Part shown: positions 1-64,000 of the stretch, piece by piece | Position numbering within the stretch: the first letter of the stretch is position 1 | Layout: each line of letters begins with the position of its first letter | Origin: Candidatus Obscuribacterales bacterium | GTDB taxonomy: Bacteria; Cyanobacteriota; Vampirovibrionia; Obscuribacterales; Obscuribacteraceae | Direction: 5' to 3' | NCBI GenBank assembly: GCA_965228855.1 | Contig: CBDDIJ010000005.1 | Coordinates: forward strand, 928,001-992,000 | DNA length: 64,000 nucleotides | Translations under genes and position numbers: made by a program | Notes under the pieces: generated by a model | Seen by the model: only the letters and a program-made list of their open reading frames with translations | The model's database searches: none | What the model was told of the DNA's origin: nothing

Positions 1-114
1 AATCAGCCCCAGGAAGATCTGCTCGGTACCAACATAGTTGTGTCCTAATCTGCGCGCCTCTTCTTGAGCGAGCATAATTGCTTTGATTGCATCGATGGTG
101 AATCGCTCGAACAT
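1..114 (-). CDS. Clp N-terminal domain protein (ClpC-like), 5' part only; continues beyond the left edge
   Basis: Manual translation from ATG at 114: [38 protein letters not shown], the ClpC Clp_N repeat. Not in the ORF track. Cannot tell full ClpC from a Clp_N fusion. Confidence 0.85.
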
Positions 115-188
115 TATGGGCGTTCCAAAGTAGTTAGAGACTATTCTATCGGCAGGGAATAAATTATGTCGGGTAACGCGAGGATTTC

Positions 189-1115
189 ATGTCAAACGAA
201 GCAGCTGCAGAACCAACCTTCCTGTTGTTGGGAAAGTCCGCGAAGAGTGCGTGGTGGCGATACATTCTCGGGATATTGATCATCGTAGGTGGCTACTTTG
301 TTTTCGGTTCTATCGCATACTGTGTAGTTCTGGTTTTACTGTGCGGAAAAATTCCAAATCTCGACAAAGTAACCGGACGAGTCACAGACGTGGACCCGAT
401 ATTTCAATACATCGCACTCAACTCAACTTTTTTGACTCTGCTTCTATTCACATTTCTGGTGGTCCGCTTTCTGCACGGACGTGGCTTTAAAACACTCATC
501 ACGCCATCAGACAAAATCAACTTCGGTCGAATCGGAATCGGATTTTTGCTCTGGTGTTGTTTAGCTGCTTCAGTCGAGGGAATAGGAGCAATCATTTTTC
601 CAGGCGACTATCATTATGTGCTGGAGTCGCCGGCGTTTTTTAACTATGCACCAATAGTGCTGCTGTTTACACCAATGCAATGTTTCGTCGAAGAGATAGC
701 ATTTCGTGGATATCTTCTGCAGATGCTGAGTAAGATAACGACTTCACGATGGTGGCTATGTGGTATCAACGGTTTTCTTTTCATGCTGCCGCACATCTCG
801 AATCCGGAAGTTGCTGTCAGCGAAAATCTCATGTCATTGATTCCGACCTTGCTCCTCTATTTCGGAATTGGATTTCTGCTGACTCTTGCGACAATTCGAA
901 GCAACAGTCTTGAACTCGCAATTGGTGCTCATATTGGAAATAATCTTTTCGACGGGTTGATCGTAAATTACAGCGATTCCGCGTTGCAGACAAAGTCTGT
1001 GTTTCTTTGCACGAAACTGCATCCGTGGTATGAGCTGATAATGCTGGTTATTTTTGGAGCAGTTTTCTACTTCGCTATTGATCGTTATTTGAAGTCGTCT
1101 CAGAAAACGAGTTGA
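189..1115 (+). CDS. CPBP (Abi/CAAX) family intramembrane metalloprotease
   Basis: Multiple TM segments; EEIAFRG, FMLPH and HIGNN motifs. Confidence 0.9.
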   Translation: MSNEAAAEPTFLLLGKSAKSAWWRYILGILIIVGGYFVFGSIAYCVVLVLLCGKIPNLDKVTGRVTDVDPIFQYIALNSTFLTLLLFTFLVVRFLHGRGFKTLITPSDKINFGRIGIGFLLWCCLAASVEGIGAIIFPGDYHYVLESPAFFNYAPIVLLFTPMQCFVEEIAFRGYLLQMLSKITTSRWWLCGINGFLFMLPHISNPEVAVSENLMSLIPTLLLYFGIGFLLTLATIRSNSLELAIGAHIGNNLFDGLIVNYSDSALQTKSVFLCTKLHPWYELIMLVIFGAVFYFAIDRYLKSSQKTS

Positions 1116-1286
1116 GTTGGGGAAAGAAGTACGGACGCGCCACCACATAGAGTGCCTCTGCTCTATCCGCATTCCTCGTAAACGCACCGCGACTGGCGGC
1201 GCAATCGATCTTCAGTCCCAGAACGACACAGAATATAAGCGCCGAGTTAAGTAGTCCTGGGATGGTTACGGAGGCGACATCGGGGT

Positions 1287-1985
1287 ATGATGGGACACAT
1301 GCTCAGTAACGTTCCCAATGTCGGACACTCTCAGTCGAACCTAAACAGTCGATGGTTCGTTTGTCTTGCGTGCACAATCATCATTTTGTGCGCAGGTCCC
1401 GGAATCGGCTATGACTTTTCAAAAACAAGGTTTGGTTTCCTAACAACAGGATCTATCTCCGCAGATGGGACGAGGTGCCAGATAAACCACGATACCGATG
1501 TATCCCTCAGTCCCGACCAGGTACGCGTTACGACGCACCGCTTACCTGGAGCGGGGTATGTGATACCTCCTGTTCTTTTTGATGTCGAGGTCGAGATAGA
1601 AAACAAGGAAGGAAACGTTCGTCTAGTTGAGTTATTTGTTTCAGAACCTTTCTGGAATTCGAATAAATCAAACACGTTTTTCTACGATTTTCAAAAGCCT
1701 GCTGAGGAAAGTGCTTACTCGTTCAAGAGAATTGTGGGAGTTAGGCAGGCTAGACTAAATCCTGACTCCAACTCATTGCCTAGTTTTCTAGAAGATTTAG
1801 TCTATCATCTACCCGGGAATGCACCTGTCAGTTATATTGGAAATCGTTTTGGCGGATTCAAGCTTGGCGAGAGTGGCGATACGACTGAATGTTGGTTCTA
1901 CAAGCGAAGAAGGATTGGCAAGCAGGACGCAGCCGGTCAGTGCCTTTACGATTGGAAGGAGTGTTTTGCGTTCAGAAACAATTGA
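1287..1985 (+). CDS. hypothetical protein with N-terminal hydrophobic segment
   Basis: 232-aa ORF, one TM/signal-like segment, no recognised domain. Confidence 0.55.
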   Translation: MMGHMLSNVPNVGHSQSNLNSRWFVCLACTIIILCAGPGIGYDFSKTRFGFLTTGSISADGTRCQINHDTDVSLSPDQVRVTTHRLPGAGYVIPPVLFDVEVEIENKEGNVRLVELFVSEPFWNSNKSNTFFYDFQKPAEESAYSFKRIVGVRQARLNPDSNSLPSFLEDLVYHLPGNAPVSYIGNRFGGFKLGESGDTTECWFYKRRRIGKQDAAGQCLYDWKECFAFRNN

Positions 1986-2097
1986 TCTAACGACAATTAG
2001 AACTGCGCCTAGCTTCGCCACGACCAGCAGTGTCTACTACAAGTCATTTCAGTCGACTCCAGCAGCCATATCGCTTCGCAAGTGTTAAAGTAGACGT

Positions 2098-2658
2098 ATG
2101 TTCAGGGTCGGAATACTGATGGTTGCTATCAGCGCCCTCTTGGGAGCGGTTTTCTTTTGCTTTAGTGAATCTCGAAAGGACGCAGCAGTTTCCGAGCTGA
2201 GCACGACGACGCCGATTATATTGCCGCTCACACGAGCTCGTGGGTATGAAAAGCTGGTCTACGCTGCCACCGATATTAGAAGGGGCGTTGAGATTCGCGA
2301 AGAAATGTTGGTCGAGAAACCACCTCCAGTCGACGGTTTCTCCATTGCGGCAATCGGCGCTAAGCGCTTCGTCGTAGGTAATAGACCTATTAAAGATATT
2401 ACAGCGGGCGAAGTCGTGACCACGCACAAATTCGATAAGTGTATCAGAGGCGACGCGATTCCAGTTGTTTTCGCGGAGAGGGACATTCCTGCAGGAAACA
2501 TCATTCAACGGTCTGACCTCAACCCTAAACCGTGGAATTGCATATTTTACGAGGATGTGGCGAAGGGACCAACGACTGTCGAATCAGTCGTTGGAAAAAA
2601 AGCACGACTGAACATTCTCAGCGGTCGCCGAATTGCTGATGATGACCTTGCTCAATGA
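2098..2658 (+). CDS. membrane-anchored tandem SAF-domain protein (CpaB/FlgA-like)
   Basis: N-terminal TM; two SAF-like repeats (LVYAATDIRRG..., VVFAERDIPAGNIIQRSDL...VVGKKARLNILSG). Confidence 0.75.
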   Translation: MFRVGILMVAISALLGAVFFCFSESRKDAAVSELSTTTPIILPLTRARGYEKLVYAATDIRRGVEIREEMLVEKPPPVDGFSIAAIGAKRFVVGNRPIKDITAGEVVTTHKFDKCIRGDAIPVVFAERDIPAGNIIQRSDLNPKPWNCIFYEDVAKGPTTVESVVGKKARLNILSGRRIADDDLAQ

Positions 2659-2693
2659 GTTTAGGTAGAGATGCTTTGAGTGCTGCGACTAGC

Positions 2694-2983
2694 AGCGCTT
2701 GGCGTAATCGCGCGGAAAATATCTTCAGGACGCTTTGCAGTCGTCTCGTTCTGGACAGGTAAGTGGCAGCGGTAACTAGACCGTCGTTGGATAAGTGAAC
2801 TCTGGGCGTTCGACGGAAACCGAATCGCCGTGCGATTCTCGTACGAGTGGCAAGGAGATTGGGGAAACTGCTTTCGTGCTTATGGTAAGGAGAATTGGAG
2901 TTCGACAGTGCGGCTACATGACTCTTCGTCACGCGTCGATTAACGACCTTCCAATTCTTGAAATGGAACTCAGATTCCGCTAG
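2694..2983 (+). pseudogene. DUF1348/NTF2-like (SnoaL) pseudogene, 5'-truncated with frameshifts and an internal stop
   Basis: Across frames reads SAWRNRAE / [59 protein letters not shown] / ...HASINDLPI, collinear with the intact gene at 21587-22054; TAA at 2773-2775. Confidence 0.9.
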
Positions 2984-3069
2984 TCGACTGCGACGCGTCC
3001 GGCAGTCCATCTAGGTCTCAGTAAACTAGGTCTTAAGTAATTATCTCGAATCGAGCTTCTCGATTTCCT

Positions 3070-3405
3070 TTAAAAGGCACCACTACTTAGACCACCGTAA
3101 CTGTTTCGAATGAAGCTGGCAGCCAGGTAGACCGCGAGCGGAAACCCAATAAGGCGAACACCACTCAACACAGTTAGCGAACTCCGGTGGCATATTCCGA
3201 AATCTAGTGATGCAAATGCTGCCAATCCTGTCGCAACAAACACAAACCAAGGCAAGACGCTTTCCTGTGAACCATTTATGTTGGTTGTTGCGATTTGATA
3301 TTCAAGGAACAGCACACTACAAACAGCTAGCATCGAATACCAACTATGAACTTCTGCGTTTGGAAAACTCGAGGTTTGAGCGTACATAGAAAGCACCTGC
3401 TGCAA
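3070..3405 (-). CDS. small hypothetical membrane protein
   Basis: 111 aa, about 3 hydrophobic helices. Confidence 0.5.
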   Translation of the reverse strand: MQQVLSMYAQTSSFPNAEVHSWYSMLAVCSVLFLEYQIATTNINGSQESVLPWFVFVATGLAAFASLDFGICHRSSLTVLSGVRLIGFPLAVYLAASFIRNSYGGLSSGAF

Positions 3406-3561
3406 GTACTAATCCAATTGTTGCCAGAGCGGTTGAATTAGGCAATGGTAAAAATGCGTAGCGAAGCACGCCATCTCGCAAAACGCGCAAACCATTCACG
3501 AATCTTCGGCAAGTTCCGTGTGTTTAGCTCTAACATCAACAGTCAAATCCACGCACCGAAC

Positions 3562-4614
3562 CTATCCCATCCCACAGCGACCGTCGCTTCGGTAGCCGGG
3601 TTTCATCCACCAAGCTGGATGTCCGCACGCACCAGATTGCGGATAGAGAATGGAATCGTTTTCGATACCGACAAGGCTGAATAATATCAACTTTTGCTCC
3701 TCAGCCTGCGGCATCATTCCAACCTGCCTATACCACAAGACCATATCCCGATGCGCTTTTCGCCTGTTGTGATCGGAAGAAGGCAGCCGGTCCACTAACT
3801 TCAAACCGCGGACTAAAAGCGCCTCGCTATCGTGAATTGCCTCTGCAGAGGGACTCGCGAGCGGTGCCAGAGGCTGCTCTCCAAAACTTCCGGCGACAAA
3901 AGTCGGAATTTGCACGGGGAGGATTGCTTTTGCAAGTAAACCGAAGATTGCGTTGGCTGCACCTACTAGCTCAGGTTTTGGCTCATCAGAGCTTTCTGCG
4001 TCTCGAATCATATCGTTGAATGCATCCTCACACCTCTTGGAACCGGCTAAATCACCTTTCTTTTGCAAAATCTTTGATGCGGCGAAGTATAGATTCAATT
4101 TCCTCGGTTCATTTGATGACTGTTTAAGTTCCTTGAGGGCAGCCTGAATAGCATCGTCCGCCAGAGCCATGTTGCTGGCTGCAGCCTCATCATTAGCAAG
4201 CGAGTTGCTTTCAGCCTTGTCGCTAGTTTTCTTTGCAAGTGATTGCGTAAGTAAGTATTTTGCGTAGCTGTAACTCACGTCCTCGTAAAATCCTTCCGCA
4301 CCTACGAAGCCGAAGTACTGCAAAGGGTTTCGAGTCCCAGCTTTCATTTCCAACGAAACGGACTTTGCTCGGCCATCGCCCTCGATATAAGAGTCTGCCA
4401 ATCGAAGCAGGTAGTAGGCGCGTAATTCGTTCGACAAGTCTGTGTTAGATACTAAATACTGAAGAGTGCTACCATCCGGCGCCGGTTGCTTTGCTGTTAC
4501 ATCCGGCGTCGAAAATAGACTGCCGCTAGCAAACATTATCGCAATCGCGACTTGCCGCTTACGCTTAATTGACGACTCTTTTGATGACATCACGCTGTGC
4601 CTCACCATCAACAT
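3562..4614 (-). CDS. secreted helical hypothetical protein with C-terminal CGH...CGMG motif
   Basis: Signal-like N-terminus, TPR-like helical body, terminal Cys motif. Confidence 0.7.
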   Translation of the reverse strand: MLMVRHSVMSSKESSIKRKRQVAIAIMFASGSLFSTPDVTAKQPAPDGSTLQYLVSNTDLSNELRAYYLLRLADSYIEGDGRAKSVSLEMKAGTRNPLQYFGFVGAEGFYEDVSYSYAKYLLTQSLAKKTSDKAESNSLANDEAAASNMALADDAIQAALKELKQSSNEPRKLNLYFAASKILQKKGDLAGSKRCEDAFNDMIRDAESSDEPKPELVGAANAIFGLLAKAILPVQIPTFVAGSFGEQPLAPLASPSAEAIHDSEALLVRGLKLVDRLPSSDHNRRKAHRDMVLWYRQVGMMPQAEEQKLILFSLVGIENDSILYPQSGACGHPAWWMKPGYRSDGRCGMG

Positions 4615-4807
4615 TCGCTCGTTCGGAAGGAAGTCTTTTCCATAGTGAGCTCAACCAGATCGCACTTCCAAATCATCATACGGCAAATAGTTTCAAATCG
4701 CTTAGCACAGCCGCGAAACGCAGAGCGCACTAATGTGTGGTCTCTTGGTTCATCGCTACGATGCCCGAGTCATCCGAGGAAATGAATCTGGTTGCTTTTT
4801 CTATTCA

Positions 4808-5524
4808 TCAAACACCAAAAATCTTCTGTATAAAACTGAGTTTTCTTCGCTGTCTAGCAAAAATTCGCTCGCTGTCGTGTCGCTTAGTAATTGAATCTGA
4901 TCCATACTTACCATCGGCGAAACCTTGTCCAACTTCTGCATGTCGCATATCCCCAAATTCATAGTCTAGACCAAGACTGTGAGCGAATTGGCTCAATGTC
5001 GAATCACGTTGAATACAATCTTGATAGGTCAGGGCACCTGGGTCGTTTTTCCAGATATTAGCAGTATATTCGTCTATTGCCGTTATTCGATTATCTGGCT
5101 CTCTTCTACCGTACGCGATTACTTCAGCAATAAATGCAGTAATTGATCTAGCCTGCAAAACTATAACCGGAGGATCGTGGCAGCCGAAAAATACGGGAAT
5201 TTCATCGGTTGGTTCTCCTGCAACCAGGTCCAGGAGCCAAACATTACCGACACCGTCCCGAGCGATCGGTAAACCGTGTGGAAACAGGTCCTCTCTAATC
5301 GTGTACCCTGGGTAAAAGTCGACAAAACCGATCGCAGATTCGAAGCCACCACAAAAGGCTAACAAGCTTTCATACTCAAGAGGAAGAGGCGAAGTCAGTT
5401 CGTCACTTAATTTACGAATCTCTTCGGACGATATCGGGGCTTCAAGCTCGATAATCCCCCTCTCACCAAACGCTGAAGTGAACGGGGTTCCTTTTGCATC
5501 TTGAAGAATGGCTTGGGCGTCCAA
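4808..5524 (-). CDS. SMI1/KNR4 (SUKH) family protein
   Basis: ISSEEIRKL...LPLEYESLLAFCGG and LPIARDGVGNVWLLDL...VFFGCHD match the SUKH pattern. Confidence 0.8.
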   Translation of the reverse strand: MDAQAILQDAKGTPFTSAFGERGIIELEAPISSEEIRKLSDELTSPLPLEYESLLAFCGGFESAIGFVDFYPGYTIREDLFPHGLPIARDGVGNVWLLDLVAGEPTDEIPVFFGCHDPPVIVLQARSITAFIAEVIAYGRREPDNRITAIDEYTANIWKNDPGALTYQDCIQRDSTLSQFAHSLGLDYEFGDMRHAEVGQGFADGKYGSDSITKRHDSERIFARQRRKLSFIQKIFGV

Positions 5525-5619
5525 TGTTTAGTATCCCCAAAAGTCATGAATTGTTCTAAGAGTTTTGCACACGCCCAGCATGAGGGCAAGTCGAATTTCC
5601 TCAAGTAGCACATATGATT

Positions 5620-6234
5620 TCAAAGTATACGATGATATCGTAGGTGGTATCGTCTGGGATGATCAATTTTGGAAAGACACTGACGGTCAACTGCACATGG
5701 CTCATCCGCTATTAGTGTTTCAATCTCATCCGGTTCTTCAAACAGACTTATGCGAACATGAGAGAGACTCTCTTCTCCAGCGTCAAAAAAGAACTCGATA
5801 CTGTAGCGTCCCCAAAGGTAACCGTCAACTATAAACTCTGGCGACTGCACATTAGGTTGACTTAGATACCGTCGCCAGTCATCTTTAGAGTTCGTCTCTG
5901 GCTGAGGGACTCCAGGAAATCGTAAGCACCTAGAACGTGGAGCTCCGAGTCTGTCACGAACTTCACTTCTGCTGTCGGTCAAAAATATGGAATCCATAAT
6001 TGTTGATTTGAACGACGCAAAATTTGGCTCGCCACTTCCGTAAAACCAAAGTTCAGAAACCACCTCATCCATAAGAATGATGCGAATACCTTCCGCCCTG
6101 TATGAATACTGGGTTAATTCCGGTCCTAGCTGTTCAACAACAGAACTGGAGCAAGAAGTCTGTAGTTGGTGCCATTCATTGCTACTAGTCCCTTCTCCCA
6201 AGAGTGAGAGCAATCGAGAAAAATCTTGAATCAT
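5620..6234 (-). CDS. hypothetical protein (possibly immunity-type)
   Basis: 204-aa ORF with SRSEVRDRLGAP-type motif, co-oriented with the SMI1/KNR4 gene. Confidence 0.55.
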   Translation of the reverse strand: MIQDFSRLLSLLGEGTSSNEWHQLQTSCSSSVVEQLGPELTQYSYRAEGIRIILMDEVVSELWFYGSGEPNFASFKSTIMDSIFLTDSRSEVRDRLGAPRSRCLRFPGVPQPETNSKDDWRRYLSQPNVQSPEFIVDGYLWGRYSIEFFFDAGEESLSHVRISLFEEPDEIETLIADEPCAVDRQCLSKIDHPRRYHLRYHRIL

Positions 6235-6267
6235 ACGTTTTTGCTTTGGGTAAACCGACTTGCGCCG

Positions 6268-7380
6268 CTATCCACTCCCTGCAATCTTTTTAATGGCATC
6301 CTCTGCAGCTCTCCGGCTCCAAATATTTTCCTTGCCTGGCATAGCCGCCATTCTTCTTAGCGTAGGTAACGCAACTGCGGATGCCGAGCCGAATGAGCCC
6401 AGCGCCTCAGCGGCTTTGTCGCGAACACGATCATCATGATGGTGCAAAAGTGGCACCATCAGCGGTATCGTAGAGCGTGCGGGTGCTCCCATTTTTGAAA
6501 GTGCCCATGCGCAACTTCCAGAACTCAAATCTTTGCGTTTTAGGCCTTCCGTCAACGCTGGAATAGCCCCACTTGCTTTGGGACCGATGCAGCCGATTGC
6601 ATACGCAGCGGCGCTTGACGCGTGATCTTTGGCTTTCAGCAATACAATTAGCTGAGGCAATGCCGGCAAACCTTTTTCGCCCAAATGAGAAATTCCGTAA
6701 ATGGCGTTGTTGCGAAGTGCAGGATCATTCAGTGCCGCAATCAGCGTTGGCAGTGTGGTTGACTGTTGACTCGGATCGAGATAGCCCAATGCGCGCGTTG
6801 ACTCTTTGCAGACATCCTCATTTGTATCGCGCATTCCTTTCTGAATATCGGCAAGAGCCGGCGCGGCTTTTTTGCCAATATCACCTAGCGCTTTAGCCGC
6901 TCTTTCCCGCACCCGAGCACTCGCATTGTGAGTCAAGATAAAACCTAACAGTTGAGCGGTCCGCTGAGACGCTGCTTTGGATTCTTTCTCAGCCATTTTG
7001 CCGAGAGCTCCGACTGCATCTTCGCGAACCCGCATGTTTGTATCGGCCGACGCAACTCTTGCAAGAAGTTCTTTCACTTGAGGATCGTTGTTCTCAACCT
7101 CACCTAAAGCGCTTGCACACGCAGCGCGCACATGTTCGTCTCGATCTTTCTCAGCGTAAAACTTGAGAGTCGGCACGGTCTGATCGGGCAAGACCTCTCG
7201 TCGGCTTCCTCCATGTTGTCGAAGCTCGCGTGCTGCTTGCGCGCGAGCCTTCACATCAGTCGACGTCCGCAATGTGTTCAGCAGGACGTCTGGTCTCTGT
7301 AGATCTGCACTGGCTGCTCCGATTGCGCAGAAGCTTACTGCAACCGCCAGCAACGAAGTTGCATGACACCGTTGTCGCAT
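6268..7380 (-). CDS. secreted HEAT/PBS-lyase repeat protein
   Basis: Signal peptide; repeats VRAACASALG, VREDAVGALG, VRERAAKALG, VRDKAAEALG. Confidence 0.9.
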   Translation of the reverse strand: MRQRCHATSLLAVAVSFCAIGAASADLQRPDVLLNTLRTSTDVKARAQAARELRQHGGSRREVLPDQTVPTLKFYAEKDRDEHVRAACASALGEVENNDPQVKELLARVASADTNMRVREDAVGALGKMAEKESKAASQRTAQLLGFILTHNASARVRERAAKALGDIGKKAAPALADIQKGMRDTNEDVCKESTRALGYLDPSQQSTTLPTLIAALNDPALRNNAIYGISHLGEKGLPALPQLIVLLKAKDHASSAAAYAIGCIGPKASGAIPALTEGLKRKDLSSGSCAWALSKMGAPARSTIPLMVPLLHHHDDRVRDKAAEALGSFGSASAVALPTLRRMAAMPGKENIWSRRAAEDAIKKIAGSG

Positions 7381-7595
7381 ACCAGAACCCCCGGATAGCT
7401 ATATGACTGTTTGGGATACCTGCTTAGCTAGTGCTTTGTTCACGATTTGTGGGAGTTTGAAACCCTTTCAAACACTTGCGCCTGCGGGCCTGAACCGAAC
7501 CTTGCGAGATTTTTAACTTTCGCTATAGAGCGCAAACTATGTTTAGCCGTAGCTCTCGAACCGCAGCTCAGGTGACCAAGATCTGTTTTCGCCTG

Positions 7596-10163
7596 TTACT
7601 CCGCGCTTCGCTCTTTTCGATCAGTCTGTTTAACATCAAGATGCAGCCTTCGAAGCGTCTCGTCATTTGGCAAAAGCCGCTGCATCATCGACTTAATTTC
7701 ATCAGTGAAATCGTCAACATCATAGAGGTATTGAAGGTCATCTATTCTGTCAGCAGGCGTAATGCTTGCTAAGCATTTCCGTGAATTCTTCGTATCTCCA
7801 AGTCGCTCATACACCACGGCTCTTAGGAGCTTTCGGACAAATTTGTCATACTCTCCGTCCAGCTGCCCGACTTGGAGTAGATCCTTCTTCGCTTCGGCAT
7901 TCCGTCCGAGCTTCTCTAACAGAGTGGATCGAAGAAGAAGACTGTATGGTGTTCGACCATTTTGAAGAGCGATCCTTCTATCCACGCAATCCAACGCTGA
8001 TTGAACTTTATTTAGACTCAGTAAAATTTTGATCTCCAGATAATACGCTGTTGACTCAAGTGGATTGAGGACATGAACCCTTCGAAGATCGCTCAAAGCG
8101 GCGAAAGGACGCCCCACTTTCACAAAACAATCTGCTCTTCTCAGAAGCGTCCAAATCTCATCTGGATCAAGATCAGAATCCCGTGAGTAGCTTGCTATCG
8201 CCTCCTCAAACTTGTTCAATCGCTCGTATGCGTCGCCCTGCCGATAGAAGAGACACGATAGATCATCTTTATCTTTCGGGTCAGTCTTTCTTATCGAAAG
8301 AGTGGTGAGCTCAATTACCTTCTGATAATCCTTTATGTCGCGATAGCCATTTAAGCAAGCCCTGAGATACGGCTTATCTACGGGAGTTCTCGATACAAGA
8401 TTTTCGAGAAGAGTCTTTCGCAAAGCTGTTCCGAAGCCAATTGGAAGGTCCGAGGTCCTTCTCAGCACCGCAGGGATAAAAATATAATCTCCTACGATGG
8501 GGCACGATAGAAGCACGACGACCACGGCAAGTGAAGTCGCAAGGGATGACCAGACCATTAGACCTAGATTACTAAAGCGATCTTTCCGCTTTTTGTCGAA
8601 CAGTCCTTGGCCAGCGCTAACCAAAGCGACGACACTGCATACTGTGCTAAATAAGAATCCCAGGATAATTGTCGGTTCAACAAAAGTAGCCTGAATATTT
8701 GCTTTCTCAATATCAAACCTATGCTCAAGCGTAAAAGCTGGTGCTATCACCAGTGGTATCAAGCTAAGAAACCCAAGCGAGCAAAATAACAACGAGTTTA
8801 TAGTCCACGCACTTTCTCGTTCCATTTTTGCCCGCAGCGCAGCCTTTAAGAACAGTGCAAATCCTGCGCAGAATGCGCTGAATATAGTAAGCACTTGGGC
8901 TAGGGCTATCATCAAGGTGTCCGACTTTGAATCGACGGAAAACAAGGCTATGCTTGTCGCAAGCGGCATAATGAGAGCCATGGCGACCAACGCAAAGCGC
9001 CCCGATTTCTTAAGACTGGAAGTCTTAACTTGGACTATGTAGTTGGTCTGCGGATGCTTCTCGGTCTTTACCGACGTCAGTGCCTTCAATATCTCGGTCA
9101 CTGCCTGCGGACGATCAATTTGTTGTTTTTCTAAACAGCTCAAAGCGATTGCTTCAAGCGCTTTCATCGTGGAGGAACTATCAAGTCTTGTAAATCCGGT
9201 AGGCTCACTATTCATGTGGTTAATCACCAACTGAATTGCGTTGGCGTCCACGAAAGGCGGTCTACCGCTTAGAGTCTCGTACATCAAGCAGCCCAAAGAA
9301 TAGATGTCGGAACGTTGATCAAGCAAAAAACCGAGACATTGTTCCGGACTCATATACTGGGGACTTCCAAAGACTTCGCCAGTTTTAGTTAGGTCGCACG
9401 TCTCGCGTTTATCCGAAGCAATCGTTTTAGCAATGCCAAAATCCACGACACGCACGACTTCATCCTCTCCGTTAAGCGCTCTCGATATGAGTATGTTGGA
9501 GGGTTTGATGTCGCGATGAATTATGTCGTGTTCGTGCGCATGAGAAAGCGCTTCGCAGATTTGAGTAAAAATATTTATAGCACGTCGCTCTAAAAGCGAG
9601 CCTTCACGCTCGATGATATCGGCGAGACTCTCGCCATCAACGTAGTCCATCAACAGATAAGGGCAGCCGGATTCGGTTGTGCCGTGCGAATAAACAGGTA
9701 CCAAATTCGGATGGTTAAGCTTAGCCGCGGCCGCCGCTTCCTGCTCGAAACGTTTCAGTGCCGCTGCATCTTCGCTCAGTGGTCGATGAAGGAGTTTTAG
9801 TGCGAAAATAGTTTTGGTTTCTTCGTCGACAACTTTGTAGACGGTTCCCATTCCACCCTTGCCCAGCAGTTTAAGAACTTTGAAACGATTCGCAATTTTC
9901 TCCCCAGGAAGTGGGGAAAGCGTGTCTCGGGGTTCTTGTGGAGGGCTTTGTACATCCGGTTGCTCGCTGTCCGCATCGACAGTTTGCGAAGAAGAAGAAG
10001 AAGAAGAAGAAGAACACTCATCTGCACAATCCGAAACAGAGCATCGACAGTCTCCAAGTTTAAAAATCCATCCAGATTCTTCATCACCAGTCTTTGAAAG
10101 ACGTGCCTGAGTCGAGCACTTCTTGCAGTTGGTTTTGGATCTTAAGCTGTGACGTTTGAACAC
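7596..10163 (-). CDS. Hanks-type Ser/Thr kinase with multi-TM region and C-terminal TPRs
   Basis: GKGGMG, ALK, HRDIKPSN, DFG, GSPQYMSPE; about 5 TM helices; TPR-like repeats; N-terminal Cys motif. Confidence 0.93.
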   Translation of the reverse strand: MFKRHSLRSKTNCKKCSTQARLSKTGDEESGWIFKLGDCRCSVSDCADECSSSSSSSSSQTVDADSEQPDVQSPPQEPRDTLSPLPGEKIANRFKVLKLLGKGGMGTVYKVVDEETKTIFALKLLHRPLSEDAAALKRFEQEAAAAAKLNHPNLVPVYSHGTTESGCPYLLMDYVDGESLADIIEREGSLLERRAINIFTQICEALSHAHEHDIIHRDIKPSNILISRALNGEDEVVRVVDFGIAKTIASDKRETCDLTKTGEVFGSPQYMSPEQCLGFLLDQRSDIYSLGCLMYETLSGRPPFVDANAIQLVINHMNSEPTGFTRLDSSSTMKALEAIALSCLEKQQIDRPQAVTEILKALTSVKTEKHPQTNYIVQVKTSSLKKSGRFALVAMALIMPLATSIALFSVDSKSDTLMIALAQVLTIFSAFCAGFALFLKAALRAKMERESAWTINSLLFCSLGFLSLIPLVIAPAFTLEHRFDIEKANIQATFVEPTIILGFLFSTVCSVVALVSAGQGLFDKKRKDRFSNLGLMVWSSLATSLAVVVVLLSCPIVGDYIFIPAVLRRTSDLPIGFGTALRKTLLENLVSRTPVDKPYLRACLNGYRDIKDYQKVIELTTLSIRKTDPKDKDDLSCLFYRQGDAYERLNKFEEAIASYSRDSDLDPDEIWTLLRRADCFVKVGRPFAALSDLRRVHVLNPLESTAYYLEIKILLSLNKVQSALDCVDRRIALQNGRTPYSLLLRSTLLEKLGRNAEAKKDLLQVGQLDGEYDKFVRKLLRAVVYERLGDTKNSRKCLASITPADRIDDLQYLYDVDDFTDEIKSMMQRLLPNDETLRRLHLDVKQTDRKERSAE
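9988..10014. repeat. (GAA)9 trinucleotide tract encoding poly-Ser in the kinase N-terminal linker
   Basis: Perfect 27-nt GAA run read directly. Confidence 0.9.
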
Positions 10164-10363
10164 GCTTCTGAACTGGTCGCATATGGATACTAATCTAGAC
10201 TATCATCCCAGTCCCAGTACAGCCTGGTTTCAGCCGTACAAACACCATAGTCAACACGATAATGACATCGAGCTGACAGCCATTTGACAGACTCTAGTAA
10301 AACGTCTTGACTGTCCGATACTATCATGATCGCGGACTCAACGAAGTTATAAAGCCCGCATCC

Positions 10364-11386
10364 TCAGTCAAGCTTTATGCTGCTGCGATGAAATCGTCCA
10401 ACGACGTTGGGGTCAGGATATAGTCTTATCTTCGTGCTCTTGCCAGGGTACTCGAACAAACTCAAAACATATCGAATACTTTCGAGACGCGCCATTTTTT
10501 TATCGTTGGCTCTCACAATGATCCATGGGCTGAAGGACGTATGCGTCTTACTGAACATGTCTTCTTTGTATTCGGTGTACTCGTCCCATAGTTCCTGTGC
10601 GGTATCATCGATAGGACTGAGCTTCCACTGTTTAAGCGGATTGGATCGCCGCGATTCGAATCTCTTTTCCTGCTCGTCTCTGGAGATAGAAAACCAGAAT
10701 TTGATGATTCGCATTCCGTCTTCGTTCAGCATGTGTTCGAACTCGGGAACTTGCTGCATAAATCGTTTGTATTCAGCGTTTGTGCAAAAACCATTTACCG
10801 GCTCGACAACTGCGCGGTTGTACCAGCTGCGATCGAAGAAAACAATTTCTCCTTTATTCGGCAATTGTTTCGCGTATCGCTGGAAATACCACTGTCCGCG
10901 TTCTTCGTCGGTTGGCTTAGGAAGCGCCACAACGCGCATTGCTCTTGGATTTAGGTGCTCAATGAATCGTCGAATAGTCCCGCCCTTGCCAGCGGCATCA
11001 CGCCCCTCCGTGAGAATGGCTATTCTCTCACCGGATTCCTGAACCCAGCGCTGAAGTTTAACTAGCTCAACCTGAAGTTGAACGAGTTCATTCTCATAGC
11101 GCAGAGTCGACATAACATCTTTCAGTTTGATGTTTTTCTGCCGAAGCAACTCAACCAATCCACGATTGTTATTGATCAGGAGCAAGTCTTCGTGGGTCAG
11201 CTTATCCTCTGAGCGTTGAATAGATTGCTTGATTTTAGGTTTTGGAGTCCTTCCATTCGATTCCGCAAGTGCAAGAGGGCTACTCTTCATCTCTGGTGCA
11301 TCGCCATTGGAATCAACAGGTTGAGCCACCTTCACCATTCGCTTTCGAGGAGTCTTAGCTTTCATAGAATCGTTCCGTTTTGCCAT
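10364..11386 (-). CDS. ppk2: polyphosphate kinase 2
   Basis: EGRDAAGKGG Walker A, FFDRSWYNRA, KQWKLSPID. Confidence 0.96.
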   Translation of the reverse strand: MAKRNDSMKAKTPRKRMVKVAQPVDSNGDAPEMKSSPLALAESNGRTPKPKIKQSIQRSEDKLTHEDLLLINNNRGLVELLRQKNIKLKDVMSTLRYENELVQLQVELVKLQRWVQESGERIAILTEGRDAAGKGGTIRRFIEHLNPRAMRVVALPKPTDEERGQWYFQRYAKQLPNKGEIVFFDRSWYNRAVVEPVNGFCTNAEYKRFMQQVPEFEHMLNEDGMRIIKFWFSISRDEQEKRFESRRSNPLKQWKLSPIDDTAQELWDEYTEYKEDMFSKTHTSFSPWIIVRANDKKMARLESIRYVLSLFEYPGKSTKIRLYPDPNVVGRFHRSSIKLD

Positions 11387-11566
11387 ATATTGAAATTACA
11401 ATATTCCACGCCTGGCAGATTTTGTTGCACTCTCGTCGCGTAGTTACGTAGATCGTCGTTTATTTACGCTTTGTAGCGACGTATAATGGCAATTGGCGCT
11501 GCCAGAAATCATTAATGAAACCGCTGATAATGATTCTGTGAGCAGGACAGCGTTACTGAGGCGAAA

Positions 11567-12238
11567 ATGGTCAAGATCTTATTGGCAGAGGATGACAGAG
11601 CTCTGGGTGAAACCATTGTCGATGTTCTGCAGCGTGAGAATCATTTTGTGGATTGGGAAACCGACGGCAGTTCCGCGTTAGAATTTCTAAAATCCTATCA
11701 GTACGAACTAATAATTCTCGATTGGGAAATGCCGAGCATGACAGGCATTGAAGTTTGCAATGCTTATCGGAATGAAGGCGGCAAATCTCCAGTTCTGTTT
11801 CTCACCCAACGCAGCTCGATCGCTGATAAAGTCACCGGATTTGGTGTCGGCGCCGATGACTATCTTCCAAAGCCTTTCGTAATGAAAGAATTGATACTGC
11901 GCGTCCAGGCACTTTTGCGCAGACCACAAAATCTCGTTAACACGGTGATTGCATCAGGCGACCTCAGTTTAAATTTGGAAACTCGCGAATTCACACGCAA
12001 CGGTAATCCAATTAAATTGTCGCCGATCGAATTCTCGCTCATGGAATTGTTTCTCAAAAATCCAGGCGTAGTTTTCAGTAATGATGCGCTTCTCGATCGT
12101 GTATGGCCGAGTTCCTCCGATCGCTCGCCGTACACTTTGAGAAACTATATGAGAAGACTACGACTGAAGATTTACGCTGAATCAGAAGACCCCAAGATTC
12201 GCACCGTCCATGGTGTCGGTTACAAATTCGACCAATAA
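11567..12238 (+). CDS. OmpR/PhoB-family response regulator
   Basis: AEDD, LDWEMP, KPF receiver motifs; winged helix ending IRTVHGVGYKF. Confidence 0.95.
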   Translation: MVKILLAEDDRALGETIVDVLQRENHFVDWETDGSSALEFLKSYQYELIILDWEMPSMTGIEVCNAYRNEGGKSPVLFLTQRSSIADKVTGFGVGADDYLPKPFVMKELILRVQALLRRPQNLVNTVIASGDLSLNLETREFTRNGNPIKLSPIEFSLMELFLKNPGVVFSNDALLDRVWPSSSDRSPYTLRNYMRRLRLKIYAESEDPKIRTVHGVGYKFDQ

Positions 12239-12246
12239 AAAGCTCA

Positions 12247-12272
12247 TCGGGGTCCTCTAATGAGAACCCCGA
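12247..12272. terminator. hairpin terminator between the convergent regulator and hypothetical gene
   Basis: tcggggt...accccga stem; A-run at 12237-12241 gives a U tail on the minus strand. Confidence 0.6.
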
Positions 12273-12295
12273 CAAACACACTCAGTCAGGTAAAT

Positions 12296-12802
12296 TTAAC
12301 GAGGATTTCGACGCCCTGCCGGACCTTGACGTTCGTGATCGATCAATTCGAGATCAGGCAACAAGGGTGACAGTTCCTTGCCGGATCTGGACTCATGCTC
12401 TTGCAATGTGTTTCTGATTGCTGTGTTTCCTCTTTCGCGACCGGCTTTGCCTTCACGTCCTTCGAGACCTTGCCCGTGAGGCGTTCCCCAGGCGGCATCT
12501 ACCGGCGGCTGTTTTTCCGCGGCACTCTCTTTCCCGCCCTCAGCCTTCGGCTCTTTGTTATTATCTTTTGGCGGGTCTAGCGGATTTTTACCCGGACCTT
12601 CGCATCCTTTCTGCAAGGGGTTTTCTCCACAATCAAGGAAATTAGGTGCGCGCGACTCGCCCTTGCCACCAGGGGTTGGAAATTGTTTTGCCCACAGTTC
12701 CTGGACCTCGAGTGTCAGGTTCTCGATAGCAGGCGTCGTGTTATAGGCGTTGTCAGGTCTGGCTGTTTGGCTCTCGAAGGCATCGAATCTATTATTTGTC
12801 AT
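12296..12802 (-). CDS. hydrophilic, disordered hypothetical protein
   Basis: 168 aa, AAGGA RBS, upstream conserved promoter box. Confidence 0.75.
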   Translation of the reverse strand: MTNNRFDAFESQTARPDNAYNTTPAIENLTLEVQELWAKQFPTPGGKGESRAPNFLDCGENPLQKGCEGPGKNPLDPPKDNNKEPKAEGGKESAAEKQPPVDAAWGTPHGQGLEGREGKAGRERGNTAIRNTLQEHESRSGKELSPLLPDLELIDHERQGPAGRRNPR

Positions 12803-12882
12803 TTGCGAAATTCCTTAGTGAGGGGATGGTAAATGCGGTCAATTGCGAGTGTGGTGCGGTGCGTCAATTGCCGAACGTTTTC

Positions 12883-12914
12883 ATCTTAGGCGTCACTTAT
12901 AACAAATTTGCACC
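12883..12914 (-). promoter_or_regulatory. conserved box + -10 promoter (copy A)
   Basis: Minus strand GGTGCAAATTTGTTATAA-gtgacgcc-TAAGAT; same layout as copies at 26549, 26741 and 27574. Confidence 0.7.
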
Positions 12915-12968
12915 ACCCAGATTCTTGCCCCGAAGTGGCATAATAATCTAGCTCCTGGGGGTTTTCCG

Positions 12969-15140
12969 GTGCCAAATCGATCTTCGATGGCTCAAAAAGG
13001 ATTTCTGGCCGTTCTCATACTTGTAGTATCGGAACTCTGCTTCGTATCGGTCCTCACCTTCGAATTACACTCGCTGCAAGACCAGCTTGAGAAGGAGCGC
13101 CACGCGCGTCAGATAGTAGAACATCTCAATCGATTTACGAGCGCCGCCCAGAAAACCGTTGCAGAGATTTTGAAAGCACTGCCTGTGGCGCAGCAGGTGC
13201 GTGAGGACCTTGGACTGGGGATGTTCAAAGATCAGCTTGCCCTTATGAGGCAGGAGATGCGTGTCCTGAACACACTGCTAAAAGACGATGCCAATTCGCT
13301 GCGATTATTGAGACAACTTGAGGTGGCTACGGCAGAGGAAGAGAGCTCATTCGAATTCCTGCTCAGCGTACCGCACGGGAGCATTGACCAAGCGATGCTC
13401 GCGCCCATGAACTCGTCAGGTGAAAAGCTCACGAGTGTTTGCGACAAGCTGCTACAAAAGTATCAGCGAAGAGACGACGTCACCTCAGTTACCGAGCAAT
13501 CGCTGCAACGGGTCAAGATCACGCTTGCGGTGGGGATTTTGATCGGGCTCGTGGCGAACTTGCTGGCAATTATGTTTTTCATGAGAAAGGTAGCAAGAAG
13601 AGTTTCTCTCATTGCAGACAATATGTCGCGTTTTGCACGCAAGGAAGAACTGCTGCCAGTGCAGCAAGACAACGACGAAATTGGAGATATCGATAAAGCC
13701 TTTCATCGACTTGCAGAGGCGCTCGCAACCGCAGCCGAGCAGGAGCGAATGTTGATAGAGAATGCTACCGATGTTGTTTGTTCAATTGATACGAGAGGAG
13801 TTTTCTTGACCGTAAGCCAGGCTGCCAGCCTGCAATGGGGATATTCGCCGGAAAGATTGATTGGTGAGAACATTGAGGTTTTGCTTCCAGAGGGCTTGAG
13901 TGATCAATTTGAAAAACTGAATGCGCGTATCGCTGAAGAGTCTGACTTGAGTTTTGAAGCGCGGTTAACGAGAAAAGATAATGTCGTTATAGATACTCTG
14001 TGGTCAGCGCACTGGTCCCCGTCGGATGGCTCGCTTTTTTGTTGCGTTCGGGACATAACTGAGACGAAACAGATGGACAATATTGTCGCAGCGCGCGAGA
14101 CGCAGTTGCGCACCGCGATTGAGAATATGCCGGTGGGTATCGTCACTGTAGATACGGAAGGGATGATCAAATCCGCCAACAAAATTGGACAAGCGCTTCT
14201 GAGTTTAGAGACTTCATCGCGCAGTCGAACAGTGGCAGACTTTCTAACGCCACTGGACCAGACTACGAAAGTCGAAAACGATTCGCTCCTTCACATAGAG
14301 AGTTCCAGCCCACTACGGTATGCCATTACCGATGGTAGCGAGGGCAAAAAAATATTTGTCGATATAACCTCGGTTCGCTCGCTATATAGATCGGATGAGA
14401 CGTTCATTCTGCTCGATGACGTGACTGAGCGCCATGTACTGGAAATAATGAAAACGAATCTGGTGACCCTGCTTGGCACTACGTTACACAAGCCACTCAT
14501 TGAGGTTCAAACCATCGTTAATGGTCTGATTGACAGGCAAGCATTCGACGAGTCTAGAAGAGCGCGTTTGAAACGCATTGCTAGCAACACTGTTCGTCTG
14601 CTTGGTCTAATCGAACAAATGCTCAATATAGAAAGCCTAGGTGTCGGAAAGCTGATGGGTGCGATGAGTCCCTGTCAGCTTGAAGACGTTGTTTCAGACT
14701 CGGTCGAGTCCACTAGAGATTACTCCGAACAGCAGCGAATCCAACTTGTATGGGATAAGAACGACTGTCATGCCACCGTGCTTGGTGACGCTCAGCGGCT
14801 AGTGCAAGTAGTAATAAATCTAATCAGTAACGCAATTAAGTATTCACCGGCAGATACGACGGTATCGATAACGGTGGTTGATAATTTTCCTGATCTGGAA
14901 ATTAGAATCTCCGATCAGGGAAGGGGCGTGCCAGAAGAGATGCGCGAAGCAATTTTCCAACCTTTCCTACAAACACAATCAAGCGACGGCAGGCGTGGGG
15001 CTGGAACTGGTCTCGGGCTCTCAATTTGCAAGCAGATCGTCGAAGGACACGGCGGCAGAATCGGCGTCGATGGAAAACCGGAAGGAGGGAGCGTCTTCTG
15101 GATTAAGCTACCGAGGCTCAACGGTGGAGTCTCGACATGA
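12969..15140 (+). CDS. membrane HAMP/PAS sensor histidine kinase with intact HATPase but degenerate H-box
   Basis: 2 TM, HAMP, 2 PAS; NLISNAIKYS, DQGRG, GAGTGLGL intact; H-box position reads LLGTTLHKPL instead of xSHDLRxPL. Confidence 0.9.
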   Translation: MPNRSSMAQKGFLAVLILVVSELCFVSVLTFELHSLQDQLEKERHARQIVEHLNRFTSAAQKTVAEILKALPVAQQVREDLGLGMFKDQLALMRQEMRVLNTLLKDDANSLRLLRQLEVATAEEESSFEFLLSVPHGSIDQAMLAPMNSSGEKLTSVCDKLLQKYQRRDDVTSVTEQSLQRVKITLAVGILIGLVANLLAIMFFMRKVARRVSLIADNMSRFARKEELLPVQQDNDEIGDIDKAFHRLAEALATAAEQERMLIENATDVVCSIDTRGVFLTVSQAASLQWGYSPERLIGENIEVLLPEGLSDQFEKLNARIAEESDLSFEARLTRKDNVVIDTLWSAHWSPSDGSLFCCVRDITETKQMDNIVAARETQLRTAIENMPVGIVTVDTEGMIKSANKIGQALLSLETSSRSRTVADFLTPLDQTTKVENDSLLHIESSSPLRYAITDGSEGKKIFVDITSVRSLYRSDETFILLDDVTERHVLEIMKTNLVTLLGTTLHKPLIEVQTIVNGLIDRQAFDESRRARLKRIASNTVRLLGLIEQMLNIESLGVGKLMGAMSPCQLEDVVSDSVESTRDYSEQQRIQLVWDKNDCHATVLGDAQRLVQVVINLISNAIKYSPADTTVSITVVDNFPDLEIRISDQGRGVPEEMREAIFQPFLQTQSSDGRRGAGTGLGLSICKQIVEGHGGRIGVDGKPEGGSVFWIKLPRLNGGVST

Positions 15141-17416
15141 CATCGAATGCGATACCACCTAAATCTAGCTTGATCAGAAGAGCACTGCTTCTGTTCGTTG
15201 GCATGATTACATTGCAAATCATATATGTCGCAACCGTTTTTACAATGGTCGAGCAGACCAGCTTGCAAGTGGCGGAGCAGCAGCAGGCGAGACGAGCGCT
15301 CAGCAGCATTGGACGCTTAATGCGAAGCGTGCAGGATTTGATCATCTGCATGGGCAGGGGAGAGATACTTGGCGCCGAGGGGAGCGAAGTTCAGTACCTT
15401 GGACTTCTCGAATCCTTAAATAGAGAGCTTCGCTCGTTAAAAACCACCCTCGCAAACAAATCTCAATATGCCCACACAATCGCCGAGATCGAAACGACGT
15501 GTCAAGCAATTCCCGAAATCTACGAGGAACTGCACGGAAAGAAAAATGGACACGGACACGAGCGAGGGCGAAAAAAACGGCGCAGGAAAAGGCTCCGAGA
15601 ATCACTCAGATTTCACATGGAAGACAAGGTCATGATTATGGGCAAGTCTGACATAGAGTGGTTACGCGTTTATATGTCGGCGAGCGAGGTACTTGCTCGA
15701 TTGGAAGCAATTCAGGCAGACTACAGACAAGTCGAGAAAGAAGCGCAGGAGCATCTGAAGTTTCAATCGAGCTTGCTGTTCAATGCCGCTTTGTTTATGG
15801 GTTTCGCTGCAACAGTATTGGTCGCGTTTCTTCTCTACCACATCTTTATCTCTGGAATCGTTGCGCGACTTCGCATGATTACCAATTCTCTGGATGACAT
15901 TGCCGACGGAAAGACTTTGCAAGACAGGTCATCTGTTGAAGCAGACAGCGCTTCTGATGAGGTCGGACACCTGGCGTTTGAACTGCAGTCGATGGAACGA
16001 GCTCTGCGCAACATCCGAAGTAAGGAAAAGACATTGCTCGAGAATGCCGCAAGTTGTATTTGTTCGATCGACGAACATGGCAAATTTGTGAAGGTCAGCC
16101 AGGCGAGTACGATTCTATGGGGTGTTGCTCCGGATGAATTGCTCGGCTCAGCGTTGATTGATTTGGTAGAAAAGGATGATGTTGATTATGTGGATGAGAA
16201 ACTGAATGAACTCTTTCGCACCCGGCGGCCGGTGACGTTCGAATGTCGAGTACGGCAGTCCGAAGGCGCGGGCGTTGAGTTCGCATGGACTGCCAGTCTT
16301 GCAACAGATCAGAATCTCGCTGTCTGTGTCGCACACGATGTCACTAACCGCAACGAAATACTTCGCCAGATCAAGCAAAGGGAAACTGAATTCCGAGCCA
16401 TGGTTGATTGCATGCCAATTGCGCTTATCACCTGCGATCAACTGAATGCGATTTCTTCAATCAATCCAGCCACGCAGAGGATGCTTAAATACAGCCCTCA
16501 GGATTTACTAGGGAAGAAGCTGAGTACACTTCTGTTCGGTGGCACCAAATCCGGTGTGGCTACAAATGAGCAGATGAACGAGGTGCTAGCGACGGCAGAG
16601 AAGCACACGATCGAATTGCTGGTTTCCAAAGCAGATGGAAGCCGGCTGCCCGTTGAGTTCTCCTCTAGCCAGTACGAACTGCACGATTCGCGCGTGCGCC
16701 TGGCGACTTTCAAAGACGTCTCTGCCAGATTCGAAATCGAGACGGGCAAGAAGGAACTCGTAGCCATGATCAGTCACGACTTGCGATCGCCATTGACCGC
16801 AATTCACTGCACGCTAGAGCTACTCGGGTGCGATAGGAAGAGAACTTCCGACGAGGACCTGAAGAACGCTGAGGATGTTTCACGAGCTGAAAAGATTGTC
16901 TTCTCAATAGTGAATGTTTTGAACGATTTTCTGGACCTTGAAAAATTTCAGGCCGGACTGGTTGCGCTGGAGCTGGATGAACTAGCGATATCTGAGTTGA
17001 TGAGTGAGCTACAAGAGGAACTCGGTTCCAGGGATAAACCGGTGCATTTCTCATTCGACCAAGATGCTGAGGTTTTAGAAACTCGTGTGAAAGTTGATTT
17101 TTCACGGGTGTTATTCGCGCTGTCGACAATCATTCCTGTCATCGACTGCTTTAGCGAAAAAACTCTCGAACTCGAAATTGCGCGGTCTGGCGATCAAATT
17201 CATATGGTGATCAAAAATGGCAACATCCCAGAACACATCGAGAACGCGTTCCAGTCGCCTTACGTGTTTCTTTCGGACGCGGAGCTGAATGGCGTTGTCT
17301 CAAGCGGTCTTAGTCTGAGTCTGTCTCGTGCGATCATCGGAGCCCACACAGGTTTGATGCGCATCGACCGAAAGAATCGGGATTGTCGGCTCGAAGTTTC
17401 TCTACCGATAGCTTGA
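15137..17416 (+). CDS. membrane HAMP/PAS histidine kinase-like protein with intact H-box but degenerate HATPase
   Basis: ISHDLRSPL intact; N-box, DxGxG and GxGLGL eroded (STIIPVID, KNGNIP, SSGLSL); ATGA overlap with the upstream kinase. Confidence 0.88.
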   Translation: MTSNAIPPKSSLIRRALLLFVGMITLQIIYVATVFTMVEQTSLQVAEQQQARRALSSIGRLMRSVQDLIICMGRGEILGAEGSEVQYLGLLESLNRELRSLKTTLANKSQYAHTIAEIETTCQAIPEIYEELHGKKNGHGHERGRKKRRRKRLRESLRFHMEDKVMIMGKSDIEWLRVYMSASEVLARLEAIQADYRQVEKEAQEHLKFQSSLLFNAALFMGFAATVLVAFLLYHIFISGIVARLRMITNSLDDIADGKTLQDRSSVEADSASDEVGHLAFELQSMERALRNIRSKEKTLLENAASCICSIDEHGKFVKVSQASTILWGVAPDELLGSALIDLVEKDDVDYVDEKLNELFRTRRPVTFECRVRQSEGAGVEFAWTASLATDQNLAVCVAHDVTNRNEILRQIKQRETEFRAMVDCMPIALITCDQLNAISSINPATQRMLKYSPQDLLGKKLSTLLFGGTKSGVATNEQMNEVLATAEKHTIELLVSKADGSRLPVEFSSSQYELHDSRVRLATFKDVSARFEIETGKKELVAMISHDLRSPLTAIHCTLELLGCDRKRTSDEDLKNAEDVSRAEKIVFSIVNVLNDFLDLEKFQAGLVALELDELAISELMSELQEELGSRDKPVHFSFDQDAEVLETRVKVDFSRVLFALSTIIPVIDCFSEKTLELEIARSGDQIHMVIKNGNIPEHIENAFQSPYVFLSDAELNGVVSSGLSLSLSRAIIGAHTGLMRIDRKNRDCRLEVSLPIA

Positions 17417-17584
17417 CCACCGCATTCAAAGTGCCTACAGGCGACCGCGCAGTGCGCTCTATTCGGTTTTGATAGCATATTTTTTTGTTCGTAATGTAGC
17501 GCAGGGATATCCATTACGTTCCAATGGGTCCTACAGGGCTACGAGCTTGCCGCATTGAATCTCTAATGCTGACGACCTGGGATA

Positions 17585-18901
17585 TTAATCGCGCGAGGTT
17601 TGAGGGATAAGTACTTCGTCCTCTTTGAGCCTCCAGCATTTCTTCCAGAGTTCAACATGCGTTGGAAAATCTTTTCTAAACCGTAGATCAAAATCACCGA
17701 AGACCGGGTCGTTGTTGTTGCTATAAACAGATAGCAGGAAGTTGATCATTCGTCGATGACCGACTGCAGTACCGATCTCGAATAGTGCTACAGGCGCCTG
17801 GTAGTAGGCTTTATGGAAATCGGCACCACTACGAAGCGGCGAGCGAGGAATCGGTCCTTCGGGTCCTTTCTCAGCCATCTTTCGGAAGAACTCCAGTAAG
17901 ACCTTCCCTCTCTCAGTTTGGGCGCCCGTTGCTGTTGCCACAAATGCAATATATTGCGGAATTCCTTCTACCATCCAGCCATCCTGTCCTTTAAGGTGCG
18001 CACCAAACCAGAAGTGAGATATCTCATGCGCTATAACCGCCCGGCATATCGCTTCTGAAGGATCGGCAGACAGATGAAGCGGTTCCAAACCAGATAAGGA
18101 AAGCTTGCCTCCGAAAGCAGTTCGCGAAAACAAGATCAGATTCCCACTCGGATTGCCGTTGACCGAAGATGTCCCTCCTCTGCGAATCACGCCCACTTTG
18201 ACCCGTCGGTGAGGCAGCTTACCAAATAGCTTCTGCTGCCAGGTCAGCTGGTCAGTAAACCAGGAGAGGTACTGTGGATCTGCCTGAAATCCTTCTGGAA
18301 AGATAAATTCAACTTCTAAGTTTCCACAACGCTTTACGACAGGCTCGGCAAAATGTGCCACCTGAAATTCCAACCCGTTAAACTGGATAACGTCTGTATC
18401 GGAAGTAAGTGCCGAATATCCAGCGGGCAGTTCAAAGCTTGCTTGATAAAGGGCACCGTCGGATTCAACCTCAGGATTAACCAAGGCTTTATTCAGGCAA
18501 TAAATTTCATCGTCTGATGCGGCGCACTTCTCACTGCTAATAGAGGTCTCTCCGACGAAGTCAACTTCTTCACCTCCTGGATCGACATCTATGGTGGAGC
18601 CGTTTTTAACATCAATCACTGAGAGTTTTTTCGAAAAGGTATAGTTTTGCTGTGGGGTGATAACGAATTTCAGCGAGCGATGCCCCTTCCACTTTACCGA
18701 TCCGATTGTCTGGAACTTTGTTTTGTCCATTGCCACTGGTTGGATCTTTAGTTGAAAAATCGGGACATCAGGAGTTTCGGCAGAGGCTGTCGACGTATTA
18801 GCTATTAATGCGGACATTAACGTACCCAATCTCACCAGGGCGCTTGTTCTCATCCACATTTCTCCAGAGTGGTTGTTATGAAACGTGGCGGGAAAAGCCA
18901 C
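17585..18901 (-). CDS. secreted M1-like (gluzincin) zinc metallopeptidase
   Basis: VIAHEISHFWFG...WMVEGIPQY (HExxH + E) and KAYYQAP; signal peptide; true start probably MWMRTS. Confidence 0.8.
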   Translation of the reverse strand: MAFPATFHNNHSGEMWMRTSALVRLGTLMSALIANTSTASAETPDVPIFQLKIQPVAMDKTKFQTIGSVKWKGHRSLKFVITPQQNYTFSKKLSVIDVKNGSTIDVDPGGEEVDFVGETSISSEKCAASDDEIYCLNKALVNPEVESDGALYQASFELPAGYSALTSDTDVIQFNGLEFQVAHFAEPVVKRCGNLEVEFIFPEGFQADPQYLSWFTDQLTWQQKLFGKLPHRRVKVGVIRRGGTSSVNGNPSGNLILFSRTAFGGKLSLSGLEPLHLSADPSEAICRAVIAHEISHFWFGAHLKGQDGWMVEGIPQYIAFVATATGAQTERGKVLLEFFRKMAEKGPEGPIPRSPLRSGADFHKAYYQAPVALFEIGTAVGHRRMINFLLSVYSNNNDPVFGDFDLRFRKDFPTHVELWKKCWRLKEDEVLIPQTSRD

Positions 18902-19135
18902 GTTCTACAATAGGTGCCTTTGTTCCTGCCATAGCGGTTGCAGGTTCGCATGGAAGCATCTCGAATGTCAAGCAAGGACGAGTTTGATTTGCTGGACGAA
19001 GTCTAATCGGAAAACAGTGCTCGGGACGAATGAAGCTAATTTGAAGTTTTAGTAGTATCATATATGGTGCTACCGGCTTATTCCAATGTCGCGCTGCTGG
19101 TGCAGACAGCTGACACTTGGAGTGAACTCAAGCCT

Positions 19136-20842
19136 TCACTTCCTTCGAATGTCGAAGGTGTTTATCTCAGCAAAGTGTTTCTGAAACTCCTCAAAACTGA
19201 TTTTAAACTTTCCGTCGAGCTTCCCATCACGAGCGTCGCCGCCAAGTTTCAGGGGCTCAATTTCTCCGCCGAAATCGCCCTTGTGCGGATTCGACAATTC
19301 CACTTCGCCTGTCTTTTGATCGAATCCGCTTACCTGATAAACGTGCTTATGCATTAACCCGGTGCCTTGCGGAAGCTCCTGATGCGTCCCCGCGGTGACG
19401 CCCTTGTTAGCGTCGTTCACCAGATTGAGCTCAGCTCGAACTTTCTCCTCGACATCTTGAGGTGAGGTACGAATTGACTTGTTGCCAGTCATAGAACTGA
19501 TAGCCTTATGTTCGTTACCGCCCGTGCGAATCTGTTCTTGGACCGCCTGAGTACTGTTGTCATCCATCAGTGTTTTAAGGTGCTGGCTAAACGCTTTCTC
19601 TACAATCGCAGCGGTTTCGCCGCCTCCGAAGCGGGCACGCTCCGCATCAGTTGGTTTTGAAATAACAGTATCAACGTTTCCATAGCGACCTTCGTTGTCG
19701 GGCAGCTTAACTTGGAGCTTTCCGTCACCGAGATCCTTTATCTTGTCGTCGAAAAACGTTGGTTCCTTCTCTAAGATTGCAGCAACTGGAGCAAGAACAA
19801 AACAACTGCCGGTCTGTCCCTGCGACACGGGCAAATCGCTGGCCAGGTGCTTGGTATGGCTCTCCAGTGATTTTTGCAGAGAAACCGCATTGCTGCCTTG
19901 CCGATCTTTCAACTCTTTAGAATCGAATTTCCCGAGGTTGTCGCGAACGGCTTTGAGTCCGTCGCGGGTTATGCCAACATTCGGATCGGTCTCTCCCAGC
20001 TTACCCTTACCCGACTGGGCCGCTCCCCCGGTTTGCAATCCCTTTCCGCCAAGCTCATCCGCCACGTTCTTCCAGTTATCTGCAGCACCATATGCGGTGG
20101 CTAAATAAACCCCGCCTTCGCCGTTTGCTAATGCTGAATTCTCCATTTGCTGACCAAGCTCTTCACGAGTGACCGTACCATTTTGGTCCGCATCGATTTT
20201 CTCGAAATTGGAATCCAGCCAGCCTGTCATTTTTTCCATCGATGTCGCGAATTTTGTGTTGTGCGACGCGTCCGGTTTATAGTCCGGCAAATCCGCAAAT
20301 TTTTCCTTCGCAGCATCATCGGCTTTTGATTTGTCTGACGAAACCGACTTCGCTGCGCCAGACGAGTCACCAGCGACAATCTTCTTCGGGAAGGGAGCTT
20401 TCAGGACATCAAAGTCTGGTTCATCGCCACCACCGGAAGCTTCTTTCTTCGGCGGAAATTGCGATTTTTTGAGAATGGCGAAATCTTCGCCCTCATCTAA
20501 TTCTTCAGCGGTCCCCTCCTGCGAGGAAACCTTTTGCTCTGCCGGTTTTGAAGCTTTCGCAGGCGGAGCGCCGTCCTCCAGACCTGCAAGTGCTCGTGGC
20601 GCGTTGCCGACAATTTCACCGGTTTGCATATCGAGAAACTGCGCATCCTTTTCGGCAACGGTTTTATCATTGCCGCGAGCGACAGAACTTCCGCTGCCAA
20701 CGTCCGTCCCGCGCGTCGATGGCTGACCGTAGACCTCGCGAAGCAGATCATCAAATGGCGAACTCTGCGACGAATCGCGTCCGGAGAAATCGCCAGTATC
20801 TCGCTTTATCGGTTTTTGCTCTATTTCTGGCATCAGGCACAC
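19136..20842 (-). CDS. EF-hand + calpain-like (C2) cysteine protease domain protein
   Basis: DADQNGTVTREEL EF-hand; QGQTGSCFVLA (Cys), HKHVYQV (His), LSNPH (Asn); long acidic disordered N-terminus. Confidence 0.8.
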   Translation of the reverse strand: MCLMPEIEQKPIKRDTGDFSGRDSSQSSPFDDLLREVYGQPSTRGTDVGSGSSVARGNDKTVAEKDAQFLDMQTGEIVGNAPRALAGLEDGAPPAKASKPAEQKVSSQEGTAEELDEGEDFAILKKSQFPPKKEASGGGDEPDFDVLKAPFPKKIVAGDSSGAAKSVSSDKSKADDAAKEKFADLPDYKPDASHNTKFATSMEKMTGWLDSNFEKIDADQNGTVTREELGQQMENSALANGEGGVYLATAYGAADNWKNVADELGGKGLQTGGAAQSGKGKLGETDPNVGITRDGLKAVRDNLGKFDSKELKDRQGSNAVSLQKSLESHTKHLASDLPVSQGQTGSCFVLAPVAAILEKEPTFFDDKIKDLGDGKLQVKLPDNEGRYGNVDTVISKPTDAERARFGGGETAAIVEKAFSQHLKTLMDDNSTQAVQEQIRTGGNEHKAISSMTGNKSIRTSPQDVEEKVRAELNLVNDANKGVTAGTHQELPQGTGLMHKHVYQVSGFDQKTGEVELSNPHKGDFGGEIEPLKLGGDARDGKLDGKFKISFEEFQKHFAEINTFDIRRK

Positions 20843-21073
20843 GAATGAAACCGGGGTTGAGGTCCGGTTTTGATATTGGAGCGTGCACCCATGTTATTCA
20901 GTAATTGTGGCTAAAATGTGCCCGTTTTAGCAGGTGCGGCTCAATACCCATCCAGGTGATCTTTGGGTGAACATTTACCGTTGCTCAGATGTTTTTAACC
21001 AGAGCGAATTTATGGCATAGATCGCGCCTTTTTACGCTAATAATCTTTCTCGGCAGAGATATCGAACGCGTCA

Positions 21074-21586
21074 ATGAGTAAACGCGATCGCTCCTACAAT
21101 AAAGGCACCCACATGATCAATCAGGACCGCATCACGGACGATGTGCTAGATAACGTGCCAGTTATTTGTGTTTTGAAGGACGCTTATGGCGCGTTTGTCT
21201 ATTGGAACGAGGCGCTCAACCGTGCTTTCGAACTTCCCGCTGATGGTATGCGAGGGAAAACCGAATATCACTTCATGCCGGACGATGACGCGGCTGCAAT
21301 TCGCAACAACGACCGCAGGGTTCTGGCGACTGGTGAGGCTCTTAGCGCAATTGAATTCACACAATTCGCGGACGGCACTAGAGCCGCCTGGTTGGTAAAG
21401 AAGTTCCGAGTCGTTGTGAATGAGCAGAAATTTTTAGGCGTTATTGGTTGCCGCGTAGCAAACTATCCCGCCGACGCAAATACTTCTGAGAATATTCTGG
21501 CTCCGCATCTAGAACTTTGCACCAGCCGCCTGGCAGAGGTCGCTAAATCCATACGCCCACGTGACTATCTGCCGCCCGAATTATAG
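21074..21586 (+). CDS. stand-alone PAS domain protein
   Basis: LDNVP...KDAYGAFVYWNEA...GKTEYHFMP...IRNNDRRVLATG PAS_4 pattern. Confidence 0.8.
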   Translation: MSKRDRSYNKGTHMINQDRITDDVLDNVPVICVLKDAYGAFVYWNEALNRAFELPADGMRGKTEYHFMPDDDAAAIRNNDRRVLATGEALSAIEFTQFADGTRAAWLVKKFRVVVNEQKFLGVIGCRVANYPADANTSENILAPHLELCTSRLAEVAKSIRPRDYLPPEL

Positions 21587-22054
21587 TTACAACCCAAGCT
21601 CGCTCAAACCTGCATGGTCAGCGGGACGCGTTGGTGTGGTCCAGCGATATTTGCGCTCGTCTTCGCGAATCGGCAGATCATTGATCGACGCGTACCGGTG
21701 TGTCATAAAACCGTCCGCATCGAACTCCCAATTCTCATTTCCGTAAGAGCGAAACCAGTTTCCTGAGTCGTCTCGCCACTCGTATGCAAACCGCACAGCA
21801 ATTCGGTTTCCATCGAATGCCCAGAGTTCCTTTATTAAACGGTAGTCTATTTCTTTACTCCACTTCCGGCTCAAAAATTCAACGATTGCCTCGCGACCGG
21901 AAAATATCTCAGCACGGTTACGCCAGGCGCTATCAATGGAATATGCTTGAGCAACGAGTTCTGGATTTCTTGAGTTCCAAGCGTCTTCGGCCGCTCGAAC
22001 TTTAGCAATTGCGGTCTCTCTCGTGAACGGAGGAACTGGCGGTCGCGGTGCCAT
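21587..22054 (-). CDS. DUF1348 / NTF2-like (SnoaL) protein
   Basis: [47 protein letters not shown] family motifs. Confidence 0.92.
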
Positions 22055-22167
22055 TTAAACTTCCTTCTAGCTGGCGTCGATCGTCGCACAGGATAACACA
22101 AATGCGTGCCGGAGCATGAATTTGCCTAGGCAACTTAAGTCAGACACTCTTGGACGAACGCTTGTTG

Positions 22168-24030
22168 CTACTTCTTGAAGCTGCCTCCCTCATCAAGTGA
22201 AAATGCATGAGAGAAGACGTTGGGATCGAAGTACTCTCGAAACAGCTTTATTTTTCCATCCACTACGCGGAATAGCCCACCATAGCGCTGATCATAGATA
22301 CGTCCAGTGGTTTTGATCTCGCAGACTCCATGATATTCAACAAACACTACCTGCGGGTCCAGGGTTGGGTAGAACACCAATTCTTTGGTAAAACTGGCTT
22401 CACCACTGTTTTCCGGCCAAGCGGAATAATGCGCTACCAAGTTAGCTTTGCCTTCTATTCGCTTTGGAAAATTCTGAGGAGAGTATGGCATTTCCTGAAC
22501 TGCATCATCAGCCCAGACCGATGCAAACTTCTCCATGTCCTTCTCTTCCAAGCTCTTCAAAAACTCTCGCACCACCTGCATGGTTTGCACTCGCTGCAGG
22601 TAGGAGACTGGCTTTATAGAAGCAGCGCTAATAGCACGCGATAGGACGTCTCTAGAACCAGCCTCACCGGTCAGGTGAAAGGTCATGCCGCGCACGACCC
22701 ACTTTTCTGAATCGACTTTATCGATAACGTAATCATATGTCCCTTTGACTTGCCACTGCTCGCCACCAATATGATGATCTGCGATTACATCAGCGGTAGC
22801 AGTAGAGTGTGTAGCATCGAGCAACTTTACGGATATATTGCTGAGTTGATGGCGCGTCACATCGAAACCAGGTAAAAGGGCAGCCCATGCTGACATTAGC
22901 GCCTGTTTCTGTTTGAGCTCAGGTTCTCCACCGAAAGCCGAAGTGTAATCGACATCCACTTCATTAGCAAAACAAGATTCCAGAGACTCAAAATTCCTGT
23001 TATCGGCTAGATTAGCCACACTCTCAATCAAATTCTCAATCAGCGCAACATTTATGGCATTTGATGATTCGGAAGTTAGATTCATAGCATCCTCACACGA
23101 CTTCTCGCTCCGTCTAAAAAAATCTGTCGCCACCACACTAACCAAATTCACAATTCGGGGACGATCGTAAAAATCGAATTGAGATACCTTCTCTAGCCAA
23201 ACCTCCTCCTTCAGTCCTCTCAATCGAGAATAAAATAACCGTGCTCCGTCTGGAATAGCAGCATCAGAAGAATGAATAATGAGCACGGGTACGCGAATAT
23301 CAGGCGCTACAGATTGCGCATCAAATTTTAACCACGGTCTCCAGGAGCAGGTGTTGAATTTGTTGTCCCACTCTGGAATCATCCCGCGTGCGGGTTCAGT
23401 ATAATACGGTACGTCAAACATAACAGCCGAGTGGTCGGTCGCACTTGCAGCCAAAACTATTTTTGACACATCACTCTGAAGTTCGAGTTCACGAACCGCT
23501 TGCTTGCCACCATATGCTTCCTCAACAATCTGACTATCGTGCAACCATGGCGCTATAAGAGAAATGGCTGATATGTGATTACTTTCCGCCGCAGCCCGAG
23601 CCATATAGCCAGCACTAGCGCAAATTCCAACTCCGTTGATTCGGTCTGGATCTATCTCCGGTCTAGTAGATAGAAATTCCGCTGCTGCTTTTATATCCGA
23701 AATCTTTTCAGACGGATCTTCGATAAAGTTTCTCGTCTCATCGATTCTTTTACTTCGTCCCCACCCCCGAAAATCAAATGTAAGCGCGGCAAATCCCTTA
23801 CCAGCCATAGCAAGTGCATAAGTTCCAGGCATCTGCTCCTGCACCGTCATCCAGGCTCCGGTAACTATCACTCCGCGCAGTTTGTTGACATTTCCTTTTG
23901 GCAAATACAACCGGCCTACAATTTTCTCAGCACCATTTTCAAAAGAAACATCATGTACTGATACCGCGGCATGAGATGTTTGAGCAGTCAATGCCACTGT
24001 AAGGGCTGAGGCAGCTAGCTTCCGAACCAT
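22168..24030 (-). CDS. secreted alpha/beta hydrolase fused to two SnoaL/NTF2-like domains
   Basis: FDFRGWGRS, GICASAG nucleophile elbow; then VDYTSAFGG...TRHQLSN (SnoaL_4-like) and GKIKLFREYFDP (SnoaL_2/PhzA-B-like). Confidence 0.85.
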   Translation of the reverse strand: MVRKLAASALTVALTAQTSHAAVSVHDVSFENGAEKIVGRLYLPKGNVNKLRGVIVTGAWMTVQEQMPGTYALAMAGKGFAALTFDFRGWGRSKRIDETRNFIEDPSEKISDIKAAAEFLSTRPEIDPDRINGVGICASAGYMARAAAESNHISAISLIAPWLHDSQIVEEAYGGKQAVRELELQSDVSKIVLAASATDHSAVMFDVPYYTEPARGMIPEWDNKFNTCSWRPWLKFDAQSVAPDIRVPVLIIHSSDAAIPDGARLFYSRLRGLKEEVWLEKVSQFDFYDRPRIVNLVSVVATDFFRRSEKSCEDAMNLTSESSNAINVALIENLIESVANLADNRNFESLESCFANEVDVDYTSAFGGEPELKQKQALMSAWAALLPGFDVTRHQLSNISVKLLDATHSTATADVIADHHIGGEQWQVKGTYDYVIDKVDSEKWVVRGMTFHLTGEAGSRDVLSRAISAASIKPVSYLQRVQTMQVVREFLKSLEEKDMEKFASVWADDAVQEMPYSPQNFPKRIEGKANLVAHYSAWPENSGEASFTKELVFYPTLDPQVVFVEYHGVCEIKTTGRIYDQRYGGLFRVVDGKIKLFREYFDPNVFSHAFSLDEGGSFKK

Positions 24031-24105
24031 AGAACCTCTCAGAAAAATGGAGTCTTGGATTTGAAATTGTCTGGCCGGATCAATATTTTTTCTTGAACAA
24101 TCTTG

Positions 24106-24984
24106 CTACTGTAAAACATTTGTTCTAAAAACGCTTGGAGTCACGCCTGTTAAGTGCTTAAAGGTTCTGGAGAAATGCGCTTGATCTGCAAAACCACAGG
24201 CGAGAGCGACCTCAACGAGCGTGCAAGTCGAATCGCGGAGAAGTCTTTTACTATGCTCGATTCTGCGCGCAAGCAGTGCTTGATGCGGTGTCTGGCCGGT
24301 AGTCGACTTAAACAGGCGAGCGAAGTGAAACAAACTCACACCTGCTTGCTTGGCTAAATCATCTATGAAAACCTCATTGCCAAAATTCTCTCGCATGTAA
24401 TCCATCACGGTATTTAATTGTCGTGCTGACAAAACACGTATATGGCGACTGTCGTCTTGCGGAATAGCATATGACCTCAAAAGCTCCACGAGAAATGCTT
24501 GAGTGATTGCTCTATACGAAGTAACTGAGCAGCTTGCCGAGCTCAGTTCACCTAGTGCAAGAACACCTAAGCCTATCAATTCGGAATTGCGCACTTTTAC
24601 ACCGTCAAGCAGCTGCTTCTCAGTCAATTCAACTCCGAATTGCGCAGACGCGAATCTGGCTAAACCTTCAGGACGCAACGTGACTATTATGCACTTGGAG
24701 CGGTCGTACCAGTACCAGCTGGAGCGCACACCTCTGGGAGTTATGACGATATCGTCCTTGATGAACGTGAAGTCGTGCAAATCCCCGGCTCTTCTATTCT
24801 GAACTCTATGGGGCTTATCGCAGAGATTCAATACAACGTGATGCTGCTCAAAAACTTCACTCCGCATTCCAGCCGGATCTGCCTCAAAGTACTCAAGAGT
24901 CAAGATATCGTCTGTAAATGGCGAAACGACATCACTCGACCTGAGCAATGCAGGCGTGGGATAAACGTCTTGATACAGTGCCAT
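24106..24984 (-). CDS. AraC-family transcriptional regulator
   Basis: LAKQAGVSLFHFARLFK and VALACGFADQAHFSRTFKHLTGVTPS HTH pair. Confidence 0.95.
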   Translation of the reverse strand: MALYQDVYPTPALLRSSDVVSPFTDDILTLEYFEADPAGMRSEVFEQHHVVLNLCDKPHRVQNRRAGDLHDFTFIKDDIVITPRGVRSSWYWYDRSKCIIVTLRPEGLARFASAQFGVELTEKQLLDGVKVRNSELIGLGVLALGELSSASCSVTSYRAITQAFLVELLRSYAIPQDDSRHIRVLSARQLNTVMDYMRENFGNEVFIDDLAKQAGVSLFHFARLFKSTTGQTPHQALLARRIEHSKRLLRDSTCTLVEVALACGFADQAHFSRTFKHLTGVTPSVFRTNVLQ

Positions 24985-25059
24985 GGAGACATTCTAATCA
25001 GCCTATGTCATTTTGGCAAACAAACATTGTAGCGAAGATTTACAGGACAGGTAACAGCG

Positions 25060-25320
25060 CTAATGACCGGAGGTACCGCCGAGCGATGAGCCACCGCCCA
25101 GGGAATGATGCGCTCCAGCACCGCCCGTTAACACCGGGACGAGTTCGCCGTCCGAGTAGTTAGACTTGGTTTGGGTGACGGTCGGTGATTTTGTTTCAAC
25201 GGAAAGCGATGATTTGTTCGCCGCTGAATTAAAATAGGCAAGAACGGCCAGCGAGACAATTAAAAGACCGGCGAGCAAAAACTTCAGGGACACTCCCGAG
25301 AGTCCAAGTTTCCTAGTCAT
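25060..25320 (-). CDS. small single-TM protein with Gly/Ser/His-rich tail
   Basis: GGAGG RBS, TM segment, low-complexity C-terminus. Confidence 0.65.
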   Translation of the reverse strand: MTRKLGLSGVSLKFLLAGLLIVSLAVLAYFNSAANKSSLSVETKSPTVTQTKSNYSDGELVPVLTGGAGAHHSLGGGSSLGGTSGH

Positions 25321-25564
25321 GTTACCTCCAGGCTTAGCGCGGCGGCAAAGACACGAAATTCAGCTACCGAATACGGTGGCGGTCGCTCCTCGTTGTTCGT
25401 CCGTTCCTTCTCCTCCCAAGAGTAACATGTTTGTTGCCAGCAGGCACATTAAGCACGAAGTTATTTGATTTTATCCGGCGAAACGCCCGTCGTTTCCTTG
25501 CCATCCAAACAGAATCGCGCGTTCGATGTATTAATGATTTCACCTTCCGATCGCAGCAATCAAG

Positions 25565-26359
25565 CTATCTCAATTGCTGATACATGATGATATCGTTGTC
25601 AATCAAACCGCGCCCCGGGACGAATTTCAACGAATGGCGTTGTTCGCCGTCGATATTGACGATATAGGTTTGGGTTTCTTCGTCAAAAATTTCCCAATCG
25701 CCGGAAGCACCGGATGTGGTGACAACCTTTCCGTCTGAAGTGAATTTGCAGTCGCCGAGTGGTTTCGTATAACCTGCCAATTGTTTGTAAACGCCGACAA
25801 TCGGCGTTGTCGGAGCGCTTGACGGCAGAAATGAAACAGCGCCAGTCACCTCGATTTCATAATTTCCACCGACGCGCACTAGTGCGTTTGTAGGTGGCGC
25901 CACGGTGACGATCATCTTCGTCGGCTTTTTGAGCGTTCCATCGAATGTCGCGTCAATAGGCGTTCCTTGCGATGTGACGACCTTACTCGTGTGCCACGTG
26001 TTGCCCGGGTCTGACATAGTGAACGTAACAGACGTGCGTGGAGCGGTTCCATAAATTCCCATCGCTGAAAACGTGACGTGCACTTTATTCGCCCCGGGCC
26101 GCGCCATGAAAGTCCAGTATTGCGGTCCAACCAGAGCGTCGACCAGTCCACGATTGATTCCCGGTTTTAATGGCGTTGGCGCATCCGGTTTTAAAGATTG
26201 CGCATCAGCGCTGTGACATCCAAGCAAAGGTGCAACCATTGATAGAAGAACCAGAATTTTGCGACGAGCCGTTCGTTTCAGCAAACTGACCGGCCAGAAA
26301 CTTGCACCAGTGACGATCAGTTTCTTCGTATCCATTTTAATTACCTTTTCCCTTTTCAA
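25565..26359 (-). CDS. secreted beta-rich hypothetical protein
   Basis: Signal-like segment ending ADA|QS; Thr/Val-rich. Confidence 0.75.
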   Translation of the reverse strand: MKREKVIKMDTKKLIVTGASFWPVSLLKRTARRKILVLLSMVAPLLGCHSADAQSLKPDAPTPLKPGINRGLVDALVGPQYWTFMARPGANKVHVTFSAMGIYGTAPRTSVTFTMSDPGNTWHTSKVVTSQGTPIDATFDGTLKKPTKMIVTVAPPTNALVRVGGNYEIEVTGAVSFLPSSAPTTPIVGVYKQLAGYTKPLGDCKFTSDGKVVTTSGASGDWEIFDEETQTYIVNIDGEQRHSLKFVPGRGLIDNDIIMYQQLR

Positions 26360-26430
26360 GTTCTAATTTCGAACTTTCCGATTACTGGGACCAGCGCTCA
26401 ACGCCGACATTCATAACAATAGAGGTCGTC

Positions 26431-26470
26431 TGTCCCAGTCTTGTCTTTGAAATGTCCCCAAAGTGTCTCC
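26431..26470 (-). promoter_or_regulatory. four 11-bp-phased TGTC (minus-strand GACA) direct repeats, winged-helix regulator-type site
   Basis: TGTC at 26431, 26442, 26453 and 26464, just upstream of a minus-strand TATTGT -10 for the 25565-26359 gene. Confidence 0.55.
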
Positions 26471-26548
26471 AACGTCAAAAAGCTGTCAACGGTTGCCGAT
26501 CCCGCTAATTAAGCACCAACCGGCCGCCTTTCACACGGCAAGAAAATT

Positions 26549-26580
26549 GGTTCAAAATTGTCATAATTGACGGCTAAAGT
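26549..26580 (+). promoter_or_regulatory. conserved box + -10 promoter (copy B), upstream of the sRNA candidate
   Basis: GGTTCAAAATTGTCATAA-ttgacggc-TAAAGT. Confidence 0.75.
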
Positions 26581-26585
26581 GTTTT

Positions 26586-26736
26586 TGTTGCGCAAGGGAA
26601 CGCAACACCGGTAAGCAAATAGTGATGGGAACGCCAAGCCACTTGTACCAAGGGGAGCGCGGTACAGGTGGCTTAGCTCATCGTTTCAGATTTCATCCAA
26701 CCCAAGTACTAAACGGTCCTCGCAAGAGGACCTTTT
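26586..26736 (+). ncRNA. candidate ~150-nt structured small RNA
   Basis: Hairpin tgttgcg/cgcaaca (loop caagggaa); long stem 26624-26682 including aagccacttgtacc/ggtacaggtggctt (loop aaggggagcgc); ends in a terminator; promoter directly upstream. Confidence 0.65.
26715..26736 (+). terminator. intrinsic terminator
   Basis: ggtcctc-GCAA-gaggacc-tttt. Confidence 0.8.
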
Positions 26737-26740
26737 AGTT

Positions 26741-26772
26741 AGTTCAAAAATGTCATAAGTAGTCGCTACATT
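26741..26772 (+). promoter_or_regulatory. conserved box + -10 promoter (copy C)
   Basis: AGTTCAAAAATGTCATAA-gtagtcgc-TACATT. Confidence 0.75.
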
Positions 26773-26805
26773 GGACTCATTCGTTCCTATTAAGGTTATT
26801 GCTCC

Positions 26806-27570
26806 ATGTTTGAATCTCACGATAGTGCAAATTCACAAACCTCCGGCACCGCAGAAGATACCAGCTTATACTTGTCCGACTTCGTAATGAATACAATAAA
26901 GGAATCCGGTTCCTCGTTTAACCCTGATTTACGGACCAGCAACACACAAGAAACAGCTAATAGTAACGACTCACAATTTCTAGAGTTCGGTCCAATCCCT
27001 GGAGTCGTAGCACTTAAGCCGGGCGAAATACCGCCGTCGCCCATCGTGCGCGATCAACTGGAAGCAGAGCTTCGTCTCAACGCCATCACTCCGCCCGGCG
27101 ACGGCGAATTCGACGCGCTATCCAGAGATTTAAATCACGCCTTTGTATCAGGCGATTTGAGTGAATTTCAACGAGTTCTGCAATCTACTAATGACCTCGA
27201 TATGAGAAACAGTCTGGTAGATAAACTAGATGAGCGGCTGGACGCTCTGGAGCAGGGATTGCCGAACGAGACGCAAATGTACGCAAACGGCAACTCGATG
27301 GAGTTTTTCCCCGAGGACGAGCAGCGCGTCTACGGATTCACGATGGATCTCAACACGAATGAAACAAACGCGATACTCGCCGACGTCACAAAAGTCAACG
27401 TCAACGGCAATTGGTATCCGGCAATGGTGCCGGTTTTGGACGAAAACAAGCAGCCTGTCCAGGTAGATACTGATACAGCAAAACTATTTCAAACACTGAC
27501 CCAGAATGAAGTGCGCTCAATCGCCTCAAGCAACGAACCTCTAGGAACAATTGAGCCGGTTGAACGCTAA
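26806..27570 (+). CDS. hypothetical protein, paralog 1 of a tandem MFE(S/T) family
   Basis: Shares LNHAFVSGDL..F..VL, LD.RL..LE and LF..L...EV.SIA.SN.P with the next two ORFs. Confidence 0.85.
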   Translation: MFESHDSANSQTSGTAEDTSLYLSDFVMNTIKESGSSFNPDLRTSNTQETANSNDSQFLEFGPIPGVVALKPGEIPPSPIVRDQLEAELRLNAITPPGDGEFDALSRDLNHAFVSGDLSEFQRVLQSTNDLDMRNSLVDKLDERLDALEQGLPNETQMYANGNSMEFFPEDEQRVYGFTMDLNTNETNAILADVTKVNVNGNWYPAMVPVLDENKQPVQVDTDTAKLFQTLTQNEVRSIASSNEPLGTIEPVER

Positions 27571-27573
27571 TCT

Positions 27574-27605
27574 GGTTCAAAATTGTCATAACCATTCGAT
27601 AAATT
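27574..27605 (+). promoter_or_regulatory. conserved box + -10 promoter (copy D)
   Basis: GGTTCAAAATTGTCATAA-ccattcga-TAAATT. Confidence 0.75.
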
Positions 27606-27753
27606 AGAAGCATCGAAAAACGAGTGGCTCTCGAACGCAAGAATGCAACGAATCCATCGGCTTGATGGTCTGAACTCTCGGTTTTAAATCAGTTCTATCA
27701 CGGTCTCGAAGACGCAATCAACTTCAATCGTTTCTATTAAAGGAATAATTACT

Positions 27754-28647
27754 ATGTTTGAATCAAGCGATGCCGCAAACGGTTCGGCCAATAGCACCAC
27801 TGATAATACCAGTGCAGCGCTCTCTAGTTTCGCATTCGATTCAATGAAGGAAATGCGACCGTATCCGAAGCCGGATTTCAAGGCGATGAGCGAGCAGTCG
27901 AATCCAGTCGTCGAGTTCGGTCCAAAGGCCGTAGGTACGGTGGGAGCAGTCGGAGACAAAGGTCATGGCTGCGCATTACCCTCATTCACCGAACTTGAAC
28001 TTCCCAGCGATGCCGACCTCAACTCACCTGCAGATGCTGGCAGCGGGAAGACAGGCGATAAATCTAAGTGCGCAACACCTGAGGTCAAGGAGCCAGGTGT
28101 GAGCCACGATAATCCGAATCCGAGAAGCAGCGATGAATTAACCCAGGAAGCTCTAGACCGGATGGAAACCGAGATACGCCTCTACAATCTAACCCCCAAA
28201 GACGATTCGCCTTATGCGGAGCTGTCTAGAGAACTCAACCACGCATTCGTCTCCGGCGACCTGAAAGATTTTACAGATGTTTTGAAGAAAACCGACGACG
28301 TCCAACTTCGAGAAAAGTTAGTCAATGACCTGGATTCACGCCTTCAAAAGCTAGAGATGGATCTGCCCGGCGAAACGGAGATGAACTCATTTCTGGGAGA
28401 GTTCAATCTCTACGGCGAGGCACCGGGCAAATCGGCGGCGCTGGTTATCGACATGAGCACAACAGATGCAAAAACTGTAGACGCCAATGTTGACCGCTGG
28501 AAGCTTAACGACAATCTCTCGATTTCAACGATGAAGCCAATTGCTGACCTGGACATGAATCCGGAAGACCTGTTCCGCTCTTTGACCCGGGGTGAGGTCC
28601 ATTCGATCGCTAGAAGCAACGCGCCGATTGCCAGCCCGCTTTCCTGA
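27754..28647 (+). CDS. hypothetical protein, paralog 2 of the MFE(S/T) family
   Basis: LNHAFVSGDLKDFTDVL, LDSRLQKLE, LFRSLTRGEVHSIARSN; AAGGA RBS. Confidence 0.85.
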   Translation: MFESSDAANGSANSTTDNTSAALSSFAFDSMKEMRPYPKPDFKAMSEQSNPVVEFGPKAVGTVGAVGDKGHGCALPSFTELELPSDADLNSPADAGSGKTGDKSKCATPEVKEPGVSHDNPNPRSSDELTQEALDRMETEIRLYNLTPKDDSPYAELSRELNHAFVSGDLKDFTDVLKKTDDVQLREKLVNDLDSRLQKLEMDLPGETEMNSFLGEFNLYGEAPGKSAALVIDMSTTDAKTVDANVDRWKLNDNLSISTMKPIADLDMNPEDLFRSLTRGEVHSIARSNAPIASPLS

Positions 28648-28694
28648 AGTCACGAAACGTCGCATCACCACATTACATCACAAGGACCCAACTC

Positions 28695-29381
28695 ATGTTT
28701 GAAACACACGATGCTGTCGGCAATCAGCCTGTTAACACCACTGATAGTACCAGCTCGATTTTATCCGGCTGCGCATTCGATTCGATGAAACAACTGGCTG
28801 GCTGCGCGCGACCATCCTTTGAAAACAAAGGCCCCTCCGAAAATCCAATCTCGGAAATTGGACCAAAGGTCGCTAAAGGGGTGGCGGAGACAATCGAAGC
28901 TGGACCGACAGACTCATCGAGTTTTGACGATCAGATCAAAATGTTGAATTCGTTTATCAAGGCAAACAGCCCGGAGGACCGCAAGCTAGCAGAAAACTTG
29001 AACAGTGCGTTCATTTCCGGTAACATCAACTCGTTTGCCGATGTTTTGCAATCAGCGTCCGGCGACCCGATGGAGCTAAGAAAAGCTGTCATGGCGCTAG
29101 ATGCTCGGCTAAACCTTCTCGAAGGTTCAAAGCCGGACAACGCACTAGACATGAAAATGTTGAATGGATTTGTATTCGTGTGGCCCGAGCGCGGCGGTCT
29201 ATCGAAGGCTCTTCAAATTGATACCAGGGATGGCGAGGTAAAAGCGTTTCCTTCAGTGGTGACTCGAGAGGGGACACCCCACATAAACGTCGAGCAAGAG
29301 CTCAACCTTGATTCGGCTTCGTTGTTTAGCTCTATGGTGCGAGACGAACTTGGAACACTGCGATATCCAACTCGCCGATAG
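28695..29381 (+). CDS. hypothetical protein, paralog 3 of the MFE(S/T) family
   Basis: LNSAFISGNINSFADVL, LDARLNLLE, LFSSMVRDEL; AAGGA RBS. Confidence 0.85.
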   Translation: MFETHDAVGNQPVNTTDSTSSILSGCAFDSMKQLAGCARPSFENKGPSENPISEIGPKVAKGVAETIEAGPTDSSSFDDQIKMLNSFIKANSPEDRKLAENLNSAFISGNINSFADVLQSASGDPMELRKAVMALDARLNLLEGSKPDNALDMKMLNGFVFVWPERGGLSKALQIDTRDGEVKAFPSVVTREGTPHINVEQELNLDSASLFSSMVRDELGTLRYPTRR

Positions 29382-29388
29382 ATACAAT

Positions 29389-30066
29389 CTACTGTGTCAG
29401 TTCAAACTTGTAACCGACACCATGGACGGTGCGGATTGCTGAATCTTCGTTCTCTTTATAGATCTTATTTCTGAGGCGCCTCATGCACGTTCTCAACGTG
29501 TCTGGTGAACGCTCCGAAGTTGCCGGCCAAACTCGGTCGAGTATAGCGTCATTGCTGAAAACCACGTTCTGGTTTTTCAAAAAGAATTCCATTAGGGCGA
29601 ATTCAATCGGAGACAATTTGATTTTCTCGCCACCTCGGTAGAATTCATGGGTCTTTGGATGAAGCTCCATGTCGCCGGCGCGGAGAACGTTCTCGACTAT
29701 CGCTTTGGGACGTTTCAACAACGCGCGAATGCGAGCAGATAGTTCTTTCATCGCGAATGGTTTGGGCAAGTAATCATCGGCGCCGACATCAAAACCGGCG
29801 AGCTTATCTTCGATAGCCGCTCGCGATGTTAGAAAGAGAATTGGCGTCTGACCGCCCCTGCTACGAAATTGGGTGCAGACTTCAATGCCTGTCATCTCCG
29901 GCATTTCCCAATCAAGAATCACGGCGTCATACTCAAACGCTTTCAAATGCTCCAGTGCATCAGCGCCGTTGTTCTTCCAATCAACGAAATAGTTTTCGTT
30001 CTCGAGCCAATCTACGATTGTCTCACCCAGTCCATGATCATCTTCGGCTAACAGAATCTTTGCCAT
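29389..30066 (-). CDS. OmpR/PhoB-family response regulator, close paralog of 11567-12238
   Basis: KILLAEDD, LDWEMP, IKLSPIEF.LME.FLKN, LDRVWP, IRTVHGVGYKF shared with the paralog. Confidence 0.95.
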   Translation of the reverse strand: MAKILLAEDDHGLGETIVDWLENENYFVDWKNNGADALEHLKAFEYDAVILDWEMPEMTGIEVCTQFRSRGGQTPILFLTSRAAIEDKLAGFDVGADDYLPKPFAMKELSARIRALLKRPKAIVENVLRAGDMELHPKTHEFYRGGEKIKLSPIEFALMEFFLKNQNVVFSNDAILDRVWPATSERSPDTLRTCMRRLRNKIYKENEDSAIRTVHGVGYKFELTQ

Positions 30067-30204
30067 ATGCTCAGCGAGTCGATATCGTTATTTGTAGGGA
30101 TTCCCAGGTTGCCTGATCCGGTGGATTCACACTAACGATTTGAAGATGGTCAAGACCGGATAAACTCGATGCAAAAATGATATCAGAAATCCGCCAGATA
30201 CAGT

Positions 30205-30237
30205 GAGAGCGTTTGTGCCGTAACATCAAACGCTCTC
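30205..30237 (-). terminator. hairpin after the ftsH stop
   Basis: gagagcgtttg...caaacgctctc inverted repeat. Confidence 0.6.
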
Positions 30238-30244
30238 TGAGATT

Positions 30245-32221
30245 CTAAGCGAAACTCGGTTTTAATTCCGGCGGCGGACCGTCGTCTTCCGGTTTTACAT
30301 TTGGAATTTTGATTTTGATTTCCTCTTCGACTGGCACCGATGATGGTGGCGCGGTCGGCGGGTCATCCATCGGCGAAGGATCGAGCGGCTCGTTGTTGGC
30401 GAGCTTGCGATTAACTTCAGCCATGATTGCGTCGACTTCGGCTCTCTCAAGCGTTTCCTTCTCGAGCAGCACACGTACGATGGCGTCCATGTGCGGTCTG
30501 TGCGTAGCGAGCAAATCTTTCACGCGAGTGTATTGCTCACTGACGATTTGGGAAACTTCGTCGTCGATAATCGAAGCGACGTTCTCACTGTAGTCACGCT
30601 CGTGACCGAAGTCACGTCCGAGGAAAACATGCTCATTGCGCTTACCGAAGGTTTGCGGTCCGAGTTTGTCACTCATACCGAACTCGGTCACCATGCGGCG
30701 AGCCAGCTTCGTGCTCTTCTCGAGGTCGTTCTGCGCGCCGGTCGTAACGTCACCGTAGACAAGTTCTTCAGCGACGCGGCCACCGAGTGCGACACCGATG
30801 AAGTCGATGAGCTGGCGCTTAGTTCTCGACAGCGCATCTTCATCAGGCAAGTACATCGTGACACCAAGGGCGAAACCACGAGGAATAATCGTAACCTTGT
30901 GAAGCGGGTCTGAGTGCGGCAGAAGGATGCCCATAAGAGCGTGACCGACTTCATGATACGCCGTCATCTTCTTCTCTTTTTCGGAGATGATGCGTGACTT
31001 CTTCTCAGGTCCGAGACTTACTTTGTCGATCGCCAGTTCAAGATCGCGCATGTCGATTTCGCGCTTGTCCTTGCGAGCCGCCTGGAGTGCGGCTTCGTTC
31101 AACAAATTAGACAGATCGGCACCGGTAAATCCTGGTGTTCTCTTTGCTAGTATTTTTACGTCAACGTCCTTCGCGAGCGGCTTGCCGCGACCATGCACGG
31201 AAAGAATCTGTTCGCGACCGAGCACATCAGGCGGATCGATTACGACCTGTCTGTCGAAACGACCTGGTCTCAAAAGCGCCGAGTCAAGGATGTCCGGTCT
31301 GTTGGTCGCAGCGACCACGATGATACCGGTAGAGCCTTCGAAACCATCCATCTCAACAAGCAATTGGTTGAGAGTCTGTTCGCGCTCGTCGTGACCGCCA
31401 CCGAGACCGGCGCCACGCTGGCGACCGACTGCGTCGATTTCGTCCACGAAGACGATACAAGGAGCATGTTTCTTAGCCTGGTCAAAGAGGTCTCTAACGC
31501 GCGATGCGCCGACCCCGACGAACATCTCTACGAAGTCGGAACCGGAGATGCTGAAGAAAGGCACGCCCGCTTCGCCGGCGACGGCTTTCGCGAGCAGCGT
31601 CTTACCGGTACCAGGAGCACCGACGAGCAGCACGCCGCGCGGTATGCGCGCCCCCAGCGCCTGGAACTTCTCAGGATTCTTCAGGAAATCGACAATCTCT
31701 TGAAGCTCTTGTTTGGCTTCGTCGATACCTGCAACGTCGCTGAAACTGACTTTGACTTTGTTGTCGACCATGAGTTTGGCGCGACTGCGCCCGAAGCTCA
31801 TAGCCTGATTGCCGCCCGACTGAGCGCTGCGGAACATGAACAGCAATCCGATGATAACGAGCACCGGCAAGAAGAATGAACTCAGCATGCCAAACCACAT
31901 GCCGGTTTTGTCTACATCTTTTGCGATAACCGTTATGCCGGCTTCATTGAGTTCCTTGATGAGCGACTCCTTCGCTTCAGTGGGAACGATAACCGGTTTG
32001 TCCTTCGGATCTTGTTTGAATTTGACGTGAATGATTGGATCGCCATTCGTGACGGTGACCCGTTCGATTCCCGAAGAAGGATTCTGCAGAGTTTTAAGCA
32101 GACCCGAGTAAGTGATAGGTTCATCTTTGCGGCTGATATTGGTCAGCGAAAAGACGAAAACAACCAACACTAGTAGTAAAACAAAAACGGCCCAAGTTGT
32201 ACCGTATTTCCTCATCTGCAT
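30245..32221 (-). CDS. ftsH: ATP-dependent zinc metalloprotease FtsH
   Basis: 2 [47 protein letters not shown]. Confidence 0.98.
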
Positions 32222-32560
32222 CTGCTCCAGTAGCCTCGTCCTCAGATTATATCATGATTAGATCACGCCGCAATCGCTGTAGCAATCGGGTTTTCCGCGA
32301 TTCATGACATCCCTTTCTGGAGGCTTTGTAGTACCGGGAACGCCAGTTGTTCAACCTCTTCCAATGAGACGAACCGCTCCCAAACGTGTCAATTCCGACT
32401 GACCCAGTGACGTACACTAATTACTGTTGTTCCGGCGCTGGTCAATCATTCGAACAATCAAAACTCATTGAATTGAAACGTCACATTTAGCGTTATAACA
32501 GACTTCCAGACCGCCACCCGGCGGTCCTTAATTAATTCATCAAGTTGCAAAGCCCTCTTT

Positions 32561-34093
32561 TCAGGCCCAAACCGCATCGCCTGATGTAGTGAGGTCCTGG
32601 AGACTCAAGCGATGTGTCGGTCCGTCTGCAAAACGCAACAATTCACTTATGCCGACGCCGGGCACCCATAAAACTTCATCCGAGTCGGCAAGGACCAAAG
32701 TGTATTTGAGCGGCGATGGCTCGTGCGTGTGCAGGTACTTCTTCAAGCGCACTTTCTTGGTCATGCCGAACGGCTGAATGATGTCGCCCGGTCTGCGCAA
32801 ACGCAAAACGAGAGGTCTCTTCGCCTTTTCAAGATCGACGAGAACTTCCATAGCGTTCGGCGCCGGAATGCCACCATCCGTTTTCAAGTCTTCGGGCACT
32901 AGCTTTTCGACGCGCAGGCTCTTATCCAGCCAGCTTACAATGTTCGTTCTGCTTTTCGCGTCGCCCTCAGGAAAGTTGATCGTTGTTTCCTGCCGCAACA
33001 AGAAGTCTGAGGGTGTCTCGTCGAGGGCAATTTGTTGCCAGCGCAGCTTGTCGCGGTCGATTCGCACTTCCCATTCAACTGACAGCGTGAGCGCTTTGTC
33101 GACACCACTTAAGATTGTCAAAACATTCTCTACTCTCTCGAAGGTCGGTTCGATCGCACGAGCCCTCAACATCCTTGCGATAATGCGCCTCTTGAGCGCG
33201 ATGTGCAACTCCGAAAACAACTTAATGCGCAGGAACTCGCCCCTGGTATCAGTGCCACCAACTGTTGAAAGCGCTTTTTCTGTTTCGCTCACAAGAAAAT
33301 CTTCTTGCTCTACGAGTATCGATCTGAATCTTTCCATGCGGTTTTTCCAACCTGGAAATTTCTCGTCGATGTTCGGTATTAATTGCGCTCTTATATAGTT
33401 GCGAGCATAATGCAAGTTTTCGTTGCTGCTGTCAAAGTGCGAACCAATTTGCTCGATTGCGAGAAACCGCTGACAATCAGCTTTTGTGACAGTCAACATT
33501 GGACGCACCAGATAGATGTTGCTATCGCGAACAACTTCTCTACGCGTCTCCATGCCAGTTAAACCGGTCGGAGATGTACCGCGAAACAGGCGAAACAAGA
33601 GCGTTTCCGTCTGATCATCCAGCGTATGACCGGCAACAATGATTTGACAATCGGTTGCGCGCGCATGCTCATATAAAAACCGATACCGCAATTCGCGCAG
33701 CACATTCTCGGAAACTGCGATGTCCGCGTCTTGTTGGCTGCCAAAATCATCCAGGCGGTAGACGTTGAATTCGAGATTTAGATCAGCGCATAAGCTCGTA
33801 CAAAACTCTTGGTCCAGATCCGATTCCAGACCGCGCAAACCGTGATTGATGTGACAGACACTGACGTCCCAGCCCATCGGCTTGGCAAGTTGTGACATCG
33901 CGACCGTCAGCGCCGTAGAATCAGAACCACCCGACAACGCAATCAAAATGCGCCTGCAATCAGGCGCGACCAGTTTTGCCACCTTAAGAGCGCTTATCTC
34001 GTGCGACAATCTCGCTGCCACGCGAGCAACGAACTCAAATTCGCCGATGTGATTTTCAACAGTCATCGAGAATGACCTTATACCCGGTTCCAC
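32561..34093 (-). CDS. tilS: tRNA(Ile)-lysidine synthetase
   Basis: ALSGGSDS PP-loop, HINHGLR, HTLDDQTET, YARNYIR, C-terminal TilS domain. Confidence 0.95.
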   Translation of the reverse strand: MEPGIRSFSMTVENHIGEFEFVARVAARLSHEISALKVAKLVAPDCRRILIALSGGSDSTALTVAMSQLAKPMGWDVSVCHINHGLRGLESDLDQEFCTSLCADLNLEFNVYRLDDFGSQQDADIAVSENVLRELRYRFLYEHARATDCQIIVAGHTLDDQTETLLFRLFRGTSPTGLTGMETRREVVRDSNIYLVRPMLTVTKADCQRFLAIEQIGSHFDSSNENLHYARNYIRAQLIPNIDEKFPGWKNRMERFRSILVEQEDFLVSETEKALSTVGGTDTRGEFLRIKLFSELHIALKRRIIARMLRARAIEPTFERVENVLTILSGVDKALTLSVEWEVRIDRDKLRWQQIALDETPSDFLLRQETTINFPEGDAKSRTNIVSWLDKSLRVEKLVPEDLKTDGGIPAPNAMEVLVDLEKAKRPLVLRLRRPGDIIQPFGMTKKVRLKKYLHTHEPSPLKYTLVLADSDEVLWVPGVGISELLRFADGPTHRLSLQDLTTSGDAVWA

Positions 34094-34245
34094 CTAACTT
34101 GCGACGCGATCCTAAACGATCGCAAAGTGGCGCAGGGAAATCCCTGATTATTTGCAACTTTGTGCAAAATCGCAATAACTTGCGTTATCCTAGCAATTAG
34201 ACTGATTATTCGGCTATCGGCTCAAGCACCAATCGGAGACCGTGA

Positions 34246-35022
34246 GTGAAGGGTTGCAAATTTATCGCTGTTGCTCTGGCATTGTCGTTAAGCGCTCCGT
34301 GCGCTTTTGCCAATGAGCCGCTCAAAGGCGGCGTCGAGGAAACAGGCACGTTCGAGGAGCCCCGTCAGCAAGAAATCATGGAGATGCCCACGCCCCAACT
34401 CGCGCCACAGAAGGGCGACCTGGACTCCAACAAGCTCAACGGCAACGTTAAAGACGACACTTTAAAAGGGCAGGTTGACGACCAGGGCGGCGAGGATATG
34501 ACTGCAGGCGTGCCGCAGAGTGATGGCAGCGAGCGCCCGCTTTTGCGCGGCAAAGCTGCGCTCGATGGCGAGGGCGGATACTCGGGAGACGACCCGGATG
34601 CTGATGATTCGGAGCTTCAAGTAGCCTGGGACAAGTGGCGCAACAAATTTCTCTGGGCGGTTCAGTCCGGTGTTCAGGAGTCTTTGAACAATCCGGACGA
34701 TGAAAACTTGCGGTGGGATCCGCAAAAACAGGCAGTGGTCATGCGCTTTCCGTTGGGAACAACCGCGTGGTTTTCAGCAAAGGTTGACAACAATCGACAT
34801 GTCACAAGCGTGAAAATCATGCACTCGTCTGGGTTCCCAGGTTACGACAGAGCGGTGACAGAAGCGGTCCGCAATCTTGAAGGTACGACCATTCTTCAGT
34901 TTCCCAAGCGGTCGCGCCGACCGTTCATCACGCAAGCAGCCGGGATTAAAACTTCAGATCAAGGCGGCAACCAGTTCTTCAAGTTCGGCGATGTAGAGCG
35001 CTACCGGACTGGCGGGTATTGA
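34246..35022 (+). CDS. secreted protein with TonB C-terminal-like domain
   Basis: Signal peptide AFA|N; acidic linker; VKIMHSSGFPGYDRAVTEAVRNL. Confidence 0.7.
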   Translation: MKGCKFIAVALALSLSAPCAFANEPLKGGVEETGTFEEPRQQEIMEMPTPQLAPQKGDLDSNKLNGNVKDDTLKGQVDDQGGEDMTAGVPQSDGSERPLLRGKAALDGEGGYSGDDPDADDSELQVAWDKWRNKFLWAVQSGVQESLNNPDDENLRWDPQKQAVVMRFPLGTTAWFSAKVDNNRHVTSVKIMHSSGFPGYDRAVTEAVRNLEGTTILQFPKRSRRPFITQAAGIKTSDQGGNQFFKFGDVERYRTGGY

Positions 35023-35039
35023 TATTCAATTCGAAAAAA

Positions 35040-35113
35040 TGGCATGGGGCAGAATCGAACTGCCGACCTGGCGGTTATGAGTCGCCCGCTCTAACCTTCT
35101 GAGCTACCATGCC
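35040..35113 (-). tRNA. tRNA with CAT anticodon (Ile2 or elongator Met); CCA not encoded
   Basis: GGCATGGTAGCTCAGAAGGTTAGAGCGGGCGACTCATAACCGCCAGGTCGGCAGTTCGATTCTGCCCCATGCCA folds as a cloverleaf; G1-C72 pair argues against initiator; TTGACA promoter upstream. Confidence 0.95.
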
Positions 35114-35245
35114 GCGACTGAAGTTGATTATCTAAACCATTAAGGCTTGGTGTCAAGCTTAAATCGAAGTTATGAAATTAGGTCACGGGCTTCGAGCGCC
35201 GATAAGATGGCATTATTCGTTCCACTTTGCAGGCAGACAACAACC

Positions 35246-35521
35246 GTGATTATCATTTACGAAATTGCCGTTATCGGCCTTCTAGTTTCCTTCGTAGTGT
35301 TCTGCGCGCGTCCGCTTTTCGAGGCTCACGCCGACAGAATTCGTTCTCAAGCAGAAAGAGACGCTCAGAAAAACAGCCCCAATAAGCTTGAAAGCAAAGT
35401 TGCATTCCTGGAAGCAGAGGTCCTGGACTTGCGCCAGCAACTCAAGGGTCTTCAAGAATCCAATGAATTCGCTCTGCGCCTGGCAGAGGAAGGCGCAAAC
35501 GTTTCCCGAGCGAAGTCGTAG
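35246..35521 (+). CDS. small TM + coiled-coil hypothetical protein
   Basis: Likely GTG start at 35246; TM then heptad LESKVAFLEAEVLDLRQQL. Confidence 0.65.
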   Translation: MIIIYEIAVIGLLVSFVVFCARPLFEAHADRIRSQAERDAQKNSPNKLESKVAFLEAEVLDLRQQLKGLQESNEFALRLAEEGANVSRAKS

Positions 35522-35609
35522 CAATTAGCTGAGTGCAATTTTGCCCACTTGCTTCGCACTCGCCTTCAAAACGAGCGCCACCGCATACAGTGGCGGCCGC
35601 CAGCCCTGA

Positions 35610-36359
35610 TTAGTTTTGATGTCCGTTTCTGCAAGCGGCGACGAACTCATCGAACAATGGCTTGTTCGTCTCGTAGTCCCGCTCCGGATGCCACTGCACT
35701 CCAATCACAAATTTTCTATCCGCGAGTTCAACAGCTTCAGGAACTCCGTCATCCGAATGTGCGACTATCTTCAAACCTTTGCCCAGGCGGTTTACAGCCT
35801 GGTGGTGCGAAGTTGAAACGCCAATTCTGTCCTTCTTATATATCTGATAGATCTTGCTGTCTTTCTGGACGACCACATCGTGATTGTTGAAACCCACTTC
35901 CCATCCGTTCGGACTGGCGTGAGGAACTTGCGATTCTGGGAAATGTTTCTTGATATCTTGCAACAGCGATCCACCCAGACCAATGTTTAACAGCTGACAA
36001 CCAAGACAAATTCCGAGAATCGGCAAACGCGACTCTTTCAAAGCCTCGTCCAGGAGCAGGAAATCGAAACCTTCGCGACGCTCGTCGATCAGTTTGACGG
36101 TTTCATCTTGCTCTTCACAGTAACGTTTAGGTGAGTAGTCCGCACCACCGATGAACATCAATCCATCGATTCGGCTGAGCACGTGACGCAAGTCCTCATC
36201 GGACAGAGGCGGGATCATTACCGGGATTCCGCCACTTTTGTGAATCGCTTCCAGATACGGAATCTGCAACGAAGCCTCCGGCGGAGGACCGACTCTAAGA
36301 TCGACGTTGATACCAATAATTGGCTTCATGTTTTTTGACTCCTTGATGTTAACTGGCAT
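35610..36359 (-). CDS. gamma-glutamyl-gamma-aminobutyrate hydrolase family (peptidase C26) glutamine amidotransferase
   Basis: KPIIGI, GICLGCQ, STSHHQAV, GVQWHPE. Confidence 0.93.
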   Translation of the reverse strand: MPVNIKESKNMKPIIGINVDLRVGPPPEASLQIPYLEAIHKSGGIPVMIPPLSDEDLRHVLSRIDGLMFIGGADYSPKRYCEEQDETVKLIDERREGFDFLLLDEALKESRLPILGICLGCQLLNIGLGGSLLQDIKKHFPESQVPHASPNGWEVGFNNHDVVVQKDSKIYQIYKKDRIGVSTSHHQAVNRLGKGLKIVAHSDDGVPEAVELADRKFVIGVQWHPERDYETNKPLFDEFVAACRNGHQN

Positions 36360-36500
36360 ATACGCCTTCTCAGAGTCATTGAGACTCTACCAGTCACCAA
36401 CACTGATACTCTACAATCTCTGCGTTTATTTATCGAGTCCTGAAAGCCGATCGCGTGATATCTTAGTCAAGTTTTTATCCACATTCCTGAGGAGATATCC

Positions 36501-37190
36501 ATGGGTCTCACAACTTCTGCGATCGAAACAGCCGTAGGCGATCTGCTAAAAGCAGTCGGAGCCTGGAGAACGGGACATTTCCTTTTGACCAGTGGACTGC
36601 ATAGCGATCAGTACATGCAATGCCAGAGAGTTATGCAGTACCCGCAGTTTGGAAACCTACTGGCGGACTTGTTAGTGGATAAACTTTTTGAGAATGGAAT
36701 CAAACCAGATATCGTTGTCGGACCGGCTCTCGGTGCGGTTCACTGGGAAGTGTTTGTCGCGTCGGCACTCGAGCGCAAGCGTCATTCGAATCTCAATGAC
36801 TACTTTTTGACAGCTGACTCGGTGGAGAAAGCAATCGAGCAATCGCATATCGATTCGATGGTCAAAGCTGTATTTGCTGAAAGGGCAGCAGGTTCGGACG
36901 AGTTTTCCATTCGCCGAGGAATCGAACTTGAGAAAGGCGTAAAAGTCTTTGTAGTCGAGGATGTCACCACTACTGGTGGCAGCGCGCGTAAGGTTGTCGA
37001 GCTGTTAAAGACCATGGGCGCCGACCCCGTTGGAGTCGGAGCGATCGTCGATCGAAGCGGAGGCTCCGCAAAGTTTGACGTGCCGTTCATCAGCTTGTTG
37101 AAACTGAGTCTCGCGACATATCAACCGGATGCATGCCCGTTGTGCAAAGACGGCTCAGTAGCAGAGAAGCCGGGAAGCAGCAAAAAATAA
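36501..37190 (+). CDS. pyrE: orotate phosphoribosyltransferase
   Basis: GHFLLTSGLHS, VVGPALG, VVEDVTTTGGS PRPP motif, CPLC...KPGS tail. Confidence 0.93.
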   Translation: MGLTTSAIETAVGDLLKAVGAWRTGHFLLTSGLHSDQYMQCQRVMQYPQFGNLLADLLVDKLFENGIKPDIVVGPALGAVHWEVFVASALERKRHSNLNDYFLTADSVEKAIEQSHIDSMVKAVFAERAAGSDEFSIRRGIELEKGVKVFVVEDVTTTGGSARKVVELLKTMGADPVGVGAIVDRSGGSAKFDVPFISLLKLSLATYQPDACPLCKDGSVAEKPGSSKK

Positions 37191-37196
37191 GCAACT

Positions 37197-37589
37197 TCAT
37201 TCGGAGTGCCTATCATCGCGACGAGCATCCTCACGATGGGCGTTAGCGTGCTTTCCCTTCACTTTGTTCTTTGCCTTTTTCCAGGTCTTACTTGTTCGCA
37301 CTAGTGAAAAACCGCCTCCGCGCGCGGCGCCTGCGGCAGCACCGCCCATGGCGCCGCCAGTAACGATACCGAGTCCGGTGCCTATGCCGGCGCCGAGAAC
37401 GGCAGCTTTAGAGGCTTTCCTCAGCCGTGGGTGACGGTCGAAGAAACTGTGAAATCCTTTGAGAGCGTATACTTCTCCGGGCGCTTGATTCGCTTCTGCT
37501 TCGAGCGATGCGACAAACGTCGCTCCTGCAGCGCTCATGATTGTTGATACGACTAATAGAAACGCAATGTGTTTCGTAAATTTTGTCAT
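37197..37589 (-). CDS. small secreted glycine-zipper-like basic protein
   Basis: Signal peptide; GAGIGTGLGIVTGGAMGGAAAGAARGG. Confidence 0.7.
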   Translation of the reverse strand: MTKFTKHIAFLLVVSTIMSAAGATFVASLEAEANQAPGEVYALKGFHSFFDRHPRLRKASKAAVLGAGIGTGLGIVTGGAMGGAAAGAARGGGFSLVRTSKTWKKAKNKVKGKHANAHREDARRDDRHSE

Positions 37590-37735
37590 CGGCAGAACCT
37601 CTGTGTTTCCGCCGCACCACTTGATCTATTGAATAAATAGCGCACGAGAGGCTGCCAATAGAACTTTTGCGCCTTTCGGTTTACAAAACATTGTGTCCTT
37701 TAGCTTGCAAATAGTTCCGTGCAATTAGCGAACAG

Positions 37736-38788
37736 TCAAACGCCGAGCTTTGTTTTGATAAGCCTCTTGGTTTTCGGGAAACAGCGACTCAAGTCGTCGG
37801 CTTTATCGTCACCCTGCCCAAGCAGGTCAGCCGCCAGATCGTTACAGGTTTCCTTCCGCCCCCATTCGTCATCCTTGAGATAGGTCGCAAGTTTGTCGCG
37901 GTAAGAGTCTGGGACGATAGCTTTTTCAGCTTCGTATTGCTCTTTTACTTTCGGGTCGCTAGTGAAATTCCACGATTGATCCAGCACCTGGAAGCACATA
38001 TTAAAAACGGTATGTTTCAGATCAGTTGCCGGCCGGACATTCCCGAGATTCGTTCCAAAGCGCAGTTTCGGGCGCTCATACATGTACATATCTTTTCCGT
38101 AAATTCGACCTGGAACTTCAGCGAGTGTCGGTGCCTCCGACTGTTCCTCCTTTTCAAGATCTTCCATAGATTCAGGCCACTTATCAATTAGATTCGGGGC
38201 AATGTGGATAGTCGCGGTGCTTTCGTCCAGCTGCTTTCTCAGATGCGGCGGCAATGCTGCGACGGCCTCTCGAATCGCTCTGAGCGAGTTGGCGCTGACC
38301 TGAGGATGGCTGAATTTCGGTGGTTCAACATAAATGCGGTCCTTCAGCCCAGTAATCGGAGCAGGTTTGTCGTCAGCGGTTGCGACGGGTCCGCCGACCA
38401 CCTTCACAGGGGGAGGCATAACCGGTTTGGTCGCGACGCCAGCAGGTGCACTGGCTTTTGCTTTCGCGATCGGCAGACTTTGCTTGGCGATTTTGGCATC
38501 TTCGGAGTTCGCGAAATTGTTTATCAAAGTCTCGTAGCAGCGAACCGCACGCGCATACTGTCCGTTTCGCAAGAAAGTGTGTCCGGAGAGAAGCCAAACC
38601 CTTGGAGTCCTGAGCCCTTGAGCCACCGCCAGACCGAAGTGCTCTTCAGCAGCATTGTAATCGCCGGCATAGTAAGCCTTGCGCCCAATTTCGAACTCGT
38701 CTTCGCCGGCGGCAAAAACCGCAGAAGGAAACAGCATGGCGAAAACAGGCAAAAGCACCGCCAGTCCGCCCACAGCCGACTTCTTCAC
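37736..38788 (-). CDS. secreted TPR protein
   Basis: GGAGG RBS, signal peptide, N-terminal TPRs, Pro-rich linker, unassigned C-domain. Confidence 0.8.
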   Translation of the reverse strand: MKKSAVGGLAVLLPVFAMLFPSAVFAAGEDEFEIGRKAYYAGDYNAAEEHFGLAVAQGLRTPRVWLLSGHTFLRNGQYARAVRCYETLINNFANSEDAKIAKQSLPIAKAKASAPAGVATKPVMPPPVKVVGGPVATADDKPAPITGLKDRIYVEPPKFSHPQVSANSLRAIREAVAALPPHLRKQLDESTATIHIAPNLIDKWPESMEDLEKEEQSEAPTLAEVPGRIYGKDMYMYERPKLRFGTNLGNVRPATDLKHTVFNMCFQVLDQSWNFTSDPKVKEQYEAEKAIVPDSYRDKLATYLKDDEWGRKETCNDLAADLLGQGDDKADDLSRCFPKTKRLIKTKLGV

Positions 38789-38859
38789 AGTTTCTCCTCC
38801 CTTTTTATGGAATTCCTAGAAAACCATACCCAGGTTTTTCACGCTCTATTCGACTAAAC

Positions 38860-41460
38860 CTACGCCGCTGCTGCCAGCAATTGAATCAAGTCCTCGCGAA
38901 GCTCCTCTAAATTCTGATAACGCGCGCTAGGATCTTTTGCCATCATTTTGCGAATCACAGCATCCAGGTCCCGGCCGAAATTAGCTTCAGGTCGGGCTTC
39001 GCGAATAGATGCCGGTGGTTGATAGAGGTGAGAACAGATTATTTCAAAAAACGAATTACCACGAATCGCACGAACTCCAGTAAGAGTCTCAAACAAAACG
39101 CAGCCGAGCGAATATATGTCGGAGCGAGAATCAAGAGGCTGTCCCTGACATTGCTCAGGACTCAGATATGCAGGGATTCCTGTAACCGGTCCGGTGATAG
39201 ACAGCGGGTCGAGCTGTTCACCTTCCGGTGACAAGCGCTTCGCGATACCGAAGTCGACAATTTTCGCAAGCTCAAGTGGCGTTCTTGGATCGACAAGCAA
39301 GATATTGGCCGGGCAGATATCGCGGTGCACTACGCCAGCGTCATGCGCGACTGACAATCCATCAACGATTTGAAGAAAGATAGCAATACATCGTTCGACG
39401 TCGAAAGGTCCGTCCTTTTTCAACAAGTCTTCGAGCGAAACTCCTCGACTAAATTCGAGCACCAGATATGGTTGGTCACCGGATGCGATACCAAAGTCAT
39501 GGAGGCGCACGAGGTTGGAATGGTCGAGTCTACTTATGCTTTTTGCATCTCGCTGAAAGCGCTGCGTCGCTACATCATTAAGCCGCAAGCCCTTGAATGG
39601 TGCAAGTATTTTGATTGAGAAAATTCGTTCGGAAAAGACGTTCCTCGCTTTATAAACGCGATGAGCGCCGTCATCCGGCAAGCGAGACAAAATCGAATAC
39701 TTGCCTGCGATTAACTTACCGACCCAATTATCGTTTTCCGATTTTGAGAGATCTCCAGTCGTGCCACAACGCAAATCATTTTTCCAGACGACATCCGTGT
39801 AACTGAGCGCGGCAAGCCCATCCGGGTCGCCCAATTCAGCCGCCTGTCGAAACAGATTTACAGCCAGTTCTTGAGACTCCTCTACACCATCACCAGTCAA
39901 ATGCATTCGACCGAGTTCCACCATTGAGGCAGTATGATTTCTGCGAGCCGCTCGATTGAGCCACTTAGCCGCCTCCTCTGAGTTTTGTGCAACACCCCAT
40001 CCGAGCAGATACATCATTCCGAGTTTAAACTGCGCGCTGAGCATTCCAAGGTTGGCAGCTTTCAGATACAACTCGCAAGCCCTGGTTCTGTCTTGCGAAA
40101 CGCCGGCGCCATGCTGGTAGCAATGCCCCTGCCAGACAAGAGCGCTCAAGTTAAATTGATCGGAGGCAGCTTTAAAAAGCTCGAACGCCTTCGCCTTGTC
40201 CTCCAAAACTTTAGATCCAAAAAAATATTGCCAGCCTAACTGTAGCTGAGCATCAGCGTTTCCACCCTCTGCTGCTGCGTTGAGAAATTGCAGCGCCTTC
40301 TCCTCGTCTTGCTCGACACCAAGTCCGGACTCATAACACTTGCTCAAACTCCAGAAAGCACCGACATGGCCTTGCTCTGCCGAACGCCTGTACCAGCGGA
40401 CCGCTTCGTCGATATCACCCTGCAAAAAATTACCATCTTCGAGCATGCGAGCGTAAGAGAGTTGCGCGTCCGCATCGCCCGATTCCGCCAGCGCTCTCCA
40501 CTGTTCGGCAGAGCGTGCCGGTGCGGGCTGATACTCTTTCGCCTCCTGCTGTTCTTCTTCTTGCGGTAACGAATCAAACTCTTTCGACGATTCGATCTCC
40601 TCAAGCATGTCGCGCGCATGAACATTGCCGGCTTCACTTGCTCTCACCAGCCAGCCATGAATTTCATCATGCGGCGGTCGATACATCTCGAATAAAACCA
40701 TCGCAAGTTGCACCATCGCATCTGAATCACCTTTGCGCGCAAGGCTGCGAAACAGCTCAGCGGCTCTGGCGATATTTTTCTCGACGCCATGCCCATTCAA
40801 ATACAAAGTCGCAAGCAACGACTTCGCATCATCGTCGTAATCCGCGGATAAGTGCAACCAGAATGCAGCTTCCAGCGGATCGCGCGCGACTGTTTCACCT
40901 TCAAAAAACATTTTGCCGAGGCTGACCTGAGCGGCAAGATTACCTTGTTCACCCGCTTTACGTCCCCAATACAATGATTTCTCAAGGTCGGGCAAGCTCA
41001 AGTCGGCGCCGTTTCTGTAAATATCAAACAAAGCGAGTTGCGCCCACTGATGCCCGTTTCGCGCGGAGCGCTCATACCAGTCTAGAGCGGTTTCAATATC
41101 ATAGGCGACCAGATCGTCAGCAGTGTAAATTTCACCGAGGAAGAACTGGGCCTCAGCGCATTCGCTTTCGGCAGCCCTGGAGAACCACTCGAAAGCCTTG
41201 GACTGATTCTCAGGAAAGTCGATGCCGTAGTGGTAGCGTTTGGCAAGGTCGTTCTGAGCTTCGGAATGCCCATTCTGAGCGGCAATCACCAGCCAGCGCG
41301 CGCCCTGCTCAAGAGCTTTGCTGCCCTTACCGCGGTCGACTTCCCAATCGTCGTCTTCCGGGGCACTCTCATCGAGCATCAGGACGGCTAATTCGTATTG
41401 CGCGTCAGCATTACCAGACTCTGCTCTGGTAACCAGGCTTTTCAAAGCGTCGTCATTCAT
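38860..41460 (-). CDS. Sel1-repeat protein with C-terminal Ser/Thr (pseudo)kinase domain
   Basis: Many AQxxLG...G.GV..D..A..W...AA..G repeats; kinase with HRDICPAN, DFG, YLSPE; Gly-loop degenerate. Confidence 0.9.
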   Translation of the reverse strand: MNDDALKSLVTRAESGNADAQYELAVLMLDESAPEDDDWEVDRGKGSKALEQGARWLVIAAQNGHSEAQNDLAKRYHYGIDFPENQSKAFEWFSRAAESECAEAQFFLGEIYTADDLVAYDIETALDWYERSARNGHQWAQLALFDIYRNGADLSLPDLEKSLYWGRKAGEQGNLAAQVSLGKMFFEGETVARDPLEAAFWLHLSADYDDDAKSLLATLYLNGHGVEKNIARAAELFRSLARKGDSDAMVQLAMVLFEMYRPPHDEIHGWLVRASEAGNVHARDMLEEIESSKEFDSLPQEEEQQEAKEYQPAPARSAEQWRALAESGDADAQLSYARMLEDGNFLQGDIDEAVRWYRRSAEQGHVGAFWSLSKCYESGLGVEQDEEKALQFLNAAAEGGNADAQLQLGWQYFFGSKVLEDKAKAFELFKAASDQFNLSALVWQGHCYQHGAGVSQDRTRACELYLKAANLGMLSAQFKLGMMYLLGWGVAQNSEEAAKWLNRAARRNHTASMVELGRMHLTGDGVEESQELAVNLFRQAAELGDPDGLAALSYTDVVWKNDLRCGTTGDLSKSENDNWVGKLIAGKYSILSRLPDDGAHRVYKARNVFSERIFSIKILAPFKGLRLNDVATQRFQRDAKSISRLDHSNLVRLHDFGIASGDQPYLVLEFSRGVSLEDLLKKDGPFDVERCIAIFLQIVDGLSVAHDAGVVHRDICPANILLVDPRTPLELAKIVDFGIAKRLSPEGEQLDPLSITGPVTGIPAYLSPEQCQGQPLDSRSDIYSLGCVLFETLTGVRAIRGNSFFEIICSHLYQPPASIREARPEANFGRDLDAVIRKMMAKDPSARYQNLEELREDLIQLLAAAA

Positions 41461-41623
41461 GAAAGCCCGTCCTCGGCCACCGCTGACTACACGCTAGCTT
41501 AGAAGCGCGCACATGACCAGCCCACAAACAACTGATAAGTGGGGATTTTCCCATAAAAATCCCCGAAGTTTTCTCTTAGATAGGTTGTGGGAATAATGAA
41601 AGGTCGGATCGCAATCGAGTCTT

Positions 41624-43858
41624 TTGAACACGAACTTCATGCCAGCAAGTTTAAACATAAACAATCGGAAGAAACGATTGAACAAGTGCAGCGTTGCAAT
41701 CGCGTTAGCGTTGAGCCTTTTGGCACCTGGCTTTTGGCATTACGTTAACGCCAAAAGTTTGAAACCGATAAAAGATGTCGCAACCGAAAACGAAGTCATC
41801 AAGCTCTACAACCAGGCGCTTCGTTACTCAAAGGGCGAGCGCAACGTTCATGCACGCGTAGTGCTTGAACAAGCGGCAAAATACGATCCAACATCAGTTT
41901 CGCCATACATTCACGCAGCTTTGTCGGAAATCTATCACGACCTGGGAAACCCGGACAAAGCGATTCAAGAAGGGCTTGCAGCCTTGCGTTACGACCCGTC
42001 AATGAAAGACATGTATTACAATCTTGGACTGTTTTGCAAGGACGCGAATCGCTATAACGAAGGAATCCAATATCTCAACAAGTTCGTTGAAATGTCGTCC
42101 GGCGACAAGCGAACTAACGCATTAGCACTAATCGAGAGCCTCACTAAAGAACAGCAAAAGATGGGCGCGTTCTCCAACAACGATCCGGATTATCTCGGGC
42201 AGTTGATGGCGGAGGGTCAAGCCCACTACTGGCCAGCGACGAAAATTCCACTCAAGGTTTTCATCGATCAAACATCCGATGCCCGAGGATTTAAACCGGA
42301 ATTCGTTGGCATCGCGCATGATGCCTTCATCACCTGGTATCAGGCATCGGGGAAGAAACTGTCGTTCGCATTCGTAAACACACTCGATGAAGCGGACATC
42401 AACGTCGAATGGACCGACGGAATGCTTAAAGTCGGCGATGAAAAATACGAGCGCACCAAGGCGGGCTTAACGACGACAACGCGCCGTGAGCATACGATAG
42501 AGCGAGCGCGAATTCAGATTCGTACAGTTCAAGCGTTCACGAAAAATCCGGAACCGGTTGACCGGATCAAAGAAACTTGCCTGCATGAAATCGGGCACGC
42601 TCTGGGCTTAAACGGACACTCAACCAGCACCGCGGATATCATGTATTTTGGAAACAGTACTCGCCAGCTGCCCGCATTGACAAAGCGGGACAAGGCGACA
42701 ATGGCGAGATTGTATTCGACGTATCCTCCATTTCCAATGATCGGCGTTGATAGCAGCTTTCCTTATCCTGCACCGGTAACAAGCATTCCTCAGCTCACGG
42801 GCAATGACGGAAGCAATTACGGTGGCAGCTACGGAAATGCGAGCGGCGGATACAATGCTAATGGCGCCGGTGGTTACGACGCCAATAATGGTGGCACTTC
42901 TGGTGCTGGCGGAAATTACAATGGTGGCGCATACGGTGCTACCAATAGCTCAAATTCCTCCGGCGGAAGTTTCGCAAACACCAGCGACTCAGGCACATCA
43001 GGCGTAGGTTCTGCGAATGCCGGCGACTCTGGAAAGTCAAGCGGCAGTCCTGACGAACTCCTCTCAATTCCTGCCGACGAAATCGAAGCGGCGACCGATC
43101 CAGGAACGCCGCTACCGCCGACACCACAACAAGCGGCAGCTGAACAATCCGGAAATCAAACCGCTCCCGTTAGCGCAGCGACGTCGCAACTTCCGGGATG
43201 GAGTCCACCTGGCGCGGCCAGCGGAATGCCGGTGCAATCATGGCAGACACCAGCCGGAAACGCGCCACCATATGGGGTGGCATGGCCGCAACAACCGCAA
43301 GCACAACCCATTCAGCGACCGGTGACACCATACACACAGACCGGATATGGACCGCCAAGCTACGGGTCACAATCGTATCCTGTGCAACAACCAGTCATGC
43401 CGTACGCTACGACTCCGGCTCAATACGCTGCACCTACCGGACAGACATGGCCGCAGGCTCAATACGCTGCACCTACCGGACAGACATGGCCGCAGGCTCA
43501 ATCACAATATTCACAACAAAACAACTTTGCCGGAAATCAACCAGTGGTTCAGAACGGATATCAGCAAAACATGAATGCACCTGTGACAATGCAATCTCCA
43601 GGCGCCGGGCCGGATCAATCAACAGCAGGCGGTCAGCAGAATCCTGTAATGCAATTCGCCCAACAGTTTATGCCGCAAAACGGACAACAGGGCGCGCAGG
43701 GTCCGAATCCGATCATGCAATTCGCGCAACAGGTTTTTCAAGGCAATCAAAACGGTCAGCCTGGAGCGCCGCAGCGTACGCCAGGTCAGATGGTCGACCA
43801 GGTGTTGCAGATGTTCAATCCGCAGCAGCAGCAACAGCAGCAGCAGCAGCAGCGATAA
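41624..43858 (+). CDS. TPR + matrixin (M10) metalloprotease with long Gly/Gln/Pro-rich tail
   Basis: HEIGHALGLNGHS...DIMY zinc motif and Met-turn; TPRs; poly-Q end. Confidence 0.9.
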   Translation: MNTNFMPASLNINNRKKRLNKCSVAIALALSLLAPGFWHYVNAKSLKPIKDVATENEVIKLYNQALRYSKGERNVHARVVLEQAAKYDPTSVSPYIHAALSEIYHDLGNPDKAIQEGLAALRYDPSMKDMYYNLGLFCKDANRYNEGIQYLNKFVEMSSGDKRTNALALIESLTKEQQKMGAFSNNDPDYLGQLMAEGQAHYWPATKIPLKVFIDQTSDARGFKPEFVGIAHDAFITWYQASGKKLSFAFVNTLDEADINVEWTDGMLKVGDEKYERTKAGLTTTTRREHTIERARIQIRTVQAFTKNPEPVDRIKETCLHEIGHALGLNGHSTSTADIMYFGNSTRQLPALTKRDKATMARLYSTYPPFPMIGVDSSFPYPAPVTSIPQLTGNDGSNYGGSYGNASGGYNANGAGGYDANNGGTSGAGGNYNGGAYGATNSSNSSGGSFANTSDSGTSGVGSANAGDSGKSSGSPDELLSIPADEIEAATDPGTPLPPTPQQAAAEQSGNQTAPVSAATSQLPGWSPPGAASGMPVQSWQTPAGNAPPYGVAWPQQPQAQPIQRPVTPYTQTGYGPPSYGSQSYPVQQPVMPYATTPAQYAAPTGQTWPQAQYAAPTGQTWPQAQSQYSQQNNFAGNQPVVQNGYQQNMNAPVTMQSPGAGPDQSTAGGQQNPVMQFAQQFMPQNGQQGAQGPNPIMQFAQQVFQGNQNGQPGAPQRTPGQMVDQVLQMFNPQQQQQQQQQQR
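43418..43502 (+). repeat. perfect 39-bp in-frame tandem duplication (AQYAAPTGQTWPQ x2)
   Basis: gctcaatacgctgcacctaccggacagacatggccgcag repeated exactly. Confidence 0.9.
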
Positions 43859-43905
43859 TCCGCAATCGACTAGCGGTAGTAGATTTACGAATCAACTCAA
43901 TCAGT

Positions 43906-44379
43906 TCAAGGCGAAGTTTTCGCAGCTTGATTGCGGACGTAAACAATGAAGTCGGTAGCTGCAGGCGTACCGCCTTTCTGTCTTACGATTTTGGCGATTT
44001 GACCTCTGTGGTATGCGCCGTGAAGCGTCACGTGAGTGAGAATGTCCATTACCGAGTCGCAGAACGGCTCGCCGCGGGTATTTTGATAGTCGATAGCGGT
44101 AAGTAATTTATCGTCCGTTACTGTTGAGAGAAATTCCGACCAGGTCTTTTCGCTCTCTGCGACTAAGGTCTGGCATTCGTCAATGGTTAGTGTCGGCCAC
44201 ACGGCAAACGCTGCGTGACTTGAAGTCAATCGCGAGAGCCAAACATTTTCAGCAGCGATCATGTGCGCGATTATTGGTGCACCTTCCTCGTGCGCCGCTG
44301 GACAGGCCTGAAGCGATGCCAGAGTTTTCTGGTTCGCCCAGGCTGTGTAGTTGAAGGAGCGAAGAATGTAGTTTTTCAA
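43906..44379 (-). CDS. DinB family protein
   Basis: YTAWAN, HMIAAENVWL, HVTLHGAYHRGQ. Confidence 0.92.
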   Translation of the reverse strand: MKNYILRSFNYTAWANQKTLASLQACPAAHEEGAPIIAHMIAAENVWLSRLTSSHAAFAVWPTLTIDECQTLVAESEKTWSEFLSTVTDDKLLTAIDYQNTRGEPFCDSVMDILTHVTLHGAYHRGQIAKIVRQKGGTPAATDFIVYVRNQAAKTSP

Positions 44380-44469
44380 GGAAAGTTCCGCCTCGATGCC
44401 TCTAGGTAGACGAGATTATCATAGTCGTTGATGTCAGACCTAGAGTTTGAGTTGTCGTTTAAGTCTGCG

Positions 44470-44844
44470 TTATAACCGTTCATACATAAAAATGTCGGAA
44501 GCAGCGACACAGATCTCCTTTTCGAAGACGAAAATGTGTTGTCCGGATCTATTAAAGAGATATCCAGTTCCGTGATAGACCCAGGTTTCATCGGAGTCAG
44601 AAACGAAACGGTATGGCTCTTTGAAGACACAGTCCGGAGCACCAAACTTAGATCTGATTTGTTTCTTGCAATTTCCGACTGATGGATCTTTCTTCCAGGC
44701 TTCGAGCTGTCCGCTAACCGGCACGCAATGCGGCAAACATTCCGTTTCGTTACTAGGTAAATCCGCGGGACTACTGCAGAGCTTCCAGAATCCAAAAGCC
44801 AGCCCTACAAGCAGTGCAAGAATGATAGTCTTCACGTGCATCAT
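44470..44844 (-). CDS. small membrane-anchored hypothetical protein (BamE/SmpA-like motif)
   Basis: N-terminal TM; KKQIRSKFGAPD...ETWVY. Confidence 0.55.
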   Translation of the reverse strand: MMHVKTIILALLVGLAFGFWKLCSSPADLPSNETECLPHCVPVSGQLEAWKKDPSVGNCKKQIRSKFGAPDCVFKEPYRFVSDSDETWVYHGTGYLFNRSGQHIFVFEKEICVAASDIFMYERL

Positions 44845-44969
44845 AAACGCACCATCACAATTCTACGGATCTATCCTAAGTTCTGAGCCCGTATTTTGAA
44901 AATGGTGAAATCACGACTTAACTAGTCCGCTGACATGACGCATGCTGTCAGCTGGTTTTGTGGATTGGT

Positions 44970-45479
44970 CTACAACCGGTCTTTGCCGCGAGCCACGTGA
45001 ATCATTCGCGCGAATTCGTAATCCCTGGGGCAATAAACGAAAATGACGCCCCATGGTACTTTCGCTTCATGTTCACGCTTCCGATACGCGAGCGGCGCGC
45101 TTCGTTTAATAGCGTCAACCAAGCCTGCTTGAATCGCCTTAAACTGTTTAATATCGACGTCGTTTTTCTCGCGCAGTTCTCCGCTATTCTTCTCACTTTT
45201 TACGTTTCGAACTTTGCCGTTTGGAAACAGCAAGAATGAAATCAGAATCTGAGTATCTCCGGCATCGGCTTTGGAAAGTTTGGGACCTTTGTAGTTCGTT
45301 TGAATCTTATTTAGATTGGGTGCTGACCACTCCCGTTCTGCAGTTTGCGGATCCTCAATTCGGTTAGCAGATGCGCCACTAATAGTGGTACTACTTAAGA
45401 GTGCCCCTACCAGTAGAGCCACCTTCATATTTCTATTTTTTAAAGCCGCGATATCGAAAAACATAGTCTGGAGGACCAT
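44970..45479 (-). CDS. secreted hypothetical protein (TonB-C-like)
   Basis: Signal peptide; ISFLLFPNGKVRNVK...DAIKRSAPL. Confidence 0.6.
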   Translation of the reverse strand: MVLQTMFFDIAALKNRNMKVALLVGALLSSTTISGASANRIEDPQTAEREWSAPNLNKIQTNYKGPKLSKADAGDTQILISFLLFPNGKVRNVKSEKNSGELREKNDVDIKQFKAIQAGLVDAIKRSAPLAYRKREHEAKVPWGVIFVYCPRDYEFARMIHVARGKDRL

Positions 45480-45535
45480 ACCCTTTTACCTTATCGTTTA
45501 AAGACAATCTATGTCGGCACGCCGCGTGCCAGCGT

Positions 45536-46747
45536 TCACTTCTTCGCGTTTCTCACAGACGACATCCAATAGCCCGGTGGGTTGGTATAGATGCGATGGA
45601 TCTGCGCTCTATCAGCGGGACTCAGCTGTCGACAAATATAATCGCCCCAGGCATCGATTGGATAATCCTCGGTCTTATACATGATGTCTTCTTTGCTGTT
45701 TAAATGACCGAGCCCGAATGCATGGCCGATCTCATGCGCTGCGATCGCTTTGCGAGACTTGTACCAGTCGCCCTGTTTGTACTTTTCTTTGCTTCCAAGA
45801 ACAATCTCGATGATTGCCGGCTGATTTGCTTCGCGCGGATAGTTACACATACCGACCGCTTCCGGCAGCGAATCACAGAAGAAAACCAGAATGTCGGCGT
45901 CTGCCGAGGAAGTCGTCTGAGTGAATTTGATCACGCTCTGCGTCGCCCACATCTGCAAACCATCGGAAACGGCGGTGCGATCTTCCGGACCGTAGTGTTC
46001 ATTAGCCCTCAATGTGTTGAGGAAATTTGGTTGTTTGAACATATTGCAGAGTTCGCGATATTCACTTCGTTTTAAACCGCCACGCGCGCGAAACTGCGAG
46101 GGAAGCTCCAGACCACCGGTCACACAAACTCGAAGTGGAAACGAATCAGGCAACCATCTGCGAACATCGGACCCTTCCGTGGTTGGTGGCATATCTTTCC
46201 CATTGCCACCGACAGGAGGTTCACCGCCGTCTCCTGCAGGAGGGGCTCCGACCGCGTTTGAAGCTGGGCGGCCGCTGGCAGTCATACTGCTAATCACCGA
46301 GGCAGGCAAGTGAATGCGTTTCATGCATGCATCAGCGCTCTTCGCTTCTTGCGAGTTCGGATACATCACGAGCAATCGACTGTAGCATTGCATTGCTCTT
46401 GCTTGATCGCCTGACGCATACATTGAATGCGCCGCATACAAGAGCACCGCTGGTCCCTGACCTGTTCCGTTATTCAAAGCGCTCTCAAAACGCGCAGATG
46501 CCGTTTTATAATCACCTTTTCGATAGGCATCCAACCCTGCCATTACATCAGATTGGGGAGGTCTGGCGCCTGCCGCGGATCTCTTCTGAGTGCTAGCGGC
46601 ACGCTTCGCCGCAGCTGGATGCTTGGAATCAGCCGTAACCGGACTCGCGGTTAGTAAAAAACCAATAGCCAGAGCACCGAGTGGAAGAATTCCGGCGCGG
46701 AAAATTTTTGTTTTACCCATTCGTTCCTGCCAGTCAGGGCATGTCAC
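45536..46747 (-). CDS. TPR + matrixin (M10) metalloprotease
   Basis: AHEIGHAFGLGHL...DIMY; signal peptide; TPR. Confidence 0.9.
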   Translation of the reverse strand: MTCPDWQERMGKTKIFRAGILPLGALAIGFLLTASPVTADSKHPAAAKRAASTQKRSAAGARPPQSDVMAGLDAYRKGDYKTASARFESALNNGTGQGPAVLLYAAHSMYASGDQARAMQCYSRLLVMYPNSQEAKSADACMKRIHLPASVISSMTASGRPASNAVGAPPAGDGGEPPVGGNGKDMPPTTEGSDVRRWLPDSFPLRVCVTGGLELPSQFRARGGLKRSEYRELCNMFKQPNFLNTLRANEHYGPEDRTAVSDGLQMWATQSVIKFTQTTSSADADILVFFCDSLPEAVGMCNYPREANQPAIIEIVLGSKEKYKQGDWYKSRKAIAAHEIGHAFGLGHLNSKEDIMYKTEDYPIDAWGDYICRQLSPADRAQIHRIYTNPPGYWMSSVRNAKK

Positions 46748-46807
46748 CTCGATGCTGCATATGATACAGCACTTTTTATTTCGATGCTCCGAATCAACTT
46801 TTTCGCG

Positions 46808-48031
46808 CTATTGATGATGGCGTTTCTGCATCAATGATTGCAGCGCAAGTTCCGACTCGTAGTCGTTTGGCATCATCTTCGTAGTGGCAAGTAGTTCAGC
46901 GATAGCACCATTTATGTCGCCGCGCTCTTTAAGCGCCATACCAAGTGCTTTGTGTAGTTCAGGACTCTTGGGGTTTATGGCGACAGCCAATCGATACTGC
47001 ATGACGGATGAAACGTGATCGCCAATTTGCGAATAAACCCACGCGAGACTCGAATGCGTATCGGCATCATTGGGCGCAAGCGAAACAGCCAGACGCGACT
47101 CGTCCAACGCTTCCGTGAGCCTGCGTTTGTTTGCCAGAACCCAGGCGCGACCGACATGCGCCTGGGCCGAATTCGGATCCAACCTCGTTGCGGTCGTGAG
47201 TTCTTCGAGGGCCTCATCCCAACGTTTTAACTTGCCGAGTGCCAGTCCGTACTTGCAGTGTGGAACCGGGTCTGATGGGTTTATCGCGATAGCTTTCTTG
47301 TACTGTTCATTCGAAAGTTCAGGAACGCGAGTAGCAACGTAACATTGAGCTAGAACCAGATACGGTACCACTAATTTTTCGTCGAGTCGAATCGAATCCT
47401 TGCACTCTTTGATCGCAAGCTGGTATTTACCGCTGTTTCGGTAACACTCACCGAGGTATGCATGGGCGAGCGCGTTGCCGGTATTTGTGCGCAGCGATGT
47501 CGAATATTCTTCCTGCGCAGCATCGTACTTACCCATCATGCGAAGAGCTTCTGCCTTGGAAAAGTGCGCATTCCCGCTCATGGGGCGAATTTTGATTACC
47601 CTGTCAAACTCCTTATTTGCTTCCTCATAGTCGGACATCGCCATTAGAATTTTGCCAAGCATGTAGTGCGCTTTTAAATTCTCAGGATCGAGTTTGACGA
47701 TATCCTGATATTCGATCATCGCATTCGTGAAGTCGCGACGATTAAAGAACGTGTCTCCAAGCTTGGAGTGGCGCGCGATCGACCCGACTACCTCGGGCGA
47801 CAACTCAGAAATCTCAGGCGAAGCGCTTTTCGGCTGCCCCGTCTCTTCGTCCAGATCCGTCTCAACGTTGATGCTGCGCGATTTCAGCGGATTGAATTGC
47901 TGAACCATATCGAGTGCTTTGTCTATAAACGGCACCGACGCCTCTGCACGATCCGCTTGAGCCAGTTGCCCAGCCGCTATACACGCGATTGCGAAAAACG
48001 ATATTCGGTTTCGATTGCTGGAGAACGCCAT
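46808..48031 (-). CDS. secreted TPR repeat protein
   Basis: About 9 canonical TPRs; signal peptide. Confidence 0.9.
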   Translation of the reverse strand: MAFSSNRNRISFFAIACIAAGQLAQADRAEASVPFIDKALDMVQQFNPLKSRSINVETDLDEETGQPKSASPEISELSPEVVGSIARHSKLGDTFFNRRDFTNAMIEYQDIVKLDPENLKAHYMLGKILMAMSDYEEANKEFDRVIKIRPMSGNAHFSKAEALRMMGKYDAAQEEYSTSLRTNTGNALAHAYLGECYRNSGKYQLAIKECKDSIRLDEKLVVPYLVLAQCYVATRVPELSNEQYKKAIAINPSDPVPHCKYGLALGKLKRWDEALEELTTATRLDPNSAQAHVGRAWVLANKRRLTEALDESRLAVSLAPNDADTHSSLAWVYSQIGDHVSSVMQYRLAVAINPKSPELHKALGMALKERGDINGAIAELLATTKMMPNDYESELALQSLMQKRHHQ

Positions 48032-48122
48032 TATGACTCTCGCAAGGTTCAGTAGGTCGAGACAACTCTATCACTAAGTTGGCTGTTTTTGCCTGCGCAG
48101 CAAGCCTGCGAGCCCCTTATCT

Positions 48123-48986
48123 TCACAATTGACTAGTCAGGGCCTGGACTTTCGAGATCTTATCGACTCTAAAAGTTCTTTCAGCTTGAGCTCGTTTGCA
48201 AAATGCCGTGAGGTACATATTGCCACGGCTGTGTATCAGTGCCGTAGGCTGAACAGTTCGAGTCGACTTGTACATGCCCTGATATTCCATTCGCATGGAT
48301 GCACTGTTCGATATGACTTCGCGAATAGATTCCACGATTTCGATTGTCCTTTCAGACAGCGATGCCATCGAGCTTTCAGCAAAACGATCGTAATCGAATG
48401 CACTGACGAATCCATTAACGGTCAAATCTTCCCAGCGCGATAACTGATATTCTTTCGACATGCATTTGAAAACGCCCTGCACGTGAATGCTGTCTGCGAG
48501 CGCTCTGTGATAGTCGCCTGCAGGTAAATTGAAATGCTCTACGACTGTTTTTAATTGATGATTTTTGGTTTCGCGCAAGAACTCGCGTGAGATCGTGAGG
48601 GTATCGACCACATAATTTCTCGGACAGGGAGCGCCTGCGCGAGCGAGATTTACTCGCAAAAACTCGACGTCGAATGGCGCGTTGTGTGCCATCATCACGG
48701 CGTCCGCGCCGGACCAATTTACGAAATCAATACATGCCTCTTTGAACGTCGGCGCACCTTCAACCATCTCGTCGGTAATACCATGAATGGCAGTGACTTG
48801 CGCGGGAATTGAGACTTCCGGGTCTATGAGCGTCGAAAAGGTTTCAAACTTCTCTTCGCCGAGTTTGAACTTGACTCCGGATAATTCAACCAGACGGTTG
48901 GCGACGGGCGAAAGACCTGTTGTTTCCACGTCAAACGCGACGAACTCCAGTTCATGCAAACCGGGATTACTATCAAACTGCACCAT
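48123..48986 (-). CDS. DEDDh 3'-5' exonuclease (DnaQ-like) fused to a WYL domain
   Basis: FDVETTG, AHNAPFD, HRALAD; C-terminal Y...RTVQP...YLTAFC...ERTFRVDKI. Confidence 0.9.
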   Translation of the reverse strand: MVQFDSNPGLHELEFVAFDVETTGLSPVANRLVELSGVKFKLGEEKFETFSTLIDPEVSIPAQVTAIHGITDEMVEGAPTFKEACIDFVNWSGADAVMMAHNAPFDVEFLRVNLARAGAPCPRNYVVDTLTISREFLRETKNHQLKTVVEHFNLPAGDYHRALADSIHVQGVFKCMSKEYQLSRWEDLTVNGFVSAFDYDRFAESSMASLSERTIEIVESIREVISNSASMRMEYQGMYKSTRTVQPTALIHSRGNMYLTAFCKRAQAERTFRVDKISKVQALTSQL

Positions 48987-49325
48987 ATGCTGCCTGCCAG
49001 TGAAAGTTGGTAAACGTCCGGGAATATCTTCCTACAGCTGAATACCGGCTACACTAAAAAGAAGGCTACATTGGGGTTTTAAAATCTTGGCTGTATGAGA
49101 TCGCGATACGATACCGATAGGCAACATATACAATGCGTATGAGCGCTCTCGAGCCAGCCGAATCTCAACGAGTGGAATATATCTTCTGGGGTAACAAGCG
49201 TCTGATCCTAAATCCACGCAAGCGACAGCTGTAAAAGGCGTCCTGATGCCCAATTGGTGGCGCAAGTGATTTTAGAATGCAGAATGGATAAACTAAAGAT
49301 ATCGAAGAGGATCCGCGTAGAATCG

Positions 49326-50087
49326 ATGCGCAAAATTGGCAGAGGTATTTACATTTTTCCATTGCTTGCCGCAAGCTTGATGCTAAGCGGTTTCGCGAGT
49401 GCGCCATTGGAAGGAACAGATATTCATGAAGCCGTCATCAAAGAAGGGCTGGCGGGCACGATTTGTCCGGCAAATATTGAAGTGATTGTGAACGGCAGCA
49501 AGTTTCAAGATGCCACGGCGACGGGAAATGAGACTGAAGAGCAACGCCATTTTGAAACGAAAAACATTCTGCGCTCATACGAATACGTTAAGCGCGAACA
49601 GAAGAAAGTTTTGAACTATGCAGCAGATGCTGACTCCAGCGCGGAGGCGAGAACCAGAGCGCTCTATCACTTTGGGATGATGCTGCATACGTTGCAAGAT
49701 TTTTATAGCAATACAAATTACCTGCGCCTGAAAGTTGCAGAAGCAAACCGCACCGCATCTGGTGACTTCGATCCATATGATCTGGAACTGTTCGACTGGC
49801 ATAAATTGACGGTCGGCAAAACGCCGGCAGTCGGAGGGCAAGAGCTCAAGCCAGAATTCATCCAGGCGGAAGAAATGAATAAACCGTTGCGCGACACAAC
49901 TTACGGCAAGGTTGCACGCGGTTTAGCTATTAGGGAAACTTCTCGGCAATGGACATTTCTAGAACAGCTTTTGAAAAACCGCTATGGAGAGAAAGCCGAA
50001 AGCATCAGCCTGGCTCTGCGCAAGGCAAGTTGTATAGAGAAAGTTCCGAAGGACGCGGAAGAGGCAATCGACGCCGGGGGCGATTGA
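49326..50087 (+). CDS. secreted HET-C/VWA7 (phospholipase C/P1 nuclease fold)-like protein
   Basis: Signal peptide; IHE, RHF, GMMLHTLQDFYSNTNY (family pattern LHxxQDFYSHSNW). Confidence 0.65.
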   Translation: MRKIGRGIYIFPLLAASLMLSGFASAPLEGTDIHEAVIKEGLAGTICPANIEVIVNGSKFQDATATGNETEEQRHFETKNILRSYEYVKREQKKVLNYAADADSSAEARTRALYHFGMMLHTLQDFYSNTNYLRLKVAEANRTASGDFDPYDLELFDWHKLTVGKTPAVGGQELKPEFIQAEEMNKPLRDTTYGKVARGLAIRETSRQWTFLEQLLKNRYGEKAESISLALRKASCIEKVPKDAEEAIDAGGD

Positions 50088-50220
50088 GCTCTTTCTTCTG
50101 CGCAAAATTTCGCAGCGCCGACCTCGGTCTATCTCGTTTGGGCCTGTTAGGTTGATTCCGGTATTAGGGGATTTTTCCTGAAAGGCATTGCCTAGCAATG
50201 GTTTGCAGCTTGTTCTGTGG

Positions 50221-50394
50221 TCTCCCGGGCCACCACGACGATCGCAGGGAAAAATGGAGAAATTTCCTGAAGCCAGTAATAGCAGGTGTTTGCGTCATAT
50301 GTGGACTTAGACGGGTATTACTGAAGCAGCCTATTGGCATCCGGTATTACCGGAACCATTTTAAGAACTCGCGACGACCTATAACCTGGGGAGG
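50221..50394 (+). ncRNA. rod-like structured RNA with central bubble, 6S RNA-like candidate
   Basis: Nested pairings tctcccggg/cctggggagg, tcgc/gcga, aaaatgg/ccatttt, cagtaata/tattactg; small hairpin tccggt/accgga in the bubble; ~175 nt, intergenic. Confidence 0.45.
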
Positions 50395-50484
50395 TGGCAT
50401 CTCGCCTAATCCATCCCATGCTCATGTCTCAAATTACAACCTCAAGAGTCTGCGCAATCCGACAATCACTCAAACCCGGCTTCA

Positions 50485-51189
50485 TCACTTTATCGCGGCG
50501 CGACCGCAGTCGGGGCAGTCGTTTCGAGGGTCCAAACCGCGAACAGTTTCGACATCTCCCCGCAAACCATCGACCTTCCACAGAACATTTCCCTGTTGAA
50601 CTCCGATGCCGGCAAGAAGTTTCACCGCTTCGAGCGCGATGATGGAACCGGCACAGGTAGCGACCGGAGAGAAGGTATCTCGTTCGACTGGTGTAATCGG
50701 AAAGTCATCGATGCCGGACACGGGCAGGGCACATCGCAAACATGCCGACTTTCCGGGCAACATGGTAAACAATTGAAACCTGAGTCCTGATGAACCTGAA
50801 TGAACTAACGGCAGCTTCAATCGCATGCACAAATCGCTTAAACGAAGTTTGGTTTGCCAATCGAGTAGACCTTCGATGACCAGGTCAATGCCTTTGAACA
50901 GGGCATCTTCAAGATCGTGCCCATTGAGCTCACGGAAGTCGACGACGGTATCAGGATTCGAATTGCTGGCAGAAACATCGCTCATTCGGCAGATTGTAAG
51001 CGAATCTCCAACGATCGTGATTCGACCGATTCCGGTCTTAATCAGCTGCACCAAAACAGTCTCGACTGTTTCTTCTCCGGCGAAAAGCAGGCAGGATGCG
51101 GACAATAAGCGAGATTGTTTCTCGCTCGTCATTCCAGGCATCGTCAATTGATGCTTGTATCGTTCAAGTTGCTCTGCCGTGAGACTGAT
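50485..51189 (-). CDS. ThiF/MoeB/HesA family protein with degenerate nucleotide-binding loop and apparent ATC start
   Basis: (I)SLTAEQLERYKHQL N-terminus; CLRC and CPDC Zn motifs; ALEAVKLLAG; GxGxxG replaced by AGEETV. Confidence 0.8.
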   Translation of the reverse strand: MSLTAEQLERYKHQLTMPGMTSEKQSRLLSASCLLFAGEETVETVLVQLIKTGIGRITIVGDSLTICRMSDVSASNSNPDTVVDFRELNGHDLEDALFKGIDLVIEGLLDWQTKLRLSDLCMRLKLPLVHSGSSGLRFQLFTMLPGKSACLRCALPVSGIDDFPITPVERDTFSPVATCAGSIIALEAVKLLAGIGVQQGNVLWKVDGLRGDVETVRGLDPRNDCPDCGRAAIK

Positions 51190-51233
51190 GTCAGGTCCTT
51201 TCCCGCGTTTCTGCTAGTGGTGACGAGAATTCT

Positions 51234-51530
51234 TCATTCGTAGATTACGTTTGTGGTCTTACCATTCACGATGGTATAGATACGTCCATGACCGCGTCCA
51301 GATGGGTAGATTAAGACTTCGTCTACATTTTGGTATTCAGGTTCTTTCCAATCTCGAATTGTGCCCTTGCTATATTCGAAGCCAATGCCATATTTGAATT
51401 GTAATTCTTCCCTTGAAATTCCTACTTCTGGATCGGGCCGAACAGCGCCAGAGATATACGCGGACGGAGTTCCACACAAGAGAAAACCCGCGGCAAAGGA
51501 TAGCAGTGATACTGTGATTTCGATTCTCAT
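51234..51530 (-). CDS. small membrane-anchored hypothetical protein
   Basis: ATG at 51530 with GGGAGG RBS; TM; GISREELQFKYG. Confidence 0.55.
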   Translation of the reverse strand: MRIEITVSLLSFAAGFLLCGTPSAYISGAVRPDPEVGISREELQFKYGIGFEYSKGTIRDWKEPEYQNVDEVLIYPSGRGHGRIYTIVNGKTTNVIYE

Positions 51531-51667
51531 GTCACAATACGCCTCCCTCTCTGTTACAGCGTAGAGCGGAGAGTCAAACGTCGTCAAGTAGATAAAGCCA
51601 AACAACGCTTCCTATTTCAGCTTTTTCCAGACTCCCAATCCTCGCATCATGAAGGCGAAATGGGGTA

Positions 51668-51695
51668 CAGGGCGCCCGATTGTGCGGGCGCCCTG
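51668..51695. repeat. GC-rich palindrome (REP-like or terminator hairpin)
   Basis: cagggcgcccg-attgtg-cgggcgccctg perfect 11-bp stem. Confidence 0.6.
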
Positions 51696-51881
51696 CGAGG
51701 GGTGGAGTTAAGCGTTCTGAGTGGCTCGTTTCGCTCTCATGCTTTTCTCTACAGACCTCAGGAAAAAATTAGGGCGGTCGACGAAAGATTGTAATTAGTG
51801 CTGGGTGCGCGGTTGCCGACTTATCTCAGCTGTGAATCATCTGAGTGGCTGCGCCCTCACCACGGACAAGCGCTTTAGCGG

Positions 51882-52922
51882 CTACGGAGAGGAAGGCGTA
51901 GAAATCTTCGCGGGGTCGTGGGTGTCCAACAACTTGTAAAAAGCTTCGCGCTCTTCATAAGTCCACGAGTACATACACGATTTCGCACCAAGTAAAACGG
52001 CGTAGGCATTGAATTTTTGCTTCAGCTTGTCATAAGCATCTACGAGTTTGAAGACAACCGCTGGGCTCCTTGATTGAGAGAAATGGAGTAACATCCTGAG
52101 ATTCTCAATTTCCCCTTCAAGGTCCCCATTTTCATCGCAGACCGCAGCCTTTACAAGATACATAGCGGGGTCGGTTTTGGGGACCAAGTGTTCCACTTTA
52201 GTCAGGACTTCGCCCGCTCGAGCCAGATCACCAGTCTGATTTCGGTTCAACAAACATATAGCAAGATTATTGTACGAAGACGTGTAAGTTGGGTGGCTGG
52301 CAATCGCTTTCTCATAGCGTGAGATAGCGCGATCTGTTTTACCCGTAAGTTGGGCTTTGAGAGCTTCGGTAAAGTCGCGTGGAACTTCCTTCGCTCTCGC
52401 CTTTACAGCCTTTCTAAGCGCGATGTGATCAAGTCCAACTTTGAGGTTGATCTTATAATCCGCTTTGAATTCTCCACCCAACTCTACAGTTCCTGTGGTG
52501 ACAGGCGGGTTCGGCACCGCAGATAGTGGCGTGTCTGTCAGTCCGCTCCCCGCGGGAGTTCTGTCAAGATTCGCATCCGCGCCATACGCTTTCCCGAAAG
52601 ACGCAAACAAAAATCCTATGGCGATGCTCGCGACTTTCGCAATTCGCCGAAGTCTCTCGCGAGCTTTCCGAAGCCCGACTGGGCAATCATCAGTTATTAC
52701 GGTGCCATCGTGGCGTCGACAAATTCGCATGCACTTCGTCAGTCCATGCTCTTGCAAAAATGCGTTCGCTTCACGACGAGTCATATCAGAGATGTTGTAG
52801 ACGTTCTTTTCGCAGCCGCCGCAAAAACGCACACGTTCGTCACCGTCCATCTTTTCCCAGTCTTTGGTGCATGGAGTGGCGAGTCTGAGAGAATCTAAAA
52901 TCGAGTTGTTCTTCGCGGTCAT
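51882..52922 (-). CDS. membrane protein with N-terminal Cys-rich domain and C-terminal TPRs
   Basis: PCTKDWEKMDGDERVRFCGGCEKNVYNISDM...C.R...DG...DC motif; TM; TPRs; start taken at MTAKNN. Confidence 0.8.
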   Translation of the reverse strand: MTAKNNSILDSLRLATPCTKDWEKMDGDERVRFCGGCEKNVYNISDMTRREANAFLQEHGLTKCMRICRRHDGTVITDDCPVGLRKARERLRRIAKVASIAIGFLFASFGKAYGADANLDRTPAGSGLTDTPLSAVPNPPVTTGTVELGGEFKADYKINLKVGLDHIALRKAVKARAKEVPRDFTEALKAQLTGKTDRAISRYEKAIASHPTYTSSYNNLAICLLNRNQTGDLARAGEVLTKVEHLVPKTDPAMYLVKAAVCDENGDLEGEIENLRMLLHFSQSRSPAVVFKLVDAYDKLKQKFNAYAVLLGAKSCMYSWTYEEREAFYKLLDTHDPAKISTPSSP

Positions 52923-53058
52923 CGTTAGGAGCTCATGACAGAAGCTTCCGATTATCCAACACGATTCGCGTTTTGGAATCACCCATTCCGGCTGTTTCAC
53001 TTTGAAATTCGCTCATAGAGCCGAAAACGCAGTGGCCGCGTCAGACCCCCAAATGGAC

Positions 53059-53081
53059 CAAAAACCCCCCTTACGGGAGGT
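53059..53081 (-). terminator. terminator of pilin-like copy 1
   Basis: Minus strand acctccc-GTAA-gggggg-ttttt. Confidence 0.75.
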
Positions 53082-53112
53082 CTCTGGCTGGCGTTGGCGG
53101 GGGAAAACTGTG

Positions 53113-53631
53113 TTAGCTGAACAGGTTGGCGTCGCGAGCCGATGCTACGAGCCAGTTGATGCAACCGGGTGTTGCCAAACCACCGGTGACACCAGCTGCG
53201 CCGAAGAGAACTTTCTTCATTGCATCGTGCGAACCAGCAGCCATGTGCATGAAGCCCATGATCATGGTAGGACCGCCCCAGGCGATGCCGAGGATTTCCA
53301 TACCGTTTGCGATGATGTTGAGCAAGGCTTCCAAGTTAGCCAAGTTGTTGACACGGACTGTTCCTGCGGTGTTGACGCCCATAATGGATGTCGCGTCGCC
53401 GCCTTGCGGTCCAATCGTACCGTTGGTGGCACCTTGAAGAATTGGTGCTGTGCCTTGTTGAATTTGTTCGGTCTGTGCGCCGGTGTTGTAGTAGGTGTTG
53501 TTTCCACCTTGTACTTCACCCATCGAGCCTTGCGATGAGAAAGCATCTCCGAACGATTGTGCAAATGCTGGTGTGGAGAGACCGACTAGTAATGCTGCTG
53601 CGACGGCCATGCGTGTGAAAGTCTTATGCAT
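53113..53631 (-). CDS. VirB2/TrbC-like pilin with Gly/Gln/Asn-rich N-terminal extension, copy 1
   Basis: Sec signal AFA|Q; two hydrophobic helices around a short KK loop (LNIIANGMEILGIAWGGPTMIMGFMHMAAGSHDAMKKVLFGAAGVTGGLATPGCINWL). The CDS is secure; the pilin assignment is inference. Confidence 0.7.
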   Translation of the reverse strand: MHKTFTRMAVAAALLVGLSTPAFAQSFGDAFSSQGSMGEVQGGNNTYYNTGAQTEQIQQGTAPILQGATNGTIGPQGGDATSIMGVNTAGTVRVNNLANLEALLNIIANGMEILGIAWGGPTMIMGFMHMAAGSHDAMKKVLFGAAGVTGGLATPGCINWLVASARDANLFS

Positions 53632-53711
53632 AGAGTTATCTCCGGCAAATTCGTTTTAGTAATTTAGTAAGTGGTTTTGAAAAAAATCGAACAGGAAGTT
53701 GTTCGGTTTAT

Positions 53712-53740
53712 AGAGTAAGGGCAACGAAGGTTGAAGTCAA
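53712..53740 (-). promoter_or_regulatory. sigma70 promoter of copy 1
   Basis: TTGACT-17-TACTCT. Confidence 0.75.
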
Positions 53741-54051
53741 GTGCAAAATTGTTATCCGCAATACATTTTTGGTCGTTCTTGACTTCATTCTTTCAAATAA
53801 TTTCGATCCTTCGAAGAACGGCTTGTTTCCAGGGCTGTGCCCTCTGTTCAGAGTCTGTAAGACGAACATTTATAGGTCGAGACTAGGACTTCCTACTGAT
53901 TGTTCGCTTTTTAGGTTCAAAACCGATTCTAGCGACCTCTCGCCCGTACTAGAAACAGAATCTGAACACCACCCGTAGTTCACATAAACCTCGACACACA
54001 TACCAAGGCTTGCGCCTAAACCTCGCTTGCCAGCCGACTTTTAGCCCATAG

Positions 54052-54078
54052 AAAAGGGAGAGACTGCCGTCTCTCCCC
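54052..54078 (-). terminator. terminator of copy 2
   Basis: gggagagac-GGCA-gtctctccc-tttt. Confidence 0.8.
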
Positions 54079-54106
54079 GTCCTGTTCAATAACGTTTCTA
54101 GTGATA

Positions 54107-54628
54107 CTAGCTGAAGAGGTTTGCGTCGCGTGCCGATGCAACGAGCCAGTTGATGCAACCAGGTGTTGCCAAACCGCCTGTGACACCAGCAGCTCCAAAC
54201 AGAACCTTTTTCATCGCATCATGCGAGCCGGCAGCCATGTGCATGAAGCCCATGATCATTGTTGGTCCACCCCATGCAATGCCGAGGATTTCCATACCGT
54301 TTGCGATGATGTTCAGCAAAGCTTCCAAGTTAGCCAGGTTGTTGACGCGAACTGTTCCTGCAGTGTTGACGCCCATGATGGATGTCGCATCTCCGCCTTG
54401 CGGTCCGATTGTACCGTTGGTTGCGCCTTGCAGCATTGGTGCTGCACCGGCATTGATCTGCTCGGTTTGTGCGCCGGTGTTGTAGTAGGTGTTGTTGCCA
54501 CCTTGTACTTCACCCATTTGTCCTTGCGAGGAGAAAGCGTCTCCGAACGATTGTGCGAAAGCTGGTGTTGCGAGTCCGAACATAACAGCTGCCATCACCG
54601 TGATTTGAGCAAACTTGTTTGTACGCAT
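54107..54628 (-). CDS. VirB2/TrbC-like pilin, copy 2
   Basis: Mature region differs from copy 1 at 5 residues, all in the N-terminal extension; GGAGG RBS. Confidence 0.7.
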   Translation of the reverse strand: MRTNKFAQITVMAAVMFGLATPAFAQSFGDAFSSQGQMGEVQGGNNTYYNTGAQTEQINAGAAPMLQGATNGTIGPQGGDATSIMGVNTAGTVRVNNLANLEALLNIIANGMEILGIAWGGPTMIMGFMHMAAGSHDAMKKVLFGAAGVTGGLATPGCINWLVASARDANLFS

Positions 54629-54715
54629 AATGAGACCCTCCCGGGCATTCGAATTTATTCGAGTTGATAGTAAAGACGTTTAAAAGAAACCAGCGCTAAA
54701 AGTGCGCAGGTAGTC

Positions 54716-54744
54716 AGTATAATGACATCGCCATCAGCGGTCAA
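54716..54744 (-). promoter_or_regulatory. sigma70 promoter of copy 2
   Basis: TTGACC-17-TATACT. Confidence 0.8.
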
Positions 54745-55127
54745 TTAACGCATTCACATAAACCCGCTAAATCATGCGGTTTTTCCCACTTAAGGCGACT
54801 GCATGAAACCTTAAATCTGAGGATTCTAGCCGATTTCAGCAAAAACAGAATTGCAAGATGCCCAATTGACAGGCTTTTGCAGCATTTCATTTTAGCGAAA
54901 CACAGCCAATTTTTCAGGACTTGGAACGAAGATATTTTGAACTCAAATCGCTTCTGTTGTGATCAAATGTTTCGAAAACCTTTTTGCTGGTCCACTCGCA
55001 AATGACTGTTCATGCCGATTTGCTCAAGTCACACTTGCTTTTGAATGCGGTCACTCGAATCAAAAACATTTCCATGTCCCTCGAAGAGGCACTGAGAATG
55101 AGCGTTTGAAAGTAAGTACGCAAAGCA

Positions 55128-55155
55128 GAAGGGGGAGGTCAAAGCCTCCCCCTTT
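55128..55155 (-). terminator. terminator of copy 3
   Basis: aagggggagg-ctttga-cctccccctt. Confidence 0.75.
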
Positions 55156-55180
55156 CAAACTTTTTGAAACCGTTAGCGTG

Positions 55181-55696
55181 TTAGCTGAACAGGTTGGCGT
55201 CGCGAGCCGATGCTACGAGCCAGTTGATGCAACCAGGTGTTGCCAATCCACCGGTGACGCCCGCTGCTCCGAAGAGTACTTTCTTCATCGCGTCATGCGA
55301 ACCAGCAGCCATGTGCATGAAGCCCATGATCATGGTCGGTCCACCCCAGGCGATACCGAGGATTTCCATACCGTTTGCGATGATGTTGAGCAAGGCTTCC
55401 AAGTTAGCCAAGTTGTTGACGCGGACTGTTCCTGCGGTGTTGACGCCCATGATGGATGTCGCATCTCCGCCTTGCGGTCCAATCGTACCGTTGGTGGCAC
55501 CTTGAAGAATCGGTGCTGTGCCTTGTTGAATTTGTTCGGTTTGAGCGCCGGTGTTGTAGTAGCTGTTGTTTCCACCTTGTACTTCACCCATCGAGCCTTG
55601 CGACGAGAACGCATCGCCGAACGATTGCGCTTGTGCTGGTGCGCTGGTGAGACCGATCAAGAGTGCTGCGGCAACGATAATTTTAGTAATACGCAT
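55181..55696 (-). CDS. VirB2/TrbC-like pilin, copy 3
   Basis: Start MRITK at 55696 with GGAGG RBS; mature region differs from copy 1 by one T>S. Confidence 0.7.
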   Translation of the reverse strand: MRITKIIVAAALLIGLTSAPAQAQSFGDAFSSQGSMGEVQGGNNSYYNTGAQTEQIQQGTAPILQGATNGTIGPQGGDATSIMGVNTAGTVRVNNLANLEALLNIIANGMEILGIAWGGPTMIMGFMHMAAGSHDAMKKVLFGAAGVTGGLATPGCINWLVASARDANLFS

Positions 55697-55795
55697 AGGG
55701 TGAAAACCTCCACGGCAGACATGCAAGTGCGATTCGGAAAAGAGAAGAATTAGCTAGTAAGTTGATGTAGCTAGTAAGTCGTTTCAAGCATGTCA

Positions 55796-55824
55796 AGTGT
55801 AAGCGAACCCCAAAAGGAAGTCAA
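55796..55824 (-). promoter_or_regulatory. sigma70 promoter of copy 3
   Basis: TTGACT-17-TACACT. Confidence 0.75.
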
Positions 55825-56208
55825 GCACTTATTTTCAGGACTTTTCCATGTCACAAAAATTCCACGAAAAAGTCACAACCGCCAGGTTGATGGGTGGAAC
55901 AACGTTTCAGGGATCGCTCACTGTTCCAGTCGAGCAAAATTGAATGGTGGCAATGTGATACCGCTCGATTTAATGAAAACTCGATGCATGATACGAGCAC
56001 TTTCGCCTAACAGATCACTTTCCGGACGGGGTAGTTACGTTCAACCAGTGCGTGCGTCCCATGATGCATGCACTGCATCTTACGTCTGTTCCTTCCGATG
56101 CGTTCAACGAATTCACCCTCATTTATATGGATGGACTCGCAGATGTGGTTTCTCAACATCTGTCACGCACGAGACATATAAAGGTAAGCCGGTCTACAAA
56201 GCACACCT

Positions 56209-56233
56209 AAAAGGAGGGGCTTGCGCCCCTCCC
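56209..56233 (-). terminator. terminator of copy 4
   Basis: ggaggggc-GCAA-gcccctcc-tttt. Confidence 0.8.
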
Positions 56234-56269
56234 GAAAGTTTTCTCTATACCGAAGTCTGCTTGAGTGAC

Positions 56270-56788
56270 TTAGCTGAAGAGGTTGGCATCGCGAGCCGAT
56301 GCTACGAGCCAGTTGATGCAACCAGGTGTTGCCAATCCACCGGTGACGCCAGCTGCTCCGAAGAGTACTTTCTTCATTGCATCGTGCGAACCAGCAGCCA
56401 TGTGCATGAAGCCCATGATCATTGTCGGTCCACCCCAAGCGATACCGAGGATTTCCATACCGTTTGCGATGATGTTCAGCAAAGCTTCCAAGTTAGCCAA
56501 GTTGTTGACACGGACTGTACCTGCGGTGTTGACGCCCATGATGGAAGTCGCATCTCCGCCTTGTGGTCCTATCGTACCGTTGGTAGCACCTTGAAGAATT
56601 GGCGCTGTGCCTTGTTGAATTTGTTCGGTTTGTGCTCCGGTGTTGTAGTAGGTGTTGTTTCCACCTTGTACTTCACCCATTGAACCTTGCGAGGAGAAAG
56701 CATCTCCGAAAGATTGTGCGTAAGCCGGTGCTCCGGTAACTCCGAGGACGACAGCAGCGGCGACGAGCATTTTAGTAAAGTGACGCAT
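56270..56788 (-). CDS. VirB2/TrbC-like pilin, copy 4
   Basis: Start MRHFTK at 56788 with GGAGG RBS; mature protein identical to copy 1 despite synonymous differences. Confidence 0.7.
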   Translation of the reverse strand: MRHFTKMLVAAAVVLGVTGAPAYAQSFGDAFSSQGSMGEVQGGNNTYYNTGAQTEQIQQGTAPILQGATNGTIGPQGGDATSIMGVNTAGTVRVNNLANLEALLNIIANGMEILGIAWGGPTMIMGFMHMAAGSHDAMKKVLFGAAGVTGGLATPGCINWLVASARDANLFS

Positions 56789-56892
56789 AAGTGAACCTCC
56801 TGCCAAATGGCAAGTGTTAGGTATGTAGTAAATAGTAAGTTCGGACAACCGGTCGCGAAAAGTGCAACCGTCTCGAAAAGTTCGATGGAATT

Positions 56893-56921
56893 AGAGTACG
56901 TTAAGAAACACCCCGAGTCAA
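56893..56921 (-). promoter_or_regulatory. sigma70 promoter of copy 4
   Basis: TTGACT-17-TACTCT. Confidence 0.75.
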
Positions 56922-57365
56922 CATCATTTTTGTAGCCTAGAATACATTTTTCAAAGTTTTCTTTATAATCACCGTCGAATAAACGTTTTCGCCCGCCAGG
57001 TCACATCAGGCAAACGCGCTATCCATGCCATTCTCCACGGAGCGATCAAAACAGCGAAGTCAAGCACAAATATGTACTTCAGGGGAGGAGGCGACGACCG
57101 ATGACAGTACCAGATTGGACCTCTTAGGGTTGCCTCTAGTATTTCTAGACGCCAGCTATCCCTGTTTTTCGAGGATTCATTCCCAAGATATCCTCGCTCA
57201 GTGATTGAACGCAGCGCTATGAGGCACTTTCAGAATTTTGCGCTTCCACAAATCGAATCTAGCCCTTGTAGAAGCAAACCTAAGAGGTTAACTGGAGACC
57301 TGTGTGGTCTCGAAGCAAAGGCCTTGATGCAGAGGGCTCGGTTGTGATGCGCCGGGTACGTCAGT

Positions 57366-58604
57366 CTACGTATGTGCCAGCACCCGAGCCACGCGCTGAT
57401 TGCTAGTCATCAAAGTCTCGAAGGTGGCTGCCGCCATGCCGTCCAGTGCTGTTTCGCCCAGGCGTTTCTCAAGGGAGCGCACCGCCGCTGCGACGTCGAG
57501 GTAACTTACCTGCTCTACGCCACGCATTTTTGCGATCGCTTTCGATTGAAGTTTAACGAGACCGTAAACAATAGCGAGATGGTTGAAGCCAGTAACGAGC
57601 GACAATTGACCCAAACCGGCACCAAAATAATGCTTTCCAAAAATGCGAGAAAAGAAATACCTATATATAAGATCTTCGACTTCCTTGTCGTCGTTGGACG
57701 GAAAGGGCATGCGTTCTAGTTCTTCAAAGCCGTAGCTCTTTCCTGGAACTCGAATTTTGATGCCGCCCATCAAACCACCAAAGCAGCATTGATACAAAAA
57801 CCGATAAAAGTTGAAGTCACTCTCACCGCGACCGAGCTGCTGAACCGGGAAATAGATTTTGTGCAAAGCGACCAACAATTGTCTGTCGAGTCCTTTCAAT
57901 GCGCCGGCGCCTTCCAGTTTTGCAACAACAGGCGCGACTCCCGTGCCGCGAGCCTCTGAAACAGCCACTTTCAGATAGTTAGCACCATTCACGAAACGCT
58001 GGTCCATCGAGATGCTTCTATCCTTTATATAGGAAAGCAACTTTTCCTCGTGACCGAGATATTGCTCCCATGTCATCGGAATCCCTGTCGACAACTGGAT
58101 CTGCGACCAGTTTGGTTCATGATCGGGATACATCGACTTGAACTCGGCCAGTTTACTTTCAAGATAATCTCGCTGTTCGACGAGCGCTCTACCGGAGTTG
58201 TTTACGGCTGCCATGCTGTAGAAGCTGATGGTTGCGTAGGTTCCGCTGGGCGTCTTATTGAATGAGTAGGGAAACAGCTGGCAGATTGAAGGTTTTGTTT
58301 TCGATTCGAACGTGCTGTGGATAAAACATAAATTGTTGACCAGGAAGGGGCAGTGTCCATCAGCACCTTCTTTAATTGCATGAGTGTATGGCGAGTTGGC
58401 ACTCTCGTAATCCTTCATCTCACGGAACAAGCTCTTGCCGAAAAACTTTTCCGGAAATTTGCCGGCCCAATCGATATCCGAGATGCGGAAATAATCTTCT
58501 TCCGTAAGCGGAACGGACCAACCGCCGCAGCACTTGCCGCATCCGGTACATTCGTAATTCAATCCTTCCGGGATATGTAACTTATCGGAAGCTCCCGTTG
58601 TCAT
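57366..58604 (-). CDS. YkgJ/FliB-like CxxCxxCC cysteine-cluster protein
   Basis: YECTGCGKCCGGW, CPFL...LCFIH...KPSICQLFPY; start MTTGAS at 58604 with GGAGGA RBS. Confidence 0.8.
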   Translation of the reverse strand: MTTGASDKLHIPEGLNYECTGCGKCCGGWSVPLTEEDYFRISDIDWAGKFPEKFFGKSLFREMKDYESANSPYTHAIKEGADGHCPFLVNNLCFIHSTFESKTKPSICQLFPYSFNKTPSGTYATISFYSMAAVNNSGRALVEQRDYLESKLAEFKSMYPDHEPNWSQIQLSTGIPMTWEQYLGHEEKLLSYIKDRSISMDQRFVNGANYLKVAVSEARGTGVAPVVAKLEGAGALKGLDRQLLVALHKIYFPVQQLGRGESDFNFYRFLYQCCFGGLMGGIKIRVPGKSYGFEELERMPFPSNDDKEVEDLIYRYFFSRIFGKHYFGAGLGQLSLVTGFNHLAIVYGLVKLQSKAIAKMRGVEQVSYLDVAAAVRSLEKRLGETALDGMAAATFETLMTSNQRVARVLAHT

Positions 58605-58677
58605 AAGTCCTCCAGGGACATCTACCACTTTATGCTTACCCAGAATGCATGTTTTGCCTTCGGTGCGCAAACTGTGA

Positions 58678-58780
58678 CTGAGAACGTTGCACGATAGGGT
58701 TGGCATGCGGACGCCGGCTGTGAACGTTCCACGGTCGGGTTGGCATGCGGACGCTGGCTGTGAACGTTGGCATGTCGACG
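58678..58780. repeat. 40-bp imperfect tandem repeat (2 full units + 1 internally deleted unit)
   Basis: ctgWgaacgttScacgRtMgggttggcatgcggacgcYgg at 58678 and 58718; partial unit at 58758. Confidence 0.85.
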
Positions 58781-58887
58781 AAAGCGTTTCGGATTTCGGC
58801 AAAGAACTGTAATTGTATTCTTGCGCGCAAGGGGCTTTTCGATGAGCCGGTGATAATATAGGCAAAACTTATGGGGGACCAACACTC

Positions 58888-60090
58888 ATGTCAAAGACTG
58901 TCGAGTACGCGCAATCCAAAGCCTCCGATCCATTCTCGATCGGAAGAGGGAAGCCATCACGCCGGGCTTACGGATTCGATGAAGTCGCTCTGGTCCCTGG
59001 CTCTCGAACCTTAGACCCTGAGCTGTGCGACACCAGCGTTGAGCTCGCCGGAAATAAGCTTGAGCTGCCCATCATCGCAAGCGCTATGGACAGCGTTGTC
59101 GACGTGAAATTTGCTGGACTCATGGGAAAACATGGCGGTCTGGGCGTTTTGAACCTTCAAGGCATTCAGACACGATACGAAGACTGCGATGCGATTTACG
59201 CAGAAATCACTTCCGGAGACAAAAACCAATTCGTTGAAGTGATGCAGAAGCTCTATTCAAGCCCCGTTAAGGATGAGCTCGTAGCAAAGCGCATTCAAGA
59301 AATCAAGAAACAAGGTGTTATCGCCGCAGCATCCGTTACTCCAAACATGGCGGAGAAGTACGGCAAAATTGCTGTTGAAGCGGGTCTCGACATTCTCTTC
59401 GTTCAGTCGACAGTAACCGGTATAGAGCACAGAAGCGCATCAGGCAATGCCGGCTTGGACCTTGCGAAATTCTGTAAGTCAATCGGAGTACCGGTTGTAG
59501 TGGGCAATTGCGTCGCCTACGACACCGCACTGGAGTTGATGGACACAGGCGTCGCGGGAATTCTAGTGGGCGTCGGTCCGGGTGCCGCTTGCACATCTCG
59601 AGGAGTTCTCGGCATCGGAGTTCCGATGGCTACGGCAATCGCTGATTGCGCAGGCGCAGCACAAGAATATGCACAACGCAAAGGACGCGCGCCGCTTCTC
59701 ATCGCAGACGGTGGCATGGTCACTTCGGGCGACGTTTGCAAAGCCATCGCATGTGGTGCCGATGCGGTCATGATCGGTTCACCGCTGGCCAAAGCTGTCG
59801 AGTCTCCCGGTCGCGGTTTCCACTGGGGTATGGCGACGCCGAGTCCTGTGCTACCGCGGGGTACAAGAATCAAGGTCGGAACAACTGTGACAATCGAACA
59901 GATTCTCAGAGGTCCTGCGCACGTTGACGATGGAACTCAGAATTTCCACGGCGCGTTGCAAACAAGTATGGGAACACTCGGAGCGGCCAATCTTCAAGAG
60001 ATGCGGGAAGTCGAAGTTGTGATCGCCCCGTCGATTTTGACGGAAGGCAAAGTCTATCAAACCGCTCAACAACTGGGCATGGGCAGATAG
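58888..60090 (+). CDS. guaB: GuaB3-family IMP dehydrogenase-related protein (no CBS domains)
   Basis: RAYGFDEVALVP, ASAMDSV, GVGPGAACTSR, IADGG, HWGMATP; cyanobacterial type. Confidence 0.9.
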   Translation: MSKTVEYAQSKASDPFSIGRGKPSRRAYGFDEVALVPGSRTLDPELCDTSVELAGNKLELPIIASAMDSVVDVKFAGLMGKHGGLGVLNLQGIQTRYEDCDAIYAEITSGDKNQFVEVMQKLYSSPVKDELVAKRIQEIKKQGVIAAASVTPNMAEKYGKIAVEAGLDILFVQSTVTGIEHRSASGNAGLDLAKFCKSIGVPVVVGNCVAYDTALELMDTGVAGILVGVGPGAACTSRGVLGIGVPMATAIADCAGAAQEYAQRKGRAPLLIADGGMVTSGDVCKAIACGADAVMIGSPLAKAVESPGRGFHWGMATPSPVLPRGTRIKVGTTVTIEQILRGPAHVDDGTQNFHGALQTSMGTLGAANLQEMREVEVVIAPSILTEGKVYQTAQQLGMGR

Positions 60091-60170
60091 GCAGACAAAC
60101 GCATAACGCGATAATATATTGAATTGACACTTGGCGAAGTCTTCAGCTAACGAATACGGGAGTTAGTTCA

Positions 60171-61538
60171 ATGTTTAACAGGAAGGGAATCGTCGCTCTA
60201 GGCGCGTGCATCCTCGTTTCAGGTCTGAGCATTTTCGGGGGGCGGCAAGCCTCGGAAGTTTTCGCGAAAACTAACGGTGGAGCAGAAACGGGCTCCAGGT
60301 CGAACATCGCTGAGAAAAGATCTTCAGAAACGAGCATCGCGGACAGCCGCGCTAAGACGATCTCCACCGACACGAGCATCGCGGACAGCCGTGCTAGGAA
60401 AAGCTCCACCGAAACGAGCATCGCGGACAGCCGCGCCATCCAAACAAGCAGAGCGGGCAGATTGCTTGCAGCGCTTCCGGACGATGGCGGAAATACTTTG
60501 CTGTTTCAGGGAAACAGAATCGCAGATATCGCTGAGCAAGCGGCTCCGGCAGTAGTAAACATCGAAATAGAGAAGCCTGGTATCGGCGGAATGCAGGCAA
60601 TGATGCCGTTTACGCAAGGCGGAATGCGTTTCTTCTTCAACAACAAGGAAATAGATCCGGAGAGATTCAATGCGGGAATTAAACCGAGCCGACAAACGGG
60701 CTCCGGCTTTGTCGTCCGCTCCGACGGCTACATTCTCACAAACGCCCACGTAGTCAAAGGCGCAAAGCGAATCGAAGTGACGATGAACGACGGAAGGAAT
60801 GTGCTTGCCACCATGGTTGGTATCGACACATTTTCGGATCTTGCGGTCTTGAAGATTGACGCAAAAGACTTGCCTACGCTTAAGATGGGTTCGTCGGCGA
60901 CCCTCCGCCCCGGCGAGTTCGCCATTGCGATTGGCAGCCCGCTCGGTTATGACCATACAGTGACACTAGGGATAGTATCAGCAGTCGGTAGAAGTGTTTA
61001 CGACATCAATGAAAACATCAACTTCATTCAAACAGACGCAGCCATCAACACAGGCAACTCCGGTGGACCTCTGTTGAACTTGAAGGGCGAGGTTATCGGG
61101 GTCAATACAGCGGTGGTCAAAGGTCTGGTGGCTCAGAACATCGGCTTCTCAATTCCGGTCGACATCGCCAAGTCAGTCTGCGACGACTTGATCGCGCACA
61201 AGAAGATTACTCGTCCGTGGCTCGGGGTCTCGATGAAAGAACTTTCGGAATCGATGACAAAGAGTCTGGGACTGGCTGATGGAACGCGCGGCGTGTTCGT
61301 CGTTGATGTGTTCCCCGATAGTCCGGCTGAGCGCGCAGGTTTCAAACGCCAGGACATAATTCAGAAGATTGATGGAAAGGATATTACATCTAGAAAGGAC
61401 GTGCGCGACTATGTGCGTTCTCGAAAAATCGAAGATACCCTCAATTTCTTCGTACTGAGAGGGAAAACTAACGAGGCACTACCAGTTCAACTCGGCGAGT
61501 ATCCGGAGCAACCGGAAATAACGCCGGGCGAGGAATAA
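60171..61538 (+). CDS. HtrA/DegQ-family serine protease with one PDZ domain
   Basis: GSGF, TNAHVV, DLAVLKI, QTDAAINTGNSGGPL, C-terminal PDZ. Confidence 0.95.
   Translation: MFNRKGIVALGACILVSGLSIFGGRQASEVFAKTNGGAETGSRSNIAEKRSSETSIADSRAKTISTDTSIADSRARKSSTETSIADSRAIQTSRAGRLLAALPDDGGNTLLFQGNRIADIAEQAAPAVVNIEIEKPGIGGMQAMMPFTQGGMRFFFNNKEIDPERFNAGIKPSRQTGSGFVVRSDGYILTNAHVVKGAKRIEVTMNDGRNVLATMVGIDTFSDLAVLKIDAKDLPTLKMGSSATLRPGEFAIAIGSPLGYDHTVTLGIVSAVGRSVYDINENINFIQTDAAINTGNSGGPLLNLKGEVIGVNTAVVKGLVAQNIGFSIPVDIAKSVCDDLIAHKKITRPWLGVSMKELSESMTKSLGLADGTRGVFVVDVFPDSPAERAGFKRQDIIQKIDGKDITSRKDVRDYVRSRKIEDTLNFFVLRGKTNEALPVQLGEYPEQPEITPGEE
60327..60437 (+). repeat. 42-bp in-frame tandem repeat x3 ((E/D)TSIADSRA) in the HtrA N-terminal linker
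   Basis: acgagcatcgcggacagccg core occurs three times at 42-nt spacing. Confidence 0.9.
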
Positions 61539-61642
61539 CGACGGCGTCAGCGTTGCATTGTATTGACGCTGATTGATCTGGACTGGACTTGACTGGATTC
61601 GACTCGATTTGGTTAAAAGCGATCGATAACTGTTCAGAGAAA

Positions 61643-62812
61643 TCAAAAACAAGCGCGCAGGTGCTCACAAAGCTTACTGATGTCGTTCTCATTCGAAAAA
61701 TAGTGGACAGAAGCCCGCAACGCGTCCGGCAGCGGAACCGTCCTAATCATAACGTTATTTGCTTCTAGCTCTGCTGCAATTTGAGCATGCGTTTTGGCAC
61801 CACGCACCGCAAATGATACCAAGCCCGAGGACGCATCAGCAGGCGAATAAAAGTCGACTACACCGATGCGACCAAGCTCCGTTCGAAGCAGTCGAACGTT
61901 CTCCAATTGTTTATCGAAACGTTCCTGCGCCGAACCCCACTGCTGGTGCACGCTGATCGCGGCAGGCAAGCTCGTCCAGAGTGGAAAAGATGTGGTCGCA
62001 ACCTCGAACCGCGATGCAACCTGCTCCGCGTTGTCAGCGAAGTTCATAGAACTGCGCCAACCCACGAAAGTTTTTTCAAGCTTGGGAATGAGCTCACGCC
62101 TGATGATGAGCGCACCAACGCCTTCCGCACCACCGATCCACTTATGACCTGTGACGGTGTAAAAATCAATCGGCTCCTTCGACAAATTCATCGGAATGAC
62201 GCCAGCTGACTGCGCACCATCTACCAGAAGGAGAACTCCGGCTTTGCGGCAGACAGCCTGAATTCCGGCAAGCGGCAGCCTCCGACCAGTGTTCCAGAGA
62301 ACATGACTGAGCACCACCAGTTTCGTCTTCTCCTCTATCGAATCGCGAAACATAGCAACAATTTCGTCATCTGACATATCGACAGAGGAGCTGGAAAGCA
62401 AGATCTTCGACACGCGCAAACGCTGGCGTGTAGCCAGGTTTTGCACAGCCGCATCGACTCCGGAATGTTCGGCATCCGTAGTAACGATATGATCGTCGGG
62501 CGACCAATTGATACCCCACATTACGATATTGCATCCCTCGGTAGCATTCTGCACGAGCGCGTAGCAATCCGGGTCGCCGCCCAGCTCCGACGCAAGAGCT
62601 ACTTTCACCCGTTCACCTTCATCTGAAATCCACTTCAGAGTCTTTGCAGAGAACGGACCTTCCTTCTGAATGAACTCAAACGCATCGCGTACCGCATCCA
62701 GAGTCGCTCTCGCCATAACACCCTGTCCGCCAAAGTTCAAATATGATTTTCCGTCTAGTGCCGGGAAATTAGCACGCTGACCATCGACGAGATTCACTTT
62801 AGAAACTTCCAT
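61643..62812 (-). CDS. class V PLP enzyme, cyanobacterial L-cysteine/cystine lyase (C-DES)-like
   Basis: YLNFGGQG, SHVLWNTG, VDGAQSAG, TGHKW, VGWRS, RFEVAT. Confidence 0.88.
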   Translation of the reverse strand: MEVSKVNLVDGQRANFPALDGKSYLNFGGQGVMARATLDAVRDAFEFIQKEGPFSAKTLKWISDEGERVKVALASELGGDPDCYALVQNATEGCNIVMWGINWSPDDHIVTTDAEHSGVDAAVQNLATRQRLRVSKILLSSSSVDMSDDEIVAMFRDSIEEKTKLVVLSHVLWNTGRRLPLAGIQAVCRKAGVLLLVDGAQSAGVIPMNLSKEPIDFYTVTGHKWIGGAEGVGALIIRRELIPKLEKTFVGWRSSMNFADNAEQVASRFEVATTSFPLWTSLPAAISVHQQWGSAQERFDKQLENVRLLRTELGRIGVVDFYSPADASSGLVSFAVRGAKTHAQIAAELEANNVMIRTVPLPDALRASVHYFSNENDISKLCEHLRACF

Positions 62813-63287
62813 TGTCCTCAATTCGCATGAGAGCTAAACTACCAACGATTTTACGTTCATTATCGTAAATCGGCCGGGCTTCAATAGTCACCACCCGCGG
62901 TGACTCATATTCTGTTGGGGAGAATTTCTGCGGCGATGAAATTTCCATCGAGCGCTTCACAGGTTCTCCGCCAGTCGCTTCAAGCAAGATTGGAGTAATC
63001 AACTCCTCATCGAGCTGTTCTCGCGCGAGTTCATTCATAGCAAAAACATTGCCTTCCGAGTCCATAGCGTAGACTCCTTGCGCCATACTGTTTAGCACGA
63101 GCTGATAGCGCTGAATCTGTTCCTTAAAGTACGCGGATTGAAAACGTTCCTCCTCGATTTCTTGTTCGAGCTTGCGGACGTTTTTCTCGTACTTGAGAGC
63201 CTGTTCTTTCTGCGTCCAACGTTGCTTCTCAAGCACATCTTCCAGTTTATTCAGTTTCGATTGCAGTCTATAGGTTTCGTCTTGCAT
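62799..63287 (-). CDS. coiled-coil + PAS domain protein
   Basis: N-terminal heptads; LNSMAQGVYAMDSEG...MNELA; ARPIYDNERKIVG. Confidence 0.75.
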   Translation of the reverse strand: MQDETYRLQSKLNKLEDVLEKQRWTQKEQALKYEKNVRKLEQEIEEERFQSAYFKEQIQRYQLVLNSMAQGVYAMDSEGNVFAMNELAREQLDEELITPILLEATGGEPVKRSMEISSPQKFSPTEYESPRVVTIEARPIYDNERKIVGSLALMRIEDNGSF

Positions 63288-63528
63288 AGGTTTTAGCCGT
63301 GTCGATCGAAAAGGTCAAGGCGTTTATTCAACCGTTTTATACCACTCAAATTGTAGCTCCGAATTGGTCGATATCGCCCCGCATATACAGACACACCCCG
63401 AGCGATAAGATCCTTATAGCAATCTTAAACCTTCAGGAAATATTAAGTCGGCATGCTACCTTAAGTGGCATCTGACAGGCGAGTGTCGCCTTGTGCCTGT
63501 ACTTTTGCCGATCTCGGGAGGGTCTCTA

Positions 63529-64000
63529 ATGGCCGTTATGGAACAAAAAGAACTGCGCTGCAAAGAATGGCTAAAGCAGCCGAAGAAGCTCCTCATCAAT
63601 GGAAAATGGGTGGAGCCGAAATCCGGAAAGTATTTCAAGGTCTACAACCCGGCAACCGAAGAATTACTGTGCGAAGTTCCTGAAGCAGGAAAAGAAGACG
63701 TTGACATGGCCGTGAAAGCAGCACGTCAGAGCTTCGAAGATGGACGTTTCCACAGAAAGATGACGACCGCGCAACGCGCTCGCTGCCTCTACAAACTCGC
63801 CGACCTCATCGAGCAACACGCAGATGAACTGGCAGAACTCGAAACGCTCGATAATGGCAAACCGATCAATGAATCGAGACACGTCGACGTTGCCGCGACA
63901 ATCGAAACCTACCGCTATTATGCTGGCTGGGCTACCAAACTCGAAGGCGAAACCATCAACGCCAACAGCAACTTCTTCACCTACACGCTCCGTGAGCCTA
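63529..64000 (+). CDS. aldehyde dehydrogenase, 5' part (runs off the window)
   Basis: GGGAGG RBS; MAVMEQ...LLINGKWV...YNPATEE...DVDMAVKAARQSF...LETLDNGKP...YYAGWATKLEG. Confidence 0.93.
   Translation, partial: MAVMEQKELRCKEWLKQPKKLLINGKWVEPKSGKYFKVYNPATEELLCEVPEAGKEDVDMAVKAARQSFEDGRFHRKMTTAQRARCLYKLADLIEQHADELAELETLDNGKPINESRHVDVAATIETYRYYAGWATKLEGETINANSNFFTYTLREP

What the first reader, a model, noticed from the sequence alone, without database searches (positions are those of the whole stretch)
53059..56921. Four separately transcribed genes for one near-invariant VirB2/TrbC-like pilin with an unusual N-terminal extension
Seen: four same-strand genes about 1 kb apart. The 148-aa mature regions differ from copy 1 by 5, 1 and 0 residues, while signal peptides, synonymous sites and spacers have diverged. 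Each copy has its own TTGAC(T/C)-17-TA(C/T)(T/A)CT promoter, RBS and terminator. Known: VirB2/TrbC and T4SS_pilin-type subunits have a signal peptide plus two hydrophobic helices around a short basic loop, which fits the C-terminal ~75 aa. Inference: old duplicates under very strong purifying selection, kept for dosage or separate regulation of a highly expressed filament or surface subunit. The ~70-aa G/Q/N/T-rich extension is atypical, and no VirB4/VirD4 or relaxase is in the window, so this may be an undescribed chromosomal, non-conjugative pilus.
Basis: partly seen in the sequence, partly recalled or inferred. Interest (0 to 1): 0.9.

Follow-up and report, generated by a model that had tools for sequence, protein, structure and literature searches.

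The report
Pilin-like protein doubling as C-terminal tag
Four nearly identical genes in a non-photosynthetic relative of cyanobacteria (Obscuribacterales) encode a small exported membrane-hairpin protein that is likely the filament subunit of an order-wide type IV secretion-like machine, and the same domain also forms the tail of large VIT-domain proteins at the position where their relatives carry a PEP-CTERM sorting signal.

Summary
The four genes are real and correctly assembled, with dN/dS 0-0.04 and codon use in the top 0.1% of the genome. The ~110-residue C-terminal domain occurs in 33 of 33 Obscuribacterales genomes and 0 of 118 others of the class.

(1) The genome holds two fixed chromosomal VirB4 loci; VirB4-like ATPases occur in 41 of 41 order genomes. 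Locus B has VirD4, a Replic_Relax gene and its own small, ultraconserved, multicopy hairpin protein. Locus A has no VirD4, relaxase or pilin-like gene. (2) Both hairpin domains, ours and locus B's, also cap ~600-1250-residue VIT/vWA proteins whose paralogs end in PEP-CTERM beside an exosortase. In these fusions the domain's ends stay conserved and the membrane core drifts.

Best reading (0.55): ours is the major pilin of machine A, reused as a docking or processing tag. Membership of the VirB2 family is not shown. Pfam cut-offs are unmet, HHalign against one TrbC profile is negative, and fold hits are generic; only topology, language-model neighbours (0.80-0.84) and the parallel with locus B support it. 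The link to locus A rests on co-distribution, not adjacency.

The parts
53113..53631 (-). copy 1 CDS, 172 aa: predicted signal peptide 53560-53631, variable polar linker, conserved polar module from 53439, helical hairpin 53355-53113
54107..54628 (-). copy 2 CDS, 173 aa; 5 differences from copy 1, all within the first 40 mature residues
55181..55696 (-). copy 3 CDS, 171 aa; 1 difference from copy 1
56270..56788 (-). copy 4 CDS, 172 aa; mature region identical to copy 1; hairpin 56512-56270, conserved polar module from 56596
53712..53740 (-). promoter-like site of copy 1 (predicted)
54716..54744 (-). promoter-like site of copy 2 (predicted)
55796..55824 (-). promoter-like site of copy 3 (predicted)
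56893..56921 (-). promoter-like site of copy 4 (predicted)
53060..53085 (-). terminator-like hairpin and T-run after copy 1
54055..54078 (-). terminator-like hairpin after copy 2
55128..55155 (-). terminator-like hairpin after copy 3
   Evidence: (listed on the + strand)
56209..56233 (-). terminator-like hairpin after copy 4

Best explanation
The four genes encode an exported membrane-hairpin protein that is likely the major VirB2-like pilin of an order-wide chromosomal type IV secretion-like machine (VirB4 locus A, elsewhere in the genome), and the same domain forms the C-terminal tail of large VIT/vWA proteins, where it likely acts as a docking or processing tag in place of PEP-CTERM. SHOWN: gene anatomy, selection and order-wide presence; two conserved VirB4 loci; locus A has no VirD4, relaxase or signal-peptide hairpin gene; locus B contains a second ultraconserved multicopy hairpin protein; both hairpin domains cap VIT proteins; paralogous VIT proteins end in PEP-CTERM beside an exosortase. 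INFERRED: Sec export and SPase I cleavage after the AxA motif; insertion as a hairpin with both ends in the periplasm; extraction and polymerisation by VirB4-A/PrgI/VirB6-like proteins into an adhesive or contact filament; several separately promoted copies supplying subunit dosage. For the fusions, the conserved ends, not the membrane core, would be what the machine or a pilin-maturation enzyme recognises. The VIT protein would be recruited to, or released by, the pilus pathway rather than threaded into the filament, since most have several N-terminal membrane helices.
For: Domain in 33/33 order genomes and 0/118 other class genomes. VirB4-like ATPases over cut-off in 41/41. The VirB4-A ortholog is 72-93% identical across the order; outside it, 21 of 118 genomes have weak matches of 28% or less. 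The locus A gene set (TrbI/VirB10-like, VirB6-like x2, PrgI-like, VirB4, VirB8-like by position) recurs in 11 of 11 further locus-A regions (family hits). The locus B hairpin protein occurs in 41/41 genomes at 83-97% identity, in tandem copies and in ~1000-aa fusions, and lies 7-21 kb from VirB4-B on one contig in 27 of 41 genomes. AlphaFold2 gives a two-helix hairpin, pLDDT 81, with hydrophobic-basic-hydrophobic spacing like TrbC. The named Atlas clusters listed for the hairpin are TrbC, T4SS_pilin, DUF4134, DUF3852, DUF2976 and DUF6750 at 0.80-0.84 (that the DUFs are VirB2-like is recalled). Codon bias is at the 99.9-100th percentile, like the locus B gene. The domain ends within 3 residues of the C-terminus in 364 of 365 complete matches. 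In 155 long fusions the ends keep 78-94% identity while the membrane core keeps 33%. The tail sits on at least two deeply separate VIT clades; the tree needs 5 changes. The review PMC12857230 (passages) says VirB2 pilins appear required by most Gram-negative T4SSs, and describes the VirD4-less, multi-pilin Bartonella Trw system.
Against: No pilin family cut-off is reached. HHalign of the hairpin against TrbC scores 10.3, versus shuffles with mean 9.9 and max 15.1; the template was narrow (Neff 1.2). The A and B hairpins do not align significantly (probability 3.6%). Foldseek and VIA give only generic coiled-coil hits and list no pilin. All Atlas scores are under 0.9, a level that shuffled proteins often reach. 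No standalone copy was found in any locus-A region examined; the nearest is ~29 kb from VirB4-A (G108). Both features are universal in the order, so their co-occurrence is one event, not many. Locus A has two small 2-TM genes of its own (81 and 152 aa, no signal peptide) that could fill a pilin role. The B hairpin is itself called a pilin only by position and topology. No expression or filament data were obtained.
Confidence: 0.55

Rival explanations
1. The domain is a new, long C-terminal sorting or anchoring signal unrelated to the T4SS. An unknown sortase-like enzyme would cleave at the invariant GxNTAGTVRVNN stretch, and the standalone copies would be abundant envelope proteins made of little more than the tag.
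For: It meets several of Haft's criteria: C-terminal, several per genome, an invariant motif, and homologs that carry another signal or none. One VIT gene has the polar module followed by PEP-CTERM, next to an exosortase (G132).
Against: It has two hydrophobic helices and no terminal basic cluster. The long passengers are essentially all VIT-family: 111 of 150 representatives, the other 39 being short. Exosortase is over cut-off in only 17 of 41 genomes. A pure tag would not need 96% conservation of the membrane core in standalone copies (that set is biased to close hits).
Confidence: 0.2
2. It is a pilin, but is assembled by machine B, or by both machines, as a second subunit beside the locus B hairpin.
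For: It is unlinked to either locus. The two loci share paralogous genes (DUF2225-like, VirB6-like). Both tails are used on one VIT superfamily, and one protein carries polar motifs of both (G000 C5:128279-131581).
Against: Locus B already has its own highly biased, multicopy hairpin gene, whereas locus A has none.
Confidence: 0.12
3. It is a non-filament membrane oligomer (ring, pore or membrane-shaping protein) or a circular-bacteriocin-like peptide.
For: Gly-rich helices; generic fold hits to c-rings, ESCRT-III and pore-forming hairpins; a ThiF-like gene recurs near the array (36 of 96 loci).
Against: No Pfam or NCBIfam hit to such families. Universal vertical presence at a fixed locus with near-invariant sequence is unlike a bacteriocin (recalled). 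No transporter or immunity gene recurs among the neighbour families listed.
Confidence: 0.1

Closest known systems
VirB2/TrbC/T4SS_pilin conjugative pilins (PF04956, PF18895)
   Same: Signal peptide, then a short polar segment and two hydrophobic helices around a basic loop; nearest language-model neighbours.
   Different: No family cut-off or significant profile match. About 70 polar residues precede the hairpin. The genes are unlinked to VirB4. The domain also caps 600-1250-aa proteins.
Patescibacteria chromosomal T4SS with VirB2 arrays (PMC12102498, passages read)
   Same: Vertically kept, mostly relaxase-less machine with PrgI/VirB3, VirB4 and VirB6, and tandem pilin-like genes.
   Different: Those arrays are divergent (mean 25%, maximum 54% identity) and often near virB4. 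Here the copies are 97-100% identical in the mature region, separately promoted, and far from virB4.
Bartonella Trw system (PMC12857230, passage read)
   Same: T4SS without VirD4, with several pilin genes, proposed to make pili only.
   Different: Trw is of R388 type with sequence-variable pilins. Locus A's VirB4 scores best to the CD1110/TraC-type models, all under cut-off, and its candidate pilin is invariant.
PEP-CTERM/exosortase-sorted VIT proteins (TIGR02921, TIGR04477, TIGR04286)
   Same: The fusion proteins have the same multi-TM plus VIT body (weak hits), and their paralogs keep PEP-CTERM next to an exosortase (9 of 10 loci).
   Different: The ~25-aa single-helix signal is replaced by a 95-110-aa two-helix domain that also exists as a standalone gene.
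Vampirovibrio chlorellavorus T4SS (PMC4451040, passages read)
   Same: A T4SS in the same class of bacteria.
   Different: T-type, two of its three operons on plasmids; not this system.

Membership tests
VirB2/TrbC/T4SS_pilin | Sequence match over the Pfam cut-off (PF04956, PF18895) | tested here: not met
   best whole-protein E 0.0029, in 3 of 85 members
VirB2/TrbC/T4SS_pilin | Profile-profile homology to a pilin family | tested here: inconclusive
   at shuffle level, but only one narrow TrbC profile (Neff 1.2) was available; Atlas leads 0.80-0.84
VirB2/TrbC/T4SS_pilin | Signal peptide plus two hydrophobic helices around a basic loop | tested here: met
   (signal peptide judged from sequence; no predictor was run)
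VirB2/TrbC/T4SS_pilin | Structural match to solved pilins | tested here: inconclusive
   generic hairpins only, best Z 8.3-8.7
VirB2/TrbC/T4SS_pilin | Encoded within a VirB3/VirB4/VirB6 cluster | tested here: not met
VirB2/TrbC/T4SS_pilin | A VirB4 machine is present in the same genomes | tested here: met
VirB2/TrbC/T4SS_pilin | Polymerises into a pilus in a VirB4-dependent way | not testable with these tools
   needs experiment
Tripartite C-terminal sorting signal (criteria in 10.1101/2023.06.07.544157, section 5) | At the C-terminus, several per genome, invariant motif at the start | tested here: met
Tripartite C-terminal sorting signal | One TM helix followed by a terminal basic cluster | tested here: not met
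   two helices, with the basic residues in the loop
Tripartite C-terminal sorting signal | Carried by many otherwise unrelated proteins | tested here: not met
   long carriers are VIT-family; the rest are short
Tripartite C-terminal sorting signal | Homologs lack the signal or carry another one | tested here: met
Tripartite C-terminal sorting signal | Dedicated processing enzyme co-occurs | tested here: inconclusive
   exosortase in 17 of 41 genomes, beside PEP-ending genes; no other enzyme identified

The most novel reading that the evidence does not exclude
Obscuribacterales run two domesticated type IV secretion-like machines, each with its own near-invariant pilin, and use both pilins as C-terminal address tags: a 'pilin-CTERM' sorting route in which pilin-maturation or pilus-assembly machinery replaces exosortase to process or display VIT/vWA surface proteins.
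Probability: 0.35. Interest if true: 0.9.

Novelty: new variant of a known kind. Interest (0 to 1): 0.78.

Why it matters
It names the probable major filament protein of a widespread order of non-photosynthetic relatives of cyanobacteria, found here in biofilter, bioreactor and bioanode runs, which gives a direct proteomic and cryo-EM target. It also gives a candidate subunit to a core, VirD4-less VirB4 machine. If the tails work as inferred, a T4SS pilin domain interchangeable with PEP-CTERM would join two systems treated as separate: pilus assembly and C-terminal protein sorting. Six literature searches listed no paper describing this family, these loci or such fusions; the library lacks most subscription papers.

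Tried and rejected
PF03135 (VirB4/CagE) found nothing in the genome; the ATPases were found with PF19044. The Trb operon on contig C4 has a TrbC whose homologs are named from Alphaproteobacteria, so it is probably a contaminant or a recent element and was used only as a pilin reference. The full-length AlphaFold model was poor (pTM 0.22) and its Foldseek search uninformative. PDB sequence searches found nothing, nor did the plasmid tblastn. The four-copy complex prediction gave no answer (score 0.02) and is not used either way. HHalign against TrbC and between the A and B hairpins was negative. One cyanobacterial hit (E 4.6e-4, 1 of 300 genomes) is a 198-aa membrane protein beside a radical-SAM-like gene and is treated as noise, as are five class genomes at E 0.011-0.063. 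Exosortase as the processing enzyme was rejected as a general explanation (17 of 41 genomes). RNA runs X16 and X19 hold short diverged contigs over the genes; these come mostly from relatives and cannot show expression level. A viral-contig scan for more diverse TrbC gave 1 locus. The IQ-TREE run did not finish, so FastTree was used; rows under 560 aa and four cut-off loci were left out of the tree. Misassembly was rejected. Gas-vesicle GvpA, ATP-synthase c-subunit and Flp pilin were considered from memory and rejected: no Pfam or NCBIfam hit, and the protein has a Sec-type signal peptide.
Full report
OBSERVATION. The four genes are present as described. Their last 148 residues differ from copy 1 by 5, 1 and 0, with dS 0.26-0.68 and dN/dS 0-0.043. 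Spacers are unrelated. Contigs of a public run span all three spacers without differences, and a diverged strain shows the same layout, so this is not an assembly artefact. Synonymous codon use ranks at the 99.9-100th percentile of 3510 long ORFs, measured against a six-gene reference picked by recalled motifs, which predicts very high expression.

ORGANISM AND RANGE. Homologs are named Obscuribacterales or Melainabacteria. The domain is found in 33 of 33 genomes of the order and 0 of 118 other class genomes, with 1-18 matches per genome. A profile adds only noise outside the order. A GTDB scan confirmed 397 stretches. The 67 loci shown are titled Obscuribacterales, Obscuribacteraceae, Obscuribacter, Melainabacteria, Cyanobacteria or unnamed 'bacterium', and one is titled 'Proteobacteria bacterium'. 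The array sits at a conserved chromosomal site near ThiF-like, CxxCxxCC/FliB-like, exonuclease and guaB genes. Copies within a genome share genome-specific residues, so copies are re-duplicated or homogenised rather than being fixed ancient paralogs.

ANATOMY. The protein has a predicted signal peptide (23-25 aa), about 40 variable polar residues, about 30 conserved polar residues, and a 78-80-residue hairpin. AlphaFold2 with 85 sequences gives two helices at pLDDT 81, with the polar part unresolved. The hydropathy and charge pattern resembles TrbC. Sequence proof of pilin kinship is lacking: the TrbC hit covers the signal peptide only, T4SS_pilin hits 3 of 85 members under the cut-off, HHalign to a narrow TrbC profile is at shuffle level, and fold searches are generic. 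The Atlas lists T4SS-pilin-type clusters as the named neighbours, all under 0.9 (the status of the DUFs is recalled).

FIRST NEW FACT: THE DOMAIN IS ALSO A TAIL. In this genome the domain also ends a fifth standalone copy, a 1138-aa multi-TM VIT protein, and a second VIT gene whose tail is frameshifted; a divergent version lies inside a 251-aa membrane protein. A search for longer homologs gave 527 proteins. The domain ends within 3 residues of the C-terminus in 364 of 365 complete matches. Of 17 long carriers scanned, 14 hit Pfam VIT. Of 150 deep-search representatives, 111 are VIT-family or fragments and 39 are short, mostly with signal peptides. In 155 long fusions, identity to our protein is 0.78 in the polar module, 0.94 at the hairpin start, 0.33 in the membrane core and 0.83 at the C-end; in the 120 closest standalone hits it is 0.89-1.0 throughout. 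Paralogous VIT genes end in PEP-CTERM-like signals directly before an exosortase in 9 of 10 loci read, including this genome, and one has our polar module followed by PEP-CTERM. On a FastTree tree of 57 VIT bodies the tail needs 5 changes and lies on both the soluble VIT-vWA clade and the multi-TM clade.

SECOND NEW FACT: TWO T4SS-LIKE LOCI. VirB4-like ATPases pass the PF19044 cut-off in 41 of 41 order genomes, usually two per genome. Locus A (G000 C2, about 1.983-2.008 Mb) encodes a weakly TrbI/VirB10-like protein, two small 2-TM proteins, two TPR proteins, two exported proteins, an OEP/DUF4352-like protein, two multi-TM VirB6-like proteins, DUF2225, a PrgI-like protein, VirB4 and a VirB8-like protein (the VirB6 and VirB8 labels rest largely on position and topology). 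Its VirB4 is 72-93% identical across the order, and its layout recurs in 11 of 11 further regions. No VirD4, relaxase or signal-peptide hairpin gene was seen in it. Locus B (C3, about 3.043-3.066 Mb) has VirB4, VirD4, Replic_Relax, a VirB6-like gene and two copies of a 138-140-aa signal-peptide hairpin protein.

THE PARALLEL. The locus B protein behaves exactly like ours. It occurs in 41 of 41 genomes at 83-97% identity, in tandem copies, with top-ranked codon bias. It is fused to the C-termini of ~1000-aa VIT proteins and of a ~227-aa family, with conserved ends and a variable core. It lies 7-21 kb from VirB4-B on the same contig in 27 of 41 genomes; the other 14 are on separate contigs or unresolved in the listings. 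The two hairpins are not detectably homologous. Earlier scan notes describe the same locus B; they are AI notes, not independent evidence.

MECHANISM. There are two machines and two ultraconserved, highly expressed, multicopy hairpins with the same odd tail use, and one hairpin is inside its machine's locus. The simplest reading is that ours is the missing subunit of machine A, a VirD4-less system that would build an adhesive or contact filament (0.55). Most fusions have several N-terminal membrane helices, so they would not be threaded whole into a pilus. The conserved ends suggest recognition by the assembly platform or by a maturation enzyme, standing in for exosortase. All of this is inference. 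Against it: no physical linkage to locus A, co-occurrence that amounts to a single evolutionary event, two small membrane genes within locus A as alternative candidates, and no significant pilin homology. Rivals: a T4SS-independent sorting or anchor tag (0.2), a second subunit of machine B (0.12), a ring, pore or bacteriocin (0.1).

COMPARISON AND NOVELTY. It works like a VirB2 pilin by anatomy and context, but fails the family cut-off and linkage tests, so it is not filed as a member. It differs from Patescibacteria arrays (mean 25% identity; PMC12102498, passages) and Bartonella Trw pilins (variable; PMC12857230, passages) in being near-invariant. It meets some but not all criteria of a C-terminal sorting signal (10.1101/2023.06.07.544157, section 5 and passages). 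The Vampirovibrio T4SS is a different, T-type system (PMC4451040, passages). The searches (listings only for the other papers) showed no description of this family; no supplements were read. Verdict: a real feature, a new variant of a known kind, interest 0.78.

Noticed in passing
window 57366-58865 (-): CxxCxxCC gene with a weak match to flagellin lysine-N-methylase FliB (E 8e-9, under cut-off), just upstream of the array; its family appears in 27 of 96 array loci plus the window. It could modify a filament subunit, or reflect ordinary synteny.
   Followed up: partly
window 50485-51147 (-): ThiF/MoeB-like gene with a degenerate N-terminal part; family present in 36 of 96 array loci (the window counted with them), in both families of the order.
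   Followed up: partly
   Followed up: partly
L003:7093-10193 (G000 C3:1276068-1279192): VIT gene whose hairpin tail is split by a frameshift; sequencing error or decay.
   Followed up: no
G000 C5:128279-131581; C5:644755-645894; C2:2132830-2133411; C2:2330702-2333227: Short pieces of the polar module (and in one case of the locus B motif as well) occur in linkers of other proteins without the hairpin; possibly a separate recognition motif.
   Followed up: no
window 51882-53000 (-) and G000 C3:504129-504809: The gene downstream of the array has a Cys-rich N-terminal motif (C..W..M.GD...RFC..C..NV) shared with a ~227-aa protein that carries the locus B hairpin as its tail.
   Followed up: no
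L258:7871-15285 (G000 C3) and many other genomes: Orphan pairs and single copies of VirB6-like genes away from both T4SS loci; up to 33 matches per genome.
   Followed up: no
G000 contig C4 (L091, L092): Complete-looking Trb/VirD4 region with alphaproteobacterial-type TrbC, next to short, AT-rich-looking ORFs; probably contamination.
   Followed up: partly
L102-L107, L118 (families f4 and f10 of the class): A third, compact VirB4 cluster (two 2-TM genes, VirB4, a 1-TM gene, a 6-8-TM gene) conserved outside the order.
   Followed up: no
window 12969-17416 and 26806-29381: Tandem PAS histidine kinases, and three tandem 228-297-aa genes with similar N-termini.
   Followed up: no
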